A stretch of DNA of 64,000 nt from an uncultured Porphyromonadaceae bacterium (GTDB lineage Bacteria; Bacteroidota; Bacteroidia; Bacteroidales; Muribaculaceae). Position 1 is the stretch's first letter, and every line of letters starts with the position of its first letter. Position numbers and translations under genes: made by a program. The notes under the pieces are model-generated. The model was not told where the DNA came from. It ran no database searches and saw only the letters and a program-made list of their open reading frames with translations. The stretch is from the NCBI GenBank assembly GCA_947175545.1, contig CAMWNI010000005.1, forward strand, positions 4,323-68,322, in the 5' to 3' direction. Positions 1 through 64,000 of the stretch are shown piece by piece.

Positions 1-1
1 G

Positions 2-334
2 ATGGTTGCCGGAACGATTGTTCACCGCATGGCCCCTGCTGTGCGTCGCCTCTACGACCAGCTCGCCGAACCCAAATATGTTATTGCCTGTGGCGGATGT
101 GCCGTTTCCGGCGGTCCGTTCAAAAACTCTTATCATGTTCTTAAAGGGGTAGGGGAGATTCTGCCCGTCGACGTCTACTGTCCCGGCTGTCCTCCGCGCC
201 CTGAGGCAATGATTTATGCAATCATGCAGCTCAGCCGCAAGGTCAAGATTGAAAAGTTCTTCGGCGGAGTGAACCGCAAGGAGAGCCGCAAAGAGTTTCT
301 GAAAAACCATCCCGTTTCGGAAACAACAAATTAA
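2..334 (+). CDS. nuoB: NADH-quinone oxidoreductase subunit B, C-terminal part (5' end lies left of the window)
   Basis: ORF is open to the left edge. C-terminal NuoB/Nqo6-type sequence including YVIACGGCA and [10 protein letters not shown] cysteine motifs. Confidence 0.9.
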
Positions 335-373
335 TCATCAGAGAATTCATCACCTATATATATTATATAGAAT

Positions 374-1996
374 ATGGCAAACATTCAGGAGACCATAGCC
401 GGGCAGTTCCCCGAAGTGGAATTCGCACAGGGCGAAACGCTTGAGCTTAACGTTCCCGACGCCAAATGGCATGACCTTGCTGCCTCACTCAAAGAAGCTT
501 TCGGCTTCGATAATCTCCGCGCCCTCATTGGCATGGACTGGGGTGAACAGCTCGGCATCGTATGCTATCTGGTCAATTCAAAGACTTACGAAATGATTCG
601 CGTTAAAGTCCTTGCCGACAATCGCGAAGAGCCGTTCCTTCACTCTGTTACAGACCTTTTTGCTGTTGCCGGAATCTACGAACGTGAAGTTTTTGACTTC
701 TATGGCATCAAGTTTATCGGCAACCCCGATATGCGCCACCTTTTCCTTCGCAACGACTGGGTTGGCTATCCCTTCCGCAAGGACTATGACACCAACCCTG
801 AACTCAACCCTGTCCGTCTCAATCACGAAGAAACGCAAGACACCACGGTTGAATATGTAGAAGGTCCCGATGGCAAAATCCACACTGTGGAGCATGCAAT
901 CTTCGCTCCGGATGATTTCGTTGTCAACATCGGCCCGCAGCACCCCGCGACTCATGGTGTGCTTCGTCTGCGTACAGCCGTCGAAGGCGAAACCATCAAA
1001 AAAATCGACCTCTATCTCGGCTATATCCACCGTGGCATCGAAAAACTTTGCGAAGGACTGACCTATCCGCAGACAATTCACTTCACCGACCGCCTTGACT
1101 ATCTCGGCGCGCTGATGAACAGCCACTGCCTCTGCATGTGCATCGAAAAAGCAATGCAGCTTGAAGTGCCTCGCCGCGCTCAGGTTATCCGTTGCATCAT
1201 GGATGAACTGATGCGTCTGAACTCTCACCTCCTGGCAATGGGTACCTTCTGCATGGACCTTGGAGCAACAACTATGCTCTTCTATGCGCTGCGCGAACGC
1301 GAAACAATCCTCGACATACTTGAGAAAACTACCGGCGCACGCATGACCTTCAACTATAACTGTATTGGTGGCGTTCGTCAGGACATTGCCGAAGACTTTG
1401 TCAGCGACGTCAAGAAGCTCCTCGAAATCATGCCCAAGGCAATCAAGGAGTACAACAAGGTCTTCACCGGAAACATCATTGCCAAGAACCGTATGGAAGG
1501 TGTCGGCGTCCTCTCTCCGGAAGCCGCCGTTGACTATAACGTGACCGGTCCGGCCGCGCGTTCCGCCGGCTGGAACTACGATGTTCGCCGCGCGCAGCCT
1601 TACGGCATCTATCCTGAACTGCAGTTCGATGTCGTTACGCGCACCGAGGGAGACTCAATGGCTCGTTTCAAGGCCCGTATCACCGAAATGGAACAGAGCT
1701 GCCGCATCATTGCCCAGCTTATCGACAATATTCCCGATGGCGAAATCTGCGCCAAGGTTCCCAAGGTTATCAAGCTCCCCGAGGGCCACTGGTTCCAGGA
1801 AGTCGAAACCGGCAAGGGCGCATTCGGTTGCTACATCGAAAGCACCGGAACAACCTCGCCCTGGCGTATGAAGTTTAACTCGCCTTGCTTCTGCCTCGCC
1901 GGTGTCGTTGACCATCTGACCCGAGGCCAGAAGATTGCCGACCTTATCACCATCGGCGGTACGCTGGACTACATCGTTCCTGACATTGACCGTTAA
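374..1996 (+). CDS. nuoCD: NADH-quinone oxidoreductase fused subunit C/D
   Basis: Single 540-aa ORF. N-terminal 30-kDa (NuoC) part has [11 protein letters not shown]; C-terminal 49-kDa (NuoD) part has [13 protein letters not shown] and the IVPDIDR terminus. Confidence 0.9.
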
Positions 1997-2031
1997 TTGC
2001 CGTCTCTCCATTCAATATCACAATCGAAATT

Positions 2032-3114
2032 ATGCAAGACCTTTCATTCGTAACCCGCTGGATTGACAATCTTTTCCGTGTGGTGTTAGGCTGCCCTGAG
2101 TGGCTCACTGTTACTTTGGAGTGTGTGCTGCTCGGCGTTGTGCTTCTGCTCGTTTACGCCGTTCTGGCTCTGTTCTATATCTGGTTTGAGCGCAAAGTCT
2201 GCGCTGCATTCCAGTGTCGTCTCGGCCCGAACCGTGTCGGCCCCTTCGGTGTCCTTCAGCCGTTTGCCGATATGTTCAAAATGCTTATCAAGGAGCTTAT
2301 CTCACTCAACCACACTGATAAGTTCCTCTTCGCCCTGGCGCCCTTCCTTGTGATTGTGGCTTCGATGCTTGCATTCGCTGTCCTTCCTTGGGGCAACGGT
2401 CTGCAGGCCATTGATTTCAACATCGGCATTTTCTTCCTCCTTGCCGTCAGCTCGATTGGCGTTCTCGGAATCCTGCTTGCCGGTTGGTCGTCAAACAATA
2501 AGTTCACCCTTATTGGCGCTCTCCGTTCGGGCGCGCAGATGGTTTCTTATGAAATCTCCATCTCGCTCTCCGTAATCACCATGGTCGTTCTTTGCGGCTC
2601 AATGAGCGTGCGCGACATTGTCATGGCTCAGGATCATTGCTGGTTCATCTTCTCCGGCCATATTCCCGCAATCATTGCCTTCCTGGTCTATATTATCGCG
2701 GGAACTGCCGAGACAAACCGAGGCCCGTTTGACCTTCCGGAGGCTGAGAGTGAGCTGACAGCCGGATACCACACCGAATATTCCGGCATGCACTTCGGCT
2801 TTTTCTATCTCGCCGAATACCTCAACCTGTTCATCGTCGGCGGCGTTGCCGCACTCCTCTTCTTCGGCGGCTGGATGCCCTTCCATATTCCCGGATGGGA
2901 TGCCTTCAATCAGGTAATGAACTATATTCCCTCTGTAATCTGGTTCCTCGCTAAGGCCATTTTAATCACCTTTATCATGATTTGGTTCAAATGGACTTTC
3001 CCTCGTCTGCGAATTGACCAGCTGCTCTCTTTCGAGTGGAAGTATCTGATGCCAATCAGCCTTGTGAATCTCGTTCTGATGACTCTTGTTGTTGTTTTCG
3101 GACTCACTTTTTAA
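2032..3114 (+). CDS. nuoH: NADH-quinone oxidoreductase subunit H
   Basis: Polytopic membrane protein with NuoH/ND1 motifs ([38 protein letters not shown]). Confidence 0.9.
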
Positions 3115-3130
3115 AAATCCCCAAATTTAA

Positions 3131-4642
<1,512 letters not shown>

Positions 4643-4660
4643 CCATCAACCGACCGAGCA

Positions 4661-4897
4661 ATGACATTACGCATCATTTCACCCGCCGATGTAATCTTTG
4701 AAGGAGAGACTCAGGCTGTGACCCTGCCGGGTGCCATGGGCAGCTTCACCGTGCTGCCTCACCATGCCTCGCTCATCGCGACTCTCGTTTCCGGAAATAT
4801 CGTTTACCGGACTGAAAGCGGCGAAGAAAAGTCCGTTCCGACCGAGGGCGGTCTGGTTGATGTCAATAATGATGTCATTTCCGTTTGCATTTATTAA
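4661..4897 (+). CDS. atpC: F1 ATP synthase epsilon subunit, short form (beta-sandwich domain only)
   Basis: 78 aa placed immediately after atpD. N-terminal epsilon-type sequence (ISP...F.G....V.LPG..G.F.VL..H). No C-terminal helical hairpin is encoded. Confidence 0.75.
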   Translation: MTLRIISPADVIFEGETQAVTLPGAMGSFTVLPHHASLIATLVSGNIVYRTESGEEKSVPTEGGLVDVNNDVISVCIY

Positions 4898-4910
4898 AAA
4901 CCGAGAATAG

Positions 4911-6295
<1,385 letters not shown>

Positions 6296-6333
6296 TACAA
6301 CAACTGACAATAAACTAATCTACCGTAACCTCA

Positions 6334-6831
6334 ATGGAACTGTTCACCCCGGACTTCGGTCTCATCTTCTGGATGTTTGTGGCGTTTGCCGTACTCTTCC
6401 TCCTCTTGTGGAAGTTTGCCTGGCCCGCCATCATGAAAGGCGTTGATAGCCGAGCCGAGCTGATTGACAAGGGTGTACTGTATGCCCGCGAGGCGAAGGA
6501 ACAACTTGATTCCGCTAAGGAACAGGCCGAGAAGTTTGAGGCCGAAGCGCGTTCGCGTCAGGCCGACATTCTGCGTGAGGCTGACAAAATGAAGTCGCAG
6601 ATTATCGAGCAGGCCCGCACCGAGGCTTCTCGTGAAGCCAAGAAGGAGATGGAGGCCGCTAAGGCCGCCATCGAACAGGCCCGAAAGGAAGCTCGCCAGT
6701 CGTTCCGTGACGAAGTATCGGCCGCAGCACTCGAAATCGCAACTCAGGTTGTCCGCAACCAGCTTGCCGACCCCAAGGCCCAGCAGAAACTCGTTGATAA
6801 CATTCTTGACCAAATCGAAACCGCCGACTGA
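6334..6831 (+). CDS. atpF: Fo ATP synthase subunit b
   Basis: One N-terminal TM helix followed by a long charged Ala/Glu/Lys/Arg helix. Position lies between atpE and atpH. Confidence 0.75.
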   Translation: MELFTPDFGLIFWMFVAFAVLFLLLWKFAWPAIMKGVDSRAELIDKGVLYAREAKEQLDSAKEQAEKFEAEARSRQADILREADKMKSQIIEQARTEASREAKKEMEAAKAAIEQARKEARQSFRDEVSAAALEIATQVVRNQLADPKAQQKLVDNILDQIETAD

Positions 6832-6833
6832 TA

Positions 6834-7385
6834 ATGGACCAGGGACTCATTCCACGCCGCTATGCCAAAGCTCTGCTGATGTTCGCTGACGAGCATCGGA
6901 CCGACGCTGCCGTCTATGAGGCGATGCAACGGCTTGACGCAACTTTTGCCGCCATGCCCGACCTGCAGCACAGTCTGATAAATCCGGCGGTGAGCGATAG
7001 TGACAAAATCAAGTTGGTCCTTACTGCCTGCGGTGCCGATGGCTCTGCCGCAGCTGAGGTCGAAGGCTTCGTGACTTTGCTGATCCGCAATCGCCGTCTG
7101 GCAACCCTGCGTCAGTGTGCGCTCGCCTATGTGCGCCTTTATCGCGATGCCAACCGTATCTACTGTGTGGCCGTCACCTCTGCAGCGCCTCTTCTGCCTG
7201 AAGAGTTGCAGCGAATCAAGACCCTGGTGGAACGTCAGCTCCCCAAGGGGGCCTCTGTCGAGTACTCCGAGGCTGTAGCTCCCGAACTTATTGGCGGTTT
7301 TACCGTCAGCATTGACAATGAACTGCTTGACGCGTCCGTTGCCAACGAACTCAAACAACTCCGATTTAAACTTTTAAGCCATTAA
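6834..7385 (+). CDS. atpH: F1 ATP synthase delta (OSCP) subunit
   Basis: 183 aa; RYAKAL N-terminus and LIGGF.V.I.....DASV C-terminal OSCP-type motif. Only 2 nt after atpF. Confidence 0.75.
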   Translation: MDQGLIPRRYAKALLMFADEHRTDAAVYEAMQRLDATFAAMPDLQHSLINPAVSDSDKIKLVLTACGADGSAAAEVEGFVTLLIRNRRLATLRQCALAYVRLYRDANRIYCVAVTSAAPLLPEELQRIKTLVERQLPKGASVEYSEAVAPELIGGFTVSIDNELLDASVANELKQLRFKLLSH

Positions 7386-7394
7386 TTCTCAGCA

Positions 7395-8972
7395 ATGACT
7401 AACCCAAGCGAGATTTCCCAGATATTGAAGCAGCAACTCGAAAGCGTCAACCGTCAGGTTTCGTTCGAGGAAACAGGCTCCGTTCTTGAAGTCGGCGACG
7501 GCGTGGCCCATGTCTACGGCCTTGACAACGTCTGCGCAAACGAACTTGTCGAGTTCGAAAACGGCGTCAAGGGTGTCGCCCTTAACCTCGAAGAGAGCAA
7601 CGTCGGCGTTATTCTGCTTGACAACGTCAACCGCGTGACTGAGGGAATGAAGGTGAAACGCACAGGCGAAATCGCCTCGATTCCCGTTGGCGAGGGTCTC
7701 CTCGGGCGCGTCATCAACGTCCTTGGCGAGCCGGTCGACGGTCGTGGCCCGATTGAAGGTGAGCTGATTCATCTCCCCCTCGAGCGAAAGGCCCCGGGCG
7801 TTATTTACCGTCAGCCCGTGAAGACTCCGCTCCAGACAGGCATCAAGGCCGTTGACTCAATGGTCCCTATCGGCCGCGGCCAGCGTGAGCTGATTATCGG
7901 TGACCGCCAGATTGGCAAGACTGCCATCGCAATCGACACCATCATCAACCAGCGTAAGAACTTCGAGGAAGGCAAGCCCGTCTACTGCATCTACGTCGCT
8001 ATTGGACAGAAAGCTTCGAGCATTGCCGCAACCGTCGAAACCCTCCGTAAGTATGGCGCTCTGGACTATACGGTTGTTGTCAGCGCCTCGGCGTCTGACT
8101 CGGCTGCTATGCGCTACTACTCGCCCTTCGCCGGCGTTGCAATCGGCGAATACTTCCGCGATACGGGCCGTGACGCCCTCATCGTCTATGACGACCTCTC
8201 GAAGCAGGCCGTCGCTTACCGCGAGATCTCGCTGATTCTGAAGCGCCCTTCGGGACGTGAAGCTTATCCCGGCGATATCTTCTATCTCCACAGCCGTCTG
8301 CTCGAGCGCGCTGCGCGCATCATCGACTCTCAGGAAGTGGCCGAGAAAATGAATGACCTCCCCGAGGTGCTGAAGCCTATTGTAAAGGGTGGAGGTTCGC
8401 TGACCGCTCTCCCGATTATCGAAACCCAGGCCGGCGACGTATCTGCCTACATCCCGACTAACGTCATTTCGATTACCGACGGTCAGATCTTCCTCGAAAC
8501 CGCCCTGTTCAACCGTGGCATCCGTCCGGCAATCAACGTCGGTATCTCCGTCAGCCGTGTCGGCGGCAACGCACAGATTAAGTCAATGAAGAAGGTGGCC
8601 GGCACGCTGAAAATCGACCAGGCTCAGTTCCGTGAACTTGAATCGTTCACCAAGTTCGGCGGCGACATGGATGCCGTTACCGCGCGCGTGATTGACAAAG
8701 GCCGCAAGAACGAACGCCTGCTGATTCAGCCTCAGTATAAGCCCTGGCCCGTCGAGGAACAGGTTGCCGTTATCTACTGTGGCACGAAAGGTCTGCTTGA
8801 GAACGTTCCGGCCGACAAGATTGCTGAATTCCAGCAGCGTTTCCTGATGGTTCTCCGCTCGTCTTATCAGGTTCAGGTCCTCGACGCAATCCGTGCCGGA
8901 CAGTTAACCGACGAAATCACCGAAATTCTGACCAAAGTAGCAGCGGAAACTGCTGCTCAGTTCAAAAATTGA
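7395..8972 (+). CDS. atpA: F1 ATP synthase alpha subunit
   Basis: Walker [12 protein letters not shown]; [41 protein letters not shown]. Confidence 0.95.
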
Positions 8973-8995
8973 TAATTACAAGAAAAGTTTGACAA

Positions 8996-9874
8996 ATGGC
9001 AACCTTACGCGATCTTAAAGGACGAATCGGCTCTGTAAGCTCTTCAGAAAAGATTACCGGAGCAATGAAAATGATTTCGTCGGCAAAGATGAACAAGGCC
9101 GTGCGCGATATCAAGCGCCTGCTGCCGTTCCGCAACCAGCTGGAATCAATTATTGCTCACCTGCTGGAGGCTGACGCACAGTGCGTGTCGCCCCTGACCG
9201 AGGAGCGCGAGGTACGCCATCTGACAATTGTCGTTACCGGAAGTGACGACGGACTCTGTGGCGCCTACAACATTAACATATACAAAGAGCTGCTTGTCCA
9301 TCTCAACTCCCTGCGTGAGGAGTTCCCCTCGGCTATAATCCGTCTGATTCCCGTTGGAGCCAAGATGGTTAAGGCCGTTGCGAAGCTCGCCGATGCCGGA
9401 ATTGAGGTCGTTACGGACGCTCCGGTTAGCTCAAAGAGCGATCCTGACGCAATCAAGACCTTCACCCTTGGCCTTGAACGCGAATTTCTTGACGGCTCAA
9501 CTGACCGTGTCGACTTTGTATACATGGGATTCATCAGCCCCTCGCGCCAGCGCGTGCGTTGCGAGCAGCTTCTGCCGGTTGCCAACGCGACCGGAACAGA
9601 CTCGGGGTCTATGGCCGGCGGTCGTCCCTATCTGTTCGAGCCGGACGCCGGCGCAATTTTTGCCGAAGCTCTGCCCCTGATGCTCCTCAGCAGCGTTCAG
9701 GAAGGATTCAGCGAAAACCGCGCCTCGGAACAGGCCGCCCGAGTAATGGCAATGCAGAGCGCTAACGACAACGCCTCGAAACTTCTTGAACAGCTTCGTC
9801 TGGAGTACAACAAGCTGCGCCAGCAGAGCATTACCAACGAGCTGCTTGATATTCTTGGCGGTCAGGTCCGATAA
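8996..9874 (+). CDS. atpG: F1 ATP synthase gamma subunit
   Basis: N-terminal L.DLK.RI.SV.S..KIT.AMKM.S..K and C-terminal RQ..IT.EL.DI.GG motifs. Confidence 0.85.
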   Translation: MATLRDLKGRIGSVSSSEKITGAMKMISSAKMNKAVRDIKRLLPFRNQLESIIAHLLEADAQCVSPLTEEREVRHLTIVVTGSDDGLCGAYNINIYKELLVHLNSLREEFPSAIIRLIPVGAKMVKAVAKLADAGIEVVTDAPVSSKSDPDAIKTFTLGLEREFLDGSTDRVDFVYMGFISPSRQRVRCEQLLPVANATGTDSGSMAGGRPYLFEPDAGAIFAEALPLMLLSSVQEGFSENRASEQAARVMAMQSANDNASKLLEQLRLEYNKLRQQSITNELLDILGGQVR

Positions 9875-9942
9875 CTTTTCTATCATTATACAATCACGGA
9901 ATAAAACAAAAACTGCATAAAACTCCAATTCACAAACCGACT

Positions 9943-10464
9943 ATGGGTAGTGTAAAAGATTATTTCAAGGACTTGGGAGCAGGAATCGGCACGCTTGTCA
10001 AAGGCATGCAGGTGACCGGCAAAGAGTTCGTGACCAAAAAGGTTACGGAGCGTTACCCCGAGAACCGTTCGACGGTTCATGTGCCTGACCGCTTCCGCGC
10101 AATCCTCACTCTGAAGTATGACTCCGAAGGACGCCACAAGTGCATCAGTTGCGGTCTCTGCCAGCGCTCTTGCCCCAACGGAACCATCTCCATCGAAAGC
10201 CGTATGGCCGACATGCCTGACGGCAAGAAGAAAAAAAAGCTCGTCAACTGGGTTTATGACCTCGGCTCATGCACCTTCTGCCAGCTTTGTGTCTCAAACT
10301 GCCCGACCGGTGCAATCGAGTTCTCCAACGATTTTGAACAGGCCGTATTCACCCGCGAACAGCTTGTCAAGAAACTGAACTATCTGCCTGAGGCTCCGGA
10401 CCCCGAACCCGCACCTGCGGCCGCCAAGCCGGAGACTCCCGCGGCGCCCGAGGCTAATTCATAA
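9943..10464 (+). CDS. nuoI: NADH-quinone oxidoreductase subunit I (2x[4Fe-4S])
   Basis: Two ferredoxin-type motifs, CISCGLCQRSCP and CTFCQLCVSNCP. Pro/Ala-rich C-terminal tail. Confidence 0.85.
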   Translation: MGSVKDYFKDLGAGIGTLVKGMQVTGKEFVTKKVTERYPENRSTVHVPDRFRAILTLKYDSEGRHKCISCGLCQRSCPNGTISIESRMADMPDGKKKKKLVNWVYDLGSCTFCQLCVSNCPTGAIEFSNDFEQAVFTREQLVKKLNYLPEAPDPEPAPAAAKPETPAAPEANS

Positions 10465-10496
10465 ATTCCCCTTCAGCGATAAAAAAGACGTAAGTT

Positions 10497-10997
10497 ATGG
10501 AAATACTTTATGCGATAGTGGCTCTTGCCATCATCATCTTTTCAGTCCTGACGGTCACCACGCGCAAAATTCTGCGCTCCGCGACTTATCTGCTCTTCAC
10601 GCTTTTCGCCGCAGCCATCGTCTATTTCATGATGGACTATGAATTTCTCGGCGCAGTGCAGATTGCCGTATATGCCGGAGGTATCGTGGTACTGTTCGTG
10701 TTCTCAATCCTGCTGACAACCCATCCCGGAAGCAACAGCGAAAAGCTCGCTAACCGTCATGTGTGGTGGGGCATTCTCGCCGCAGTGGCCACGGCCGCAG
10801 TGACCGGCTGGGCGCTCCTGAGCCGCTGTGCCGACCTTTTCAGCTCCAAGCCTGAAATGGCCGATTACACCATGCAGGACCTCGGCAACGCAATGCTTTC
10901 GACCGGCCATGGCGGCTATCTGCTCCCCTTCGAGGCCGTCTCGGTTCTGCTCCTTGCCTGCATCATCGGCGCTGTCGTTGTTGCCCGCAAACGTTAA
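10497..10997 (+). CDS. nuoJ: NADH-quinone oxidoreductase subunit J
   Basis: 166-aa membrane protein with NuoJ-type helices (YAGGIVVLFVF). Position lies between nuoI and nuoK. Confidence 0.75.
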   Translation: MEILYAIVALAIIIFSVLTVTTRKILRSATYLLFTLFAAAIVYFMMDYEFLGAVQIAVYAGGIVVLFVFSILLTTHPGSNSEKLANRHVWWGILAAVATAAVTGWALLSRCADLFSSKPEMADYTMQDLGNAMLSTGHGGYLLPFEAVSVLLLACIIGAVVVARKR

Positions 10998-11032
10998 CAC
11001 TGATGACCATTTCATTTCTCACACTCTGAACA

Positions 11033-11344
11033 ATGGAAATTAAACTGTTATACTATCTGGTGCCGAGCCTCGTCATGTTCTGCTGCGGTCTCTACGGATT
11101 CCTCACGCGCAAAAACATGATTGCAATGCTCATTTCGCTGGAACTCATGCTCAACGCCGTCGACATCAATTTCACGGTCGTTAACCGCTACCTCTTCCCC
11201 GGCAGTCAGGAAGGCATGATTTTCACGCTGTTCGCAATCGCCATTGCAGCTGCCGAGACAGCTCTGGCAATCGCTATCATCATCAACCTCTATCGTGTCA
11301 CCAAGAAGGTTGACATCGACGAGGCTAAACAACTTAAAGGATAA
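11033..11344 (+). CDS. nuoK: NADH-quinone oxidoreductase subunit K
   Basis: 103-aa protein with three TM helices and the NuoK motif LISLELMLNAVNI/DIN. Confidence 0.8.
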   Translation: MEIKLLYYLVPSLVMFCCGLYGFLTRKNMIAMLISLELMLNAVDINFTVVNRYLFPGSQEGMIFTLFAIAIAAAETALAIAIIINLYRVTKKVDIDEAKQLKG

Positions 11345-11367
11345 ACCCGTCTGAACGCATTATAATC

Positions 11368-13338
11368 ATGGAACCTACAATTCCCATTCTTATTCTGTGT
11401 CTCCCGCTGCTGGGATTCCTCGTTCTTGGTCTTCTCGGACCCAAAATGAGCCATAAGGCTGCCGGCTGGTACGGTATCCTCAGCATGGGCGCCACAATGG
11501 TGCTGGCCTACATTACCGCCTGCACTTACTTCTTCAGCGGAGCGCCCGAATTCATCGAAGGCGGCGTCCGTCTGCAGCATGTCGTCTTTAACCAGGACTG
11601 GCTGAACTTCTACAAGGAGCTGACTATCCGTATCGGTTTCCTTCTCGACCCGATTTCGGCCCTGCTCCTCGTCGTGATCACGACAATCAGTTTCTGTGTC
11701 CACCTCTATTCGCTCGGATACATGGAGGGCGAAAAGGGCTTCCAGCGCTACTATGCCTTCCTGCAGCTGTTCAGCTTCTCGATGCTCGGCCTGGTCGTAG
11801 CAACCAACATTTTCCAGATGTACATCTTCTGGGAGCTTGTCGGCGCGTCCTCTTACTTGCTTATCGGTTTCTACTATCAGCGCCCCTCGGCCGTATCGGC
11901 CTCGAAAAAGGCATTTATCGTTACGCGTTTTGCCGACCTCGGCTTCCTGATCGGTATTCTTATTCTGAGCTACTTCACCGGCACCTTTAATTTCACTGAC
12001 TTTACCGGCACCGTGCTTGCCAACGGCTCGTCGGTCAACGACCTTGTGACTCCGCTGAATGTCGTTGCAAGCTTCGGCGGTGCAACCTTCATGGGCTGCT
12101 CGCTGCTTACCTGGGCCCTCGTCCTTATCTTCATGGGCGGCATGGGTAAGTCGGCAATGCTTCCGCTCCACATCTGGCTCCCCGATGCAATGGAAGGCCC
12201 GACCCCCGTCTCGGCCCTCATCCATGCCGCTACGATGGTTGTGGCCGGTGTCTACCTCGTTGCCCGTCTGTTCCCGCTCTATCTGATGGAGGAGGCCGCT
12301 CTGACATTCATCACCGTTGTTGGCGCAATCACGGCCTTCTACGCTGCCGTTGTTGCCTGCACTCAAATCGACATCAAACGCGTGCTGGCTTTCTCGACCA
12401 TCTCGCAGATTGCATTCATGATGGTTTCGCTCGGCGTTGCCCGTCCTGAAATCCACGAAGGTCTCGGCTACATGGCTTCGATGTTCCACCTGTTCACTCA
12501 CGCCATGTTCAAGGCCCTGCTCTTCCTCGGCGCCGGCGCTCTGATTCATGCCGTTCACTCTAACGACTACACCGCGATGGGCGGCCTCCGCAAGTATATG
12601 CCCGTCACTCACATCACCTTCCTTATCGGCTGTCTTGCAATTGCCGGCATCCCGCCCTTCAGCGGATTCTTCTCGAAAGATGAAATCCTCTCGGCTTGCT
12701 ATGAAAACAGCTTCGTATGGGGTGCATGGATGAGCATGGTTGCAGGTCTGACCGCGTTCTACATGTTCCGTCTCTACTACCTCATCTTCTGGTGGGACGA
12801 GCCGGACTATGGCCACCACAAGCCTCACGACGCGCCCTGGATGATGTCGCTTCCGCTGATTTTCCTTGCGTTGGTCAGCTGCTGCTGCGGTTTCCTCCAC
12901 TTCGGCAAGTTCGTGACCTGGAACGGCGAACCGTATGACATCCATATCAACTGGACCGGCGTTGCGATTCCCTCGATTATCATCGCCGTGCTTGCAATCG
13001 CGCTCGCAACCGTTATGTATCGCAAGAAGAACGATCTCCCCGCCAAGTTCGCGAAGGCAAGCTGCGGTCTCTGGACAGCCGCCCACAATCGCTTCTACTG
13101 GGACGAGATTTACCTCTTCATCACTCATAAGATTATTTTCAATGGCATCTGCCGGCCGATTGCATGGTTTGACCGCCACATCATCGACGGAACCATGGAC
13201 GGTCTCGCATGGTGCGCCCAGCGTCTGAGCGTTACCATTCGCCCGCTCCAGAGCGGCAATGTCCACAGCTATGTTTACGTTTACCTCTTCGGCGCCCTCC
13301 TGCTGGGCGGCGTAACCGCAGCGGTTGTCCTGCTCTAA
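11368..13338 (+). CDS. nuoL: NADH-quinone oxidoreductase subunit L
   Basis: 656-aa Mrp-antiporter-like subunit (WELVGASSYLLIGFYY, GKSAMLPLHIWLPDAMEGPTPVSALIHAATMV) with a C-terminal extension. Confidence 0.9.
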   Translation: MEPTIPILILCLPLLGFLVLGLLGPKMSHKAAGWYGILSMGATMVLAYITACTYFFSGAPEFIEGGVRLQHVVFNQDWLNFYKELTIRIGFLLDPISALLLVVITTISFCVHLYSLGYMEGEKGFQRYYAFLQLFSFSMLGLVVATNIFQMYIFWELVGASSYLLIGFYYQRPSAVSASKKAFIVTRFADLGFLIGILILSYFTGTFNFTDFTGTVLANGSSVNDLVTPLNVVASFGGATFMGCSLLTWALVLIFMGGMGKSAMLPLHIWLPDAMEGPTPVSALIHAATMVVAGVYLVARLFPLYLMEEAALTFITVVGAITAFYAAVVACTQIDIKRVLAFSTISQIAFMMVSLGVARPEIHEGLGYMASMFHLFTHAMFKALLFLGAGALIHAVHSNDYTAMGGLRKYMPVTHITFLIGCLAIAGIPPFSGFFSKDEILSACYENSFVWGAWMSMVAGLTAFYMFRLYYLIFWWDEPDYGHHKPHDAPWMMSLPLIFLALVSCCCGFLHFGKFVTWNGEPYDIHINWTGVAIPSIIIAVLAIALATVMYRKKNDLPAKFAKASCGLWTAAHNRFYWDEIYLFITHKIIFNGICRPIAWFDRHIIDGTMDGLAWCAQRLSVTIRPLQSGNVHSYVYVYLFGALLLGGVTAAVVLL

Positions 13339-13380
13339 ATCCTAATCACCGAACCAATCAAGACAAGATTAATATTAGCT

Positions 13381-14886
13381 ATGTTTTCCAATCCTCTGAT
13401 ATATTTTGTGGTAATCCCGGTGATTATGCTCCTGGGCATTTACCTCTGTCGCAACATGGCTCAGATTCGTGCGGTTGCCGTGACCGGCTCGCTCGCTCTG
13501 CTCGCCCTGAGCGTCTGGCTGCTCGTTGACTATCTGGGTCTGCGTGCTGCCGGAGCTGACGCCCCGATGCTCTATCGTGGTGACTGGACCTGGTTTTCCG
13601 CGCTCAACATCCAGCTGAGTGTTGGCGTTGACGGCATTTCGATTGCAATGCTGCTGCTTTCAAGCATCATTTTGCTGACCGGCTCGTTCGCTTCATGGAA
13701 AATCAATCCCCTTCCCAAGGAGTTCTTCCTTTGGCTGATTCTGCTTTCAATCGGCGTGTTCGGCTTCTTCATCAGCATTGACCTCTTCACGATGTTCATG
13801 TTCTATGAGGTTGCCCTTATCCCGATGTACCTGCTGATCGGCATCTGGGGTACCGGACGCAAGGAGTATTCCGCAATGAAGCTGACTCTGATGCTTATGG
13901 GCGGCTCGGCCTTCCTGATGCTCTCTATTATTGGCATTTATTACAATGGCGTCCCCGAGGGTGTTGAACGCACTTTCAACCTTCTGCAAATTGCCCAATA
14001 TGATGCAATTCCGCATGACTGGCAGTGCTTCCTCTTCCCGATGGCCTTCGTAGGCTTCGGTGTCCTCGGAGCCATGTTCCCCTTCCACACCTGGAGTCCT
14101 GACGGTCATGCCTGCGCGCCGACCGCGGTTTCGATGCTCCATGCCGGCGTGCTGATGAAACTCGGCGGTTACGGCTGCTTCCGTGTCGCTATCTATCTGA
14201 TGCCTTACGCTGCCAATGAGCTTGCCTGGATTTTCCTTATCCTGACCGGCATCTCGGTTGTCTACGGTGCATTCTCCGCATGCGTCCAGACGGACCTCAA
14301 GTACATCAACGCTTACTCTTCAGTGAGCCACTGCGGCCTTGTTCTTTTCGCAATCCTGATGCTGAACACTACCGCAATGACCGGCGCAATCATGCAGATG
14401 CTCTCTCACGGTCTGATGACGGCCCTCTTCTTCGCCCTTATCGGTATGATTTACGGTCGCACCCACACTCGTGACATTCGCGAAATGGGAGGTCTGATGA
14501 AGATTATGCCTTTCCTTGCCGTCTGCTACATGATTGCCGGTTTCGCCTCGCTCGGTCTTCCGGGTCTTTCCGGTTTCGTTGCCGAAATGACCATCTTCGT
14601 CGGCTCGTTCGAGAACACTAATACGCTCAACCGTGTATTTACGATCATTGCATGCTGTTCAATCGTAATCACTGCTGTCTACATTCTCCGCGTTGTCGGC
14701 AAGCTGCTTCTCGGTCCGGTTTATGACAAGCACCATGAAGAGTTGACTGACGCAACCTGGTGGGAGCGTACCTCAACTGTCACTCTGATTCTCTGCGTGG
14801 CTGCAATCGGTTGTTTCCCCAACTTCTTCGCAAACCTCATCCGTACAACATTCTCGCCCGAGATTTTCAAGGTGCTTGGAATGTAA
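13381..14886 (+). CDS. nuoM: NADH-quinone oxidoreductase subunit M
   Basis: 501-aa antiporter-like subunit (FMFYEVALIPMYLLIGIWG, FPFHTWSPDGHACAPTAVSMLHAGVLMKLGGYG). Confidence 0.9.
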   Translation: MFSNPLIYFVVIPVIMLLGIYLCRNMAQIRAVAVTGSLALLALSVWLLVDYLGLRAAGADAPMLYRGDWTWFSALNIQLSVGVDGISIAMLLLSSIILLTGSFASWKINPLPKEFFLWLILLSIGVFGFFISIDLFTMFMFYEVALIPMYLLIGIWGTGRKEYSAMKLTLMLMGGSAFLMLSIIGIYYNGVPEGVERTFNLLQIAQYDAIPHDWQCFLFPMAFVGFGVLGAMFPFHTWSPDGHACAPTAVSMLHAGVLMKLGGYGCFRVAIYLMPYAANELAWIFLILTGISVVYGAFSACVQTDLKYINAYSSVSHCGLVLFAILMLNTTAMTGAIMQMLSHGLMTALFFALIGMIYGRTHTRDIREMGGLMKIMPFLAVCYMIAGFASLGLPGLSGFVAEMTIFVGSFENTNTLNRVFTIIACCSIVITAVYILRVVGKLLLGPVYDKHHEELTDATWWERTSTVTLILCVAAIGCFPNFFANLIRTTFSPEIFKVLGM

Positions 14887-14911
14887 TTACTGAAAAATCG
14901 TTATTGAACCA

Positions 14912-16387
14912 ATGGATTACTCACAGTTTTTAGTAATGAAACAGGAAATCGGCCTCCTGGTCGTGTTCCTGCTGGTCTTCCTCTATGACACCTTCATGTC
15001 GAAGCGGGCTAATGCGGCCATCTCCGGCTTTACGGTCCTCCTTGTTGGTCTGCTGACCGTCTACGGATTCTGCTGCGGCTGTCCCGGCGCAACGGAGTCG
15101 GCTTTCGCCGGAATGTATGTGACCTCTCCTGTAATCGCGTGCATCAAGAACATTCTTAACGTCGGCGTACTGATTGTTCTGATTCAGTCAATCAGCTGGA
15201 ACAACTCGGAGACTCAGGCCATTCGTCGCGGCGAATTCCTGGAACTGATTCTGGTTACTCTCTTCGGAATGTACCTGATGATTTCCGCCCGCCACTTCCT
15301 TCTGTTCATCATCGGTCTCGAATGTGCCTCGCTGCCCCTGGCTGCTCTCGTTGCCTTCGAAAAGAACAAGTATGAAAGCCATGAGGCCGCAATCAAGTAT
15401 ATGCTGACCGCCGTCTTCTCCAGCGCCATCTTCATGATGGGTCTGAGCTATGTCTACATGCTGACCGGTTCGCTTTACTTTGGCGAAATCGCTTCGGTTG
15501 TCGCAACCGAAAGCGTTTCAGTTCTGCTGATTGTCGCTCTTGCCTTTGTGGTTGCCGGCGTTGGCTTCAAGCTCTCGCTTGTTCCCTTCCATCTCTGGAC
15601 CGCCGACGTCTACCAGGGCGCGCCGACGTCCGTAACCTCTTATTTGAGTGTGATTTCAAAGGGTTCGGCTGCTTTTGCCTTCCTTGTTATTCTTACTCAG
15701 GTTTTCGGTGCGGTCTATTGTCAGGTCTGGGAGTGGATGCTCTATGCTCTGATTATCTTGACAATCACCGTTGGTAACCTCTTTGCCCTGCGTCAGACCA
15801 ACATGAAGCGCTTCCTGGCCTTCTCGTCTATCTCGCAGGCCGGTTACATCATGCTCGGCATCATCGGCAACAACGATATGGGCATGGCTTCGCTGATGTA
15901 CTATATCCTTGTCTACATCTTCTCTAACCTTGCTGCTTTCGGTGTTATTCAGGCAATCGAGAATGCTACCGGCAAGCTTGACATGACCGACTATCGCGGT
16001 CTTTACAAGAGCAATCCTCATCTCAGCTTCGTAATGATGCTTGCGATGTTCTCTCTGGCGGGTATTCCTCCCTTCGCCGGCTTCTTCTCGAAGTTCTTCA
16101 TCTTTACCGGCGCCCTGAGCGGAACGACCTCCGTAGCGCTTTACGTTCTGGTGCTGATTGCGTTGATTAACACAATCGTGTCGCTCTTCTACTATCTGCT
16201 GGTTGTGAAGGCAATGTTCCTCAGCAAGGAAGAGCCTGTTGTTCCGGCTTTCAAGTCGGCATGCTCCGAGCGTGTAGCAATGTGGGTTACCGTGGCCGGC
16301 ATCGTCTTCCTTGGCATTGTCAGCTGCTTCTACAATGACATACTGTTGCTTTGCCAGCAGTATGGTCTTGCAGGCGCTCTCGTCTAA
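14912..16387 (+). CDS. nuoN: NADH-quinone oxidoreductase subunit N
   Basis: 491-aa antiporter-like subunit (GFKLSLVPFHLWTADVYQGAPTSVT). Last gene of the cluster. Confidence 0.85.
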   Translation: MDYSQFLVMKQEIGLLVVFLLVFLYDTFMSKRANAAISGFTVLLVGLLTVYGFCCGCPGATESAFAGMYVTSPVIACIKNILNVGVLIVLIQSISWNNSETQAIRRGEFLELILVTLFGMYLMISARHFLLFIIGLECASLPLAALVAFEKNKYESHEAAIKYMLTAVFSSAIFMMGLSYVYMLTGSLYFGEIASVVATESVSVLLIVALAFVVAGVGFKLSLVPFHLWTADVYQGAPTSVTSYLSVISKGSAAFAFLVILTQVFGAVYCQVWEWMLYALIILTITVGNLFALRQTNMKRFLAFSSISQAGYIMLGIIGNNDMGMASLMYYILVYIFSNLAAFGVIQAIENATGKLDMTDYRGLYKSNPHLSFVMMLAMFSLAGIPPFAGFFSKFFIFTGALSGTTSVALYVLVLIALINTIVSLFYYLLVVKAMFLSKEEPVVPAFKSACSERVAMWVTVAGIVFLGIVSCFYNDILLLCQQYGLAGALV

Positions 16388-16454
16388 ACAGGTCCCGTCC
16401 CCTCATGTTTCAACAACATTAAGGACACGTTTCAACCTCCCCATAACCAAAAAT

Positions 16455-16498
16455 GCGGCAACTGATCCGGAACTCCGGAAAGTTGCCGCTCTTTTTTT
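16455..16498 (+). terminator. Intrinsic terminator after nuoN
   Basis: GCGGCAACT (16455-63) pairs with AGTTGCCGC (16481-89) and is followed by TCTTTTTTT. This is the first hairpin plus U-tract seen since the left window edge. Confidence 0.8.
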
Positions 16499-16502
16499 AG
16501 AT

Positions 16503-16539
16503 CCCCGTTCCCGGGCGTTAGCAAATATTGGGAACGGGG
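16503..16539 (+). repeat. Palindromic element copy A (10-bp GC stem, 17-nt loop GGGCGTTAGCAAATATT)
   Basis: CCCCGTTCCC pairs with GGGAACGGGG. Near-identical to the reverse complement of 21842-21880, including the loop sequence. Confidence 0.6.
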
Positions 16540-16749
16540 CTTTATTTCTCTCTCCGCAGGTCGTTAACCGGGCAAGACCGAAACTTGATCGGGCGCGACG
16601 TGGCTCGCCCGGAAGGAACTTTACGGGGATGACCGAGGAACAGTCCGGTTCATTCGTGTCCCGATATGAGGACACGCCCCCTCCTGTGACTGTGCAAAGT
16701 CTCAACCGCTTGATCCTTCAATAATCAATATAGAAGTCAGAATATGATT

Positions 16750-17178
16750 TTATGGCACGTAGAGTCCCGGTTGCCTGTAAGGTGAAACAAAAACAGGTGT
16801 GATGCTCCTTGGCTTGCTTAAGCTTCCATCTGGTTGCGGACTGCGTGAGGCAGAATCATCGTTCTGCCCGTCGGTAAGCGATTCAGCCTCCACCGGGTTC
16901 TCAATCGGGTTCTCAATTGACTGTCGCGGGGCTTTTCCGAAGTTGTAGAAGTCTGAATCGGTGCAGTCGAAGAGATTGAAATCTTCAAGAACGGAGCGCA
17001 CGGTCTCGGGGTCGGCGTGGAGTTCATAGGCAATACGGCCAATGTCGCTGCGTGAGCGCATGGCCCGACGCATGCCGAGATATTCAACAAGCATGACATA
17101 AATGCCGTAGCCGGCGGCGCCATGGGCGATAAGCAGGTCAATAATGCGTGAATCCTTACGTGATGCGATTCTTCTCAT
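16750..17178 (-). CDS. DUF4373 / Lin1244-Lin1753-like N-terminal-domain protein, apparently truncated
   Basis: The segment DSRIIDLLIAHGAAGYGIYVMLVEYL...IAYELHADPETVRSVLEDFNLF matches the phage replisome-organiser-like DUF4373 pattern. Only 142 aa, with a low-complexity tail. Confidence 0.55.
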   Translation of the reverse strand: MRRIASRKDSRIIDLLIAHGAAGYGIYVMLVEYLGMRRAMRSRSDIGRIAYELHADPETVRSVLEDFNLFDCTDSDFYNFGKAPRQSIENPIENPVEAESLTDGQNDDSASRSPQPDGSLSKPRSITPVFVSPYRQPGLYVP

Positions 17179-17216
17179 AGTGTCTGATTAAGTTTGCTTG
17201 GTTGTTAAAATCTTTG

Positions 17217-17224
17217 CAAAGTTA
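17217..17224 (-). promoter_or_regulatory. Bacteroidetes-type -7 box TAACTTTG for the DUF4373 gene
   Basis: Exact TAnnTTTG match on the minus strand, about 38 nt upstream of the ATG at 17178. Confidence 0.45.
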
Positions 17225-17310
17225 CAACATTTTTATCCCTTTGTCAAGACTTTTACCCAAAAAGTTTTCAACATTATGCCTTCTTTTCGTGTTTCGCGCC
17301 GTAAAGGTCT

Positions 17311-18063
17311 CTAAAGGAAGGAGGTGCGGAAGTGGGCGTGGATGCGGGCAACGGCTGCGGGCGACGGATGGACGCCATCGGTGGCGTAATAGGCGTAGTC
17401 GCGCAGTTCATCTATTAGGGTTTCGTAGGCGGGAAAGTATGTGACGTTGCTCAGTTGGTCAATAGCGAGCAGGAGAGTGGCTTTGCTGAGCTGATTGCCG
17501 TGAAGTCCGTCGGCGGTGTGGCGGATAGGGCTGACGGTAAAGATGAAGTGTTTGTCGCGGAAACGGTCAATCAGCGGCTGCCATGCGTTGACAATCTCTT
17601 CGACAGAGAGCCGGCGACGCAGAAATTCGCGGTCGGGGAGCTTATGGCAGTTGCAAACGACGTTGCCCCGGCGTTCAAATACATAGGCCGTGCCGAACGT
17701 GATGATTATGTGCGTGGCGCGGTGCAGGGCGGCGCCTCCCGTCGTCATTGAGGCGTTGATTTTATCAATGGCTTCTGCCGGGGTAGCGGCGGCAAGGCGC
17801 GTGTGATGGTCAAGAGAGCGCCAAAGTCCCTGAACCTGAATGAGTTCGTCGGCACAGTAGCGTCGCCCTTCTGCAAGGTTGACCAGCGTTTTGGCTGCCG
17901 ATAGCGGATTGTAGACATTGCCCGTGGGGTTGATGCACACGTCGAGTCCGTCGGCGGCAAGAAGCGAGCCTACTTCGGTCGTGAAACATGAGCCGAGCAT
18001 CAGCAGTGACGATGATGCCGAGATGCGGATTTCGCGGTCCGGACGAAGTTTCAGTTCGGTCAT
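17311..18063 (-). CDS. GSCFA-domain protein
   Basis: Eponymous motif (MLGSCFTTEVG) near the N-terminus and typical length. The start overlaps the upstream gene stop by 4 nt. Confidence 0.75.
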   Translation of the reverse strand: MTELKLRPDREIRISASSSLLMLGSCFTTEVGSLLAADGLDVCINPTGNVYNPLSAAKTLVNLAEGRRYCADELIQVQGLWRSLDHHTRLAAATPAEAIDKINASMTTGGAALHRATHIIITFGTAYVFERRGNVVCNCHKLPDREFLRRRLSVEEIVNAWQPLIDRFRDKHFIFTVSPIRHTADGLHGNQLSKATLLLAIDQLSNVTYFPAYETLIDELRDYAYYATDGVHPSPAAVARIHAHFRTSFL

Positions 18064-20039
18064 AGCATTTTGTAATCAATGCTGAGAACCTGGAACTCCG
18101 TGCGGCGGTTAATCTGGTCAGCGGCGTCCTGATCCTCGGGGCTGAGGGTCTCTATGAATTCGGGGTTGAGCAGCGTACCTTCCTCAAACTGAGGGAACTC
18201 GCGCGCGAGTTTCTTGGTGATGACCTTCGGACGCGACTTACCGTAGCCCTGCGGCTGGAGGCGTTCAGGCTCGATTCCGGCGGCAATCAGATAGTCAATG
18301 ACGGAGTCGGCACGGCGGCCGGAGAGTTTCATATTATACTCCTCGGTTCCCCAGCGGTCCGTGTGGGATGCCATTTCGATTGTGACGTTGGGGTTTTCGC
18401 GCAGAATCCTGACCATTTCGTCGAGTGCCTCCTTCGATTCGGGGCGCAGCGTCGCTTTATCGAAATCGTAGAAGATGTTTTCAACGACGACGGGCTTATT
18501 GATTGACGCAAGGATGAAATCAACGCCATATTCGGCGTCTTCCTCGGCAGTGTCGGAGGTGAACTCCTGGCGAGCGTTAAGAAAGCCTTTTGCCCCGGCA
18601 AGCATCGTGTATTTGACGCCGCGCTGAAGCGGGAAGCGGAACGAGCCGTCTGACTTGCCGATGGCCTTTTGGTTCGAGCCGTCGTTGCCGACAATGCGGA
18701 TAACGGCATCCGGAACCGGCTCCTCGTCGCGGTCGAGAACCCATCCGCTAATCCATATCTGGAGGTCAGGAAGTTCAAACGTGTAGATATGGTCATAGCC
18801 GCGCGCATCGCCTCTGGACGAAGAGAAGAACCCGCGTTCGCCGCCGGTCGGGTCAAAGGTGATTCCGAAGTCGTCGGCCGCTGAGTTCATCGGTACGCCC
18901 ATGTTGGTCACATTCCAGCCGCCGGAGGGGGTCAGGCGCGCGCTGAAGATGTCAAGACCGCCCATTCCGGGGCGTCCGTCAGTGCTGAAGTAGAGAAGCG
19001 AGTCGGTGCGGACGTAGGGGAACTGTTCGTTGCCCGGAGTATTGATGAACTCTCCAAGATTTTCGAGCGAGCCGGCGCGCTCTTTCAGGTTAATGCGCCA
19101 GATGTCATAGCCGCCCTGGCCGCCGGGCATGTCGGAACTGAAGTAGAGCCAGTCGCCGTCGGGGCTGACGGCCGGGTGACCGTAGGATGAGAGGGTATCG
19201 GCTGTGATTTCAAACTTTTGTGGAGCGCTCCATGAGGCGTCGCTTCTCTGCGACGTGAATATCTCAACGACCGTGCTTGCGTTTGGTTCGCGCCGCGCGC
19301 GGGTGAGATACATTGTCTGGCCGTCAGGCGAAAACGAGCATATTCCCTCTTCAACCTCGGTGTTCAGTTCGCCCTCGACCGCCTCCGGTTTCTGCCATTG
19401 ACCCTGTTCGTTTTTCTTCATGACCCAGATGTCAGGCTTCTTCGTGCCGGTGATTTCGGAGCGATTGTCGCCCTTGACCTTCTCGTTTGTGGTTGTGTAG
19501 AAGAGTTGGTCGCCGTCAGCTCCGAGAAACATCGGCGCATAGTCCGAGCGGCGTGAGTTAATGAGTTTGTGCTGTCGCACTACATAGCGGGTCGGCGCTT
19601 CCTTGAGTTTCTGGGCCTGTTCCGCGCCCGTCAGCCCGGTTTTTGCTTCCTGATTGTCAGGCGCAAGTGAAAGAAACTGACGGTAATTGGTGATTGCAGG
19701 GCCATACTTTCCTTCGGCGTGGAGGCTCTGCGCCAGGCGCAGAGTTGCCATGGAGTCTGCGGCGCCATAGCGGATGGCGTTCTGATAGGCGGCCGAGGCG
19801 CGTGCATCCTGACCGAGGCGGCGGTAACATTCGGCCATTTTCAGAGCAACTTCGCCGCGCTGGAGGCGCTCTTCACGCTTGGTCAGCTTATTGTAGACTT
19901 TCCGATAGGTCCGCGACGCATCGTAGAACTCGCCGCGCCCCATCTGCTCATCGGCAACGGAGAGTTTCGCTCCTCCGCAGGCGCTCAGAACCATAGCCGC
20001 CACTATCAGCAGCAAAAATTTTCCAAATCGTTTAGTCAT
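18060..20039 (-). CDS. OmpA-family lipoprotein with TPR, PD40/TolB-like beta-propeller and C-terminal OmpA peptidoglycan-binding domain
   Basis: Start chosen at MTKRFGKFLLLIVAAMVLSAC (lipobox). TPR-like N-terminus, repeated PD40-like S.DG..LYF units, and C-terminal OmpA motif (ASHTD..G...YN..LS.RRA..V..YL, NRRTEF). Confidence 0.85.
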   Translation of the reverse strand: MTKRFGKFLLLIVAAMVLSACGGAKLSVADEQMGRGEFYDASRTYRKVYNKLTKREERLQRGEVALKMAECYRRLGQDARASAAYQNAIRYGAADSMATLRLAQSLHAEGKYGPAITNYRQFLSLAPDNQEAKTGLTGAEQAQKLKEAPTRYVVRQHKLINSRRSDYAPMFLGADGDQLFYTTTNEKVKGDNRSEITGTKKPDIWVMKKNEQGQWQKPEAVEGELNTEVEEGICSFSPDGQTMYLTRARREPNASTVVEIFTSQRSDASWSAPQKFEITADTLSSYGHPAVSPDGDWLYFSSDMPGGQGGYDIWRINLKERAGSLENLGEFINTPGNEQFPYVRTDSLLYFSTDGRPGMGGLDIFSARLTPSGGWNVTNMGVPMNSAADDFGITFDPTGGERGFFSSSRGDARGYDHIYTFELPDLQIWISGWVLDRDEEPVPDAVIRIVGNDGSNQKAIGKSDGSFRFPLQRGVKYTMLAGAKGFLNARQEFTSDTAEEDAEYGVDFILASINKPVVVENIFYDFDKATLRPESKEALDEMVRILRENPNVTIEMASHTDRWGTEEYNMKLSGRRADSVIDYLIAAGIEPERLQPQGYGKSRPKVITKKLAREFPQFEEGTLLNPEFIETLSPEDQDAADQINRRTEFQVLSIDYKML

Positions 20040-20085
20040 GACAGATAAATAACGCATAAATAACGCACGCGCGCGTCAGCATATT

Positions 20086-20117
20086 GCGCAATTGAGAACA
20101 ATTCTTTAAATTTGCGC
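20086..20117. promoter_or_regulatory. Inverted repeat (candidate operator) overlapping a TAAATTTG -7 box upstream of the COG0523 gene
   Basis: GCGCAATT (20086-93) and ATTTGCGC (20110-17) are 7/8 complementary. The -7 box TAAATTTG lies at 20107-20114, 26 nt before the ATG. Confidence 0.3.
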
Positions 20118-20140
20118 CGGAATTTTAGCATAAAAACCGT

Positions 20141-21376
20141 ATGAAAAAAGAAACTCCCGTATTGTTGCTGACCGGCTACCTCGGCAGTGGCAAAACAACT
20201 CTTCTAAACCATATCCTGACCAATCGTCAGGGAATCCGCTTTGCTGTGATTGTGAACGACATTGGCGAAGTGAACATTGACGCATCGCTGATTCAGAAGG
20301 GCGGCATTGTCGGCCAGGGCGAGAATCAGGACGACCTTGTTGCGCTGCAAAACGGCTGCATCTGCTGCACTCTGAAAATGGACCTCATGAAGCAACTTGC
20401 CGACATTATCGCAACCGGCAAGTTTGACTATATCGTCATTGAGGCGTCAGGCATATGCGAACCGGCCCCCATTGCGCAGTCGATCTGCACGATGCCTCAG
20501 CTTGGCGGGGAATACACGGAGCATGGCGTTCCGAGCCTGGACTGCATCGTGACCGTTGTCGATGCCCTGCGCATGGCCGCTGAATTCGGCTGTGGCGAAA
20601 ACCTTCAGGCGCCTGACATTGACGATGAAGACATCGAAAACCTCGTGATTCAGCAAATTGAGTTCTGCAACATCATTCTGCTCAACAAAATCTCTGAGAT
20701 TTCGGCTGAGGAAGCCCGCCGCGTACGCAAGGTTGTGTGTGCGCTTCAGCCCAAGGCGGAAATAATTGAGTGTGACTTCTGTGACGTTGAACTTGACCGT
20801 CTGATTAACACCGGCCTGTTTGATTTTGAGAAGGTTGCGACTTCCGCTGCATGGGTTCAGGAACTGGAAGGACATCACCACGATGATGACGATGACGACG
20901 ACCATGACCACAACGAACATGATGATCATGAGCATCACCACCACCATCACGAGCATGGCGAGGAGTGTCATTGCGGCCATTGCCACCATCACCACCATGA
21001 CCACGGCGAGGCTGAAGAGTATGGCATACAGACGTTTGTCTACTACCGTCGGCCCGGAATTGACCTGAGCAAATTTGACCGCTGGGTTGCAACAGAGTGG
21101 CCCTCGAACGTGATTCGCTGCAAGGGAGTCATCTACTTTACTCAGAATCCGGACATGAGTTATCTGTTTGAGCAGGCCGGCACACAAAAGAACCTGAAAG
21201 AGGCCGGCTACTGGTTCGCGACGGCTCCGAAGGAAGAACTTGAGCAGTTCATGGCTCGTGACCCTCAGCTTCGCCGTGACTGGGATTCAGAATATGGCGA
21301 CCGCATGGTCAAGCTGGTATTCATCGGACAGAATCTTGACAAAGCGGCCATCACCGCCGCCCTTGACAAACTCTGA
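20141..21376 (+). CDS. COG0523-family (CobW/ZigA/YeiR-like) GTP-binding metallochaperone with His/Asp-rich insert
   Basis: P-loop GYLGSGKTTLLN, metal-binding GCICCT (CxCC), and a central tract HHHDDDDDDDHDHNEHDDHEHHHHHHEHGEECHCGHCHHHHHDHGE. Confidence 0.85.
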   Translation: MKKETPVLLLTGYLGSGKTTLLNHILTNRQGIRFAVIVNDIGEVNIDASLIQKGGIVGQGENQDDLVALQNGCICCTLKMDLMKQLADIIATGKFDYIVIEASGICEPAPIAQSICTMPQLGGEYTEHGVPSLDCIVTVVDALRMAAEFGCGENLQAPDIDDEDIENLVIQQIEFCNIILLNKISEISAEEARRVRKVVCALQPKAEIIECDFCDVELDRLINTGLFDFEKVATSAAWVQELEGHHHDDDDDDDHDHNEHDDHEHHHHHHEHGEECHCGHCHHHHHDHGEAEEYGIQTFVYYRRPGIDLSKFDRWVATEWPSNVIRCKGVIYFTQNPDMSYLFEQAGTQKNLKEAGYWFATAPKEELEQFMARDPQLRRDWDSEYGDRMVKLVFIGQNLDKAAITAALDKL

Positions 21377-21413
21377 AAAACGTTCCCAACAAAGGGATAA
21401 CAGGCATTTATGC

Positions 21414-21454
21414 AAAAAAACAGAGAGGCGATTCCGGCGTCTCTCTGTTTTTTT
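21414..21454. terminator. Bidirectional intrinsic terminator
   Basis: An A7 run, then CAGAGAG...CTCTCTG hairpin, then a T7 run, between convergent genes. Confidence 0.75.
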
Positions 21455-21462
21455 GTATGGGG

Positions 21463-21774
21463 TCAGTGGTGCGGATGGTGACAGTGGTGGTGTTTTGCCA
21501 TCTCGCGGGCCAGTTTGGCTTGTTTTTTTGCAAGTTTTTTTTGTTGCTTAATGTATTTCTTGTATTGTTTCAGCTGCTTTTTGCTTGGTTTGCATCGGTG
21601 GTGGTTGCAGGGAGCGGGCGGCGGGGGAGGGGGCATCATCCGGCCGTAGCTGTTGCTGACGTATGCAACTGCACCCTGCGGCGTCAGGCAGACTTCATAG
21701 CGAACCTTGGCAGAAGCGTCTGCAGTGGCGAATAGAATCGCGGCAGCTGCAATCAGGGGTGTAATCCTTTTCAT
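21463..21774 (-). CDS. Small secreted protein with poly-Pro, Lys-rich helix and His/Cys-rich tail (unknown family)
   Basis: Start chosen at MKRITPLIAAAAILFATADASA (signal peptide). Followed by PPPPPPAPCNHHRC, a Lys-rich stretch, and the C-terminus HHHCHHPHH. Confidence 0.55.
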   Translation of the reverse strand: MKRITPLIAAAAILFATADASAKVRYEVCLTPQGAVAYVSNSYGRMMPPPPPPAPCNHHRCKPSKKQLKQYKKYIKQQKKLAKKQAKLAREMAKHHHCHHPHH

Positions 21775-21841
21775 AACGTCAAAAAGTTTTTGAAGGTTAA
21801 ACGATATTATATAGACGTCGTAACCCCCCAAAAGGTTTAAG

Positions 21842-21880
21842 CCCCGTTCTCCAATATTTGTTAACGCCGGAGAACGGGGG
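21842..21880 (-). repeat. Palindromic element copy B (11-bp stem, 16-nt loop); likely also the polA terminator hairpin
   Basis: The minus strand reads CCCCCGTTCTCC-GGCGTTAACAAATATT-GGAGAACGGGG. It lies 8 nt downstream of the polA stop. Confidence 0.6.
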
Positions 21881-21887
21881 CCTGAGA

Positions 21888-24599
21888 TTAATGCGCATCG
21901 AGCCAGTTTTCCGCAACTCCGCTTGAAACCGTCAGAGCCACCCGTCCTTGATAGGCGGCCTGCATTTCGCTCTCGACAAGGGTCTGAAGCGCGGGTAATT
22001 CGTCAGGCACTACGTTGAAAATCAGTTCGTCATGAACCTGCATAATCATGCGTGACTTCATGCCTGACGCCTGCATCGCCGCATAGATGCGGACCATTGC
22101 CGCCTTGATTATGTCGGCGGCAGAACCCTGAAGCGGAGCATTGATTGCATTGCGCTCGGCATAGCCACGCACAACGGCGTTGCGCGAGTTGATGTCAGGC
22201 AGCATGCGTCGGCGCCCCATAACAGTAGAGACATAGCCTTTTTCGCGCGCATGGGATACTGTGTCGGTCATATAGGCCTTGACTCTGGGATAAGAGCGGA
22301 AGTATCCCTCAATCAACTGTTTGGCCTCCTGACGGCTGATGCCGAGTCGTTCCGACAGGCCGAAGGCGCTGATTCCGTAGATAATTCCGAAGTTGGCGGT
22401 CTTGGCTGCGCGCCGTTGGTCGTCAGTCACTTCGTTGATGTCTAAGTGGTTAATCTTGGCGGCTGTGGCGCGATGGATATCCTCGCCGTTGGCAAACGCC
22501 TCAATCATGTCCTCATCTCCTGAAATGTCAGCCATCAGGCGCAACTCAATCTGAGAATAGTCAGCCGAGAGGAGCAGGCATCCGGAATCGGCGATGAACG
22601 CGCGGCGAATTTCCTTGCCGTCGTCCGTGCGCACGGGGATATTCTGAAGGTTCGGATTGTTTGAACTCAGGCGTCCGGTTGCCGTGCCGGTCTGGTTATA
22701 GGTTGTGTGAATCCGTCCCGTCTGAGGGTTGACAAGGGCAGGCAGGGCGTTGATGTAGGTCGCAAGCAGCTTACGCAAACCGCGTATTTTAAGGATGATG
22801 TTGACCAGCGGAACTGTTGCTTTATACTTTTCAAGCACTTCTTCGGTCGTTGAATAGCCTCCGGTCTTTGTGCGTTTGACTTTGGTGTCGATTTTCAGTT
22901 CGCCGAAGAGAACCTGACCAACCTGGGCCGGCGAGGATATGTTGAACGGATGTCCGGCGATTTCAAACGCCTGACGCTCCAGTTCGGCACACCGTTCGGA
23001 CAGTTTGCCGCTCATTTCGTGGAGAATCATCGAGTCGATGCGTACGCCGGTCCATTCCATGTCGGCCAGCACAATGACGAGGCTCTGCTCAAGCTCATCA
23101 AGGGCCTCGGCATTCTCGCTGCTGATTGCCTGACGCAGCGGTTCGTAGAGCCTGAGGGTAATGTCGGCCGCCTCGCAGACCGTATTGACCATGCGTTCTG
23201 GCGGGATCGCACCATATTTCTTCGCGCGTGACGGATCGTCGAAGTCCAGCGTCCGGTAGCCGTCAAGACGTTCGGCGGCAACGTCGGCAAGCAGATGTCG
23301 ATATTCCGGCTGGAGCAGGTAGTGGGCAACTGCCGTATCGTAATGTCCGGCCGCCCAGTCAATTCCCTCGCGGCGCAGCAAAAGAATGTCGCGCTTCAGA
23401 TCATGCGAGACAACGGTCAGCTCCGGACGCGCAAGCAGCGGTTTCAGTTCGGCGAGGCGCTCCTGCGGAATCCAGACAGCCCGTTTCGGAGCAACGGCGA
23501 CGGCCGCTCCGTGAATCCGGGCCGTCATCGGTTCGGGACCGACGGCATAGACCGTCAGGCCGATTATTGGCGCCGTCATAGCCTCGGAAAGCACCTCGGC
23601 GGCATCAGTGCTGTAATCTTCCGTCAGGCTCGGCCCAAGGTCCGCAGGTTCCGCGCCGTCCATGTCGAAAAGCGAACCCATGCCGTCGTTTGGCGTTGAG
23701 GCCACTTCCTTGGCCTCCTTTGCCGCAGCAGAGGGGAGTCTGAGCAGGAACGATTTGAACTCCAGTTCCTCGTAGACCTCGCGTAGCGCTTGATAGTCAG
23801 GTTCGCAGCGGCGCAGGTCGTCAGGGCCGACGGGCAATTTCAAGTCCGTACGGATCGTTGCCAGGTCCTTGCTCAGCAGAATCAGGTCGCGGTTGTCGCG
23901 CACCTTCTCCTTCAGCGCACCTTTGATTTCGTCGACATGGTCAAGCATGTTTTCAACCGATCCGAACTGCATTATGAGTTTGACAGCGGTCTTCTCGCCG
24001 ACGCCGGGACAGCCGGGAATATTGTCGCTGACGTCGCCTTCGAGCGCCAGCAGGTCAATCACCTGTCCGGGGGAATCAATGCCATAACGCTCGCAGACCT
24101 GCTGCGGCCCTCTGACTTCGAATCCCTGGCCTTTCAGTGCCGGGCGATACATGAACACGTTGTCCGTCACCAGCTGACCGTAGTCCTTGTCGGGGGTCAT
24201 CATATAGGTTGTATATCCCTCGGCGGCAGCCTGATGGGCCAGCGAACCGATAACGTCGTCGGCTTCGTACTGCGGCAGTTCGACAACGGGGATGCACATT
24301 GCCTTCAGAACCTTTTTGATGTAGGGAATGGCAATGGTGATGTCTTCCGGCTGTTTCTCGCGCTTGGCTTTGTAGTCGGGAAACATTTCGTGGCGGAATG
24401 TCTGTCCGCCGGGCGGGTCAAAGCAGACTGCCAGATGGGTCGGCGACTCTTTTTTCAGCAGGTCGTCAAGCGTGTTGATGAAGCCGAAGATGGCCGAGGT
24501 GTTCAGTCCCTTCGACGTTACCCGCGGATTGCGGAAGAGCGCGTAGTAGGCGCGATAGATCAGCGCGTAGGCGTCAAGCAGAAAAAGTTTACGTTCCAT
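21888..24599 (-). CDS. polA: DNA polymerase I
   Basis: 903 aa with a 5'-nuclease N-terminus (LLDAYALIYRAYYA), a 3'-5' exo-like middle, and Pol A motifs (DYSQIELRL, RRAAKTANFGIIYG, QVHDEL). Confidence 0.95.
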   Translation of the reverse strand: MERKLFLLDAYALIYRAYYALFRNPRVTSKGLNTSAIFGFINTLDDLLKKESPTHLAVCFDPPGGQTFRHEMFPDYKAKREKQPEDITIAIPYIKKVLKAMCIPVVELPQYEADDVIGSLAHQAAAEGYTTYMMTPDKDYGQLVTDNVFMYRPALKGQGFEVRGPQQVCERYGIDSPGQVIDLLALEGDVSDNIPGCPGVGEKTAVKLIMQFGSVENMLDHVDEIKGALKEKVRDNRDLILLSKDLATIRTDLKLPVGPDDLRRCEPDYQALREVYEELEFKSFLLRLPSAAAKEAKEVASTPNDGMGSLFDMDGAEPADLGPSLTEDYSTDAAEVLSEAMTAPIIGLTVYAVGPEPMTARIHGAAVAVAPKRAVWIPQERLAELKPLLARPELTVVSHDLKRDILLLRREGIDWAAGHYDTAVAHYLLQPEYRHLLADVAAERLDGYRTLDFDDPSRAKKYGAIPPERMVNTVCEAADITLRLYEPLRQAISSENAEALDELEQSLVIVLADMEWTGVRIDSMILHEMSGKLSERCAELERQAFEIAGHPFNISSPAQVGQVLFGELKIDTKVKRTKTGGYSTTEEVLEKYKATVPLVNIILKIRGLRKLLATYINALPALVNPQTGRIHTTYNQTGTATGRLSSNNPNLQNIPVRTDDGKEIRRAFIADSGCLLLSADYSQIELRLMADISGDEDMIEAFANGEDIHRATAAKINHLDINEVTDDQRRAAKTANFGIIYGISAFGLSERLGISRQEAKQLIEGYFRSYPRVKAYMTDTVSHAREKGYVSTVMGRRRMLPDINSRNAVVRGYAERNAINAPLQGSAADIIKAAMVRIYAAMQASGMKSRMIMQVHDELIFNVVPDELPALQTLVESEMQAAYQGRVALTVSSGVAENWLDAH

Positions 24600-24617
24600 A
24601 AGGTCAAAAAAAGAGTG

Positions 24618-26435
24618 TTAGTTCTGGACAAGTACCTGCATTTGGCAGCCGGCACAGTCAAAGTGGAGCCGAAGCGGGCGTGGCGCGCCAACGAGAGTAA
24701 GCGGTTCGGGCCATTCGCGTCCCTGCGGCGTCAGCAGGCAGCGTCCAAGTTCGCGCCGCAGGCAGTAGCGCATGGTCATGGCCGCAGAAGGCGTGCCGCC
24801 GCGTTCGGGCGCAGGGGCGATTGGTCCGGTGACGCCGTGGGCGCGCATGACCGCCTCGGCCAGCGGATTGGCAACATTAGCCTCGGCGGCCAGTGAGGAG
24901 CCTTCGGGCCAGAGGGCGTCAGGCCGCTCGGGCGCACGCAGCGGACGCTCCATCCGGCATGCGATTTCAGCCTGCAATGCGTCGGTCAGTGAGCGGCGCA
25001 GGCGCGTAAGGACCGACGCCGGAATAAATTCGCGTCCCAGGCGGTCATCGAGATTGCGCAGGGTAAAAGGCGTGTCGCCGAGTTTGCCGATAACCTTACG
25101 TCGGGCCTCAAGCTGCGGCGTGCGGGCTTCGTCAGTGTGTGAGAAGTCGATTGTCGCCGATGCGCTGCCGGCGGCTTCGAGAATCAGCATCATGCCGCTG
25201 CGGCGAAGCGTCAGGTCCAGCGGAATCCGGCGTTCGGCGGTGTTTGATGCAAGTAGCGTGTCGGCAAAACGTTTGTCGGCGTTGCGGCGCAGAGCGACTC
25301 CGGGTTTCAGTCCCTCCGGAGCCAGATTGCCCGCGCAGATGATTGTGCGCGGCGGCTCAAAACGGTTAACGCGGAAGCCGACCGTGCGGTCGCGAAACCG
25401 GAAGTTCAGTCCGTCGCCATTGGTCAGTCTTGCCGGCCGTTGCAGTTCAATGCGGTTGCCGCGGATCGACTGCACGGTGCCGATTTCGGCGCCAAGGCTC
25501 TTGGGCGAGTCTGGAGCGGCAACGCCTGTTGCCTTTATGTCATAGAGAAAATGAGAGGTGAAGCCGCGGTTGAACGACCGGCTGACGTCGGGTGTGAACG
25601 TGCGTTCGACCTCGCCGAGCGATGTGCGGCTGACGCCGAGCGAACGCAATTTGCGGTCATAGGCGCTGACAACGTTCTTTACATATTGTTCGTCTTTCAG
25701 TCGGCCCTCGATTTTCAGCGATGACACTCCGGCCTCAATCATTGCTCCGAGGTCGTCAAGGCGGTTCAGATCGTGGAGCGAGAGCAGGTGTTTGCCCTTG
25801 GCAAGTATACGTCCGCGTCCGTCAACAAGGTCGTAGGGCAGGCGGCATATCTGGGCGCACTCGCCCCGGTTTGCCGACCGGCCGCCGCATTGCAGCGATG
25901 CGTAACATTGGCCGCTGTAACTGACACAGAGCGCGCCGTGGACAAACCCTTCGAGCGGCACCGTCGTTGCCGCGCGGACGGCGCGAATCTCTTCCAGGGT
26001 CATTTCGCGCGGAAGCACAATCTGGCTGAATCCGAGGTCCTGGAAAAAGCGGGCTTTTTCCGGGGTGCGGATGTCACACTGGGTTGACGCGTGGAGAGCA
26101 ATCGGCGGCAGATCAAGGCGCAGAAGCGCGAGGTCCTGGACAATCAGGGCATCTACTCCGACGCGATAGAGTTGACGGATAAGGCGCTCAACATCTTGAA
26201 GTTCGCCGGGGTAGACAAGGGTGTTGACCGTTACGTAGACCCGCGCACCGAATCGGTGGGCATAGTCGCAGACGGCGGCGATGGATTCCGGCGAGTTGCC
26301 TGCTGCGGCGCGGGCGCCATGGCTCGATGCGCCGATGTAGACGGCGTCTGCTCCATGATTTATAGCGCAGACGGCCACGGACGCATCCTTGGCCGGCGCC
26401 AGGAGTTCAATCGAATATTTCGGGGTCCGGGACAT
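24618..26435 (-). CDS. U32-family peptidase (long form with C-terminal extension)
   Basis: Start chosen at MSRTPKYSIELLAPA. U32 N-terminal barrel pattern (ELLAPA..........GADAVY.G). Overlaps the upstream gene end by 29 nt. Confidence 0.8.
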   Translation of the reverse strand: MSRTPKYSIELLAPAKDASVAVCAINHGADAVYIGASSHGARAAAGNSPESIAAVCDYAHRFGARVYVTVNTLVYPGELQDVERLIRQLYRVGVDALIVQDLALLRLDLPPIALHASTQCDIRTPEKARFFQDLGFSQIVLPREMTLEEIRAVRAATTVPLEGFVHGALCVSYSGQCYASLQCGGRSANRGECAQICRLPYDLVDGRGRILAKGKHLLSLHDLNRLDDLGAMIEAGVSSLKIEGRLKDEQYVKNVVSAYDRKLRSLGVSRTSLGEVERTFTPDVSRSFNRGFTSHFLYDIKATGVAAPDSPKSLGAEIGTVQSIRGNRIELQRPARLTNGDGLNFRFRDRTVGFRVNRFEPPRTIICAGNLAPEGLKPGVALRRNADKRFADTLLASNTAERRIPLDLTLRRSGMMLILEAAGSASATIDFSHTDEARTPQLEARRKVIGKLGDTPFTLRNLDDRLGREFIPASVLTRLRRSLTDALQAEIACRMERPLRAPERPDALWPEGSSLAAEANVANPLAEAVMRAHGVTGPIAPAPERGGTPSAAMTMRYCLRRELGRCLLTPQGREWPEPLTLVGAPRPLRLHFDCAGCQMQVLVQN

Positions 26436-27075
26436 ATACGGGCGTGCTTGTTGTGTCAATCTGTGATTCAATCTGCTGTTCGAGCCTGAGAAGACGTTTT
26501 TTCTCCTTTTCGAGTTCCTTGATTGTTTTTTTCAATTGTTTGCGACTCTCGGCCGAGGCCGCTCCGGAGGCCGGCGCGACAATGCGTCCGGCGCTATGGA
26601 AGTGCTGGCGGTAATATTTTTCGTTGAGCGAGCTTTCAATGACTCCGCGCGATGTCGACGCATGAATCATCTTGCCTGAGCCGATGTAAATTCCTACGTG
26701 GCTGACGGCTGACGAGCCGGAAGTGGCGAAGAACACGAGGTCGCCCGGGGTAAGTTCCTGTTCGCTGACAGGAAGGGCAAAGTCGCGCTGCTGGGCCGAC
26801 GCGCGCGGCAATTGCAGGCCGTAGACCTCGCCGAAGAGAACCATCACCATTCCGGAACAGTCTGTTCCGGAGCGCGTCTGACCTCCATAGCGGTAAGGGG
26901 TGCCGATCCATTTCCGCGCTTCGCGCACAAGGCGTCCGGTCTGGTCCTCGCTGACCGGAACGGCATGGCTGATGCGCTCCACGTGGCGCACGGGAGTCGC
27001 GATTCGCTTCGACGACGAACATCCGCCGAGAATGAATCCACAAAACAAAAAAAGCCATACGAAGGGGTGCTTCAT
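26407..27075 (-). CDS. NlpC/P60 (C40) cell-wall peptidase lipoprotein with C-terminal coiled-coil tail
   Basis: Lipobox FILGGCSS. Catalytic-Cys context YRYGGQTRSGTDCSGMV, and H in SHVGIYIG. Confidence 0.85.
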   Translation of the reverse strand: MKHPFVWLFLFCGFILGGCSSSKRIATPVRHVERISHAVPVSEDQTGRLVREARKWIGTPYRYGGQTRSGTDCSGMVMVLFGEVYGLQLPRASAQQRDFALPVSEQELTPGDLVFFATSGSSAVSHVGIYIGSGKMIHASTSRGVIESSLNEKYYRQHFHSAGRIVAPASGAASAESRKQLKKTIKELEKEKKRLLRLEQQIESQIDTTSTPVYVPDPEIFD

Positions 27076-27079
27076 ACGG

Positions 27080-27087
27080 CAAAGTTA
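27080..27087 (-). promoter_or_regulatory. -7 box TAACTTTG only 4 nt upstream of the NlpC/P60 ATG
   Basis: Exact TAnnTTTG match on the minus strand. The spacing implies a leaderless or near-leaderless mRNA. Confidence 0.4.
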
Positions 27088-27103
27088 CGAAAAATATTTG
27101 AAA

Positions 27104-27397
27104 TCAGTTGTGCTGGAGATGCGTGAGAAGATCGTCGGCCTGGTGGAGGCCCGAGCCGCGCCACCGGACTTCGCCGTTGCGGAACACGATGAGGGTAGGA
27201 ACGGACTGAATCCGATACTTTTGCGCGAGTTCTTCGTTGCGGTCAACGTCAATCTTGATAATATTGGCGCTGTCACCAACCTTTGTCTTTAATTGCTCAA
27301 GAATGGGGGACTGCATTTTGCAAGGCCCACACCAGGTTGCGTAGAAGTCAACGAGAGTCGGTTTGTCACTGTTTATGAGTTTTTCAAAATCTTCCAT
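27104..27397 (-). CDS. trxA: Thioredoxin
   Basis: 97 aa with the WCGPC active site. Confidence 0.9.
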   Translation of the reverse strand: MEDFEKLINSDKPTLVDFYATWCGPCKMQSPILEQLKTKVGDSANIIKIDVDRNEELAQKYRIQSVPTLIVFRNGEVRWRGSGLHQADDLLTHLQHN

Positions 27398-27432
27398 AGT
27401 TTTCGTCGGTTAGTCTTGGTTGTTGTTTTTCT

Positions 27433-27473
27433 AAAAAGAAAACAAGCGAAACCCGGTTGAGGTTCCGCCTGTT
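27433..27473 (-). terminator. Intrinsic terminator after the M60-like gene
   Basis: Minus strand: AACAGGCGGAACC...GGGTTTCGCTTGTT imperfect stem followed by TTCTTTTT. Confidence 0.55.
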
Positions 27474-27495
27474 TTTGTTAAATAGTCTTAATTGG

Positions 27496-30400
27496 TCAGC
27501 GGACAAGGGTTTTCTTGCCGTTGATAATGTATATGCCGGGGGAACTGATGCGGCTGATGCGTAAGCCCTGGAGGTTGTAGATAACGGTCTCGCCCTTGGT
27601 GCTTTCGATTTCGTCAATCATCGTTGGCGTGGACGGATTGTTTTTGATTGCGAGCAGGGCCTGATAGTGAGGCAGAAGGGCATCGTAAGAGGCATCGAAG
27701 TTCGAATGGTCGGCGCGCGAGGCGTTGATAACGACTTCCGAGTTGTGGATCTGGCGGATTGCTGCTTCCAGTGTCTCGGCGTTGGCGTCAGGCCATGATT
27801 CTGTGTCCGGTTCCGATTCAACGTCATATTCGCAGAGAACAAATTCGCTGACGGCAAAGTAGTCGTGGCCGTTGCTGGTGCCTCTGTTGGTGCTATTGGC
27901 GTTTTGCCGGCTCTTTGAAACGGTAAAGCGCACAAACTGAGTTCCGGCCGGAACGCTGAAGGTTTCGGACTCGAAGGATGTGTTGTGGGTTAGCGGCAGC
28001 AGATTGTCAAGTTCGCGGGCAACAGTCCAGGTTTCGCCGTCGGCCGAGTATTCGATTATTGCTTCAGCGGGCGCGAATGTGTTACTGTTGTGGTTGCGGG
28101 TCGTGTAGGTCAGGAGCATGTCGGTTTCGGTAGCCGTTGTCGGTTCCTGAAGACGAATCTGGATGTGGTGGTCGTTGCCGTCAGTAGTGTTGCTGTTGTA
28201 AGTGCTGTGGAAGAACGTGTTCGGATTGTTGTCAAACAGGACTTCCCATGACGACAGATGGTCACTTGTGTTCTGACCGGTATATTCGGCATTTGTGCTG
28301 TACTGGTCGGCTGACACTGACAGAGGAATCACGTTCTCGGTGTTTTCACCCAGTTCTGCGGCGAGGGCGCGGGTCTGTGCGATGAGTTCGCGCAGACGCT
28401 CTATGTTGCGGTTCATTGCATTGAGCAGAGTGGTGTAGGCTTCCGTCAGGCTGTTGATTGCCTCGGTGCGCTCAGGGTTGGTTGCGCCGGGGTTTGCGAT
28501 AGTCAGTTTTGCGGCTTCGATGTTGTTATAGACGTCCATCAACATTTCCGGCTCGACGAAGGTGAATTTTTCGACCGGCGTAGCGCTTTCAGCAACGTTG
28601 AAGGCTTTCGAGAGGCGAAGTTCCGAGATTACGAAGTAGTTATGACCTGCCTTAGAGTCATCTGGATTCGCGTGATTGACCATGAAGCGGATATATTTCG
28701 CATCTTCCGTCAGTGAGCAGGGGTCAAGAGCCTGGTCGGTCGAGAATGCGGTTGTCAGTCCGGACGTGATATTGGCGACATCGGTCCATGTTTCGCCGTC
28801 GGGGCTGCACGCAAGTGTTACGTCTCTTGGAGAGAATACCTGAGCGTTAGCCTTCTGGTAGCGGGTGCGGTAGCCGAGAACGAACTGATTGAAGAAACCG
28901 CAGTTTTCGGGAATCCGGATGCTGATGTAGTGGTTCAGTCCGTCAGTGGTTCCTTCGTCGGAGTAGTCGCTGTGGAAAATTGTCTGGGCATCATCGTCGA
29001 ACAAGTAGCTCCATGTCTCGTCTGTGAAACCGTCGCCCCACTGGGTAACCTTACAGGGTGCGTTGGTGAAGAGGTCGTCGGGGGTGATGTCGACGGGTTC
29101 GGTACGGATTGTGGACTCCACGGTGCCGGCCTCCGGAAGCAGGGCTTCGGCCTTCGCAATGATGTCGTTGAGGGCGAAAATCAGCGATTTTGATTCGGAA
29201 TCGTCGGCAAGTTCAAGTGTCCAGAGCGAAGCGGAAGCATTTGGCTCCCAGCGGACAATGCGGCCGTTGTTGTCAGCATGGATGGCATTATGGGCTGCGT
29301 CCGAGTTGGCAACGACAGCAACGAACTTCAGAGACAGGGGCTGGATTGTCCACGACTGTTCCGGCTCGGAAGTCAGCGGCATAGCGCTGTTGTCAGCATC
29401 TGCGAGTTTGAGATACTTATGGTTGCTGACGTTCTGAATGAAGAATGAGCCGTTTTCGTCGGCCGGAATGAAGTACCACTGCTGCAATTCATCGTTTTTG
29501 TTGACATTCTCAGCAACTGCAACCGGCACGGCATTATTGTTGTTGTCGCCGGTTCTCACACCGTAGATGCCTTTCAGCTGGTTGGCGGTGAAGGAGTAGA
29601 TATTGTTCGGGACAATGTTGATGATGTTTTCGGCCGACGGAGTAATCGTTTCAACCGCGAGAACTTCCGGATTCAGCAGGTCGTAGAGTTCAGTGGCGTT
29701 TTCCTCAGTGATTTCGTTGTTGTCGAACTTGGCCTTGACTTCATCGCGGGCGGCGATAAGAGCGTCGGCCACTTCGGGTTTCAGGTAGCCAACCTTGGTT
29801 GAAGTGGGGTCGACATTGGACAGCAGGTCCTCGGCGCGTTCAAGCAGGTCGGCGATAATGGTCAGCCGTGATTCAAGGCTGCCCTCGCGCACTGCGTCGC
29901 GCACGGGAACCTCCACGTTGTTGCTCTGGATAACGCTGAAGGAAGCTTTGCCTTCGGCGATTTTCTTGGCTGTTTCGGCCGATACTTCAAAAGTCTTTTC
30001 GTTGGAAAAGCCAATCAGTTTGCCTTCCTCGTCGTAGATCAGGAAGCCGACGCCACCGGTTCCGTCGCCTCCGACGGTCACAGCTGTTCCGCTGACGGAG
30101 AATTCGTATTCGCCGGAAACCGCGTCACGGCCTTCGATGAAGTCATTCAGACCGCCCATTTCGCCGGCATCAGCGGGACGACACCAGTCGGCATAAGCCT
30201 GTTTGGTTGAGCCGACACGGTCATCAATGAATATGACCGCATTATTCTTTTCCCATCCGTTTTCTTCCGCCATTTGCTTGATGTCGGCTTTCCATTCGGC
30301 AATGTCCTCTGCCGAGAGGTAAGAGGTGTAGGACGTGTAGTCGCCGATGTAGAAGCCGTCCTGTTCGACAAAGAAGCCCCAGGCTTCAAAGAAGTCGGTC

Positions 30401-33400
30401 AGATCCTCGCCGGCGGCGATGCAACACATCTTGGCGAAGTGCAGCAGGTCGTCTTTCGCGTTAAGATGTTCAGTGCTGTTCTTTTGAAGCGGATTTTCGC
30501 GTAGCAGTTCGTAGAGGCGGGGATAGAACTTTTTGTTGTTTCCGGCAGCATGGTAGTAGAGCCAGAGCTGGAACCACATGCGGGTTGTTCCCCACGTGTC
30601 ATGCTGGTGGAAGTTATAGCCGCGGTTGAAGAAGTCGCGCTGGACCGATGGGAGTGACGCACGCGATGAGTTCACGCCGCGATAGAAGAGGGCTACGTTT
30701 GAGAACACGTTATTACTTTCTTCGGAGGTGCCGGCGATTTTCATCGGGCCTTGGTTCAGGTGGCCGAATTCGTGGGCGGGACCCCAGAGGTCCATCGTCG
30801 GGAACTGCATGATGATGGAGCGGAGGGTTGATATGTTGTAGGTTGAGCGATACCACGTTGCGCTCATGAAACCTTCGGTGCTTGAAATGCCCATCAGGCG
30901 ATTGTTGAAGTAGAGAGAATAGTCACTGGGAGCAACTTCATCGCCTTCGAGCGTGTCATACCAGTCGCGGCCGGCGGCCTTTTCGGCGAGGATGACGTCG
31001 TCGCTCATGAGACCCATTATGAGCATTTCGGCGACAAACATTTCGTCCCAAGCCCTCAGAGTGGCAATCAGGTCGAAGTTTCCGGCGTTATATTCGTCGC
31101 GTGTCAGCAGATTCTTCAGACAGGGATTTGAGTTGCCCTCAACGTCGAAGAAGTGCATATAGAGCAGGCAGTACTTCGAGATTATGCTGAAGCGGGGATG
31201 ACGCGCGCGTTCGCGGTAGTAGAACCAGTCCTCATTTGTGTCAGGAGTGTAGAGCGCGTCGCCTTCAGCGTTGAAGAAGCCGTTGATTGAACCGCCTTCG
31301 ACGTGAATTTTGATGTCGTCATAGTCCGTCAGCGGATGTAGGCGGGTGCGGCCGGAGTTGGTGTTCACGACGTAGTAAACAACCATTTCGGCGCAGTCTT
31401 CATTACATTGAATGATGTTCAGACCCTCCGTAAGTTCCGTTCCGTCGTTGACAACGTTGAGTTTGTTGACGCTTGATTCGAAGGTTCGCGGCGCGATATA
31501 GAGTGTGGAGCCTTCAGGGGCGCCTTTTTCGACCATGACGTATAGGGTCGTGCCGTTGTCAGAGAGGATGCCCGTCGGGTTGTTGAAGTTGGTGTAGGCC
31601 TGGATGCAGGTCATTCCGGTAATGCCGTCGCAGTTTGAGTAAGGTTCGACCATCTGGACGCGGAATTTCCGGGCATGTTCGCTGTCCCATTGAATTTCGG
31701 CGTTGACGGGGTCGGTTTCGGACCAGTCGCCGGTGCGGACTTTCATGACCATCTGCCGGAGAGTGGCCGGTAGCGACTGATAGCGTGCGTCAGCCTCAAT
31801 GTCCTCGGCGCTCATGGCGCTGTATGTGGAGTTGAGTTCGGTGCATGTCTTGTCCGTAAACATTGCGGCGAGTGTTGCCTCTATGTTGTCGGTTTTGACA
31901 TATTCCCATGTCTGACGCTGAGCTTCGATTTCCTCGTCGGTGAAGTTGTTGACCATGGTGAGGGTCCACTGGGTCGGTTTTGCGCTGCTTTCCCATCCGA
32001 CAATGTTATGGTTGCCGTCTTCGTGGGCATAGCCGTAGTTTTTTGCCTCGCCGGTGCTGTTTTTTACGCTAAGAGGCTGTAAAACGACGCCGTTGGCGGC
32101 AATTTCGACGTACATGACGGTTTTGGCCTCGTTCGGTTTGGAGGTATTGACAACTTTCCATTGCGTACTTCTGCCCATTGAACTCTGAAGGACGGAGCCG
32201 GTGTCGAAGTTGCGGAGCATAAATCCGGTCCCGTCGGCGTTCGACTCGACAAGCCAGAGCTGACGCAGGCTATTGTCGTCAGTCTCTTCGCCGATGGCGG
32301 AGTTATTGTTGTTGTGCGAGAGGGAGCGTCCGGTATAGTTTGCATTTGTCAGGCGATAGAGTTTGCCGTCAATGACTTCGGTCAGAGGGGAGTCGGGCCA
32401 GGTCGCTTTTACGGCTTCGATTGCAGCGTCGTCATAATCTTCGATACGTTGCACGGCCCATTTCGAGGCATTTGCGTCACGGTCCCAGGAGTAGAGGCGA
32501 TGCTGGTCGTCCTCATGGGCGAAATTACGCGAAGAGGCCGCGACGCCTTTGGGGCCGATTGCGAACAAGTCCGGCTCCTCGGTCTGAGGTTCAATGGTCA
32601 GCAGCGTTGATGATTCGCAGGGGTATGGCGTGCAGGTCCAGTAGGCCTGTGTTCGCATCGGACTGTTGAGATAGAGGCCGGAAATGAGGTTGCGGAGAAA
32701 GAATCCGGTCCCGTCAGCGTTTGATTCGGTTATCCAGAGCTGAGACTCGTCAGCGGTGTCAGGCGTAATGCATGTGACGTTGCCTTCGCCGTTGACCGCA
32801 TGGAAAGCTCCGCCGCGAAGATTGTTGATAAACTGATAGACGCGGTTGGCGCGGAGCGCGCGCGGATACCAGGCGTCCTGATAGCTTTCGAGGGTTGCAG
32901 CGTCCATGTCAACCAGGGTCAAGGTCCATCGTGAGGCCGAACCCTCAGAGGCGGGTCCCCAGCATTGGAGTTGAGTGCCGGCTGAGCCGTTAGCATGGGC
33001 ATAACCTGCCTGAAGCGGATGCTCATCCGGATTGAAGCCTACAGCCTGAATGGTGTTGTTGTCGTTGAAAATGAACGACATTGAATCTTCATCCGGGCTG
33101 GCGGTTAACGTAGTGGTCCAGCGTGCGCTCGTCTGAATTGGCGATGTCATGTAGTAGCCGTTGGCGAGTCCGCGAAGATAATAGGCAGTCCCGTCAGCGT
33201 TTGAGTGGGCCACCCAAAGCTGGTTCGGGTTTGTTTCGTCAGGGTTCTGAATCGTGATGATTCCGGGAGATTCAGGTGCTTGAATAGCCAGTTGGTTATG
33301 GTGGTTTGTGATTTGGTATACACCACCGTCAACAAGGGTTATCGCCTCCGTGGTCATGGCTGCCGAAGCCACGAGCAGGGATGAAAAAAACAGTTTAAGG

Positions 33401-33405
33401 TGCAT
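27496..33405 (-). CDS. Giant secreted M60-like (enhancin-type) zinc metallopeptidase with four ricin-B-like lectin modules, two F5/8-type-C (CBM32-like) modules and a T9SS C-terminal sorting domain
   Basis: Start chosen at MHLKLFFSSLLVASAAM (signal peptide; 1,969 aa). HEFGH lies at 30760-30774. QLW..ESNADGTGF repeats at ~33200/32720/32240. W..LFD....T.FHS occurs twice. C-terminal end is VIYNLQGLRISRISSPGIYIINGKKTLVR. Confidence 0.85.
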   Translation of the reverse strand: MHLKLFFSSLLVASAAMTTEAITLVDGGVYQITNHHNQLAIQAPESPGIITIQNPDETNPNQLWVAHSNADGTAYYLRGLANGYYMTSPIQTSARWTTTLTASPDEDSMSFIFNDNNTIQAVGFNPDEHPLQAGYAHANGSAGTQLQCWGPASEGSASRWTLTLVDMDAATLESYQDAWYPRALRANRVYQFINNLRGGAFHAVNGEGNVTCITPDTADESQLWITESNADGTGFFLRNLISGLYLNSPMRTQAYWTCTPYPCESSTLLTIEPQTEEPDLFAIGPKGVAASSRNFAHEDDQHRLYSWDRDANASKWAVQRIEDYDDAAIEAVKATWPDSPLTEVIDGKLYRLTNANYTGRSLSHNNNNSAIGEETDDNSLRQLWLVESNADGTGFMLRNFDTGSVLQSSMGRSTQWKVVNTSKPNEAKTVMYVEIAANGVVLQPLSVKNSTGEAKNYGYAHEDGNHNIVGWESSAKPTQWTLTMVNNFTDEEIEAQRQTWEYVKTDNIEATLAAMFTDKTCTELNSTYSAMSAEDIEADARYQSLPATLRQMVMKVRTGDWSETDPVNAEIQWDSEHARKFRVQMVEPYSNCDGITGMTCIQAYTNFNNPTGILSDNGTTLYVMVEKGAPEGSTLYIAPRTFESSVNKLNVVNDGTELTEGLNIIQCNEDCAEMVVYYVVNTNSGRTRLHPLTDYDDIKIHVEGGSINGFFNAEGDALYTPDTNEDWFYYRERARHPRFSIISKYCLLYMHFFDVEGNSNPCLKNLLTRDEYNAGNFDLIATLRAWDEMFVAEMLIMGLMSDDVILAEKAAGRDWYDTLEGDEVAPSDYSLYFNNRLMGISSTEGFMSATWYRSTYNISTLRSIIMQFPTMDLWGPAHEFGHLNQGPMKIAGTSEESNNVFSNVALFYRGVNSSRASLPSVQRDFFNRGYNFHQHDTWGTTRMWFQLWLYYHAAGNNKKFYPRLYELLRENPLQKNSTEHLNAKDDLLHFAKMCCIAAGEDLTDFFEAWGFFVEQDGFYIGDYTSYTSYLSAEDIAEWKADIKQMAEENGWEKNNAVIFIDDRVGSTKQAYADWCRPADAGEMGGLNDFIEGRDAVSGEYEFSVSGTAVTVGGDGTGGVGFLIYDEEGKLIGFSNEKTFEVSAETAKKIAEGKASFSVIQSNNVEVPVRDAVREGSLESRLTIIADLLERAEDLLSNVDPTSTKVGYLKPEVADALIAARDEVKAKFDNNEITEENATELYDLLNPEVLAVETITPSAENIINIVPNNIYSFTANQLKGIYGVRTGDNNNNAVPVAVAENVNKNDELQQWYFIPADENGSFFIQNVSNHKYLKLADADNSAMPLTSEPEQSWTIQPLSLKFVAVVANSDAAHNAIHADNNGRIVRWEPNASASLWTLELADDSESKSLIFALNDIIAKAEALLPEAGTVESTIRTEPVDITPDDLFTNAPCKVTQWGDGFTDETWSYLFDDDAQTIFHSDYSDEGTTDGLNHYISIRIPENCGFFNQFVLGYRTRYQKANAQVFSPRDVTLACSPDGETWTDVANITSGLTTAFSTDQALDPCSLTEDAKYIRFMVNHANPDDSKAGHNYFVISELRLSKAFNVAESATPVEKFTFVEPEMLMDVYNNIEAAKLTIANPGATNPERTEAINSLTEAYTTLLNAMNRNIERLRELIAQTRALAAELGENTENVIPLSVSADQYSTNAEYTGQNTSDHLSSWEVLFDNNPNTFFHSTYNSNTTDGNDHHIQIRLQEPTTATETDMLLTYTTRNHNSNTFAPAEAIIEYSADGETWTVARELDNLLPLTHNTSFESETFSVPAGTQFVRFTVSKSRQNANSTNRGTSNGHDYFAVSEFVLCEYDVESEPDTESWPDANAETLEAAIRQIHNSEVVINASRADHSNFDASYDALLPHYQALLAIKNNPSTPTMIDEIESTKGETVIYNLQGLRISRISSPGIYIINGKKTLVR

Positions 33406-33450
33406 GAAACGAGATAGAAATTTTGGGTATGGTTTAAGGTTTATCAATTT

Positions 33451-33506
33451 CGGAGAAAAGAGCGGAGAAGGCTTCGGATTTTCATGGATTGGGGGTCCGA
33501 AGCCTT
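33451..33506 (-). terminator. Intrinsic terminator after fcl
   Basis: Minus strand: AAGGCTTCGGA...TCCGAAGCCTT hairpin followed by CTCCGCTCTTTTCTCC. Confidence 0.65.
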
Positions 33507-33520
33507 TAGTCGTGTCGTAG

Positions 33521-34459
33521 TCAGATCCGTTGGCTACCGGCAAGGAAGTCGGCATAGGCCAGGCGGATGCCGTCAGGCAGTTCCGTCGAGTAGGTCCAGC
33601 CCAGGCGGGTTGCCTTGCTGACATCGAGGAGCTTGCGTGGCGTTCCGTTTGGGCGCGAGGTGTCCCATTCGATTTTGCCTTCATAGCCGACTGTCTTTGC
33701 AACGAGTTCGGTAAGCTGCTTGATTGTCAGTTCCTTACCTGTCCCGGCGTTGACGGTTTCGGCGTCAGAGTAGTTATTCATCAGGAAGACGCAGAGTTCG
33801 GCCAGATCGTCGACATAGAGGAATTCGCGCAGGGGCGAGCCGTCGCCCCAGCAGGTAACACTTTCGGTGCCGGCAAGTTTTGCTTCATGGAAACGACGAA
33901 TCAGAGCCGGAAGGACATGGCTATGTTCCGGATGATAGTTATCGCCGGGTCCGTAAAGATTAGTCGGCATGACGGAAATGAAGTCTGCGCCGTACTGGCG
34001 GCGGAGATATTCGCAGTACTTCAATCCGGAGATTTTGGCCAGAGCGTAAGCCTCGTTGGTCTGCTCAAGTGGAGAGGTCAGCAGGCAAGATTCCTGCATT
34101 GGCTGCGGAGCCATGCGGGGATAAATGCAGCTTGAGCCGAGAAATTCGAGTTTTTTACACCCGTTGCGCCATGCCGCGTTGATTACGTTCATTTCGAGCA
34201 TCATGTTCTGATACATGAAGTCGGCAGGCTGCTCCGAATTGGCTCCGATGCCACCGACCTTTGCTGCGGCAAGGAAAACGTAGTCAGGTTTCTCAGAGGC
34301 AAAAAAGGCTTCGACCCGGTCCTGGCGCGTAAGGTCCAACTCCGCGTGGGTCCGGGTTACGATATTTTCATAACCTTGCTTGCGGAGTTGGCGCACGATT
34401 GCCGACCCGACCATGCCGCGATGGCCGGCAACATAGATTTTATCTGTTTTAAGCATCAT
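33521..34459 (-). CDS. fcl: GDP-L-fucose synthase
   Basis: Start chosen at [21 protein letters not shown], a typical Fcl N-terminus. SDR-type epimerase/reductase. Overlaps the gmd stop by 11 nt. Confidence 0.9.
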
Positions 34460-35537
34460 TCTTGTCCATTTCGGCGCGAAGATGGAGTTTGCGTACAAAT
34501 TTCATGTCGTGTTCAGCCATGATGCGCACGAGTTCGTCAAACGATGTTTTTGTGGGGTTCCATCCGAGTTTGGTTTTGGCTTTAGTCGGGTCGCCGAGAA
34601 GCTGCTCGACCTCGCATGGACGGAAATATTTCGGGTCGACCTCAACGAGGACTCTTCCGGTCGCTTTGTCGACGCCGATTTCGTCCACTCCACGGCCTTT
34701 CCATTCAAGTTCGATGCCGACGGCGGCAAACGCTTTGGTCGCGAACTCGCGGACGGTGTGCATCTCGCCTGTGGCGATGACGTAGTCCTCAGGTTCTTCC
34801 TGCTGGAGAATCAGCCACATACATTCGACATAGTCGCGGGCGTATCCCCAGTCGCGGCGGGCGTCAAGGTTGCCGAGGTAGAGCTTATCCTGAAATCCCT
34901 GGGCAATGCGGGCTGCCGCAAGTGTAATCTTGCGTGTTACGAACGTTTCGCCGCGGCGTTCGCTCTCATGGTTGAAGAGGATGCCGTTTACGGCATACAT
35001 TCCGTAGCTTTCGCGATAGTTCTTGGTTATCCAGAAGCCATATTGCTTGGCAACGCCATAAGGCGAGCGGGGATAGAACGGAGTGGTTTCCTTCTGAGGC
35101 ACTTCCTGGACCTTGCCATAGAGTTCAGAGGTTGAGGCCTGGTAGATTTTGCAGCACTTCTCCATGCCGAGGATGCGTACTGCCTCAAGCAGACGCAGCG
35201 GGCCTATGGCGTCGGCATCGGCCGTGAATTCAGGCACGTCGAACGACACTTTTACGTGGCTCTGGGCCGCGAGATTGTAGATTTCGTCAGGTCGCACTTC
35301 TGCAATGATGCGCACAAGCGAGGAGGAGTCCGTCATGTCGCCCCAGTGAAGGTTGATCAGTCGTGACTGTTTCATGTCGCGAACCCATTCGTCAAGATAT
35401 AAATGTTCGATTCGTCCGGTGTTGAACGAAGAACTGCGGCGCATTATGCCATGAACTTCATAGCCTTTTTCAATCAGGAATTCGGCAAGATAAGAGCCAT
35501 CTTGACCGGTAATGCCGGTGATAAGAGCTTTTTTCAT
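34449..35537 (-). CDS. gmd: GDP-mannose 4,6-dehydratase
   Basis: [40 protein letters not shown], a canonical Gmd sequence. Confidence 0.95.
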
Positions 35538-35595
35538 CGCGTGTGATAATTAGTTATTCGAAATTAATACACATGATTAGGTCAGGAGGTTAGTT

Positions 35596-37722
35596 TTAGT
35601 TCAGGCCGCGGTTGCGGAGCAGGGCGTCGGGGGTCGGTTTGCGGCCGCGGAAGCGCTCAAAGAGCGTCATCGGGTCTTCGCTGCCACCGGCCTCGAGGAC
35701 GTTCTGTTTGAACGAACGTGCGGTTTCGGGGTCGAAGATGCCGCGCTCTTCAAAGAGTTCAAATCCGTCCGAGTCAAGCACTTCGGCCCAGAGATAAGTG
35801 TAGTAGCCGCTGGCATATTGGTCAGAACCGAAAACGTGTTTGAAGTAGGGCGAACGATAGCGGAACTGGAGTTCGGCCGGCATCTGAAGCTGTTCGGCAA
35901 CCTGACGCTCAAAGTCCATTACGTTGACTGAGTCGTTTGCGCCAAGGTTAAGGTGTCCCCATGCAAGGTCGAGAAGAGCGGCGGTTGTGCGTTCACCGAC
36001 GGCGAAGCCCTGGTTATGGGTGTGGGCCGCTTCGAGTTTCGCAATCAGAGCGTCGGGGATGACCTCGCCGGTTTTCCAGTGGCGGGCATAGCGCTTGAGC
36101 ATCTGCGGAGCGGTTGCCCAGTGTTCATGAATCTGGCTCGGCAGTTCAACGAAGTCGCGGTCAACGTTCGTGCCGGCCTGTGAGCGATACCGGGCGCGCG
36201 TCAACATTCCGTGGAGTCCATGGCCGAATTCGTGGAAAAGAGTTTCAACCTCGTCGAGACTCAGCAGGGCGGGGGCGTCGGCCGTCGGGCGCGAGAAGTT
36301 GCCGACGTTATAGACAATCGGGGCAATGCGGTTTCCGTCAGGGTCCGTTCCGGAACCCTTGAATTCACTCATCCAGGCACCCTGGCGCTTGGTCGAACGG
36401 GGGAAATAGTCGGTCATGAAAGTTGCGACGTGTTCGCCGGTTGCAATATCGGTCATTTCGTAGACGTTGACTTCGGGATGATACTTCGGGGCGTCGGCAA
36501 CGGGAGTGAATGTCACGCCGTAGAGGGTCTCGGCCATTTTGAACACACCCTGAAGAACAGAGTCGACAGCAAAGTACTGGCGCAGCTCGTCTTCGTCAAG
36601 CTCATACTTTTGCTGGCGCACTTTTTCGGCATAGTAGGCGTAGTCCCACGGTGCAATTTTCTCAGGGGCTATTTTCTGCATTTCGTCAACTTCTTCATGG
36701 ACTTTCTTGCGGGCGGCTGTCCAGACTTGGTTTAGCAGCGATTCGGCGGCTTCGGGCGTCTTGGCCATTACGTTGGCCGTTGCATAGGCGGCAAAGTCAG
36801 GATATCCGAGCAGGCGGGCCTTTGCCGAGCGGGCGCGGACAATCGCGTTGATGACCGGAGCATTGTCATATTTGCCGGAGGAGGCGAGCGATGTGTATCC
36901 CTCATACATCTGGCGGCGCAGGTCGCGGTCATCCGCATACTGCAACACGGGCAGACGGCTCGGACCGTGAAGGGTGAAGACCCAGTTGCCCTCCGGCAGG
37001 TTGCGTTCGGCGGCGGTCTCGGCTGCTGCCGCAATCACTCCGTCGGGAAGTCCGGCCAGACGCGCGGGGTCGCTGACCGTGATTGCGTATTCGTTGGTCG
37101 CGTTCAGCAGGTTCTTGTTGAAGCGGAGAAAGAGGTCGGTCAGTTCTGTGTTGATTGCCTTGAGCGAATCCTGGGCCGCAGGGGACAGGAGCGCGCCATT
37201 GCGCACAGCGTTGCGATATTGCTGCTCGACCAGGCGGTTCTGCGGGCCGGTCAGGCCGAGGTCGGCGCGACGGTCATAGATGCTCTTGATGCGCGCAAAC
37301 AACCGGGGGTTCATTGCCATTTCGTCGCTCCACTGCTGCTGAAGGGGATAGAATTCCTCGGCCACGGCGGCAATCTCGTCGGTTGAGTTTGCTTCGTCGA
37401 GGGCGCTGAAGAGCATTACGACGCGTTCCATCAGCTGGCCAGAACGGTCAATTGCCAGGACGGTGTTTTCAAACGTCGGTTCGTCGGGGTTGGTGACGAT
37501 GGCGTCGACTTCGGCGCGCTGGGCGGCGATCGCTTCGCGCAGAGCGGGCATGTAGTCTTCGGTCTTGATCTGTTCGAAAGGCGGAATGTCAAACGGGGTT
37601 TGATATTCAGACAGGAGCGGATTGGTTCGTTTCATTTCCGGAAGCTTGTCAAAAGCGATTGCGGCGGCCGCGCCTCCAAGAAGCACAGCGCCGACAACCG
37701 GCAAAATCAGAGACTGTTTCAT
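35596..37722 (-). CDS. dcp: M3-family peptidyl-dipeptidase (Dcp-like)
   Basis: 708 aa with an N-terminal signal/anchor. Zinc site is TLFHEFGHGLHGML. Confidence 0.85.
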   Translation of the reverse strand: MKQSLILPVVGAVLLGGAAAAIAFDKLPEMKRTNPLLSEYQTPFDIPPFEQIKTEDYMPALREAIAAQRAEVDAIVTNPDEPTFENTVLAIDRSGQLMERVVMLFSALDEANSTDEIAAVAEEFYPLQQQWSDEMAMNPRLFARIKSIYDRRADLGLTGPQNRLVEQQYRNAVRNGALLSPAAQDSLKAINTELTDLFLRFNKNLLNATNEYAITVSDPARLAGLPDGVIAAAAETAAERNLPEGNWVFTLHGPSRLPVLQYADDRDLRRQMYEGYTSLASSGKYDNAPVINAIVRARSAKARLLGYPDFAAYATANVMAKTPEAAESLLNQVWTAARKKVHEEVDEMQKIAPEKIAPWDYAYYAEKVRQQKYELDEDELRQYFAVDSVLQGVFKMAETLYGVTFTPVADAPKYHPEVNVYEMTDIATGEHVATFMTDYFPRSTKRQGAWMSEFKGSGTDPDGNRIAPIVYNVGNFSRPTADAPALLSLDEVETLFHEFGHGLHGMLTRARYRSQAGTNVDRDFVELPSQIHEHWATAPQMLKRYARHWKTGEVIPDALIAKLEAAHTHNQGFAVGERTTAALLDLAWGHLNLGANDSVNVMDFERQVAEQLQMPAELQFRYRSPYFKHVFGSDQYASGYYTYLWAEVLDSDGFELFEERGIFDPETARSFKQNVLEAGGSEDPMTLFERFRGRKPTPDALLRNRGLN

Positions 37723-37764
37723 TATGCTGTAGTATATATAATAATGTGTATAGGTTTATCAGAA

Positions 37765-38466
37765 TCAAATTATTCGGAACATGTAGCCGAGGGTACATTC
37801 AATTGACATTCCGCGCGAGGCTCCGAAGACGTCACGGCGGCTTGAGGGGAACACATTGGCCAGTCCATAGTAGAAACGGCCTTCGAGCAGAATCGAGTGT
37901 TTTCGGCGCAGGCGCATCTCAACTCCGAGGCCGCCTGCAATTCCATAGTCGAATTTGCGTCCAGGCTCCATGGCAAGTTGCTCGTAGCGGTGGTTGCGCG
38001 GAAAGTTGCTGACTGATTCAATGTTGCGATAGTTGAAGTTGGCGGTTGTTTTGTCGCCAACCATATAGCCTATTTCCGGGCCGAGATTGATGAAGAATCT
38101 CCATTTTTCCGACCCGAAGAAAATCTGGGTCATTATGGGTAACTGGAGATATGAAAACTGTCTTTTATAATCAAGGTTGGAGTCGCTGTTGAATTTTTCG
38201 GCCCAACCGCGCTGGGTGAAATTCAGTTCGGCGACGAGTCCGAAATGGTTTTCCTCGGTGTAGCGCAGGCAGAGTCCGGCAGTCATGCCGGGCGTGAACT
38301 TCTGGCGCACGGTCGGCGACCATGACATTTCCGAGAGCGTCGCCCCGCCTTTAAAGCCGATGGCGAGGTCAGGCGTATAATAGCGCTGGGCTGCCACGCC
38401 GAAGGGGGCGAGACAGCCAAGGACGAGCAGCGTCAGAGCGCACAGGCGGTTTGTCAGAGTTTTCAC
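37765..38466 (-). CDS. PorT-family / OMP_b-brl_2-type outer-membrane beta-barrel protein
   Basis: Signal peptide, alternating amphipathic strands, and a C-terminal aromatic residue pattern (TLGYMFRII). The start overlaps the upstream stop by 4 nt. Confidence 0.6.
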   Translation of the reverse strand: MKTLTNRLCALTLLVLGCLAPFGVAAQRYYTPDLAIGFKGGATLSEMSWSPTVRQKFTPGMTAGLCLRYTEENHFGLVAELNFTQRGWAEKFNSDSNLDYKRQFSYLQLPIMTQIFFGSEKWRFFINLGPEIGYMVGDKTTANFNYRNIESVSNFPRNHRYEQLAMEPGRKFDYGIAGGLGVEMRLRRKHSILLEGRFYYGLANVFPSSRRDVFGASRGMSIECTLGYMFRII

Positions 38467-39890
38467 AGCAGGATTGCTTCTGTTGAGCCGGCAGGCGTGA
38501 AGTTAATGAAGTAGAGTGCGGCGTTTTCATATCCGCCCCGGTCGGAAACACGTACAAAGCGGAATGAGTTCTGGATTCCTTCATGGGCAGTTTCGGTCAC
38601 AGGCGAGTTTGCGGCCTCCAGAATCCAGGCGGCGGTGTCATAGCCGAGCAGGGCGCTGACCGGCGTTGATCGGTCAAGAGGCGAGCCGTATGTTTCTTCA
38701 TAGATGTCGGCGACATTTTTCCAGCCTGGCGCGAGCGGATTGGAGGCGAAACGAGAGTAAATTGTCGTGTTCAGCCGATGAAGGCGTTCTTTGATGTCGC
38801 CCTGGAGTACAATCCATTCCGGATAGCCGAACAGGGTTGCCGTTTCGTTTGAGGCGCGATAGCTCTCAAGCGTGGGCAGAATGCGCATCAGAGCCTCGCG
38901 GCTGTGTGACGTTGGGATGAAGACGTAGTCGTGTGCCTGGTCAAGGGTGGCGAGGTCTTCATCGGTCAGCTTGCCGGCATAGTCAATTTTTTCATACGGG
39001 ATGCCGTTGGCGATGAGAGTCGTTGTCAGTTCAGAGGTAAATCCGGTTTTTTCGGCGGGAATATCTGTCGCGTTCAGCAAAATGACTTTCTTTTCGCTGT
39101 TTGCTTTGCAAAATTCGCGGATGGCGGTGAGATACATCCTGTCGTGCGAGATGTTGCCCTGGCAGACTGACAGGTGAGAGTGATGTTCGGGATTCTTGAC
39201 GGCAAACAGGTTGAGGACAATGCCGCCAACAGAGTCTATGGCCGCTGCAATCGTGTTGATGCTTAGAGAGTCTTCGGGGGCAATGATGAAGTCTGAGTTG
39301 ACAAGTTCCGGCCGGGTCATCATGGCTTCAACTTTGTCGGCCGAGCCTTCAGAGTCAAGGGCCAGAAGTTTTATGGGGCGGTCGGTCTGCTGACCGAGGG
39401 TCTCTATTCCAAGCATGAAGCCGCGATAGAAGTTCGTGAAATTCTCGGCAGACTTGGTAATGTTCTCGCTTTCGAGCATGAAGGGGAGAATGACGGCAAG
39501 ACGGAGAGTGTCGGCCGGCTCTTCCATGGGCGGGGCGGCTGTCGTTGCCGGACTGACGGTCTCCGGTTGCAGAGGGTCGAAGGGCGGGGCCTCCTGTCGC
39601 GTGGCGACTGACGTGGCTTTCTGTTCGGCCGGGGCGTCGGTGTCGGTTGGAAATATGAGGGTGTCGCCGGCGCGCAGACCGTCCTTGACGGCCGGATTTG
39701 CGGCAATCAGCTGGTCGCGTGTTATGCCGAGGCGTCGGGTTATCGAATAGACGGTTTCTTTTGAGGTAACACGATAGACGTAGTATCTTTTGCCGTTAAT
39801 GGTTTCCGTCGGCAGGTCAAAGTTAAATGCTGCGGCGGCAAGCGTGCATGAGGCTGCAAGAATCAGGGCTGTCTTTCTTAGCGGATTCAT
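38463..39890 (-). CDS. Secreted LysM-domain protein fused to a type-1 periplasmic-binding-protein-like domain
   Basis: Start chosen at MNPLRKTALILAAS (signal peptide). LysM segment is YRVTSKETVYSITRRLGITRDQLIAANP....L.AGDTLIFP. A Pro/Ala linker follows, then a PBP1-like fold. Confidence 0.75.
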   Translation of the reverse strand: MNPLRKTALILAASCTLAAAAFNFDLPTETINGKRYYVYRVTSKETVYSITRRLGITRDQLIAANPAVKDGLRAGDTLIFPTDTDAPAEQKATSVATRQEAPPFDPLQPETVSPATTAAPPMEEPADTLRLAVILPFMLESENITKSAENFTNFYRGFMLGIETLGQQTDRPIKLLALDSEGSADKVEAMMTRPELVNSDFIIAPEDSLSINTIAAAIDSVGGIVLNLFAVKNPEHHSHLSVCQGNISHDRMYLTAIREFCKANSEKKVILLNATDIPAEKTGFTSELTTTLIANGIPYEKIDYAGKLTDEDLATLDQAHDYVFIPTSHSREALMRILPTLESYRASNETATLFGYPEWIVLQGDIKERLHRLNTTIYSRFASNPLAPGWKNVADIYEETYGSPLDRSTPVSALLGYDTAAWILEAANSPVTETAHEGIQNSFRFVRVSDRGGYENAALYFINFTPAGSTEAILL

Positions 39891-39894
39891 CAGT

Positions 39895-40620
39895 TTACTG
39901 AAGTCGGATTGTTGTGAATTTAAACGTGAGGAGGTCAATGAGCAGCAGGCGGTTGATGAGCGGTTCGCCAACTCCGGTTATAAGTTTGATTGCTTCTGCC
40001 GCCTGCATTGCGCCTGCAACTCCGGCAACAGCGTTGAGAACTCCTGAGTTAACGCAAGAGCTACAGTTTATCTGCTCGGAGGTCGGCGCTTCGGGGAAGA
40101 TTTCGCGATAGAGCCTCGATCCGGGCAGCTGGGTTGTCAATTGCGCTTCGAAGCGGCTGACGGCTGCAAAGCAGAGGGGTTTCGCAAGGGCTGCCGCGGC
40201 GTCGCTGAGCATCAGGCGGGTGGGGTAGTTGTCCGTGCAGTCAATCAGCAGGTCGTAAGCCGAGGCGACTTCGGCAATGTTGTCAGCCGTCAGCATGACG
40301 TTGTGGAGCCGGACCTTGACCCCGGGGTTCAGGGCCTTGACTGCGGCTTCGGCGCTTTCGGTTTTCAGGCGTCCGACGGAGTCCGTGCGGTGAACGATTT
40401 GTCGCTGGAGGTTGCCAAGGCTGACGCGGTCGCCGTCGGCAATGCCGAGGGTGCCTACTCCTGCCGCCGCGAGATAAAGCAATACGGGCGAAGCCAGAGC
40501 GCCGGCACCACAGACAAGCACGCTGGCGGACTTTAGCTTTTGCTGGCCCGGCAAGTCAATCTCACACAGCGCCAGATTGGCTGCGTAGCGTTCGTTTTCT
40601 TCGTTAGTTAAACCGTTCAT
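39895..40620 (-). CDS. ThiF/MoeB/HesA-family E1-like adenylyltransferase
   Basis: Start chosen at MNGLTNEENERY. Contains GQQKLKSASVLVCGAGALASPVLLYLAAAGVGTLGIADGD.VSLGNLQRQ. Confidence 0.8.
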   Translation of the reverse strand: MNGLTNEENERYAANLALCEIDLPGQQKLKSASVLVCGAGALASPVLLYLAAAGVGTLGIADGDRVSLGNLQRQIVHRTDSVGRLKTESAEAAVKALNPGVKVRLHNVMLTADNIAEVASAYDLLIDCTDNYPTRLMLSDAAAALAKPLCFAAVSRFEAQLTTQLPGSRLYREIFPEAPTSEQINCSSCVNSGVLNAVAGVAGAMQAAEAIKLITGVGEPLINRLLLIDLLTFKFTTIRLQ

Positions 40621-40630
40621 AATTACACCG

Positions 40631-40638
40631 CAAATATA
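40631..40638 (-). promoter_or_regulatory. -7 box TATATTTG, 10 nt upstream of the ThiF-like ATG
   Basis: Exact TAnnTTTG match on the minus strand. Confidence 0.4.
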
Positions 40639-40701
40639 CAAAAATAGCCCCAAATGTCCAAAAACATGTAAAAAGTTTGTGTTTTTCAAGAAAAAAGTCC
40701 G

Positions 40702-40709
40702 TAAATTTG
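40702..40709 (+). promoter_or_regulatory. -7 box TAAATTTG for the 40757 operon
   Basis: Exact TAnnTTTG match, 47 nt upstream of the ATG. Confidence 0.45.
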
Positions 40710-40756
40710 TTGACTCTTAAAAGCAAGTATTTAATAACACAAAAACAAGAAAAACA

Positions 40757-41095
40757 ATGAAAAGTAAACGCAGTCTTAAAAAGCAAATACGTTATATCTG
40801 CGGTGACCTCGTCGGCGAGTGTCTCCTGATTGGTGAAATCTGTCCGGAAGAGAAACAGGATGAGGTAGCCCGCCTGGTGGTTGACCTGGCTGTGCTTCAG
40901 GAACAGACCCTTGGTCACTGCTCGTTCAGCTTTGACAAGTCGGTGCGCGACTTCGGTTCGGTGTCAGAGTATAAGCAAGCCAAGAGCCAGTATGTCCGCA
41001 AGGCTTACGCCGCACTCCATGACCAGTTCAATGCCCGCCTGAGCGAGCTGGTTCACCGGATGAATCAGATTGCCGGCCTGGCAAAGGGCGAATGA
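40757..41095 (+). CDS. Small conserved hypothetical protein (112 aa, helical, cytoplasmic)
   Basis: ORF with coding-like composition. Its TGA stop overlaps the next ATG (ATGA). No family recognised. Confidence 0.5.
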   Translation: MKSKRSLKKQIRYICGDLVGECLLIGEICPEEKQDEVARLVVDLAVLQEQTLGHCSFSFDKSVRDFGSVSEYKQAKSQYVRKAYAALHDQFNARLSELVHRMNQIAGLAKGE

Positions 41096-41652
41096 AACGA
41101 CTCAGCTCGCTGATTCTGCGCTGGTGGGGCTGGAAAGTGTCGGTTACTGTCCCTGACTATCCGAAGTCGATTATTTGTGTCGCGCCCCATACGAGCAATT
41201 GGGATTTTATCCTTGGCAAACTGGCTTACGCCTCTATTGGGCGTAAGGCCGGTTTCCTGATGAAAAAATGGTGGTTTTTCTGGCCCCTCGGCCCTATTTT
41301 CAGGAGCATGGGCGGCGTGCCTGTCGGCGAATGCCCCGGTGTTTCGCTGACCGCACAACTGATTGAGCGCTTCCGGACCTCTGACAAACTCAATATAGCA
41401 ATCACTCCGGAGGGAACCCGCTCGCTGAACACCCGTTGGCGCACAGGGTTTCTCCACGTTGCCATTGAGGCGAAAGTCCCCATCACACTGGCTTCGATTG
41501 ATTTTCCTTCGAAGACAATCAGCATGCACGAAACCTTCTTCCCGACGGGTGACATAAAGGCAGATATGCTCAGAATCAAGGAATATTACCGACCGTTTAC
41601 TGGCAGATTTCCTGATAAATTCTCAACTGAAACCGAACCCGATGGCAAATAA
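41092..41652 (+). CDS. PlsC-like lysophospholipid/1-acyl-sn-glycerol-3-phosphate acyltransferase family protein
   Basis: HX4D motif (APHTSNWDF) and ITPEGTRS motif. Confidence 0.75.
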   Translation: MKRLSSLILRWWGWKVSVTVPDYPKSIICVAPHTSNWDFILGKLAYASIGRKAGFLMKKWWFFWPLGPIFRSMGGVPVGECPGVSLTAQLIERFRTSDKLNIAITPEGTRSLNTRWRTGFLHVAIEAKVPITLASIDFPSKTISMHETFFPTGDIKADMLRIKEYYRPFTGRFPDKFSTETEPDGK

Positions 41653-42451
41653 TCCGTTGACAATCGCCGCCCTGCCGCTTCAGATTGTGGCGGCTGACCG
41701 CCGGGCCAATCTTGACGCCGTCGAGCAGGCATTGGTGGCTCTCAGGCCAGGCACGGACCTTCTCGTGTTGCCGGAACTGTTCTCGACCGGCTTTGTGGCT
41801 GATCCGGAGACGGTCAGCAGACTTGCCGAGCCTGACAACGGCATGACACTCACACGGCTGCGCGAACTCGCGGCCCGTTTCCGTGTTGCGCTATGCGGCT
41901 CAATGCTCGGGTGCAATCCTGACCGGTCTGAATTTTACAACCGTGCGTTTTTTATCGAGCCTAACGGTGAGACAACTTACTGTAACAAGCGCCATCTTTT
42001 CTGCCTGAGTCCGGAAGCCAAGCTGATGACCTCCGGACGGGGCGGTTACGCCACAGTCCGCTTTCGTGGGTGGAGCATCGGTTTCGGCGTCTGCTATGAC
42101 CTTCGCTTTCCCGTCTGGTGCAGAAACCGGACGGTCCATGGTTCGCCGGCCTATGATGTTTTTGTGTTTGTCGCAAACTGGCCTGAAGTGCGCGGCTATG
42201 CGCTTGACATTCTGCTCAGGGCGCGCGCAATTGAGAATCAGGCCTACGTTGTCTGCGCTAACCGGTCCGGCTCTGATGACTATGGGTCATATGACGGACA
42301 AAGCTATCTGGATGACTTTATGGGGCGCATCGTGGCTCGTTCGGAGTCGGCAGAGGTAATCTACATGACGACTGACCGCCGGGCGCTCGAATTTGCGCGA
42401 CGCAGGCTTCCGGCGGCTAATGACGCTGACGAATTTACAATTAATTATTAA
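41642..42451 (+). CDS. Carbon-nitrogen hydrolase (nitrilase superfamily, YafV/omega-amidase-like)
   Basis: Glu-Lys-Cys triad contexts (LVLPELF, YCNKRHLF, GFGVCYDLRFP). 11-nt overlap with the upstream gene. Confidence 0.85.
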   Translation: MANNPLTIAALPLQIVAADRRANLDAVEQALVALRPGTDLLVLPELFSTGFVADPETVSRLAEPDNGMTLTRLRELAARFRVALCGSMLGCNPDRSEFYNRAFFIEPNGETTYCNKRHLFCLSPEAKLMTSGRGGYATVRFRGWSIGFGVCYDLRFPVWCRNRTVHGSPAYDVFVFVANWPEVRGYALDILLRARAIENQAYVVCANRSGSDDYGSYDGQSYLDDFMGRIVARSESAEVIYMTTDRRALEFARRRLPAANDADEFTINY

Positions 42452-42480
42452 CTGATAACATTATTTTTCCCTCCAAACCA

Positions 42481-43989
42481 GTGAAACTGAAAAATATCAT
42501 TGCAATTCTGCCGATAGCGGCTTTAGGTGCATGCACGTCGCCTAACCCGAATCCGTCGCCTGTTCCTCCGGATCCTATTGAGGTTCCCGGCGAGGGCTTC
42601 ACTCCGGATTACAGCACGACGTTCACGCCTTCTTATAATTACGACATCGTTCCTTATGGCGGTGAGGTTGCGGCCGACGCTCCGCAATATCCGGCCGCGG
42701 ACGACGGACTGAATCCGCAGCTGACACCGTGGAAATATATTGTAGACGTCAAATTTGACGGCTTGTCGACTCCCGACGTCAGAATGCAGACCGGATGTCC
42801 GGCAACGGTTTCGATTGCGGGATGTGACGTTGATCTGAATCTGGGTGACGCGGACTACATTAAAGTTGTTGTCCATGGCAGTTGTGACGCCGGTTCGCTC
42901 CGCATTTCGGGCAATCGTCGCCACATGCTTCAGCTGAACGATCTCCATCTGGCGTCCACAGATCGTCCGGCAATCAACGACCAGAACGGCAAGAGGGTGT
43001 TCCTGGAACTTGTCGGCCAGACAACTCTGGCTGACGGACGGGAGTATGCCGCCGTGCCTTCGGGTGAAGATCGCAAGGGATGTTTCTTTGCCGAGGGCAA
43101 CGTGGTTGTCTGCGGCGACGGCGTTCTTACGCTCCGGGGCAATTACAGCCACGGATTTGCGACTGACGGCTTCCTGTTTGTCAACTCCGGCGCCACGCTG
43201 GCTGTCACAGACGCCGTGCGCAACGCAATTCATGTCAAAGGCTCGTCCAGCGAGGCCAATGCGTTCCGCGGTGTAGAGATTGTCGGCGGCTATGTCTATG
43301 CCAACACTTCCGCTCCGCGCGGCAAGGCAATGAAATCCGACTCTAACATAGTTATTCGTGGCGGCGAGGTCAATCTCAATTGCTCCGGCGATGCGGCCAT
43401 TGACCCCGATGACGGCAGCCTCAGCTCAGCAGCCTGCATTAAGTCGGATCTGACGGTTCAGATTTCGGGCGGCGCGGTCAGCCTCACGGCTACGGGCAAC
43501 GGCGCCAAGGGCATCAAGGCTAATGGCTCAGTGACGCTTAGCGGTGGCGAACTCACAGTTGCACTCAGCGGCGACGCGATGCAGGGCGGGGGCGACTCGG
43601 CCACGCCAAAGGGTATCAAGGCTGACGGAAACATGATGATTAACGGCGGCGGTAACTATGTTTCGGCGCGCGGAATCGGGGGCGTCGGCATTGAAGCCGG
43701 CTTTAATCTCGAAATCAACGGAGGCGTGACTTACACGTTCGGCCCGGCGCAGGGAATCTGTTGTGGAGGCAAACCGGTCTATAATGGCACCGGTGTGCTG
43801 CTTGCGGGAGGTCTGCGTAACGCCAGGTTCCCCGGCATGCTCGAACAGACGCTGACCGACGTGCCGGCTCTGACGGTATCTTCAATAATGAGCGAGAACG
43901 GCAAGAAACTGCTTGGCTCGTTCCGCTGGCCCGTTGCGATGAAGAGCGCGAGCCTGATATTCCTTGAGCCGACCGCCACGGTCCAGTAA
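42481..43989 (+). CDS. Beta-helix lipoprotein, Cthe_2159-like carbohydrate-binding family (tentative)
   Basis: GTG start followed by lipobox (AALGACTS). Periodic GG....V....G.KGIKA.G.... repeats are typical of a parallel beta-helix. Confidence 0.55.
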   Translation: MKLKNIIAILPIAALGACTSPNPNPSPVPPDPIEVPGEGFTPDYSTTFTPSYNYDIVPYGGEVAADAPQYPAADDGLNPQLTPWKYIVDVKFDGLSTPDVRMQTGCPATVSIAGCDVDLNLGDADYIKVVVHGSCDAGSLRISGNRRHMLQLNDLHLASTDRPAINDQNGKRVFLELVGQTTLADGREYAAVPSGEDRKGCFFAEGNVVVCGDGVLTLRGNYSHGFATDGFLFVNSGATLAVTDAVRNAIHVKGSSSEANAFRGVEIVGGYVYANTSAPRGKAMKSDSNIVIRGGEVNLNCSGDAAIDPDDGSLSSAACIKSDLTVQISGGAVSLTATGNGAKGIKANGSVTLSGGELTVALSGDAMQGGGDSATPKGIKADGNMMINGGGNYVSARGIGGVGIEAGFNLEINGGVTYTFGPAQGICCGGKPVYNGTGVLLAGGLRNARFPGMLEQTLTDVPALTVSSIMSENGKKLLGSFRWPVAMKSASLIFLEPTATVQ

Positions 43990-44033
43990 CGTTTCTCCTG
44001 CCTGCCTTTCTCCCTATTTACGGAAAGCATTAG

Positions 44034-44088
44034 CAACGGCGGGATGCCATCCCTCGGAAAGAGGCTGGCATCTTGCCGTTGTTTTTTT
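44034..44088 (+). terminator. Intrinsic terminator
   Basis: CAACGGC..GATGCCA...TGGCATC..GCCGTTG stem followed by a T7 run. Confidence 0.75.
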
Positions 44089-44132
44089 ATGTGTAAGATT
44101 TGCAAATATTTGTCAGTTAATCGGATTTTACG

Positions 44133-44140
44133 TAACTTTG
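44133..44140 (+). promoter_or_regulatory. -7 box TAACTTTG (second box TAAATTTG at 44148-44155)
   Basis: Exact TAnnTTTG matches 50-65 nt upstream of the ATG at 44206. Confidence 0.5.
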
Positions 44141-44205
44141 CGGTCGATAAATTTGTCTGAACCACATTATTACGTTTTTTCAATCACTATAATTTTTTTG
44201 AGTTT

Positions 44206-45978
44206 ATGACTAAGCTTTTATTGCGTCCGCTGGCATTTGCCTGCTGCGGAGCGTCGCTTTTGTTGTCAGGATGTGTCGACGATAGTTTCGACCTGGACAA
44301 TATGGACGAGACCACGCAGATTAAAGTAAACAACCTGACGATTCCGCTCGAATTCAGTGAAGGAATCAAGTTTGACGATGTAGTTGACCTGGAGGGCGAG
44401 GAGCTTGTCGAGGTTGACAGCCGCGGACATTACGTGCTGCTCAAAAGCGGTGAATTCGAATCTGATCTGATTGAGATCAATGAAATCAACGCGATGCCGA
44501 ATGTAGCGACATTTGTGAGCGAACCGGTTAACATCAGCGGAGTGGCCGGCATGAAGATTCCGTTCAATGCCGAGGGCTATGCAAGGTTCGATTTTGCCTT
44601 CAGTCATAATGACGTTGATGCCTATATCCGCGACATCAGGAGCGCGGAAGTTGATTTTGACATCAATCTGAGCGTTTCAACAGGAATTGCCTGTGAGTTC
44701 ACGAATCTTTGTTTCCGTATGCCGGCAGGAATGACCGGTCATGTTGCGGGTAACTACGGCGACGTTTCGGAGGAAGGCTCGCTCATCACGTTCAGCCGCG
44801 TCAACGCACCCAACGGAGAGTTCTCTTTTGTATATCATGTTACGGCTCTTGACGTTCAAGCGGCCGGCGGCAGTTTTGTCGCGAAAGGGAACGGCGATAA
44901 GGGAACTTTCAGTCTCTCGAATTCGATTTCGCTGGTCAGCGGCGAAATCGAGGCCCTCGAAACGCGTTCCGGTGAACTTCAGGCATCGTTTAATCTTGGC
45001 TCAATTCGGGTGAATTCTATTTCCGGCGGTATACGCTACAAGGTTGATGACTTCAGCGAGTCGGCCAATCTTGACAATCTGCCGGACCTGTTGACCGACA
45101 AAAACACGCGTCTGGGTCTGTCCAATCCGCAACTTTACCTGCGGGTTCACAATCCGTTCGGCAAGTATGGCGCCAAGGCGTCGACCGATATTACCCTGAA
45201 GCAGCAACGCGCCGATGTTGCCGATTTCCTTCCGGAAAGTACACATTCGGTGACCACATCGAGTCCGGTTCAGGTTTCGACGGCCGAGACGCAGACTTTC
45301 CTCCTTGCGGTTTCGAAGCCAGACTATATCTATGAAAAGTATGCGGAGGCTGTGTGGGATGAGAAGTATGCGCTGCCGGGGCTGGGACATATCGTTTACG
45401 GCATCGGACTGCCTGACGGTCTTGACTTCGTGTTTGCCAACCCGTTGCTGGACAGCGACAATGTTGTCGGTTTCCCGATAGGCCAGCCGGTTGGACGTGT
45501 CCACGGCGATTATACCTTCTATGCTCCGCTTGATTTCAGCGCCGGTTCGCAGATTGTCTATTCGCAGGAACAGTCTGACTGGGGTCTGGAAAATTTGGCC
45601 GTCAATGGACTGGAAGTCGCTGCCGACGTGAACAGCAGCATCCCCGTTGAGATTCTTCTGACTGCGGTTCCGCTTGTCAAGACTGACAACGGAGACCTCG
45701 TTGAGGCTGACGGAGTGGAGATCAGCCCTGTCACGATTCCCGCGATGGCCTCAGGCACGTCAGTCAGCCTTAAAATGACCGGTGGCGAGATTTATAATCT
45801 TGACGGAATGCGCTATACGATAACCTTACTCTCGGCAAGTAAAGGCAACGAAGGCGCTCTCGGACCGGAAAACTCGCTTGACCTGAAGAACCTGAAGATA
45901 ACCGTCAGCGGTCATACGACCTCACTGAAGAAGATGATGACGAGGAATAATCGCAGGCAAACCAATCCAATCAAATAA
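44206..45978 (+). CDS. Lipoprotein of unknown family (590 aa)
   Basis: Lipobox LLLSGCVDD. Beta-rich composition. 14 nt upstream of the DUF5723-like gene. Confidence 0.6.
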   Translation: MTKLLLRPLAFACCGASLLLSGCVDDSFDLDNMDETTQIKVNNLTIPLEFSEGIKFDDVVDLEGEELVEVDSRGHYVLLKSGEFESDLIEINEINAMPNVATFVSEPVNISGVAGMKIPFNAEGYARFDFAFSHNDVDAYIRDIRSAEVDFDINLSVSTGIACEFTNLCFRMPAGMTGHVAGNYGDVSEEGSLITFSRVNAPNGEFSFVYHVTALDVQAAGGSFVAKGNGDKGTFSLSNSISLVSGEIEALETRSGELQASFNLGSIRVNSISGGIRYKVDDFSESANLDNLPDLLTDKNTRLGLSNPQLYLRVHNPFGKYGAKASTDITLKQQRADVADFLPESTHSVTTSSPVQVSTAETQTFLLAVSKPDYIYEKYAEAVWDEKYALPGLGHIVYGIGLPDGLDFVFANPLLDSDNVVGFPIGQPVGRVHGDYTFYAPLDFSAGSQIVYSQEQSDWGLENLAVNGLEVAADVNSSIPVEILLTAVPLVKTDNGDLVEADGVEISPVTIPAMASGTSVSLKMTGGEIYNLDGMRYTITLLSASKGNEGALGPENSLDLKNLKITVSGHTTSLKKMMTRNNRRQTNPIK

Positions 45979-45992
45979 GAATCACGACAACT

Positions 45993-47357
45993 ATGAGACT
46001 TCATATAATAAAGCGTATGGCTGCGGGAGCGATGGCTCTCAGCGCTCTGGCGGCAAGCGCCCAGAGCCGTTCAGCATATTTTCTTGACAATTACACATAT
46101 AATTTCCAGCATAACCCTGCCATGGCCATTGACCGTCGCGGCGATATCTCCTTTCCGCTTTTTGGCAATCTTAATGTCGGTACGAGCGCTAACGTCGGTC
46201 TAAAGACTTTCTTCTTCAAGGGGAGTGACGGCCGTCTGATGAACTTCATGAATCCGCAGGTCAATACCAATAAGTTCCTGAGCGGAATCAAGAATCATAA
46301 TCGCATCGGACTGGAGATGCGTGAACAGATTATGAGCGTTGGTTTCCGCGCGCTTGGAGGCTACAACCATATTAGCGTCGGCGTTGTCGGCGATGCACAG
46401 ATTCGGATGCCCAAGTCGATTTTCTCATTCCTGAAGGAGGGTATCAGCAACCGCACGTATGACATAGGACGCATTGACGCAAACGCCCATGCCTATACCG
46501 AAATAGCCCTTAATCATTCTCATTCGCTTGAAAACCTGTTGCCCGGACTGCGCGTCGGCGGCACATTCAAGTTTCTGATTGGTTTCGGTAACGTCGACAT
46601 CAATTTTGACAAGGCGGACCTTCGGCTGGGAAAAGACGAATGGAACGCCATTACCAACGGCACGATGCGTGTCAATATACCGGGCGTGCGTCTGCTCACC
46701 CATACTAATGACGAGGGCCGGGAATATGTCGACGATTTTGAGTATGATTCATTCAGCATTGGCGGATATGGCATGGCTGTTGACTTTGGTGCGACCTATC
46801 GGCTCAACAGCGACTGGGATTTCGCTCTCGCATTCAATGACATCGGTTTCATCAACTGGAAGTCGAACGTTGAAGCGACAACGAATGGTGACCGCATTGT
46901 CTCAACGCGGGACTATCCGCTGAATCCTTCCGAATTCGAAGATTCGTTTGACGATTTTACGAATGCAATTTCCGGCCTCTATCAGCTTGACGACAACGGT
47001 GACACCGGTTCACGCTGCCGCGCCATTGCCGGAACGATGAAAGCCTCGGCACGCTATTCGCTTCCGATGTATCGTCGGCTTTCCTTCGGCCTGCTGAACA
47101 CGACCCACATGCAGAAGCGCTTCGCATGGACTGAATTCCGTTTGAGTGCCAATCTCACACCCGTCGACTGGCTTGGTCTCGGCGTTAACTACGGCCTCGG
47201 CACCTTCGGATCCTCCTTCGGTTGGATACTGAACATCGCGCCCAAGGGATTCAACCTCTATGTCGGCATGGACCATACCATTGGCAAACTGTCCAAGCAG
47301 TATGTTCCTCTGAACCTGAACAGCCAGCTCAGCCTCGGTCTGAACTTCCCCTTCTGA
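45993..47357 (+). CDS. DUF5723-like outer-membrane beta-barrel protein
   Basis: Signal peptide ending ASAQS, then SAYFLDNYTYNFQHNPAMA. Alternating strands and a C-terminal LSLGLNFPF (terminal Phe). Confidence 0.6.
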   Translation: MRLHIIKRMAAGAMALSALAASAQSRSAYFLDNYTYNFQHNPAMAIDRRGDISFPLFGNLNVGTSANVGLKTFFFKGSDGRLMNFMNPQVNTNKFLSGIKNHNRIGLEMREQIMSVGFRALGGYNHISVGVVGDAQIRMPKSIFSFLKEGISNRTYDIGRIDANAHAYTEIALNHSHSLENLLPGLRVGGTFKFLIGFGNVDINFDKADLRLGKDEWNAITNGTMRVNIPGVRLLTHTNDEGREYVDDFEYDSFSIGGYGMAVDFGATYRLNSDWDFALAFNDIGFINWKSNVEATTNGDRIVSTRDYPLNPSEFEDSFDDFTNAISGLYQLDDNGDTGSRCRAIAGTMKASARYSLPMYRRLSFGLLNTTHMQKRFAWTEFRLSANLTPVDWLGLGVNYGLGTFGSSFGWILNIAPKGFNLYVGMDHTIGKLSKQYVPLNLNSQLSLGLNFPF

Positions 47358-47371
47358 TAATATTTCAGCAT

Positions 47372-47422
47372 AAACGCAGAGAGCTTTCGCTTTGTTTTGG
47401 CGAAAGCTCTCTGCGTTTTTTT
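47372..47422 (+). terminator. Strong intrinsic terminator
   Basis: 19-bp perfect stem AAACGCAGAGAGCTTTCGC / GCGAAAGCTCTCTGCGTTT followed by a T-run. Confidence 0.85.
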
Positions 47423-47528
47423 ATAACAGGGGAATCGGATTGATTATGAATGTTGAAGAACACAGGACTGTTGAAGCGTAAAAAAACACTTGAAATAAAT
47501 TTTATTTCCAAGATTGAATTAAAATTCG

Positions 47529-47536
47529 TATCTTTG
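47529..47536 (+). promoter_or_regulatory. -7 box TATCTTTG in a gene-free region
   Basis: Exact TAnnTTTG match. No plausible protein-coding ORF follows for about 370 nt. Confidence 0.45.
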
Positions 47537-47539
47537 CCG

Positions 47540-47868
47540 CTGCAAGACCGCAGGCGGAGTTTGATTATTGGACAATGCGTGCGGGGCTTGCGGAGACATT
47601 TTAATTTAGATTGCGTTTACTGAAACGCTCTTTCTTGACGTCTTGAAACTTCGCAACTTTCAAAATCGTAGTCAAGAATGTGGCAGACACAGTGGATGCC
47701 TGATGAATATGTACAAGAATACTGTTGCAGCGCGTAAGCGCTGTTACGGAAAACTATACATATTCTGCGTGAGGCCTCTGCGTTGTTTGCCCGTTCAACT
47801 ACGATGGGCAATGCGAAGGCCTCAAGGCGTGGAACGGGCAGCAAGTATGGTCGTCACGCATTTTTTTT
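47540..47868 (+). ncRNA. Candidate ~330-nt structured RNA or cis-regulatory leader (unclassified)
   Basis: Sits between the promoter box and the TGCGTGA/TCACGCA stem plus T8 (47766-47868). Includes a GNRA-capped helix CAGCGC-GTAA-GCGCTG (47728-43) and mutually exclusive helices TTGCCC/GGGCAA versus GCCCGTTC/GAACGGGC. Confidence 0.35.
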
Positions 47869-47907
47869 AAAAAGCCTGAATCCGGCGACATTCGGCTCTG
47901 ATTTAGT

Positions 47908-48354
47908 ATGCTAAACGCAATCTTTTTTTATCGTATTGAACGTTGGTTGTATCTCCATCACATTCCTGTCCTTCCTAAATTAATAGAGTTGTTGATTTTT
48001 CTGATGTATAATTCTAAAGTACCGTATCAGGCCGTTATCGGTGCAGGTACAAAATTAGGTTATGGCGGAATGGGAGTAGTGATTCACTGTAAGTCAATAA
48101 TAGGGAGCAAATGTATAATTGCGCAGCAGGTCACCATTGGAGGCGGAAACAGTCGTTATCCCGGTGTGCCGGTTATAGGAGATAATGTGTACATTGCGAA
48201 GGGTGCAATTGTCTTTGGAGGCATAAGCATAGGAAACAATGTGGTTATTGGCGCGAATGCCGTTGTTAATAAACCAATTCCTGATAATGCAATTGTTGCC
48301 GGAATCCCTGCAAAAGTCATTAGGATAAAAGATGATGCGGTTACGGGTAAGTGA
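47908..48354 (+). CDS. Short-form serine O-acetyltransferase-like hexapeptide-repeat acyltransferase
   Basis: 148-aa left-handed beta-helix (IG.....IG repeats; C-terminal GIPAKVI). Lacks the N-terminal helical domain of CysE. Markedly AT-rich. Confidence 0.75.
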   Translation: MLNAIFFYRIERWLYLHHIPVLPKLIELLIFLMYNSKVPYQAVIGAGTKLGYGGMGVVIHCKSIIGSKCIIAQQVTIGGGNSRYPGVPVIGDNVYIAKGAIVFGGISIGNNVVIGANAVVNKPIPDNAIVAGIPAKVIRIKDDAVTGK

Positions 48355-48428
48355 TGATATATAACGGTGATAAACTGTTAAAAGATGTGAATTTTTGGGG
48401 CGGGTTTTTAAATTTGGTGAAAATTTCG

Positions 48429-48436
48429 TAACTTTG
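48429..48436 (+). promoter_or_regulatory. -7 box TAACTTTG for rimP-nusA-infB
   Basis: Exact TAnnTTTG match, 55 nt upstream of the rimP ATG. Confidence 0.5.
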
Positions 48437-48491
48437 CAGCATCAGCAACGGAGGGGGCTACGGCTTCTTCCTTAATTTTTATAATAAACCG

Positions 48492-48959
48492 ATGATTGAT
48501 AAAGCGTTGATTGAACAGACTGTCGCCGAAGCCCTCCGCGGAACGGATATGTTTCCGGTGGAAATCAGCGTCAGCGCCGACAATAGAATAGTCGTTGAGG
48601 TTGACTCAATGACGGCCGTAGATATAGACTCATGTGTGGCGCTGAACCGCGCAATTGAGCAGGTTCTGAACCGCGATGAGGAGGATTTTGAACTTGAAGT
48701 CGGTTCTGCGGGACTTACGTCGCCTTTTAAAGTAAAGGGTCAGTTCGACAAGAATATCGGCAACGAGGTTGAGGTGCTTACCCGCGACGGACGAAAGTTT
48801 ACCGGCACCCTGGTGGAGGCCACTGACGAGGGCTTCACCGTTGAAGTTGCCCGCAAGGTCAAGCCCGAAGGCGCCAAGCGTCCGGTCATTGAGATGCAGC
48901 CGGAAACCCTCGGCTATGGCGACGCCAAGACAGTGAAATATGTAATAAACTTTAAATAA
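48492..48959 (+). CDS. rimP: Ribosome maturation factor RimP
   Basis: 155 aa with a RimP-type N-terminus and LEVGSAGL motif. Canonical position upstream of nusA. Confidence 0.85.
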   Translation: MIDKALIEQTVAEALRGTDMFPVEISVSADNRIVVEVDSMTAVDIDSCVALNRAIEQVLNRDEEDFELEVGSAGLTSPFKVKGQFDKNIGNEVEVLTRDGRKFTGTLVEATDEGFTVEVARKVKPEGAKRPVIEMQPETLGYGDAKTVKYVINFK

Positions 48960-48979
48960 AGAAATTTAGACACCGAAAA

Positions 48980-50287
48980 ATGGCAAAGAAAACGGAAAAC
49001 ACTAATATGGTGGAGCGTTTCGATGAGTTTAAGGAATATAAACACATCGACAAGACCACGATGATCAGTGTGTTGGAAGAGAGTTTCCGCAATGTGCTGG
49101 CCAAGATGTTTGGAACCGACGAGAATCTGGACGTTATCATGAACCCGGACAAGGGTGACGTGCAGATTTTTCAGAATCTTGAAGTTGTTCCCGACGGCGA
49201 GGTGCAGAATCCGAACCTGCAGATTTCGCTGAGCGACGCCCGCGCCGACAATGACCCCGACGCCGAAATCGGCGAGGAACACACTAAGGAAATCATCTTC
49301 GCCGACTTCGGCCGGCGCGCGATTCTGAATCTGCGCCAGACTCTCCAGAGTAAAATCCTCGATCTGCAGAAGGAGGCAATCTATACGAAGTTCAAGGAAC
49401 TTGAAGGTGAGTTGATTACTGCCGAAGTTTATCAGACCTGGAGCAAGGAAATCCTGCTGATGGATGAAGAGAAGAATGAACTTCTGCTTCCGAAGAGCGA
49501 GTCAATTCCCGGCGACTTCTTCCGCAAGGGCGAGATGGTCCGCGCCGTCATTGCCAATGTGGACAACAAGAATAACAACCCGAAGATTACCGTCAGCCGC
49601 GTCAGCGAGCAATTCCTTCGCGCTCTGTTCGAACTTGAGGTTCCTGAGATTCACGACGGTCTGATTAACATCCGTGCCGTTGCCCGCATTCCGGGAGAGC
49701 GCGCCAAGATTGCCGTTGAAAGCTATGACGACCGCATTGACCCCGTTGGCGCATGCGTCGGCGTGAAAGGTTCGCGTATCCATGGTATTGTCCGCGAATT
49801 GCGCAATGAAAACATTGACGTGATTCCCTGGACTTCAAATCCGTCACTGCTGATTCAGCGTGCGCTCAGCCCCGCCAAGGTCAGCAAAATCCGCCTTGAC
49901 GAAGAGGAAAAGCGTGCAGAGGTTTTCCTGGCTCCTGAGGAAGTCAGCCTCGCAATTGGCCGCGGCGGTCAGAACATCAAGCTTGCCTCGATGCTTACCG
50001 GCTATGAAATTGATGTTTATCGCGAAACGGGCAATGAAGATATTGACGATATCTATCTTGACGAGTTCAAGGATGAAATTGACGAATGGGTAATCGACGC
50101 CCTGAAGAATATGGGCCTGACGACTGCCAAAGCCGTTCTCGAGACCCAGCGCGACATTCTGATTGAAAAAGCCGACCTTGAGGCCGAGACTGTCGATCAG
50201 GTTCTGTCGATTCTCAGCGCCGAATTTGAGGAGGAGGCTGATAACACAGCCGACGCCGCCGCTGACGAGGAAGAACCCACGGCCTGA
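48980..50287 (+). CDS. nusA: Transcription termination/antitermination factor NusA
   Basis: S1 and KH domains (ACVGVKGSRI, AIGRGGQNIKLAS) with an acidic C-terminal tail. Confidence 0.95.
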   Translation: MAKKTENTNMVERFDEFKEYKHIDKTTMISVLEESFRNVLAKMFGTDENLDVIMNPDKGDVQIFQNLEVVPDGEVQNPNLQISLSDARADNDPDAEIGEEHTKEIIFADFGRRAILNLRQTLQSKILDLQKEAIYTKFKELEGELITAEVYQTWSKEILLMDEEKNELLLPKSESIPGDFFRKGEMVRAVIANVDNKNNNPKITVSRVSEQFLRALFELEVPEIHDGLINIRAVARIPGERAKIAVESYDDRIDPVGACVGVKGSRIHGIVRELRNENIDVIPWTSNPSLLIQRALSPAKVSKIRLDEEEKRAEVFLAPEEVSLAIGRGGQNIKLASMLTGYEIDVYRETGNEDIDDIYLDEFKDEIDEWVIDALKNMGLTTAKAVLETQRDILIEKADLEAETVDQVLSILSAEFEEEADNTADAAADEEEPTA

Positions 50288-50387
50288 AACCCGGGCCGGC
50301 GACAGAACGACAGGGATACGGCTTCCCGGTTAGAACAAGACATTGACAAACTCCTTAATCAACATTTTTTATAGAAAGCAGCAGTAA

Positions 50388-53369
50388 ATGGCGAAATTGA
50401 AATTAGGAAAAATCGCAAGTGAACTTAACGTGGGGCTCAACACGGTTGCAGAGTTCTTGCGCAAAAAAGGCATTGAAGTTGAGGAGACTCCCAACTTCCG
50501 TGTAGAAGAACAAACGTGTGAACTCTTGATTAAGGAGTTTGGTGCGGGCAAGAACATATCTCTGTCGTCCAAGTCTCCCAAGGCAACCGCGCCTGCGTCG
50601 GATAGCGCCTCGGCGTCCAAGGCCGAAGTGAAAAAAGCCCCGGCAGGGCCGAAGGTAATCGGCAAGATTGACCTTTCGACCGGTCAGCCGGCCAAGGTTG
50701 AGAAGAAACCGGAAGCGAAACCCGCTCCGGAGGTCAAACCTGAACCGGCCAAGAAGCCCGAACCCGTTGTTGAAAAAGCCGAACCGGAGGCCGTAAAGCA
50801 TGAACCGGCGCCTGAGGTAAAACCTGAGCCGAAGCCCGAACCCGTCAAGAAACCGGAGCCGGAGCCGGTTAAGGCTGCGGAGCCGAAGCCCGCGGCCGAG
50901 CCTGCGAAACCTGCACCGGCAACGCCGGAGCCGGTCGCAGCCAAGCCTGCGCCGAAAGCCGAACCCGCGCCGGCCAAGCCGGAGGCGGCTCCCAAGCCCG
51001 AACCGGACGTCAAGAAGCCGGAGCCTGTCAGCGCAACTGTTGCTGAACCGGAGAAACCTGCTGAGCCTGAGGTTTTCCGTCTTCACACGTCAGACGAGCT
51101 GAGGGATCGTGCGCCGCAGTTCAAGGTGCTTGACAAGATTGACCTTTCGGCCCTTAACCAGTCGACCCGCCCCAAGAAAAAGAGCAAGGAGGAACGCCGC
51201 AAGGCTGCCGCCGCTGTTCAGCAGGGAGCTAACGGAGCCGCCGGCGACCGCAAGAAGCGTAAGCGCATTGGCTCGAACGAGAAAGTCGACGTTACGAAGG
51301 AGCAGGGTAGCAATGGCCGCGGCAACAACGGCAACGACCGCAAACGCGGCGAAAATGCCGGCGGAAACGGCAATAACAACCGCAAAGGCGGAAATAACAA
51401 CGCATCGAATAACAACGACCGCAACCGCAAGCAGCGTGAGCGTCAGCAGCAGCCTGAAGTCAGCGAGGAGGATGTCCAGCGTCAGGTCAAGGAGGTTCTG
51501 GCACGCCTGACCTCCAAAGGCCCGAAGGGACAGAAAACCGGCGCAAAATGGCGTAAGGAAAAGCGCGAGGCCTTCGCAAACCGCGAGCAGGAGCGCGCCG
51601 AACTTCAGCAGGCCGAGAGCAAGGTGCTGAAACTGACTGAATTTGTTACGGCCAATGACCTGGCTTCGCTGATGAACGTGCCTATCAACAACGTCATTGC
51701 AACCTGCATGCAGATGGGCGTGATGGTCAGCATAAACCAGCGTCTCGACGCCGAAACAATCAACATTGTTGCCGATGAATTCGGATTCAAGACCGAATAT
51801 ATTTCGACTGAAGTCAGCGAGGCTGTCACTCAGGAGGAAGACAAGGAGGAGGACCTCGTTCCGCGTCCGCCGATTGTGACCGTCATGGGTCACGTCGACC
51901 ACGGTAAGACCTCGCTGCTCGACTATATTCGCCAGGCAAACGTCATTGCCGGCGAGGCAGGCGGCATCACGCAGCATATCGGCGCCTACAACGTCACTCT
52001 TCAGGACGGGCGTCACATTACCTTCCTTGACACCCCGGGCCACGAGGCGTTTACGGCAATGCGTGCGCGCGGTGCCAAGGTGACCGACCTTTGTATCATT
52101 ATTGTTGCGGCCGATGACGCCGTCATGCCCCAGACTGTCGAAGCAATCAACCATGCCGCGGCAGCCGGTGTGCCTATCGTCTTTGCAATCAATAAGATTG
52201 ATAAACCGCATGCCAACCCTGACAAGATTAAGGAAGAACTCTCGCAGATGAACTATCTGGTTGAGGACTGGGGCGGTAAGTATCAAAGCCAGGAGATTTC
52301 GGCAAAGAAGGGCCTCGGTGTTGAGGACCTGATGGAAAAAGTGCTGCTCGAGGCTGAGATGCTGGACCTGAAAGCCAACCCTAACCGCAATGCCGTCGGT
52401 TCGATTATTGAATCGTCGCTTGACAAGGGGCGCGGCTATGTTGCAACGGTGCTTGTACAGAACGGTACGCTCCACGTCGGTGACATTATCCTTGCCGGAA
52501 CGCACTATGGCAAAGTAAAAGCGATGTTCAACGAGCGTAATCAGCGCGTAACCGAGGCCGGTCCGGCCACTCCGGTGCTTATTCTCGGTCTGAACGGCGC
52601 TCCGACTGCCGGCGACACATTTAACGTGATGGACTCCGAACAGGAAGCTCGCGAAATCGCAACCAAGCGCGAACAGCTTCAGCGCGAACAGAGCGCCCGC
52701 ACCCACAAGATGATTACCCTTGAGGATATCGGTCGCCGTCGTGCAATCGGCAACTTCCAGGAACTCAACATTATTGTCAAGGGCGACGTTGACGGCTCGA
52801 TTGAAGCCCTGTCAGACTCGTTGCTGAAACTGTCAACCGAGGAAATCCAGGTGAACGTCATTCACAAGGCCGTCGGTGCGATTTCAGAGAGCGATGTCGA
52901 CCTGGCTGCCGCATCCGATGCAATTATTATAGGCTTCCAGGTTCGTCCGAGCCAGGCCGCCCGCAAATCGGCCGAGCGCGAGGGTGTTGACATTCGCCTC
53001 TACTCGGTTATCTATCAGGCCATAGAGGAAGTCAAGGACGCGATGGCCGGCATGCTTGCCCCTGAAATCAAGGAGGAAGTCATCGGCACGGCTGAGGTTC
53101 TTCAGACCTATCACATCAGCAAGGTCGGAACGATTGCCGGCGCCATTGTGCGTGACGGTAAAATCAAGAGAGGCTGCAAGGTGCGCCTGATTCGTGACGG
53201 CATTGTGCGCTACACCGGCGAACTCGGTTCGCTCAAGCGCTTCAAGGATGATGTCAAGGAAGTGCTTTCCGGCTACGACTGCGGTCTTAGCATCGCAGGC
53301 TATAATGACCTCCAGGAAGGAGACCTCATTGAAGGTTTCGAGGAGGTCGAGGTTTCACGCTCAATTTGA
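50388..53369 (+). CDS. infB: Translation initiation factor IF-2
   Basis: G-domain ([28 protein letters not shown]) preceded by a ~400-aa low-complexity N-terminus. Confidence 0.95.
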
Positions 53370-53830
53370 TCGCTCACATAAACATAGGCTCTAATTTAGG
53401 CAACCGCGCAGCCAGTATTGACCGCGCGGTCGCCTTGCTTTCTGATCTGGGCGAAGTCAGAGCGGTCTCGTCTCCGTTCGTCTCCCGGGCGTGGGGCTAT
53501 GAGTCGGACAATGAGTTTCTTAACGTTGGTGTCAACCTCGAAACAGACCTTCCGTCCCTTGACCTGCTTGAGGGCCTGAAGAGGATTGAACGTCAGATTG
53601 CGCCGGAGGGAACACACCGGACAGTGGATGGCGGATATGCCGACCGCGAGATTGATCTCGATCTGATTGCCCGCGGCGCTGAGCTGATTTCCACTCCGGA
53701 ACTGACGCTTCCTCACCCGCGGATGCGGCAGCGGGCATTCGTTCTCGGGCCGCTGGCGGAACTGATGCCGGAGTGGCGCCATCCGAAAACGCACCTGACT
53801 GCGTCAGAAATGCTCCGACTGATACAATAA
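53366..53830 (+). CDS. folK: 2-amino-4-hydroxy-6-hydroxymethyldihydropteridine diphosphokinase (HPPK)
   Basis: [13 protein letters not shown]...; LDLDLI; [14 protein letters not shown]. Apparent TTG start overlaps the infB TGA (TTGA). Confidence 0.8.
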
Positions 53831-53885
53831 AAGTAGCGCCTGATGCGTTTTTTCAAAAATTAAGCTTAAATCATTTATCACAGAA

Positions 53886-54725
53886 ATGAAACTTAGACAC
53901 GTTGCAATCGGTTTCGCCTCGCTGGTCATCGTCCTGACCGGTTGTTCGTCAGGTAAGACCCGCTTGCCTTATTTTACTGATATTGATGTTGAAAAACTTG
54001 AAATTCCGGTAGGTGACTTCTCAGTCAAGATAGTGCCGGACGATGAATTGCTGATTAATGTGTCTGCCGCCGACCCGGAGGCAGTCGAGGCTTACACGGT
54101 GCCTTACCAGCATCCGCGCCAGCGCGATTTTAATTTTCCGTCAGGTCAGACGCGCGAGAGTTTTGTGCTGACCACCCGCAAATCGAATCTGTCACTTCAG
54201 CCTTACGTTGTCAGCCCTGAGGGTTTCATCAATTTTCCGGTTTTAGGCAAAATTCATGTAGCAGGAATGACGCTTGAGGGACTTGCCGACTATTTGACTG
54301 AAAAAATCAGCGAAAAGGTTGTTGATCCAATGGTCTCGGTTGAACTTACCAACTTCCACGTCAACGTTATCGGCGAAGTCAACCATCCGGGAATGTTCAT
54401 TGTCAATCGCGAGCGTTTCTCAGTACTTGACGCCATTGCCGAGGCCGGCGATCTGACCGCCTACGGCGAGCGCAACAACGTAATGATTATCCGCGAGGAA
54501 AACGGCAAGCGCGTTGCTCACCGCATTAACCTCAACAAGGCTCAGGCGCTTGAGTCGCCTTTCTTTTTCCTGCGCCAGAACGATGTTGTCTATGTTGAGC
54601 CTAACACCGTACGTCAGGCCAATGCCAAGGTTGACAATGACCGTCAGTATCGTCTTTCCATGACTTCGGTAATTGTCAGCGCCGTTTCAGTAATCGCCTC
54701 TCTCGCAATCTCCCTTTTAAGATGA
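53886..54725 (+). CDS. Polysaccharide export outer-membrane protein (Wza/BexD family)
   Basis: Lipobox LTGCSS. Poly_export motif (V.PEG.I.FP.LG.I.VAG.T...L...L) plus an SLBB-like region. Confidence 0.85.
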   Translation: MKLRHVAIGFASLVIVLTGCSSGKTRLPYFTDIDVEKLEIPVGDFSVKIVPDDELLINVSAADPEAVEAYTVPYQHPRQRDFNFPSGQTRESFVLTTRKSNLSLQPYVVSPEGFINFPVLGKIHVAGMTLEGLADYLTEKISEKVVDPMVSVELTNFHVNVIGEVNHPGMFIVNRERFSVLDAIAEAGDLTAYGERNNVMIIREENGKRVAHRINLNKAQALESPFFFLRQNDVVYVEPNTVRQANAKVDNDRQYRLSMTSVIVSAVSVIASLAISLLR

Positions 54726-54744
54726 TAAGCCCCTGCTAAGAGAT

Positions 54745-56304
54745 ATGGAAGAAAATAAATCAGAGTTGATTGATATAAAAGGCATCTTGCGCGAATTTTC
54801 CGCCAAGTGGCATTGGTTTTTGATTTCGGTTGTCTGCTCATGTGCTGTCGGCTTTCTGGTTTCAAAAATCGTCAAGCCGCAGTATGAGATCAGGGCAAAC
54901 GTAATCCTGACCGAAAACAACGCACTCGGGTCAATGATGGCTGCCGGAGGTCTCAGCGGAGTGTCCGCGCTTCTCGGCGGCAATGCCAGCGCCGAGGATG
55001 AGGTTGAAATTATGACGTCTCACTCCGTGCTGAAGGAGGTTGCACGCACCCTGGGGCTGAATGAAATCCGTTTTGACCGTCCGGCGCCCCTGATGGCTAC
55101 GATGCTTTATAAGAACTATCCGATTGACGTAGTCCCGGCTCCGGAGATTCTGGCTGACACGATGCGCGTTGGCTTGCAGTTCCGAATTGTGGTCCATAAA
55201 AACGGACTGGCAGACATTTCCGTCAAGGCGCGAAAAAAGACAATTTACAACGAAAAAGGCAAGTCTCTGCCCTGCGTTGTTAATCTTCCTTATGGTGATT
55301 TCACCGTGGTGACAACTCCGAACTACGTTAAGGGAAAGAAAATCAAGAATCTTATAAACTTCACTAACTATGACGTTGCGGCTGAGAATCTCAGAAAGCA
55401 GATTGCCGTGGCGCTCGCCACGAAGCGCTCGCAGATTATCACGATGCAGATGATTACGGACAACGAACCGTATGCCTGCGATGTGCTGAATACGCTGATT
55501 GAGAAATACAATGCGCGCGGCCTGCGTGACCATCTGGCGCAGACCGGGGCTACGGCCGATTTTCTCCGCGACCGCCTCCTGATGATGCGCCATGAGCTGG
55601 ACTCGACCGAGACCGCGCTTGCAAGATATAAGACCTCGGAGGGCATCACAGAGCTTGAAAAGGATGGAGCTGTGATTTATCAGCGGATGATTGAGGCTGA
55701 GAAGGAACTGGCCGAGCAGCAGGTGCTTACGCAGCTTGCGCGTGTCACACTGACTCAGGTGCGCAACAGCGCCCATGACAATTCGCTGATTCCGCAACAG
55801 AGCGCCGACCCGATTCTTGCGGCACAGATTGACGCTTACAATGGTGCGATTATGGCACGCCTGCGCATGGAACAGTCTGCTAAAGGCGATAATCCTTCGA
55901 TTGTCAGAGTTGATGAGCAAATCAAGACTCTCCGTTCCAATCTGATTTCGACCCTTGAGGCTGCCGTCAGCAAGGGCGAGCAGATGACTGCCGAGTATCG
56001 CAAGGTTTACGACGAAGCGTCGGCCCAGGTCAGCGGCCTGCCAAAGCAGGAACTTTCATACCGCTCCAAGGTCCGCGACCAGACGATTCAGGAGGAAATC
56101 TACCTTTTCCTGCTCCAAAAGCAAGAAGAAACCGCAATTCTGATGAACAATACGCTCCCGAAGGGTGCGATTGTTGACGAGGCTTACTCGCTCAATGAGG
56201 ACAAATCGCTTTCGACGAAGGTTCTTCTGGCACTCTTCTTCGCTGTCGGCCTGTGTATTCCGCCGGCATTCATCTACGGTAAGAAACTTCTCGGCAAAAA
56301 ATGA
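54745..56304 (+). CDS. Polysaccharide co-polymerase / chain-length determinant (Wzz/GumC-like) without a kinase domain
   Basis: N-terminal TM after a Wzz motif, a long coiled-coil periplasmic region, and a C-terminal TM. Ends at 519 aa with no Walker motifs. Confidence 0.8.
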   Translation: MEENKSELIDIKGILREFSAKWHWFLISVVCSCAVGFLVSKIVKPQYEIRANVILTENNALGSMMAAGGLSGVSALLGGNASAEDEVEIMTSHSVLKEVARTLGLNEIRFDRPAPLMATMLYKNYPIDVVPAPEILADTMRVGLQFRIVVHKNGLADISVKARKKTIYNEKGKSLPCVVNLPYGDFTVVTTPNYVKGKKIKNLINFTNYDVAAENLRKQIAVALATKRSQIITMQMITDNEPYACDVLNTLIEKYNARGLRDHLAQTGATADFLRDRLLMMRHELDSTETALARYKTSEGITELEKDGAVIYQRMIEAEKELAEQQVLTQLARVTLTQVRNSAHDNSLIPQQSADPILAAQIDAYNGAIMARLRMEQSAKGDNPSIVRVDEQIKTLRSNLISTLEAAVSKGEQMTAEYRKVYDEASAQVSGLPKQELSYRSKVRDQTIQEEIYLFLLQKQEETAILMNNTLPKGAIVDEAYSLNEDKSLSTKVLLALFFAVGLCIPPAFIYGKKLLGKK

Positions 56305-57731
56305 CCACTGAAGCCCTCAGTCAGCAACAGGCAAAGCCTCCCTATTTTACCGCCCCGGCCCGAGACTGGGGGCGGGCCATAGGGTTTCTGCTTCTCTGCT
56401 CGCTTGCAGGGCTGAAGTTCTATCCGGCGCTGATATTTATTGCCTTACTACTTATTAGCCGAGTCCGATGGCGTAAGGACCGCTATTTTTTTCTTGTCGA
56501 ATTCATAATTTTCTGTACGGGGTCGGGGCTTGTAGGCTATTCGACTTATGCGGTGCGTCCGTGTGACTTCGCGTTCATTTTTGCTGCAATCGGCATTATG
56601 ATTTACCGCAAAAACGGACTTGTCAGGCGCATTACGCTTGCAATGCTCGCTTACTTTGCCGTGTTGTTCATTCTGGCGTTCATGTCGATTGAGCCGATGA
56701 AGAATCAGATTACCCAGATACGCTATTATCTTCTGATTATAGGGTTCTTTATCCCGTTGGTTACGTTTGCTGACAAGGATTTTGATTTTCGCCGACTGAT
56801 GTATGTCATTATTCTTCATGCGTTGGCAATCTGCGGTTTCTATGTCATTGACACTTTTGTGCTGACTGGTTTCATTCTGACTCCCGGTTCGCATTCATGG
56901 GGCGTGTCAACGATTACGGCTCCTGTCATTGCAACGTTTACGCTTACGCGCCATTATCCTCCTGGCCTTTACTGGCTTCTGCTGTTGATTATACCTCTGA
57001 ACTATAAGTTGATGCGGCTTCGGTGGTATCATTGGGCGCTGATTGCTCTCGCATTGGTTTCCTCCCGCACCAATTCTCTGCTGTTCGCCCTGATTGTCTG
57101 TTTCGTGTTTTTCAGACCGAAAATCCGTCAGGTGATGATTTATACGGTTATCGGTGCGGTCGGCCTGACCGGACTATATCTGACCGACAAGGCAATCGGC
57201 GGCTCGCTGCGTTTGGCTGACAATATTGAATCGTTCGGAATGTTAAGCACGGCAGTCGATGAAGAGGATATTGCCGATTTCGGCAGCGGACGAGTCGCGC
57301 AGATTCTTCCGAAATGGGAGCTTCTTTACGATTTGAAGCGCGAATGGATTGGATTCGGTTTCTTAAACCGCGAAAAAACGACCAATCCGATCTTCCAGAT
57401 TGAAAATCAATATTATTCGGACCAGTCGAAGGCCGAAGAGGCTGCAACCGGCGTCGAAGTGACCGAGATTCAGACAATTCTTGACGTCGGGTTTATCGGT
57501 CTGATTGCACAGATGGCATTCTATATAGGCGTCTATTTCATGATTAGGCGTCTTCGATACTCAAATTATTATCTTTGTCTGCTTGTCGGTTTTGAAGTTC
57601 TGGGAGTCGGCGGTTTCGCCGGGTTGAACGGCATACAGTATTCGCTGCTGATTCTCGGCATGATTCTCGGAGGCATTATTCTTGCTGACCGGCGCAGTAC
57701 AAAACCGATTGCATCAACCGAAACTATCTGA
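56301..57731 (+). CDS. O-antigen ligase/polymerase-like (Wzy-type) polytopic membrane protein
   Basis: About 10 or more TM helices with a larger loop near residues 300-380. 4-nt overlap with the upstream gene. Family assignment is tentative. Confidence 0.6.
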   Translation: MTTEALSQQQAKPPYFTAPARDWGRAIGFLLLCSLAGLKFYPALIFIALLLISRVRWRKDRYFFLVEFIIFCTGSGLVGYSTYAVRPCDFAFIFAAIGIMIYRKNGLVRRITLAMLAYFAVLFILAFMSIEPMKNQITQIRYYLLIIGFFIPLVTFADKDFDFRRLMYVIILHALAICGFYVIDTFVLTGFILTPGSHSWGVSTITAPVIATFTLTRHYPPGLYWLLLLIIPLNYKLMRLRWYHWALIALALVSSRTNSLLFALIVCFVFFRPKIRQVMIYTVIGAVGLTGLYLTDKAIGGSLRLADNIESFGMLSTAVDEEDIADFGSGRVAQILPKWELLYDLKREWIGFGFLNREKTTNPIFQIENQYYSDQSKAEEAATGVEVTEIQTILDVGFIGLIAQMAFYIGVYFMIRRLRYSNYYLCLLVGFEVLGVGGFAGLNGIQYSLLILGMILGGIILADRRSTKPIASTETI

Positions 57732-57732
57732 C

Positions 57733-58776
57733 ATGAAGATACTCCATCTGATATTCACCATGAAAACCGGAGGCACGGAGAGCATGCTTATTGACATTGC
57801 TAACGAGCAGTCCCGAATGGGCCATGACGTATCCGTGATGGTCATTAACCGAGGGTCGGAGCCGGATTTGCTCGCCCAGTTTGATTCCGGAGTGAAGATA
57901 ATGGAGATGAACCGCAGGCTGCGTTCGCGCAATCCGATTCCGGTTGTCAGGACAAATCTGGCTGTCATGAAACTGAATCCGGATGTTATTCACGTACATA
58001 ACGAGCGGGGCGTAAACATTCTGATGCCGCTGCTGCGCAGAAGAGTAATACAGACGGTTCATACAACCGGCATAGGTCTTCAAGGTTGTCAGCGGCAAAC
58101 GCCGATAGTGGCAATTTCGCAGGCGGTTGCCGATGACCTTAAATCGCGTTGCGGACTGGAATCTGAAGTTGTCATGAACGGAATCAGGACCGATGAAATC
58201 AAGCGCAGACAGCCGTCCGAACGGTTTGACCGCGTTGTTTGCGTTGGTCGACTGGATGTTGAGGTCAAGGGCCAGGACCTGCTTCTGAAAACTCTGACCT
58301 GCTTCCCTGACCTGACCCTTTCGCTTATTGGCGATGGCGAGAGCATGGAGGGTTTGAAGTATCTGGCCAGGGACCTCAGAGTTGCCTCGCGGGTTGAATT
58401 TCTCGGCAAGATGAGCCGCGGGGAAATCTATGAGACGCTGAAGGACTATGATATGTTTGTCTTGCCGTCGCGCCAGGAGGGATTCGGGCTTGTGCTTGCC
58501 GAGGCCATGGCGGCCGGATTGCCGGTCGTGACCTCAGCGCTGCCGGGTCCGATGGAGGTTATTGACGGAGGGCGGCTCGGCTACATCTTCGAGCCTGATT
58601 CGTCTCGGTCGCTTGCCGAAGCCCTTCAGCGTCTTGTCAATAACCGGGATGATGCGCAGCGCATTGCCCTGACTGAGGGAATTGACTTCGTTGCGCAGAA
58701 TTTCAGCGTGACGAAAACCGCGTCACGCTATATTGACCTTTACGGGCAATACTTTCCCGCCCGGTGCAGGGTCTGA
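57733..58776 (+). CDS. Glycosyltransferase family 4 (GT-B)
   Basis: Start chosen at MKILHLIFTMKTGGTE. C-terminal E..G....EAMA.G.PV motif. Confidence 0.85.
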   Translation: MKILHLIFTMKTGGTESMLIDIANEQSRMGHDVSVMVINRGSEPDLLAQFDSGVKIMEMNRRLRSRNPIPVVRTNLAVMKLNPDVIHVHNERGVNILMPLLRRRVIQTVHTTGIGLQGCQRQTPIVAISQAVADDLKSRCGLESEVVMNGIRTDEIKRRQPSERFDRVVCVGRLDVEVKGQDLLLKTLTCFPDLTLSLIGDGESMEGLKYLARDLRVASRVEFLGKMSRGEIYETLKDYDMFVLPSRQEGFGLVLAEAMAAGLPVVTSALPGPMEVIDGGRLGYIFEPDSSRSLAEALQRLVNNRDDAQRIALTEGIDFVAQNFSVTKTASRYIDLYGQYFPARCRV

Positions 58777-58779
58777 AAA

Positions 58780-59385
58780 TCAGGATTGTTGCGATTTGAG
58801 GTATTCTTCACAACAGAGCTTTAGTTCGGAATACCAGTCGGCACCGAAACGCTCGGTCAGCGGTCCTTCGAGAAACTGATAGAGGCGGATGCCCTCGCGG
58901 CGTCCTTTGGCGCGCGCCGGACGGCAGATGTTCCAGCGGTGATAGTTGACGGCGGTGAATGAGTCATATTCCGTCAGCCGCACCGGATAGAGGGCGCATG
59001 AAATCGGTTTGCGCCATTGCGTTTCGCCACGGCGATAGGCTCCGTCAAGGGCGCAAAGACATACCCCTCCGGGACCATAGCAGGTAAAGGCACAGTTTCG
59101 CCCATCAAGAATTGTCGTTACCAGGTCTCCTTCTTCGTCGACGTAAGCAACGCCGTTTCGCTTTACTTCCTCGACAGCCCGGGGCAGCATTTCTTTCTCA
59201 ATAGCGGGTAGAGCGCGACGAATTTCGCGACATTCGGCATCGGTTACGGGTGCGCCGGCGTCACCTTCGATGCAACATTCGCCTTTGCAGGCGTCGAGGT
59301 CACAGCAAAAAAATTCTTCAGCCAGGTCGAGACTGACCAGGGTGTTCTGTATCTGAAACATGATTTGTTCTTCTTCGATTGTCAT
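58780..59385 (-). CDS. DUF3109-family Cys-rich protein
   Basis: FCCDLDACKGECCIEGDAGAP motif. Alternative start at 59361 (MFQIQNTL). The ATG at 59385 overlaps the upstream stop (ATGA). Confidence 0.7.
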   Translation of the reverse strand: MTIEEEQIMFQIQNTLVSLDLAEEFFCCDLDACKGECCIEGDAGAPVTDAECREIRRALPAIEKEMLPRAVEEVKRNGVAYVDEEGDLVTTILDGRNCAFTCYGPGGVCLCALDGAYRRGETQWRKPISCALYPVRLTEYDSFTAVNYHRWNICRPARAKGRREGIRLYQFLEGPLTERFGADWYSELKLCCEEYLKSQQS

Positions 59386-60620
59386 TTTATGATTGTTGCA
59401 CTGAGAAGGCGCTCAAAGCGTGCGCCCGGCTCCCGCTGATAGAGGAGCAGCAGATATTCATTGTCGGTTTCGTAGTAGTCTCCCTCAATCGGGTTGCGCT
59501 CTGATTTGTCAGCCGGGCTGACCACATACTGATAATTATAGAGGCCCTGTTTGAGCAGCAGCGTTTTGACGTAGGCGCCGAGCTGCTCGTTATAGACCAT
59601 TCTGGAGTCAGCGTCAAGGCGGCGGTTGGTCAGGTCGCCTTCGAGATAGACATCGCCATGGCTTAGGCGGGGCATTTCGAGTTGGAAATGAGTGACGAGA
59701 TAGTCTGCCTCAATGTCCGGGTCGTCGCTGAACAGCAGATTTGGGAAAAAACGGCCTGCCTGTCCTTCGTCGTAGATGTAGCGGTCATAGGCTCTTGGCT
59801 TGTCGGTCAGCAGTTTGACGTGAAAGTAAGGTTCAATGAGCATGTATTCCTCAATGCCCATGCCCGGATAGCGCACATTTGTTGATTCAAAGCGTCGGTA
59901 TTCATTCCCCGCGGGGAAAATAAGTTCTTTCTGATGGGCATAGACTGTGCGCCCGGGAAGGATTCGCTGCGGTTTGTCAAGGCTGTGTGTAAGCGAGCCG
60001 TTGCGGACAATCACGAGCCGAAGGTCGTTCAGCGGGTCGGCAATTCGCGCACCTTCAAGGTCGGCTTCGATTTCAAGCTGTTGATGGCGTGAATTATAGT
60101 CAACGTCTGTACTTGAGGTGATTTTAGCGCTCAACGGCACTTTTTCTTCGCTGACCATGAAGCGGGCTTGTAACAGAACCTCGTCAGGGTCCGAGTCGTC
60201 GAAAACCTGAATCAGATAGTTGCCGGAGAGAAGCGGCTGAATGTCTTCGTTTGGCAGAGTCAGGTCGTAGTGGACGTAATGGACAAGAGTCCGCTGCGAA
60301 AGCGCGTAGGAATATATTTCGCCAATGTTGAATCCATTGACAAACTCGGTTTCGGAAATCTGAGTCGGATTCCAGTCTGAGTCGCAATGAATCAGGCGGT
60401 AACGGAGATAGCGGTTGTCTTCGGCCAGTTCGTCGAAACTAAGCCTGACGAAACTGCCTCCGGCCCCGAGGGTTAAAATCGGGGGCAGAAGCGGATTTTC
60501 GGCATTGCTGATGCGAAGCGACTTGAAATCGGGGTCGAAAACTCCGGTGCGGGTGTCAGTTGTTGCAAAAGCAACAATCGCCACTGTCAACAGCAGCAGT
60601 AAGTCAATAGCCCTCTTCAT
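59382..60620 (-). CDS. DUF5103-family protein (T9SS plug-protein-like family, from recollection)
   Basis: Signal peptide, then VFDPDFKSLRI...LSFDEL......YRLIHCDSDWNP, which is typical of DUF5103. Confidence 0.55.
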   Translation of the reverse strand: MKRAIDLLLLLTVAIVAFATTDTRTGVFDPDFKSLRISNAENPLLPPILTLGAGGSFVRLSFDELAEDNRYLRYRLIHCDSDWNPTQISETEFVNGFNIGEIYSYALSQRTLVHYVHYDLTLPNEDIQPLLSGNYLIQVFDDSDPDEVLLQARFMVSEEKVPLSAKITSSTDVDYNSRHQQLEIEADLEGARIADPLNDLRLVIVRNGSLTHSLDKPQRILPGRTVYAHQKELIFPAGNEYRRFESTNVRYPGMGIEEYMLIEPYFHVKLLTDKPRAYDRYIYDEGQAGRFFPNLLFSDDPDIEADYLVTHFQLEMPRLSHGDVYLEGDLTNRRLDADSRMVYNEQLGAYVKTLLLKQGLYNYQYVVSPADKSERNPIEGDYYETDNEYLLLLYQREPGARFERLLSATIIK

Positions 60621-60969
60621 TCATAATTTCGATGGCGTCACAAATCAGGTCTGTACAGGGTTTGCGGCCGGGTTTGCGCAAGTCGCGACAGGCAATCTGG
60701 CCGCAATTGCGCTCCTCGAACTTCTCAATGAGCCGGCGCACCTTGGCGTAAAGTTCCTGCTTGGTCTCCGGTCCGGAATATTGCTTCATTGCGGCAACAA
60801 CGGCCATAGCGTTGGCTGCGCCGCAGATATTTCCCGTTGCGGCAATCCCGGTTCCGAGAGCGGCTACGGCAGATTCAAGTTCAGGATTATGGACCATTGC
60901 GACACATTGGGCGCAGTTAAAACCCTGCCGACGCAGTTCGAGAGCCTGTTTTTTCAGATTTTCTACCAT
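60604..60969 (-). CDS. C_GCAxxG_C_C-family protein
   Basis: Contains FNCAQC and ICGAANA followed by two further Cys (C..IAC, C.DLIC). Confidence 0.75.
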   Translation of the reverse strand: MVENLKKQALELRRQGFNCAQCVAMVHNPELESAVAALGTGIAATGNICGAANAMAVVAAMKQYSGPETKQELYAKVRRLIEKFEERNCGQIACRDLRKPGRKPCTDLICDAIEIMNEEGY

Positions 60970-61622
60970 ACGATTGGTTCAATATTGTGGAGTTTGAGAT
61001 AGGCGTTGGCGCGCGAGAAGTGGCGACAGCCGAAGAAGCCGCGATGGGCGCTAAGAGGTGACGGATGGGGCGCCTTGAGAATCAGATGGCGCTGAGAATC
61101 AATCAGCGGAGTCTTTTTGCCCGCGTGCGCTCCCCAAAGCAGGAAAACGAGATTGTCGCGTTCGTCCGACAGGGCCTTGATTGCCGCGTCGGTCATCACT
61201 TCCCATCCCATTCCGGAGTGCGAGGCCGGGCGATGGGCTTTCACGGTCAGCGACGAGTTCAGCAGGAGAACACCCTGTCGGGCCCATCGGGTCAAATCGC
61301 CGTCGGCGGGCATCGGAGCGCCGGTGTCAGTCTGCACTTCCTTGAAAATATTGAGCAGCGATGGCGGCATCTGCACTCCGGAAGCAACGGAGAATGCCAG
61401 GCCGTTTGCCTGACCCGGGCCGTGATATGGGTCCTGGCCGATGATAACAACCTTGACCTGTTCAAACGGACAAGCGTCAAGTGCGGCGAAAATCTTGCCG
61501 GCGGGCGGGAAAATAACGTCATTCGCATACTCGTTGCGAACAAATTCGGCAATTCGAGACCATTCGTCGGAGGCGAATACCGCGGCAAGTTTCTGTTTCC
61601 AACTTTCGTCAATTCTTATCAT
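60963..61622 (-). CDS. ung: Uracil-DNA glycosylase (family 1)
   Basis: Start chosen at MIRIDESWK. Contains VVIIGQDPYHGPGQANGLAFSV and HPSPLSA motifs. Confidence 0.95.
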   Translation of the reverse strand: MIRIDESWKQKLAAVFASDEWSRIAEFVRNEYANDVIFPPAGKIFAALDACPFEQVKVVIIGQDPYHGPGQANGLAFSVASGVQMPPSLLNIFKEVQTDTGAPMPADGDLTRWARQGVLLLNSSLTVKAHRPASHSGMGWEVMTDAAIKALSDERDNLVFLLWGAHAGKKTPLIDSQRHLILKAPHPSPLSAHRGFFGCRHFSRANAYLKLHNIEPIVW

Positions 61623-61627
61623 AACCG

Positions 61628-61635
61628 CAAAGTTA
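61628..61635 (-). promoter_or_regulatory. -7 box TAACTTTG 5 nt upstream of the ung ATG
   Basis: Exact TAnnTTTG match on the minus strand. Implies a near-leaderless ung operon mRNA. Confidence 0.45.
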
Positions 61636-61778
61636 CAAAAAAAACGGCGCACCGGCAACCCGTATTGTCGGACAGGGTCTAAAGTGTTTTGCTCTCTAAT
61701 GGACAGATTTATGATTTTTTAAGACGTATGACTGGCGGATTTTTCGTAACTTAGCGGGCAAAACAGACAAATTGAGAC

Positions 61779-62402
61779 ATGAAACTCTTCCCAAGAATAC
61801 TGATACTGACCGGACTGTCAATGCTTCCGCTGATGGCGTCGGCAAAGTCATCTATTGAGAAATATCATGACGAAATCGCGGAAATGAGCGTCGATGCCAA
61901 TCTGATGTCGCCTGAAGTCCGTAATAAGTTCATTGAGCCGGTCAAGGCCCGCATGGCTGACCTTTGCGCACGGTTGAGGAAGGCAAACCTTGATGCTGAC
62001 GCCAATGAGCGTGGCGGGCTTGTCGTTGCGGTGACGATTCCGGCTGCTGAGATTTTCGCGCCGAACGACACGCTGGTGGCGCCATACGGGGTCAAACCGC
62101 TGATGACGCTTTCACGCCATCTGAAGGTTCCGGACTATTATAAGGTGCTTGTTACGGTTCATAGCGATGACACCGGGAACGAAGACTACCTTAATCACCT
62201 CACGCGCACACGAGCGGATGCTATTGTCAACTGGTTTGAGAGCCAGGGCCTGAAAACCGACGGAATCATTCCTTATGGCATGGGCTTCGACGAGCCGCTC
62301 TCGGTTGAGCCGAGCCGGAGTGCCAGAGCGCTGAACCGCCGTGTGGAAATCTATTTCGTGCCGGGTCCGAAGATGATTGATGATGTTAAATCTGGCCGTT
62401 AA
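61779..62402 (+). CDS. OmpA-like (C-terminal peptidoglycan-binding domain) periplasmic protein
   Basis: Signal peptide. Contains HSDDTGNEDYLNHLTRTRADAIVNWF and NRRVEIYF. Confidence 0.8.
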   Translation: MKLFPRILILTGLSMLPLMASAKSSIEKYHDEIAEMSVDANLMSPEVRNKFIEPVKARMADLCARLRKANLDADANERGGLVVAVTIPAAEIFAPNDTLVAPYGVKPLMTLSRHLKVPDYYKVLVTVHSDDTGNEDYLNHLTRTRADAIVNWFESQGLKTDGIIPYGMGFDEPLSVEPSRSARALNRRVEIYFVPGPKMIDDVKSGR

Positions 62403-62487
62403 CATTTTTTTTCTCTAACTTTTGTGCGTTTGCCGTGTTTATCTTATAAAATTTAATCTACGAACCTTAAAAAAAGAAAAAACGGCT

Positions 62488-63783
62488 ATGAATACCGCAC
62501 CACTTCAAGGAATCAAGGTAATCGACTTCACGAGCGTGCAGTCCGGACCTTCGTGTACACAACTTCTTGCATGGCTTGGCGCTGACGTGATCAAGATTGA
62601 ACGTCCCGGCACCGGTGACGCCACCCGTGATGAACTTCAGTTTGATCCTGACTGTCCGAGCTATTACTTTCTGCAACTCAACTCGGATAAGAAATCGCTG
62701 ACACTTGATGCCGCCACTCCTGACGGCAAGGCAATTCTGACAAAGCTCCTTGAGACGGCCGACGTGTTTATTGAGAATCTTCACCCCGGAGCAATGGATA
62801 AGCTCGGATTTTCATGGGATGTGGTTCATAAAATCAATCCCCGCTGTGTCTATGCGACAATCAAGGGCTTCCCGGTGTCAAGCAAGTATGCTGATCTGAA
62901 GGCTTACGAGCCAGTTGCGCAGGCAACGGCCGCCGCCGCTTCAACAACCGGTTTCTATCAGGGTCCGGAAGCAATGCCTACGCAGAGCGGCGCAGCCCTC
63001 GGTGACTCGAACACCGGCATGCACTGTGCAATCGCTATTCTCGCCGCGCTGCTCCAGCGTCAGCACACCGGTGAAGGCACTTTCGTTTATCAGTCCATGC
63101 ACAATGCGTGTCTGAACCTCTGTCGAATCAAGACGCGTGACCAACTGACCCTTGACCGCATCGGCTATCTGACTCAGTTCCCGCAGTATCCTGACGGCAA
63201 ATTCGGAGACTTCGTGCCTCGCGGCGGCAACATTGAGGGTTCCGGCGTGCTTGGCTGGACATATAAGTGTAAAAACTGGGAAACCGATCCGAACGATTAT
63301 GTTTATATCATTCTTCAGCGCGGAGCCAAGGATTTCGAACTCGCTTGCAAGGCAATGGGCTTCGAAGACTGGCTGACCAACCCGGATTTCAACACTGCAG
63401 ATGCACGTGATCGCCACAAACAGGAAATCTATGACCGCATCGGGAAGTGGGCAATTGATAAGGACAAGTATGAAATCACCGATATTCTCGGCAAGGCAGG
63501 AGTCCCCGTCGGCCCCGTGCTTTCAACTAAGGAAATCATGAACGATGAGTCGCTCTATGACGGCAACACTCTTGTCCGCATCAATCAGGGCGGCAAGATT
63601 GGTGAATTTGTAACCGTCGGCGTTCCGTTCACAATGAGCAACTATCAGCCGACTTACGGCCCCTGTCCGACTCTTGGCGGAAACACGGAGGAGATTCTTG
63701 CCGACTATGGTTTCACTCCCGACCAGATTAAGGCGTTTGCCGCCAATGGCACCACAGCCCCTTTGAGCAAGCCGGCAAAGTAA
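62488..63783 (+). CDS. frc: Formyl-CoA:oxalate CoA-transferase (family III CoA-transferase)
   Basis: Start chosen at MNTAPLQGIKVIDFT. Along its length it resembles my recollection of Oxalobacter Frc (VQSGPSCTQLL..LGA.VIKIERPG.GD.TR; SGAALGDSNTGMH; VPRGGN; KCKNWETD..DYVY). Confidence 0.9.
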   Translation: MNTAPLQGIKVIDFTSVQSGPSCTQLLAWLGADVIKIERPGTGDATRDELQFDPDCPSYYFLQLNSDKKSLTLDAATPDGKAILTKLLETADVFIENLHPGAMDKLGFSWDVVHKINPRCVYATIKGFPVSSKYADLKAYEPVAQATAAAASTTGFYQGPEAMPTQSGAALGDSNTGMHCAIAILAALLQRQHTGEGTFVYQSMHNACLNLCRIKTRDQLTLDRIGYLTQFPQYPDGKFGDFVPRGGNIEGSGVLGWTYKCKNWETDPNDYVYIILQRGAKDFELACKAMGFEDWLTNPDFNTADARDRHKQEIYDRIGKWAIDKDKYEITDILGKAGVPVGPVLSTKEIMNDESLYDGNTLVRINQGGKIGEFVTVGVPFTMSNYQPTYGPCPTLGGNTEEILADYGFTPDQIKAFAANGTTAPLSKPAK

Positions 63784-63807
63784 AATCGGAAAACACACAG
63801 ACATATT

Positions 63808-64000
63808 ATGGCAAACACAACAAATACGGCGCCGGCGGCTCCGAAATTTCCGGAGCAGGTAACGGGAATGTATATTCTCGCGCGAGCGCTGAAAAACATA
63901 GGAATTAAAAATGTTTACGGTCTGGTTGGCATCCCAATCACGGAGGCCGGCTATATGATTCAGGGCCAAGGAATCCGCTTTGTCGGATTCCGCCATGAAC
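63808..64000 (+). CDS. oxc: Oxalyl-CoA decarboxylase (ThDP enzyme), N-terminal 64 codons; continues beyond the window
   Basis: Hand translation gives MANTTNTAPAAPKFPEQVTGMYILARALKNIGIKNVYGLVGIPITEAGYMIQGQGIRFVGFRHE. The G.VGIPIT....G.RF..FRHE pattern is Oxc-like. Not in the ORF track because the frame is open at the right edge. Confidence 0.8.
   Translation, partial: MANTTNTAPAAPKFPEQVTGMYILARALKNIGIKNVYGLVGIPITEAGYMIQGQGIRFVGFRHE

Follow-up and report, generated by a model that had tools for sequence, protein, structure and literature searches.

Gene organization and flanking region

Within the 64,000-nt stretch of DNA from a gut Muribaculaceae bacterium analyzed here (the window), positions 27496-33405 of the minus strand hold an open reading frame (ORF) which is open throughout and encodes a protein of 1,969 aa, referred to below as the M60 protein. 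Its ATG at position 33405 sits 116 nt past the stop codon of an upstream fcl-like gene, and a longer, TTG-started ORF (to 33702) overlaps the fcl-like gene in a different frame. A Sec signal peptide of the SPI type, MHLKLFFSSLLVASAAMTTEA, which carries no lipobox Cys, can be read from the sequence at 33346-33405 (minus strand, start codon included), and homologs of the M60 protein begin with similar signal peptides. With the ORF open and both the ATG and the Sec signal present, the gene model put forward in an earlier sequence-only reading of this DNA, a 1,969-aa protein starting with a signal peptide from the Met at 33405, holds, and all of the motif placements given in that reading were confirmed.

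Downstream, a terminator-like hairpin (27439-27475, minus strand), whose 16-bp stem precedes a T run, lies 21 nt 3' of the stop codon. Inspection by eye of the 120 nt upstream of the gene revealed no promoter box of the Bacteroidetes type (TAnnTTTG), and a sigma-70 promoter scan is ill-suited to this phylum. The neighboring genes have housekeeping functions (gmd, fcl, M3 peptidase, thioredoxin, and NlpC/P60); the M60 gene lies neither in a polysaccharide utilization locus (PUL) nor beside genes for mucin glycans.

M60 catalytic core

The core (30226-31848, minus strand; aa 520-1060) consists of a short helical lead-in, an N-terminal beta-sandwich resembling that of BT4244, and the catalytic domain. 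In the whole-protein Pfam search, Peptidase_M60 (PF13402) reached 62.3 bits (cut-off 25.8; E = 7e-17), and phmmer aligned the core with BT4244 (5KD5/5KD2) across aa 578-1143 with an E-value of 2e-36. The AF2 model of the core (pLDDT 94.6) matched 5KD2 in Foldseek (E = 3e-37, target TM 0.80-0.82). The C-terminal beta-sandwich, Peptidase_M60_C (PF18630; 29896-30123, minus strand; aa ~1095-1170; 38.3 bits), aligns with the C-domain of BT4244, and in the whole-protein search the same family scored 34.4 bits against a cut-off of 26.2 (E = 3e-8). It is followed by a helical spacer (29641-29895, minus strand; aa ~1171-1255) which AF2 builds as helices (model residues 652-733) and which matches no family.

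The zinc and GalNAc-site motif, read from the sequence at 30718-30786 (minus strand), is W874-x3-H878-E879-x2-H882, with E895 as the third ligand; HEFGH lies at 30760-30774 and E895/E896 at 30715-30729. Spelled out, the arrangement W874-GPA-H878-E879-FG-H882 with E895 12 residues on fits the gluzincin pattern HEXXHX(8,28)E. The WxxxHExxH motif of M60 enzymes has been defined previously (PMC13580078), and the definition of the M60 motif through the gluzincin pattern and HEXXH likewise comes from earlier work (PMC3267712). The W, H, E, H, and E of the motif are invariant across 42 homologs, the spacing from HExxH to the Glu is identical in the M60 protein and BT4244, and the active-site region is the best-conserved stretch between the two. 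The profile, the sequence match to BT4244, and the predicted fold all uphold the previously proposed M60-like core with HEFGH and a downstream Glu, and the core is a BT4244-like Peptidase_M60 with an intact catalytic motif. Its predicted activity would be O-glycan-dependent cleavage of peptide bonds.

Lectin and carbohydrate-binding modules

RicinB_lectin_2 (PF14200) matches the protein in 4 stretches (whole-protein score 69.6 bits, E = 3.7e-19). Module 1 (32866-33342, minus strand; aa 22-180) scored 35.6 bits (E = 1.5e-8) and is directly followed by module 2 (32386-32865, minus strand; aa 181-340; 21.4 bits, singly below the gathering score; 32% identical to module 1) and module 3 (31906-32385, minus strand; aa 341-500; 24.6 bits; 26% identical to module 1), all in a 160-aa register. 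Module 4 (29179-29640, minus strand; aa 1256-1409; 31.9 bits, E = 2.2e-7) is divergent, with 17% identity to module 1. Copies 1 and 4 thus pass the gathering score of PF14200 singly, with copies 2 and 3 at 21-25 bits. The recurring segment QLWxxxSNADGTxF lies at 33181-33222, 32701-32742, and 32221-32262, spaced exactly 480 nt (160 aa) apart, and the divergent fourth copy has QQW at 29476-29484. A profile built from the 4 modules matches ricin-B lectins in the PDB (9S11, E = 4.5e-7; MOA 2IHO, E = 4.5e-6). The array of 3 tandem ~160-aa ricin-type modules with a divergent fourth, as originally described, is thus borne out by 4 PF14200 matches, the 480-nt period, and the PDB matches; a recent tandem duplication was ruled out, the copies sharing merely 17-32% identity. 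By profile, the modules are R-type lectins, for which a beta-trefoil fold and sugar binding are predicted.

Two F5/8-C (CBM32-like) modules follow. The first (28606-29088, minus strand; aa ~1440-1600) comes after a helical linker and reaches only 18 bits with PF00754; the second (27808-28350, minus strand; aa 1686-1866) scores 42.6 bits, is modeled by AF2 with a pLDDT of 93.3, and is flanked by helical hairpins at aa 1640-1685 and 1876-1921. With 31% identity between them (E = 4e-24) and the signature W..LFD....T.FHS at 28969-29013 and 28204-28248, the 2 modules resemble each other, and the assignment of both as F5/8-C modules could be retained. The top Foldseek match of module 2 is the CBM32 BT3015C in complex with galactose (7BLG, E = 5e-9), and further matches include CBM32-5 of CpGH89 with Tn antigen, so that the fold is closest to Gal/GalNAc-binding CBM32s. 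The lectin modules may share this glycan specificity.

C-terminal tail and the T9SS

The protein ends in a short T9SS C-terminal signal (27499-27621, minus strand; aa 1929-1969, 41 aa) with motifs B (IYNLQGLR), D (GIYI), and E (KKTLVR). PorU cleavage is predicted at PT|MI, which places Ile at +2 and Met, instead of the usual small residue, at +1. In the AF2 model of this region (aa = model residue + 1639), a coil stretch (aa 1922-1940; pLDDT below 50 at aa 1931-1936) leads into a small beta-sheet with strands at model residues 302-303, 309-310, 318-322, and 325-329 and a tail pLDDT of 85-89. The type-A-like C-terminal domain (CTD) previously placed at ~27496-27700 was correct as to the presence of a T9SS-type tail but not as to its type, the remainder of that interval being a helical hairpin and coil linker. 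A canonical type-A CTD was ruled out: neither TIGR04183 (NCBIfam) nor PF18962 (Pfam) matches the M60 protein at E ≤ 1, and its tail is absent from the 19 six-frame canonical-CTD matches obtained in the genome at E ≤ 0.1. The profile searches proposed in the sequence-only reading as a check thus supported the M60 core, with no CTD model matching the tail; taken at face value, the failed CTD search would have led to rejection of a correct idea, because the standard profiles miss the short-CTD class.

The tail of the M60 protein belongs to this class. In Prevotella intermedia, mass spectrometry has demonstrated both cleavage and glycosylation for T9SS cargo with short CTDs (Ye et al. 2025, Open Biol 15:240335; PMC11969387). 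The 41-aa tail falls within their published length of 40-55 aa; like them, it has Ile at +2, Y..G with a basic residue in motif B, GxY-I in motif D, basic residues in motif E, and equally short spacers, and its predicted structure is likewise a coil linker leading into a small sheet of roughly three strands. The spacers, which we count at ~11 and ~6 aa with approximate motif limits, fall at the upper end of the 6-11 and 1-6 aa given in the paper. The Muribaculaceae tail differs in its Met at +1, and its cleavage and glycosylation are predicted only. By analogy, cleavage would occur at T1928|M1929 and would be followed by surface anchoring. An HMM of the tail family recovered 46 C-termini in the genome, 45 of which belong to ORFs with a signal peptide, compared with 10 canonical CTD matches; in hhalign, 32 of the short tails aligned colinearly with these 10 canonical CTDs, with probabilities of 87-91% and an E-value near 1e-6. 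The GxN subgroup of short CTDs is likewise present in this genome, and the tail is kept in nearly all of 119 homologs of the M60 protein.

The genome encodes a full T9SS, with SprA (2621 bits), PorU (844 bits), PorV (478 bits), the plug protein (362 bits), and GldK (515 bits), the latter within a PorP-K-L-M-N operon; the core genes whose presence had been raised as a point to be checked, namely, SprA, PorK-N, PorU, and PorV, were all found. In the window, the DUF5103 ORF (59382-60620) matches the T9SS plug protein model NF052315 with the 362 bits given above, in agreement with its suggested T9SS association. By contrast, the ORF at 37765-38466 had been assigned to the PorT family, but yielded merely a generic OMP_b-brl_2 match and a sub-threshold TDE1717 match, and its PorT identity was rejected. 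In a sample of 200 Bacteroidales genomes with even representation of families, 14 had matches to tail profile A2. All 14 encode SprA, yet SprA is present in 195 of the 200. In one family, considered as a possible mixture of genomes with and without a T9SS but represented by just 8 genomes of one genus, tails were found in 8/8.

Relatives and known M60 systems

Hundreds of relatives are encoded in Muribaculaceae, Alloprevotella, and Prevotella metagenome-assembled genomes (MAGs), many of them already named "M60 family metallopeptidase"; the named taxa with the clade are Muribaculaceae, Prevotella, Alloprevotella, and Paraprevotella, and its source MAGs come from the mammalian gut. The genome analyzed here has 4 M60 paralogs with 3 export styles. 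The architecture, which had looked like that of a specialized host-glycoprotein degrader or adhesin-protease, is not exceptional; it represents the upper end of a large, annotated clade of the Muribaculaceae/Prevotella type, whose members bear 1 to 4 N-terminal lectin modules. Combinations of M60 with ricin-type and with CBM32 modules were tabulated as early as 2012, in a survey that listed 78 M60 proteins with CBM32 and 4 with Ricin B lectin (Nakjang et al. 2012, PMC3267712); it predates the Muribaculaceae genomes and includes neither ricin arrays of 1-4 copies nor a T9SS tail.

BT4244 is the top match by both sequence and fold, with about 25-30% identity, a common three-part core (N-terminal beta-sandwich, catalytic domain, and C-terminal beta-sandwich), and WxxxHExxH...E with identical spacing. 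BT4244 is a surface lipoprotein that carries BACON and CBM32 modules, whereas the M60 protein has over twice its length and combines an SPI-type signal and a short T9SS CTD with 4 ricin-type modules, 2 CBM32-like modules, and helical spacers. ZmpB and ZmpC of Clostridium perfringens, AM0627 of Akkermansia, and BcM60 of Bacteroides caccae share the M60 fold (E = 1e-18 to 1e-22 in Foldseek and 1e-14 to 1e-20 in phmmer) and, in the case of ZmpB, also the joining of CBM32 modules to it, but are more distant (14-23% identity) and differ in having CBM51, FIVAR, and sortase or lipoprotein anchoring; none carries a T9SS signal. We found no paper linking M60 with the T9SS or describing a Muribaculaceae M60 enzyme.

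Proposed function and alternatives

We consider it likely that the protein is a T9SS-exported, BT4244-like M60 O-glycopeptidase, probably surface-anchored, which acts on mucin-type glycoproteins. The Sec signal peptide would direct the protein to the periplasm, where the short CTD would be recognized by PorV and the SprA translocon. The PorU sortase would then cut the coil linker at the predicted T1928|M1929 site and attach the C-terminus thus formed to a surface glycolipid, so that the enzyme would end up at the cell surface or on vesicles. There, the 4 beta-trefoil and 2 CBM32-like modules, with helical hairpins between them, may bind Gal/GalNAc-type glycans at high avidity, and the zinc site (W874, H878, E879, H882, E895) would cut the backbone beside O-GalNAc-bearing Ser/Thr of mucin-type glycoproteins. 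A role as a degrader of host glycoproteins is plausible, with host mucin as the presumed substrate.

The same enzyme with the same export could act on something other than host mucin, such as glycoproteins from the diet or from plants, surface glycoproteins of fungi or bacteria, or secretory IgA, which we judge to be rather unlikely. M60 enzymes have by now been found both in host niches and in the environment (PMC13580078), BT4244 also cleaves the IgA1 hinge (PMC13355702), many Gal-type glycans are bound by ricin-type and CBM32 modules, and the M60 gene lacks a mucin-PUL context. However, the nearest characterized enzymes (BT4244, AM0627, and the BcM60s) are mucin-type O-glycopeptidases, the clade occurs in MAGs of the mammalian gut, and the 4 paralogs of this genome fit a host-glycan lifestyle.

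Two further alternatives, each of which we regard as very improbable, concern catalysis and export. The protein could serve mainly as a multivalent surface adhesin, its M60 domain being inactive or confined to binding; the 6 lectin-type modules, together with the long helical spacers, account for over half of the chain, and HEXXH has been lost in some eukaryotic M60-like proteins (PMC3267712), but here all 5 motif residues are present and invariant in the homologs, within the region most conserved relative to BT4244. Equally, the tail could be something other than a T9SS signal, with the protein being periplasmic or surface-bound by another route, as would fit the failure of TIGR04183 and PF18962 and the near-ubiquity of SprA in the sampled Bacteroidales, owing to which its co-occurrence with the tail does not discriminate. 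Against this, the tail aligns colinearly with canonical CTDs, its family occupies the extreme C-terminus of 46 ORFs, nearly all with a signal peptide, and the same class is processed in P. intermedia. Moreover, Muribaculaceae, Prevotella, Alloprevotella, and Paraprevotella, which carry the clade, are regarded as T9SS-bearing lineages.

The M60 protein is well built but ordinary, being a member of a known enzyme family with an export tail of an already published type; no concept is altered by it, and what had been published is carried over to a further family. Muribaculaceae dominate the mouse gut and are believed to comprise some bacteria that forage on mucin, and, to our knowledge, their mucin-backbone proteases are uncharacterized. 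As a more tentative idea, which we hold to be possible rather than probable, the clade as a whole might constitute a T9SS-anchored mucin "grappling" protease of the Muribaculaceae/Prevotella type, in which the number of beta-trefoil (1-4) and CBM32 modules tunes avidity to the mucin glycans of the host and acts as a determinant of host range or niche. Because the short tail is missed by standard CTD models, T9SS cargo of Muribaculaceae is under-annotated several-fold (in this genome, 46 short tails versus 10 canonical matches). Muribaculaceae bear putative BT4244-like O-glycopeptidases with T9SS tails, and hence predicted T9SS export, instead of the lipoprotein form, and, if true, this would be the first example of a T9SS route for cleavage of the mucin backbone by an M60 O-glycopeptidase.

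Gene model and genomic setting

The minus-strand ORF at 27496-33405 is open throughout and encodes 1,969 aa when read from the ATG at 33405; the N-terminus of this product is a typical Sec signal peptide that has no lipobox. An alternative TTG start, reading up to 33702, runs into the 3' part of the upstream GDP-fucose synthase-like gene in another frame, which makes ATG 33405 the preferable choice. A terminator-like hairpin with a 16-bp stem (27439-27475, minus strand) lies 3' of the stop codon and separates the M60 gene from a thioredoxin-family gene. The latter encodes 97 aa (27104-27397, minus strand) and is located between the M60 and NlpC/P60 genes. The neighbours of the M60 gene are housekeeping genes (gmd, fcl and those for an M3 peptidase, thioredoxin, NlpC/P60, a U32 peptidase and polA), with no PUL among them.

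A BT4244-like peptidase core with lectin modules

Pfam searches of the entire protein and ten pieces of it identified Peptidase_M60 (62 bits) and Peptidase_M60_C (34-38 bits). The top phmmer match among PDB sequences is the O-glycopeptidase BT4244 (5KD5, E 2e-36, aa 578-1143), followed by the Bacteroides caccae BcM60 enzymes and AM0627. When aa 520-1260 were modelled by AF2 from an alignment with 41 homologs (pLDDT 94.6), the best Foldseek match of the model was again BT4244 (E 3e-37, target TM 0.80), with AM0627, ZmpB/C/A and IMPa ranking next. Thus, the M60-like core proposed in the sequence-only reading is borne out by profile, sequence and fold. The HEFGH motif, read from sequence, is encoded at 30760-30774 (minus strand). 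The WxxxHExxH residues and the Glu acting as third zinc ligand (W874, H878, E879, H882, E895), the family-defining features in recent papers (PMC3267712, PMC13580078), do not vary across 42 homologs and are spaced as in BT4244. BT4244 is described as the founding M60 O-glycopeptidase, with Tn, core 1 and 3-sialyl core 1 as its substrates (PMC13355702).

RicinB_lectin_2 was matched 4 times. The 3 N-terminal ricin modules keep a strict 160-aa register, with the QLW...SNADGT segment at 33181, 32701 and 32221 (spacing of exactly 480 nt), but are only 26-32% identical, and the fourth module has 17% identity, indicating an old array. Combined into one profile, the 4 modules matched R-type lectins of known structure in the PDB, among them 9S11, MOA and CNL. 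F5_F8_type_C was matched twice, strongly in module 2 and below threshold in module 1, the 2 modules being 31% identical (E 4e-24); their W..LFD....T.FHS segments read at 28969-29013 and 28204-28248 (minus strand). All motif positions in the sequence-only reading proved exact or off by a few bases.

The AF2 model of aa 1640-1969 (pLDDT 93.3) shows a jelly roll between two helical hairpins, after which come a low-confidence coil and then a small beta-sheet. The closest Foldseek matches of the jelly roll are Gal/GalNAc-binding CBM32 modules, namely BT3015C (7BLG, E 5e-9), CpGH84C and CpGH89 CBM32-5 with Tn antigen. Helical hairpins at aa 1171-1255, 1410-1440, 1640-1685 and 1876-1921 (approximately 29641-29895, 29086-29178, 28351-28488 and 27643-27780) flank each C-terminal lectin module on both sides; they gave only weak DUF1542 and Laminin_II matches and may serve as rigid stalk elements.

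The tail is a short T9SS C-terminal signal

A type-A-like T9SS C-terminal domain (CTD) had been proposed at 27496-27700. No CTD model in NCBIfam or Pfam matched the protein at E<=1, and a six-frame search of the genome with TIGR04183, a canonical CTD model, marked 19 places, with this ORF absent from them. Such failure had been named in advance as refuting the signal, yet it is misleading for a short CTD. The last approximately 45 residues follow the pattern SSIxEI ... IYDLQGRRV ... GIYIINGKKxLVK, and an HMM of this pattern found 46 ORF C-termini (E<1e-4) in the 2.23-Mb genome, for example at C13:47453-47584, C1:215290-215418 and C4:9962-10099. Signal peptides are present on 45 of these 46 ORFs, the remaining one being truncated by a contig end. 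With few exceptions, the 119 homologs of the protein terminate in this pattern as well. In the canonical CTDs of the genome, these motifs recur in an identical order, separated by approximately 20 and approximately 10 additional residues, and profile-profile alignment links the short tails to the canonical CTDs with a probability of 87-91%.

The motifs are the same as those of the short CTDs of Prevotella intermedia, which span 40-55 aa and form one three-stranded sheet; 5 of their cleavage sites have been determined, and cargo with either short or long CTDs is C-terminally glycosylated (PMC11969387). [quoted passage not shown] The GxN subgroup is paralleled here by a 'GIN' subgroup comprising 7 of the 46 short CTDs (KGINIINGKK...; …KGINIINGKKVLVK). 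The tail is a member of the published short CTD class, and homology places the predicted cleavage site at T1928|M1929, which would give a CTD of 41 aa (27499-27621). Hence, the proposed export function stands, whereas the type-A-like class and the larger extent do not.

The genome encodes the T9SS machinery

SprA (2621 bits), PorU (844 bits), PorV (478 bits) and GldK/PorK (515 bits) were all identified, the latter within a PorP-K-L-M-N operon (C1:190676-196943) in which PorP, PorL, PorM and PorN were assigned by order, size and sequence reading; the T9SS gene set called for in the sequence-only reading is thus in place. A second PorU-like ORF of 1160 aa (C18:13248-16355, minus strand) reaches 325 bits with the sortase model of the T9SS, for which the cut-off is 420 bits. 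Within the window, the DUF5103 ORF (59382-60620, minus strand), previously regarded as T9SS-associated, encodes the plug protein of the T9SS (NF052315 equivalog, 362 bits; PF17116 T9SS_plug_1st). The putative PorT-family barrel (37765-38466, minus strand) matches only a generic outer membrane beta-barrel model (PF13568 OMP_b-brl_2) and, below threshold, a TDE1717-family model, and PorT-specific evidence was not found. In an even sample of 200 Bacteroidales genomes, 14 have the tail and all of these encode SprA, although the contrast is small given that 195 of the 200 encode SprA.

Relatives and paralogs

The names given to its nearest proteins and loci mark the organism as a Muribaculaceae bacterium. 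A word-index search scored 532 relatives, many titled 'M60 family metallopeptidase [Muribaculaceae bacterium]', and a genome scan confirmed 355 loci distributed over Muribaculaceae (Sangeribacter, Paramuribaculum, Duncaniella), Alloprevotella, Prevotella, Paraprevotella and Prevotellamassilia. The nearest loci (68-71% identity) are in SRP199465 MAGs and in 'Mgla' MAGs, which we take to be from bank vole. Tandem M60 genes of the same clade, 60-68% identical to the query core, occur in close relatives (L005/L006 on CAMWSN010000010.1 and L008/L009 on JAAVCG010000006.1), which suggests local duplication and divergence. The 119 best homologs carry one (n = 77), two (24), three (11) or four (2) N-terminal 160-aa modules, so that our protein falls among the larger members of a series graded by copy number and is not unique. 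M60 pairings with CBM32 and with ricin modules have been on record since 2012 (PMC3267712).

Counting the present protein, the genome encodes 4 M60 paralogs, and the zinc motif is present in each. Two of them end in short CTDs; of the remaining ones, one bears a lipoprotein-type signal and the other a plain signal peptide without a CTD. The 3 paralogs other than the present protein, each with WxxxHExxH (C11:9425-12115, C1:453780-456803 and C1:122250-126557), comprise the lipoprotein-type one (LTGC), the one with the plain signal peptide, and one that combines a short CTD with a single ricin module.

Probable function and implications

The protein is most likely a T9SS-exported O-glycopeptidase, probably anchored at the cell surface. 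The 6 lectin-type modules on their helical spacers would tether the enzyme to mucin-type glycoproteins rich in Gal/GalNAc, and its BT4244-like site would meanwhile cleave beside O-GalNAc-bearing Ser/Thr. The analysis establishes the domains, catalytic motif, fold, class of tail and T9SS genes, whereas the activity, glycan specificity, cleavage site, anchoring and natural substrate are inferred.

The natural substrate could instead be a glycoprotein other than mucin, which we regard as unlikely but not negligible. That the array makes the protein an adhesin carrying an idle protease is highly improbable, the zinc site being invariant among the homologs. A tail without relation to T9SS, with the failed CTD profile searches on one side and the P. 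intermedia motifs on the other, appears equally far-fetched.

A literature search found no paper on T9SS-delivered M60 enzymes or on those of Muribaculaceae; accordingly, the protein is so far uncharacterised, its kinds being already known. It represents a candidate mucinase from a dominant mouse-gut family, and one 2.2-Mb genome exports this same enzyme family in 3 styles. It is also a reminder that standard annotation overlooks short CTDs: with 46 short tails versus 10 TIGR04183 matches above the cut-off, most T9SS cargo of this genome would escape it.
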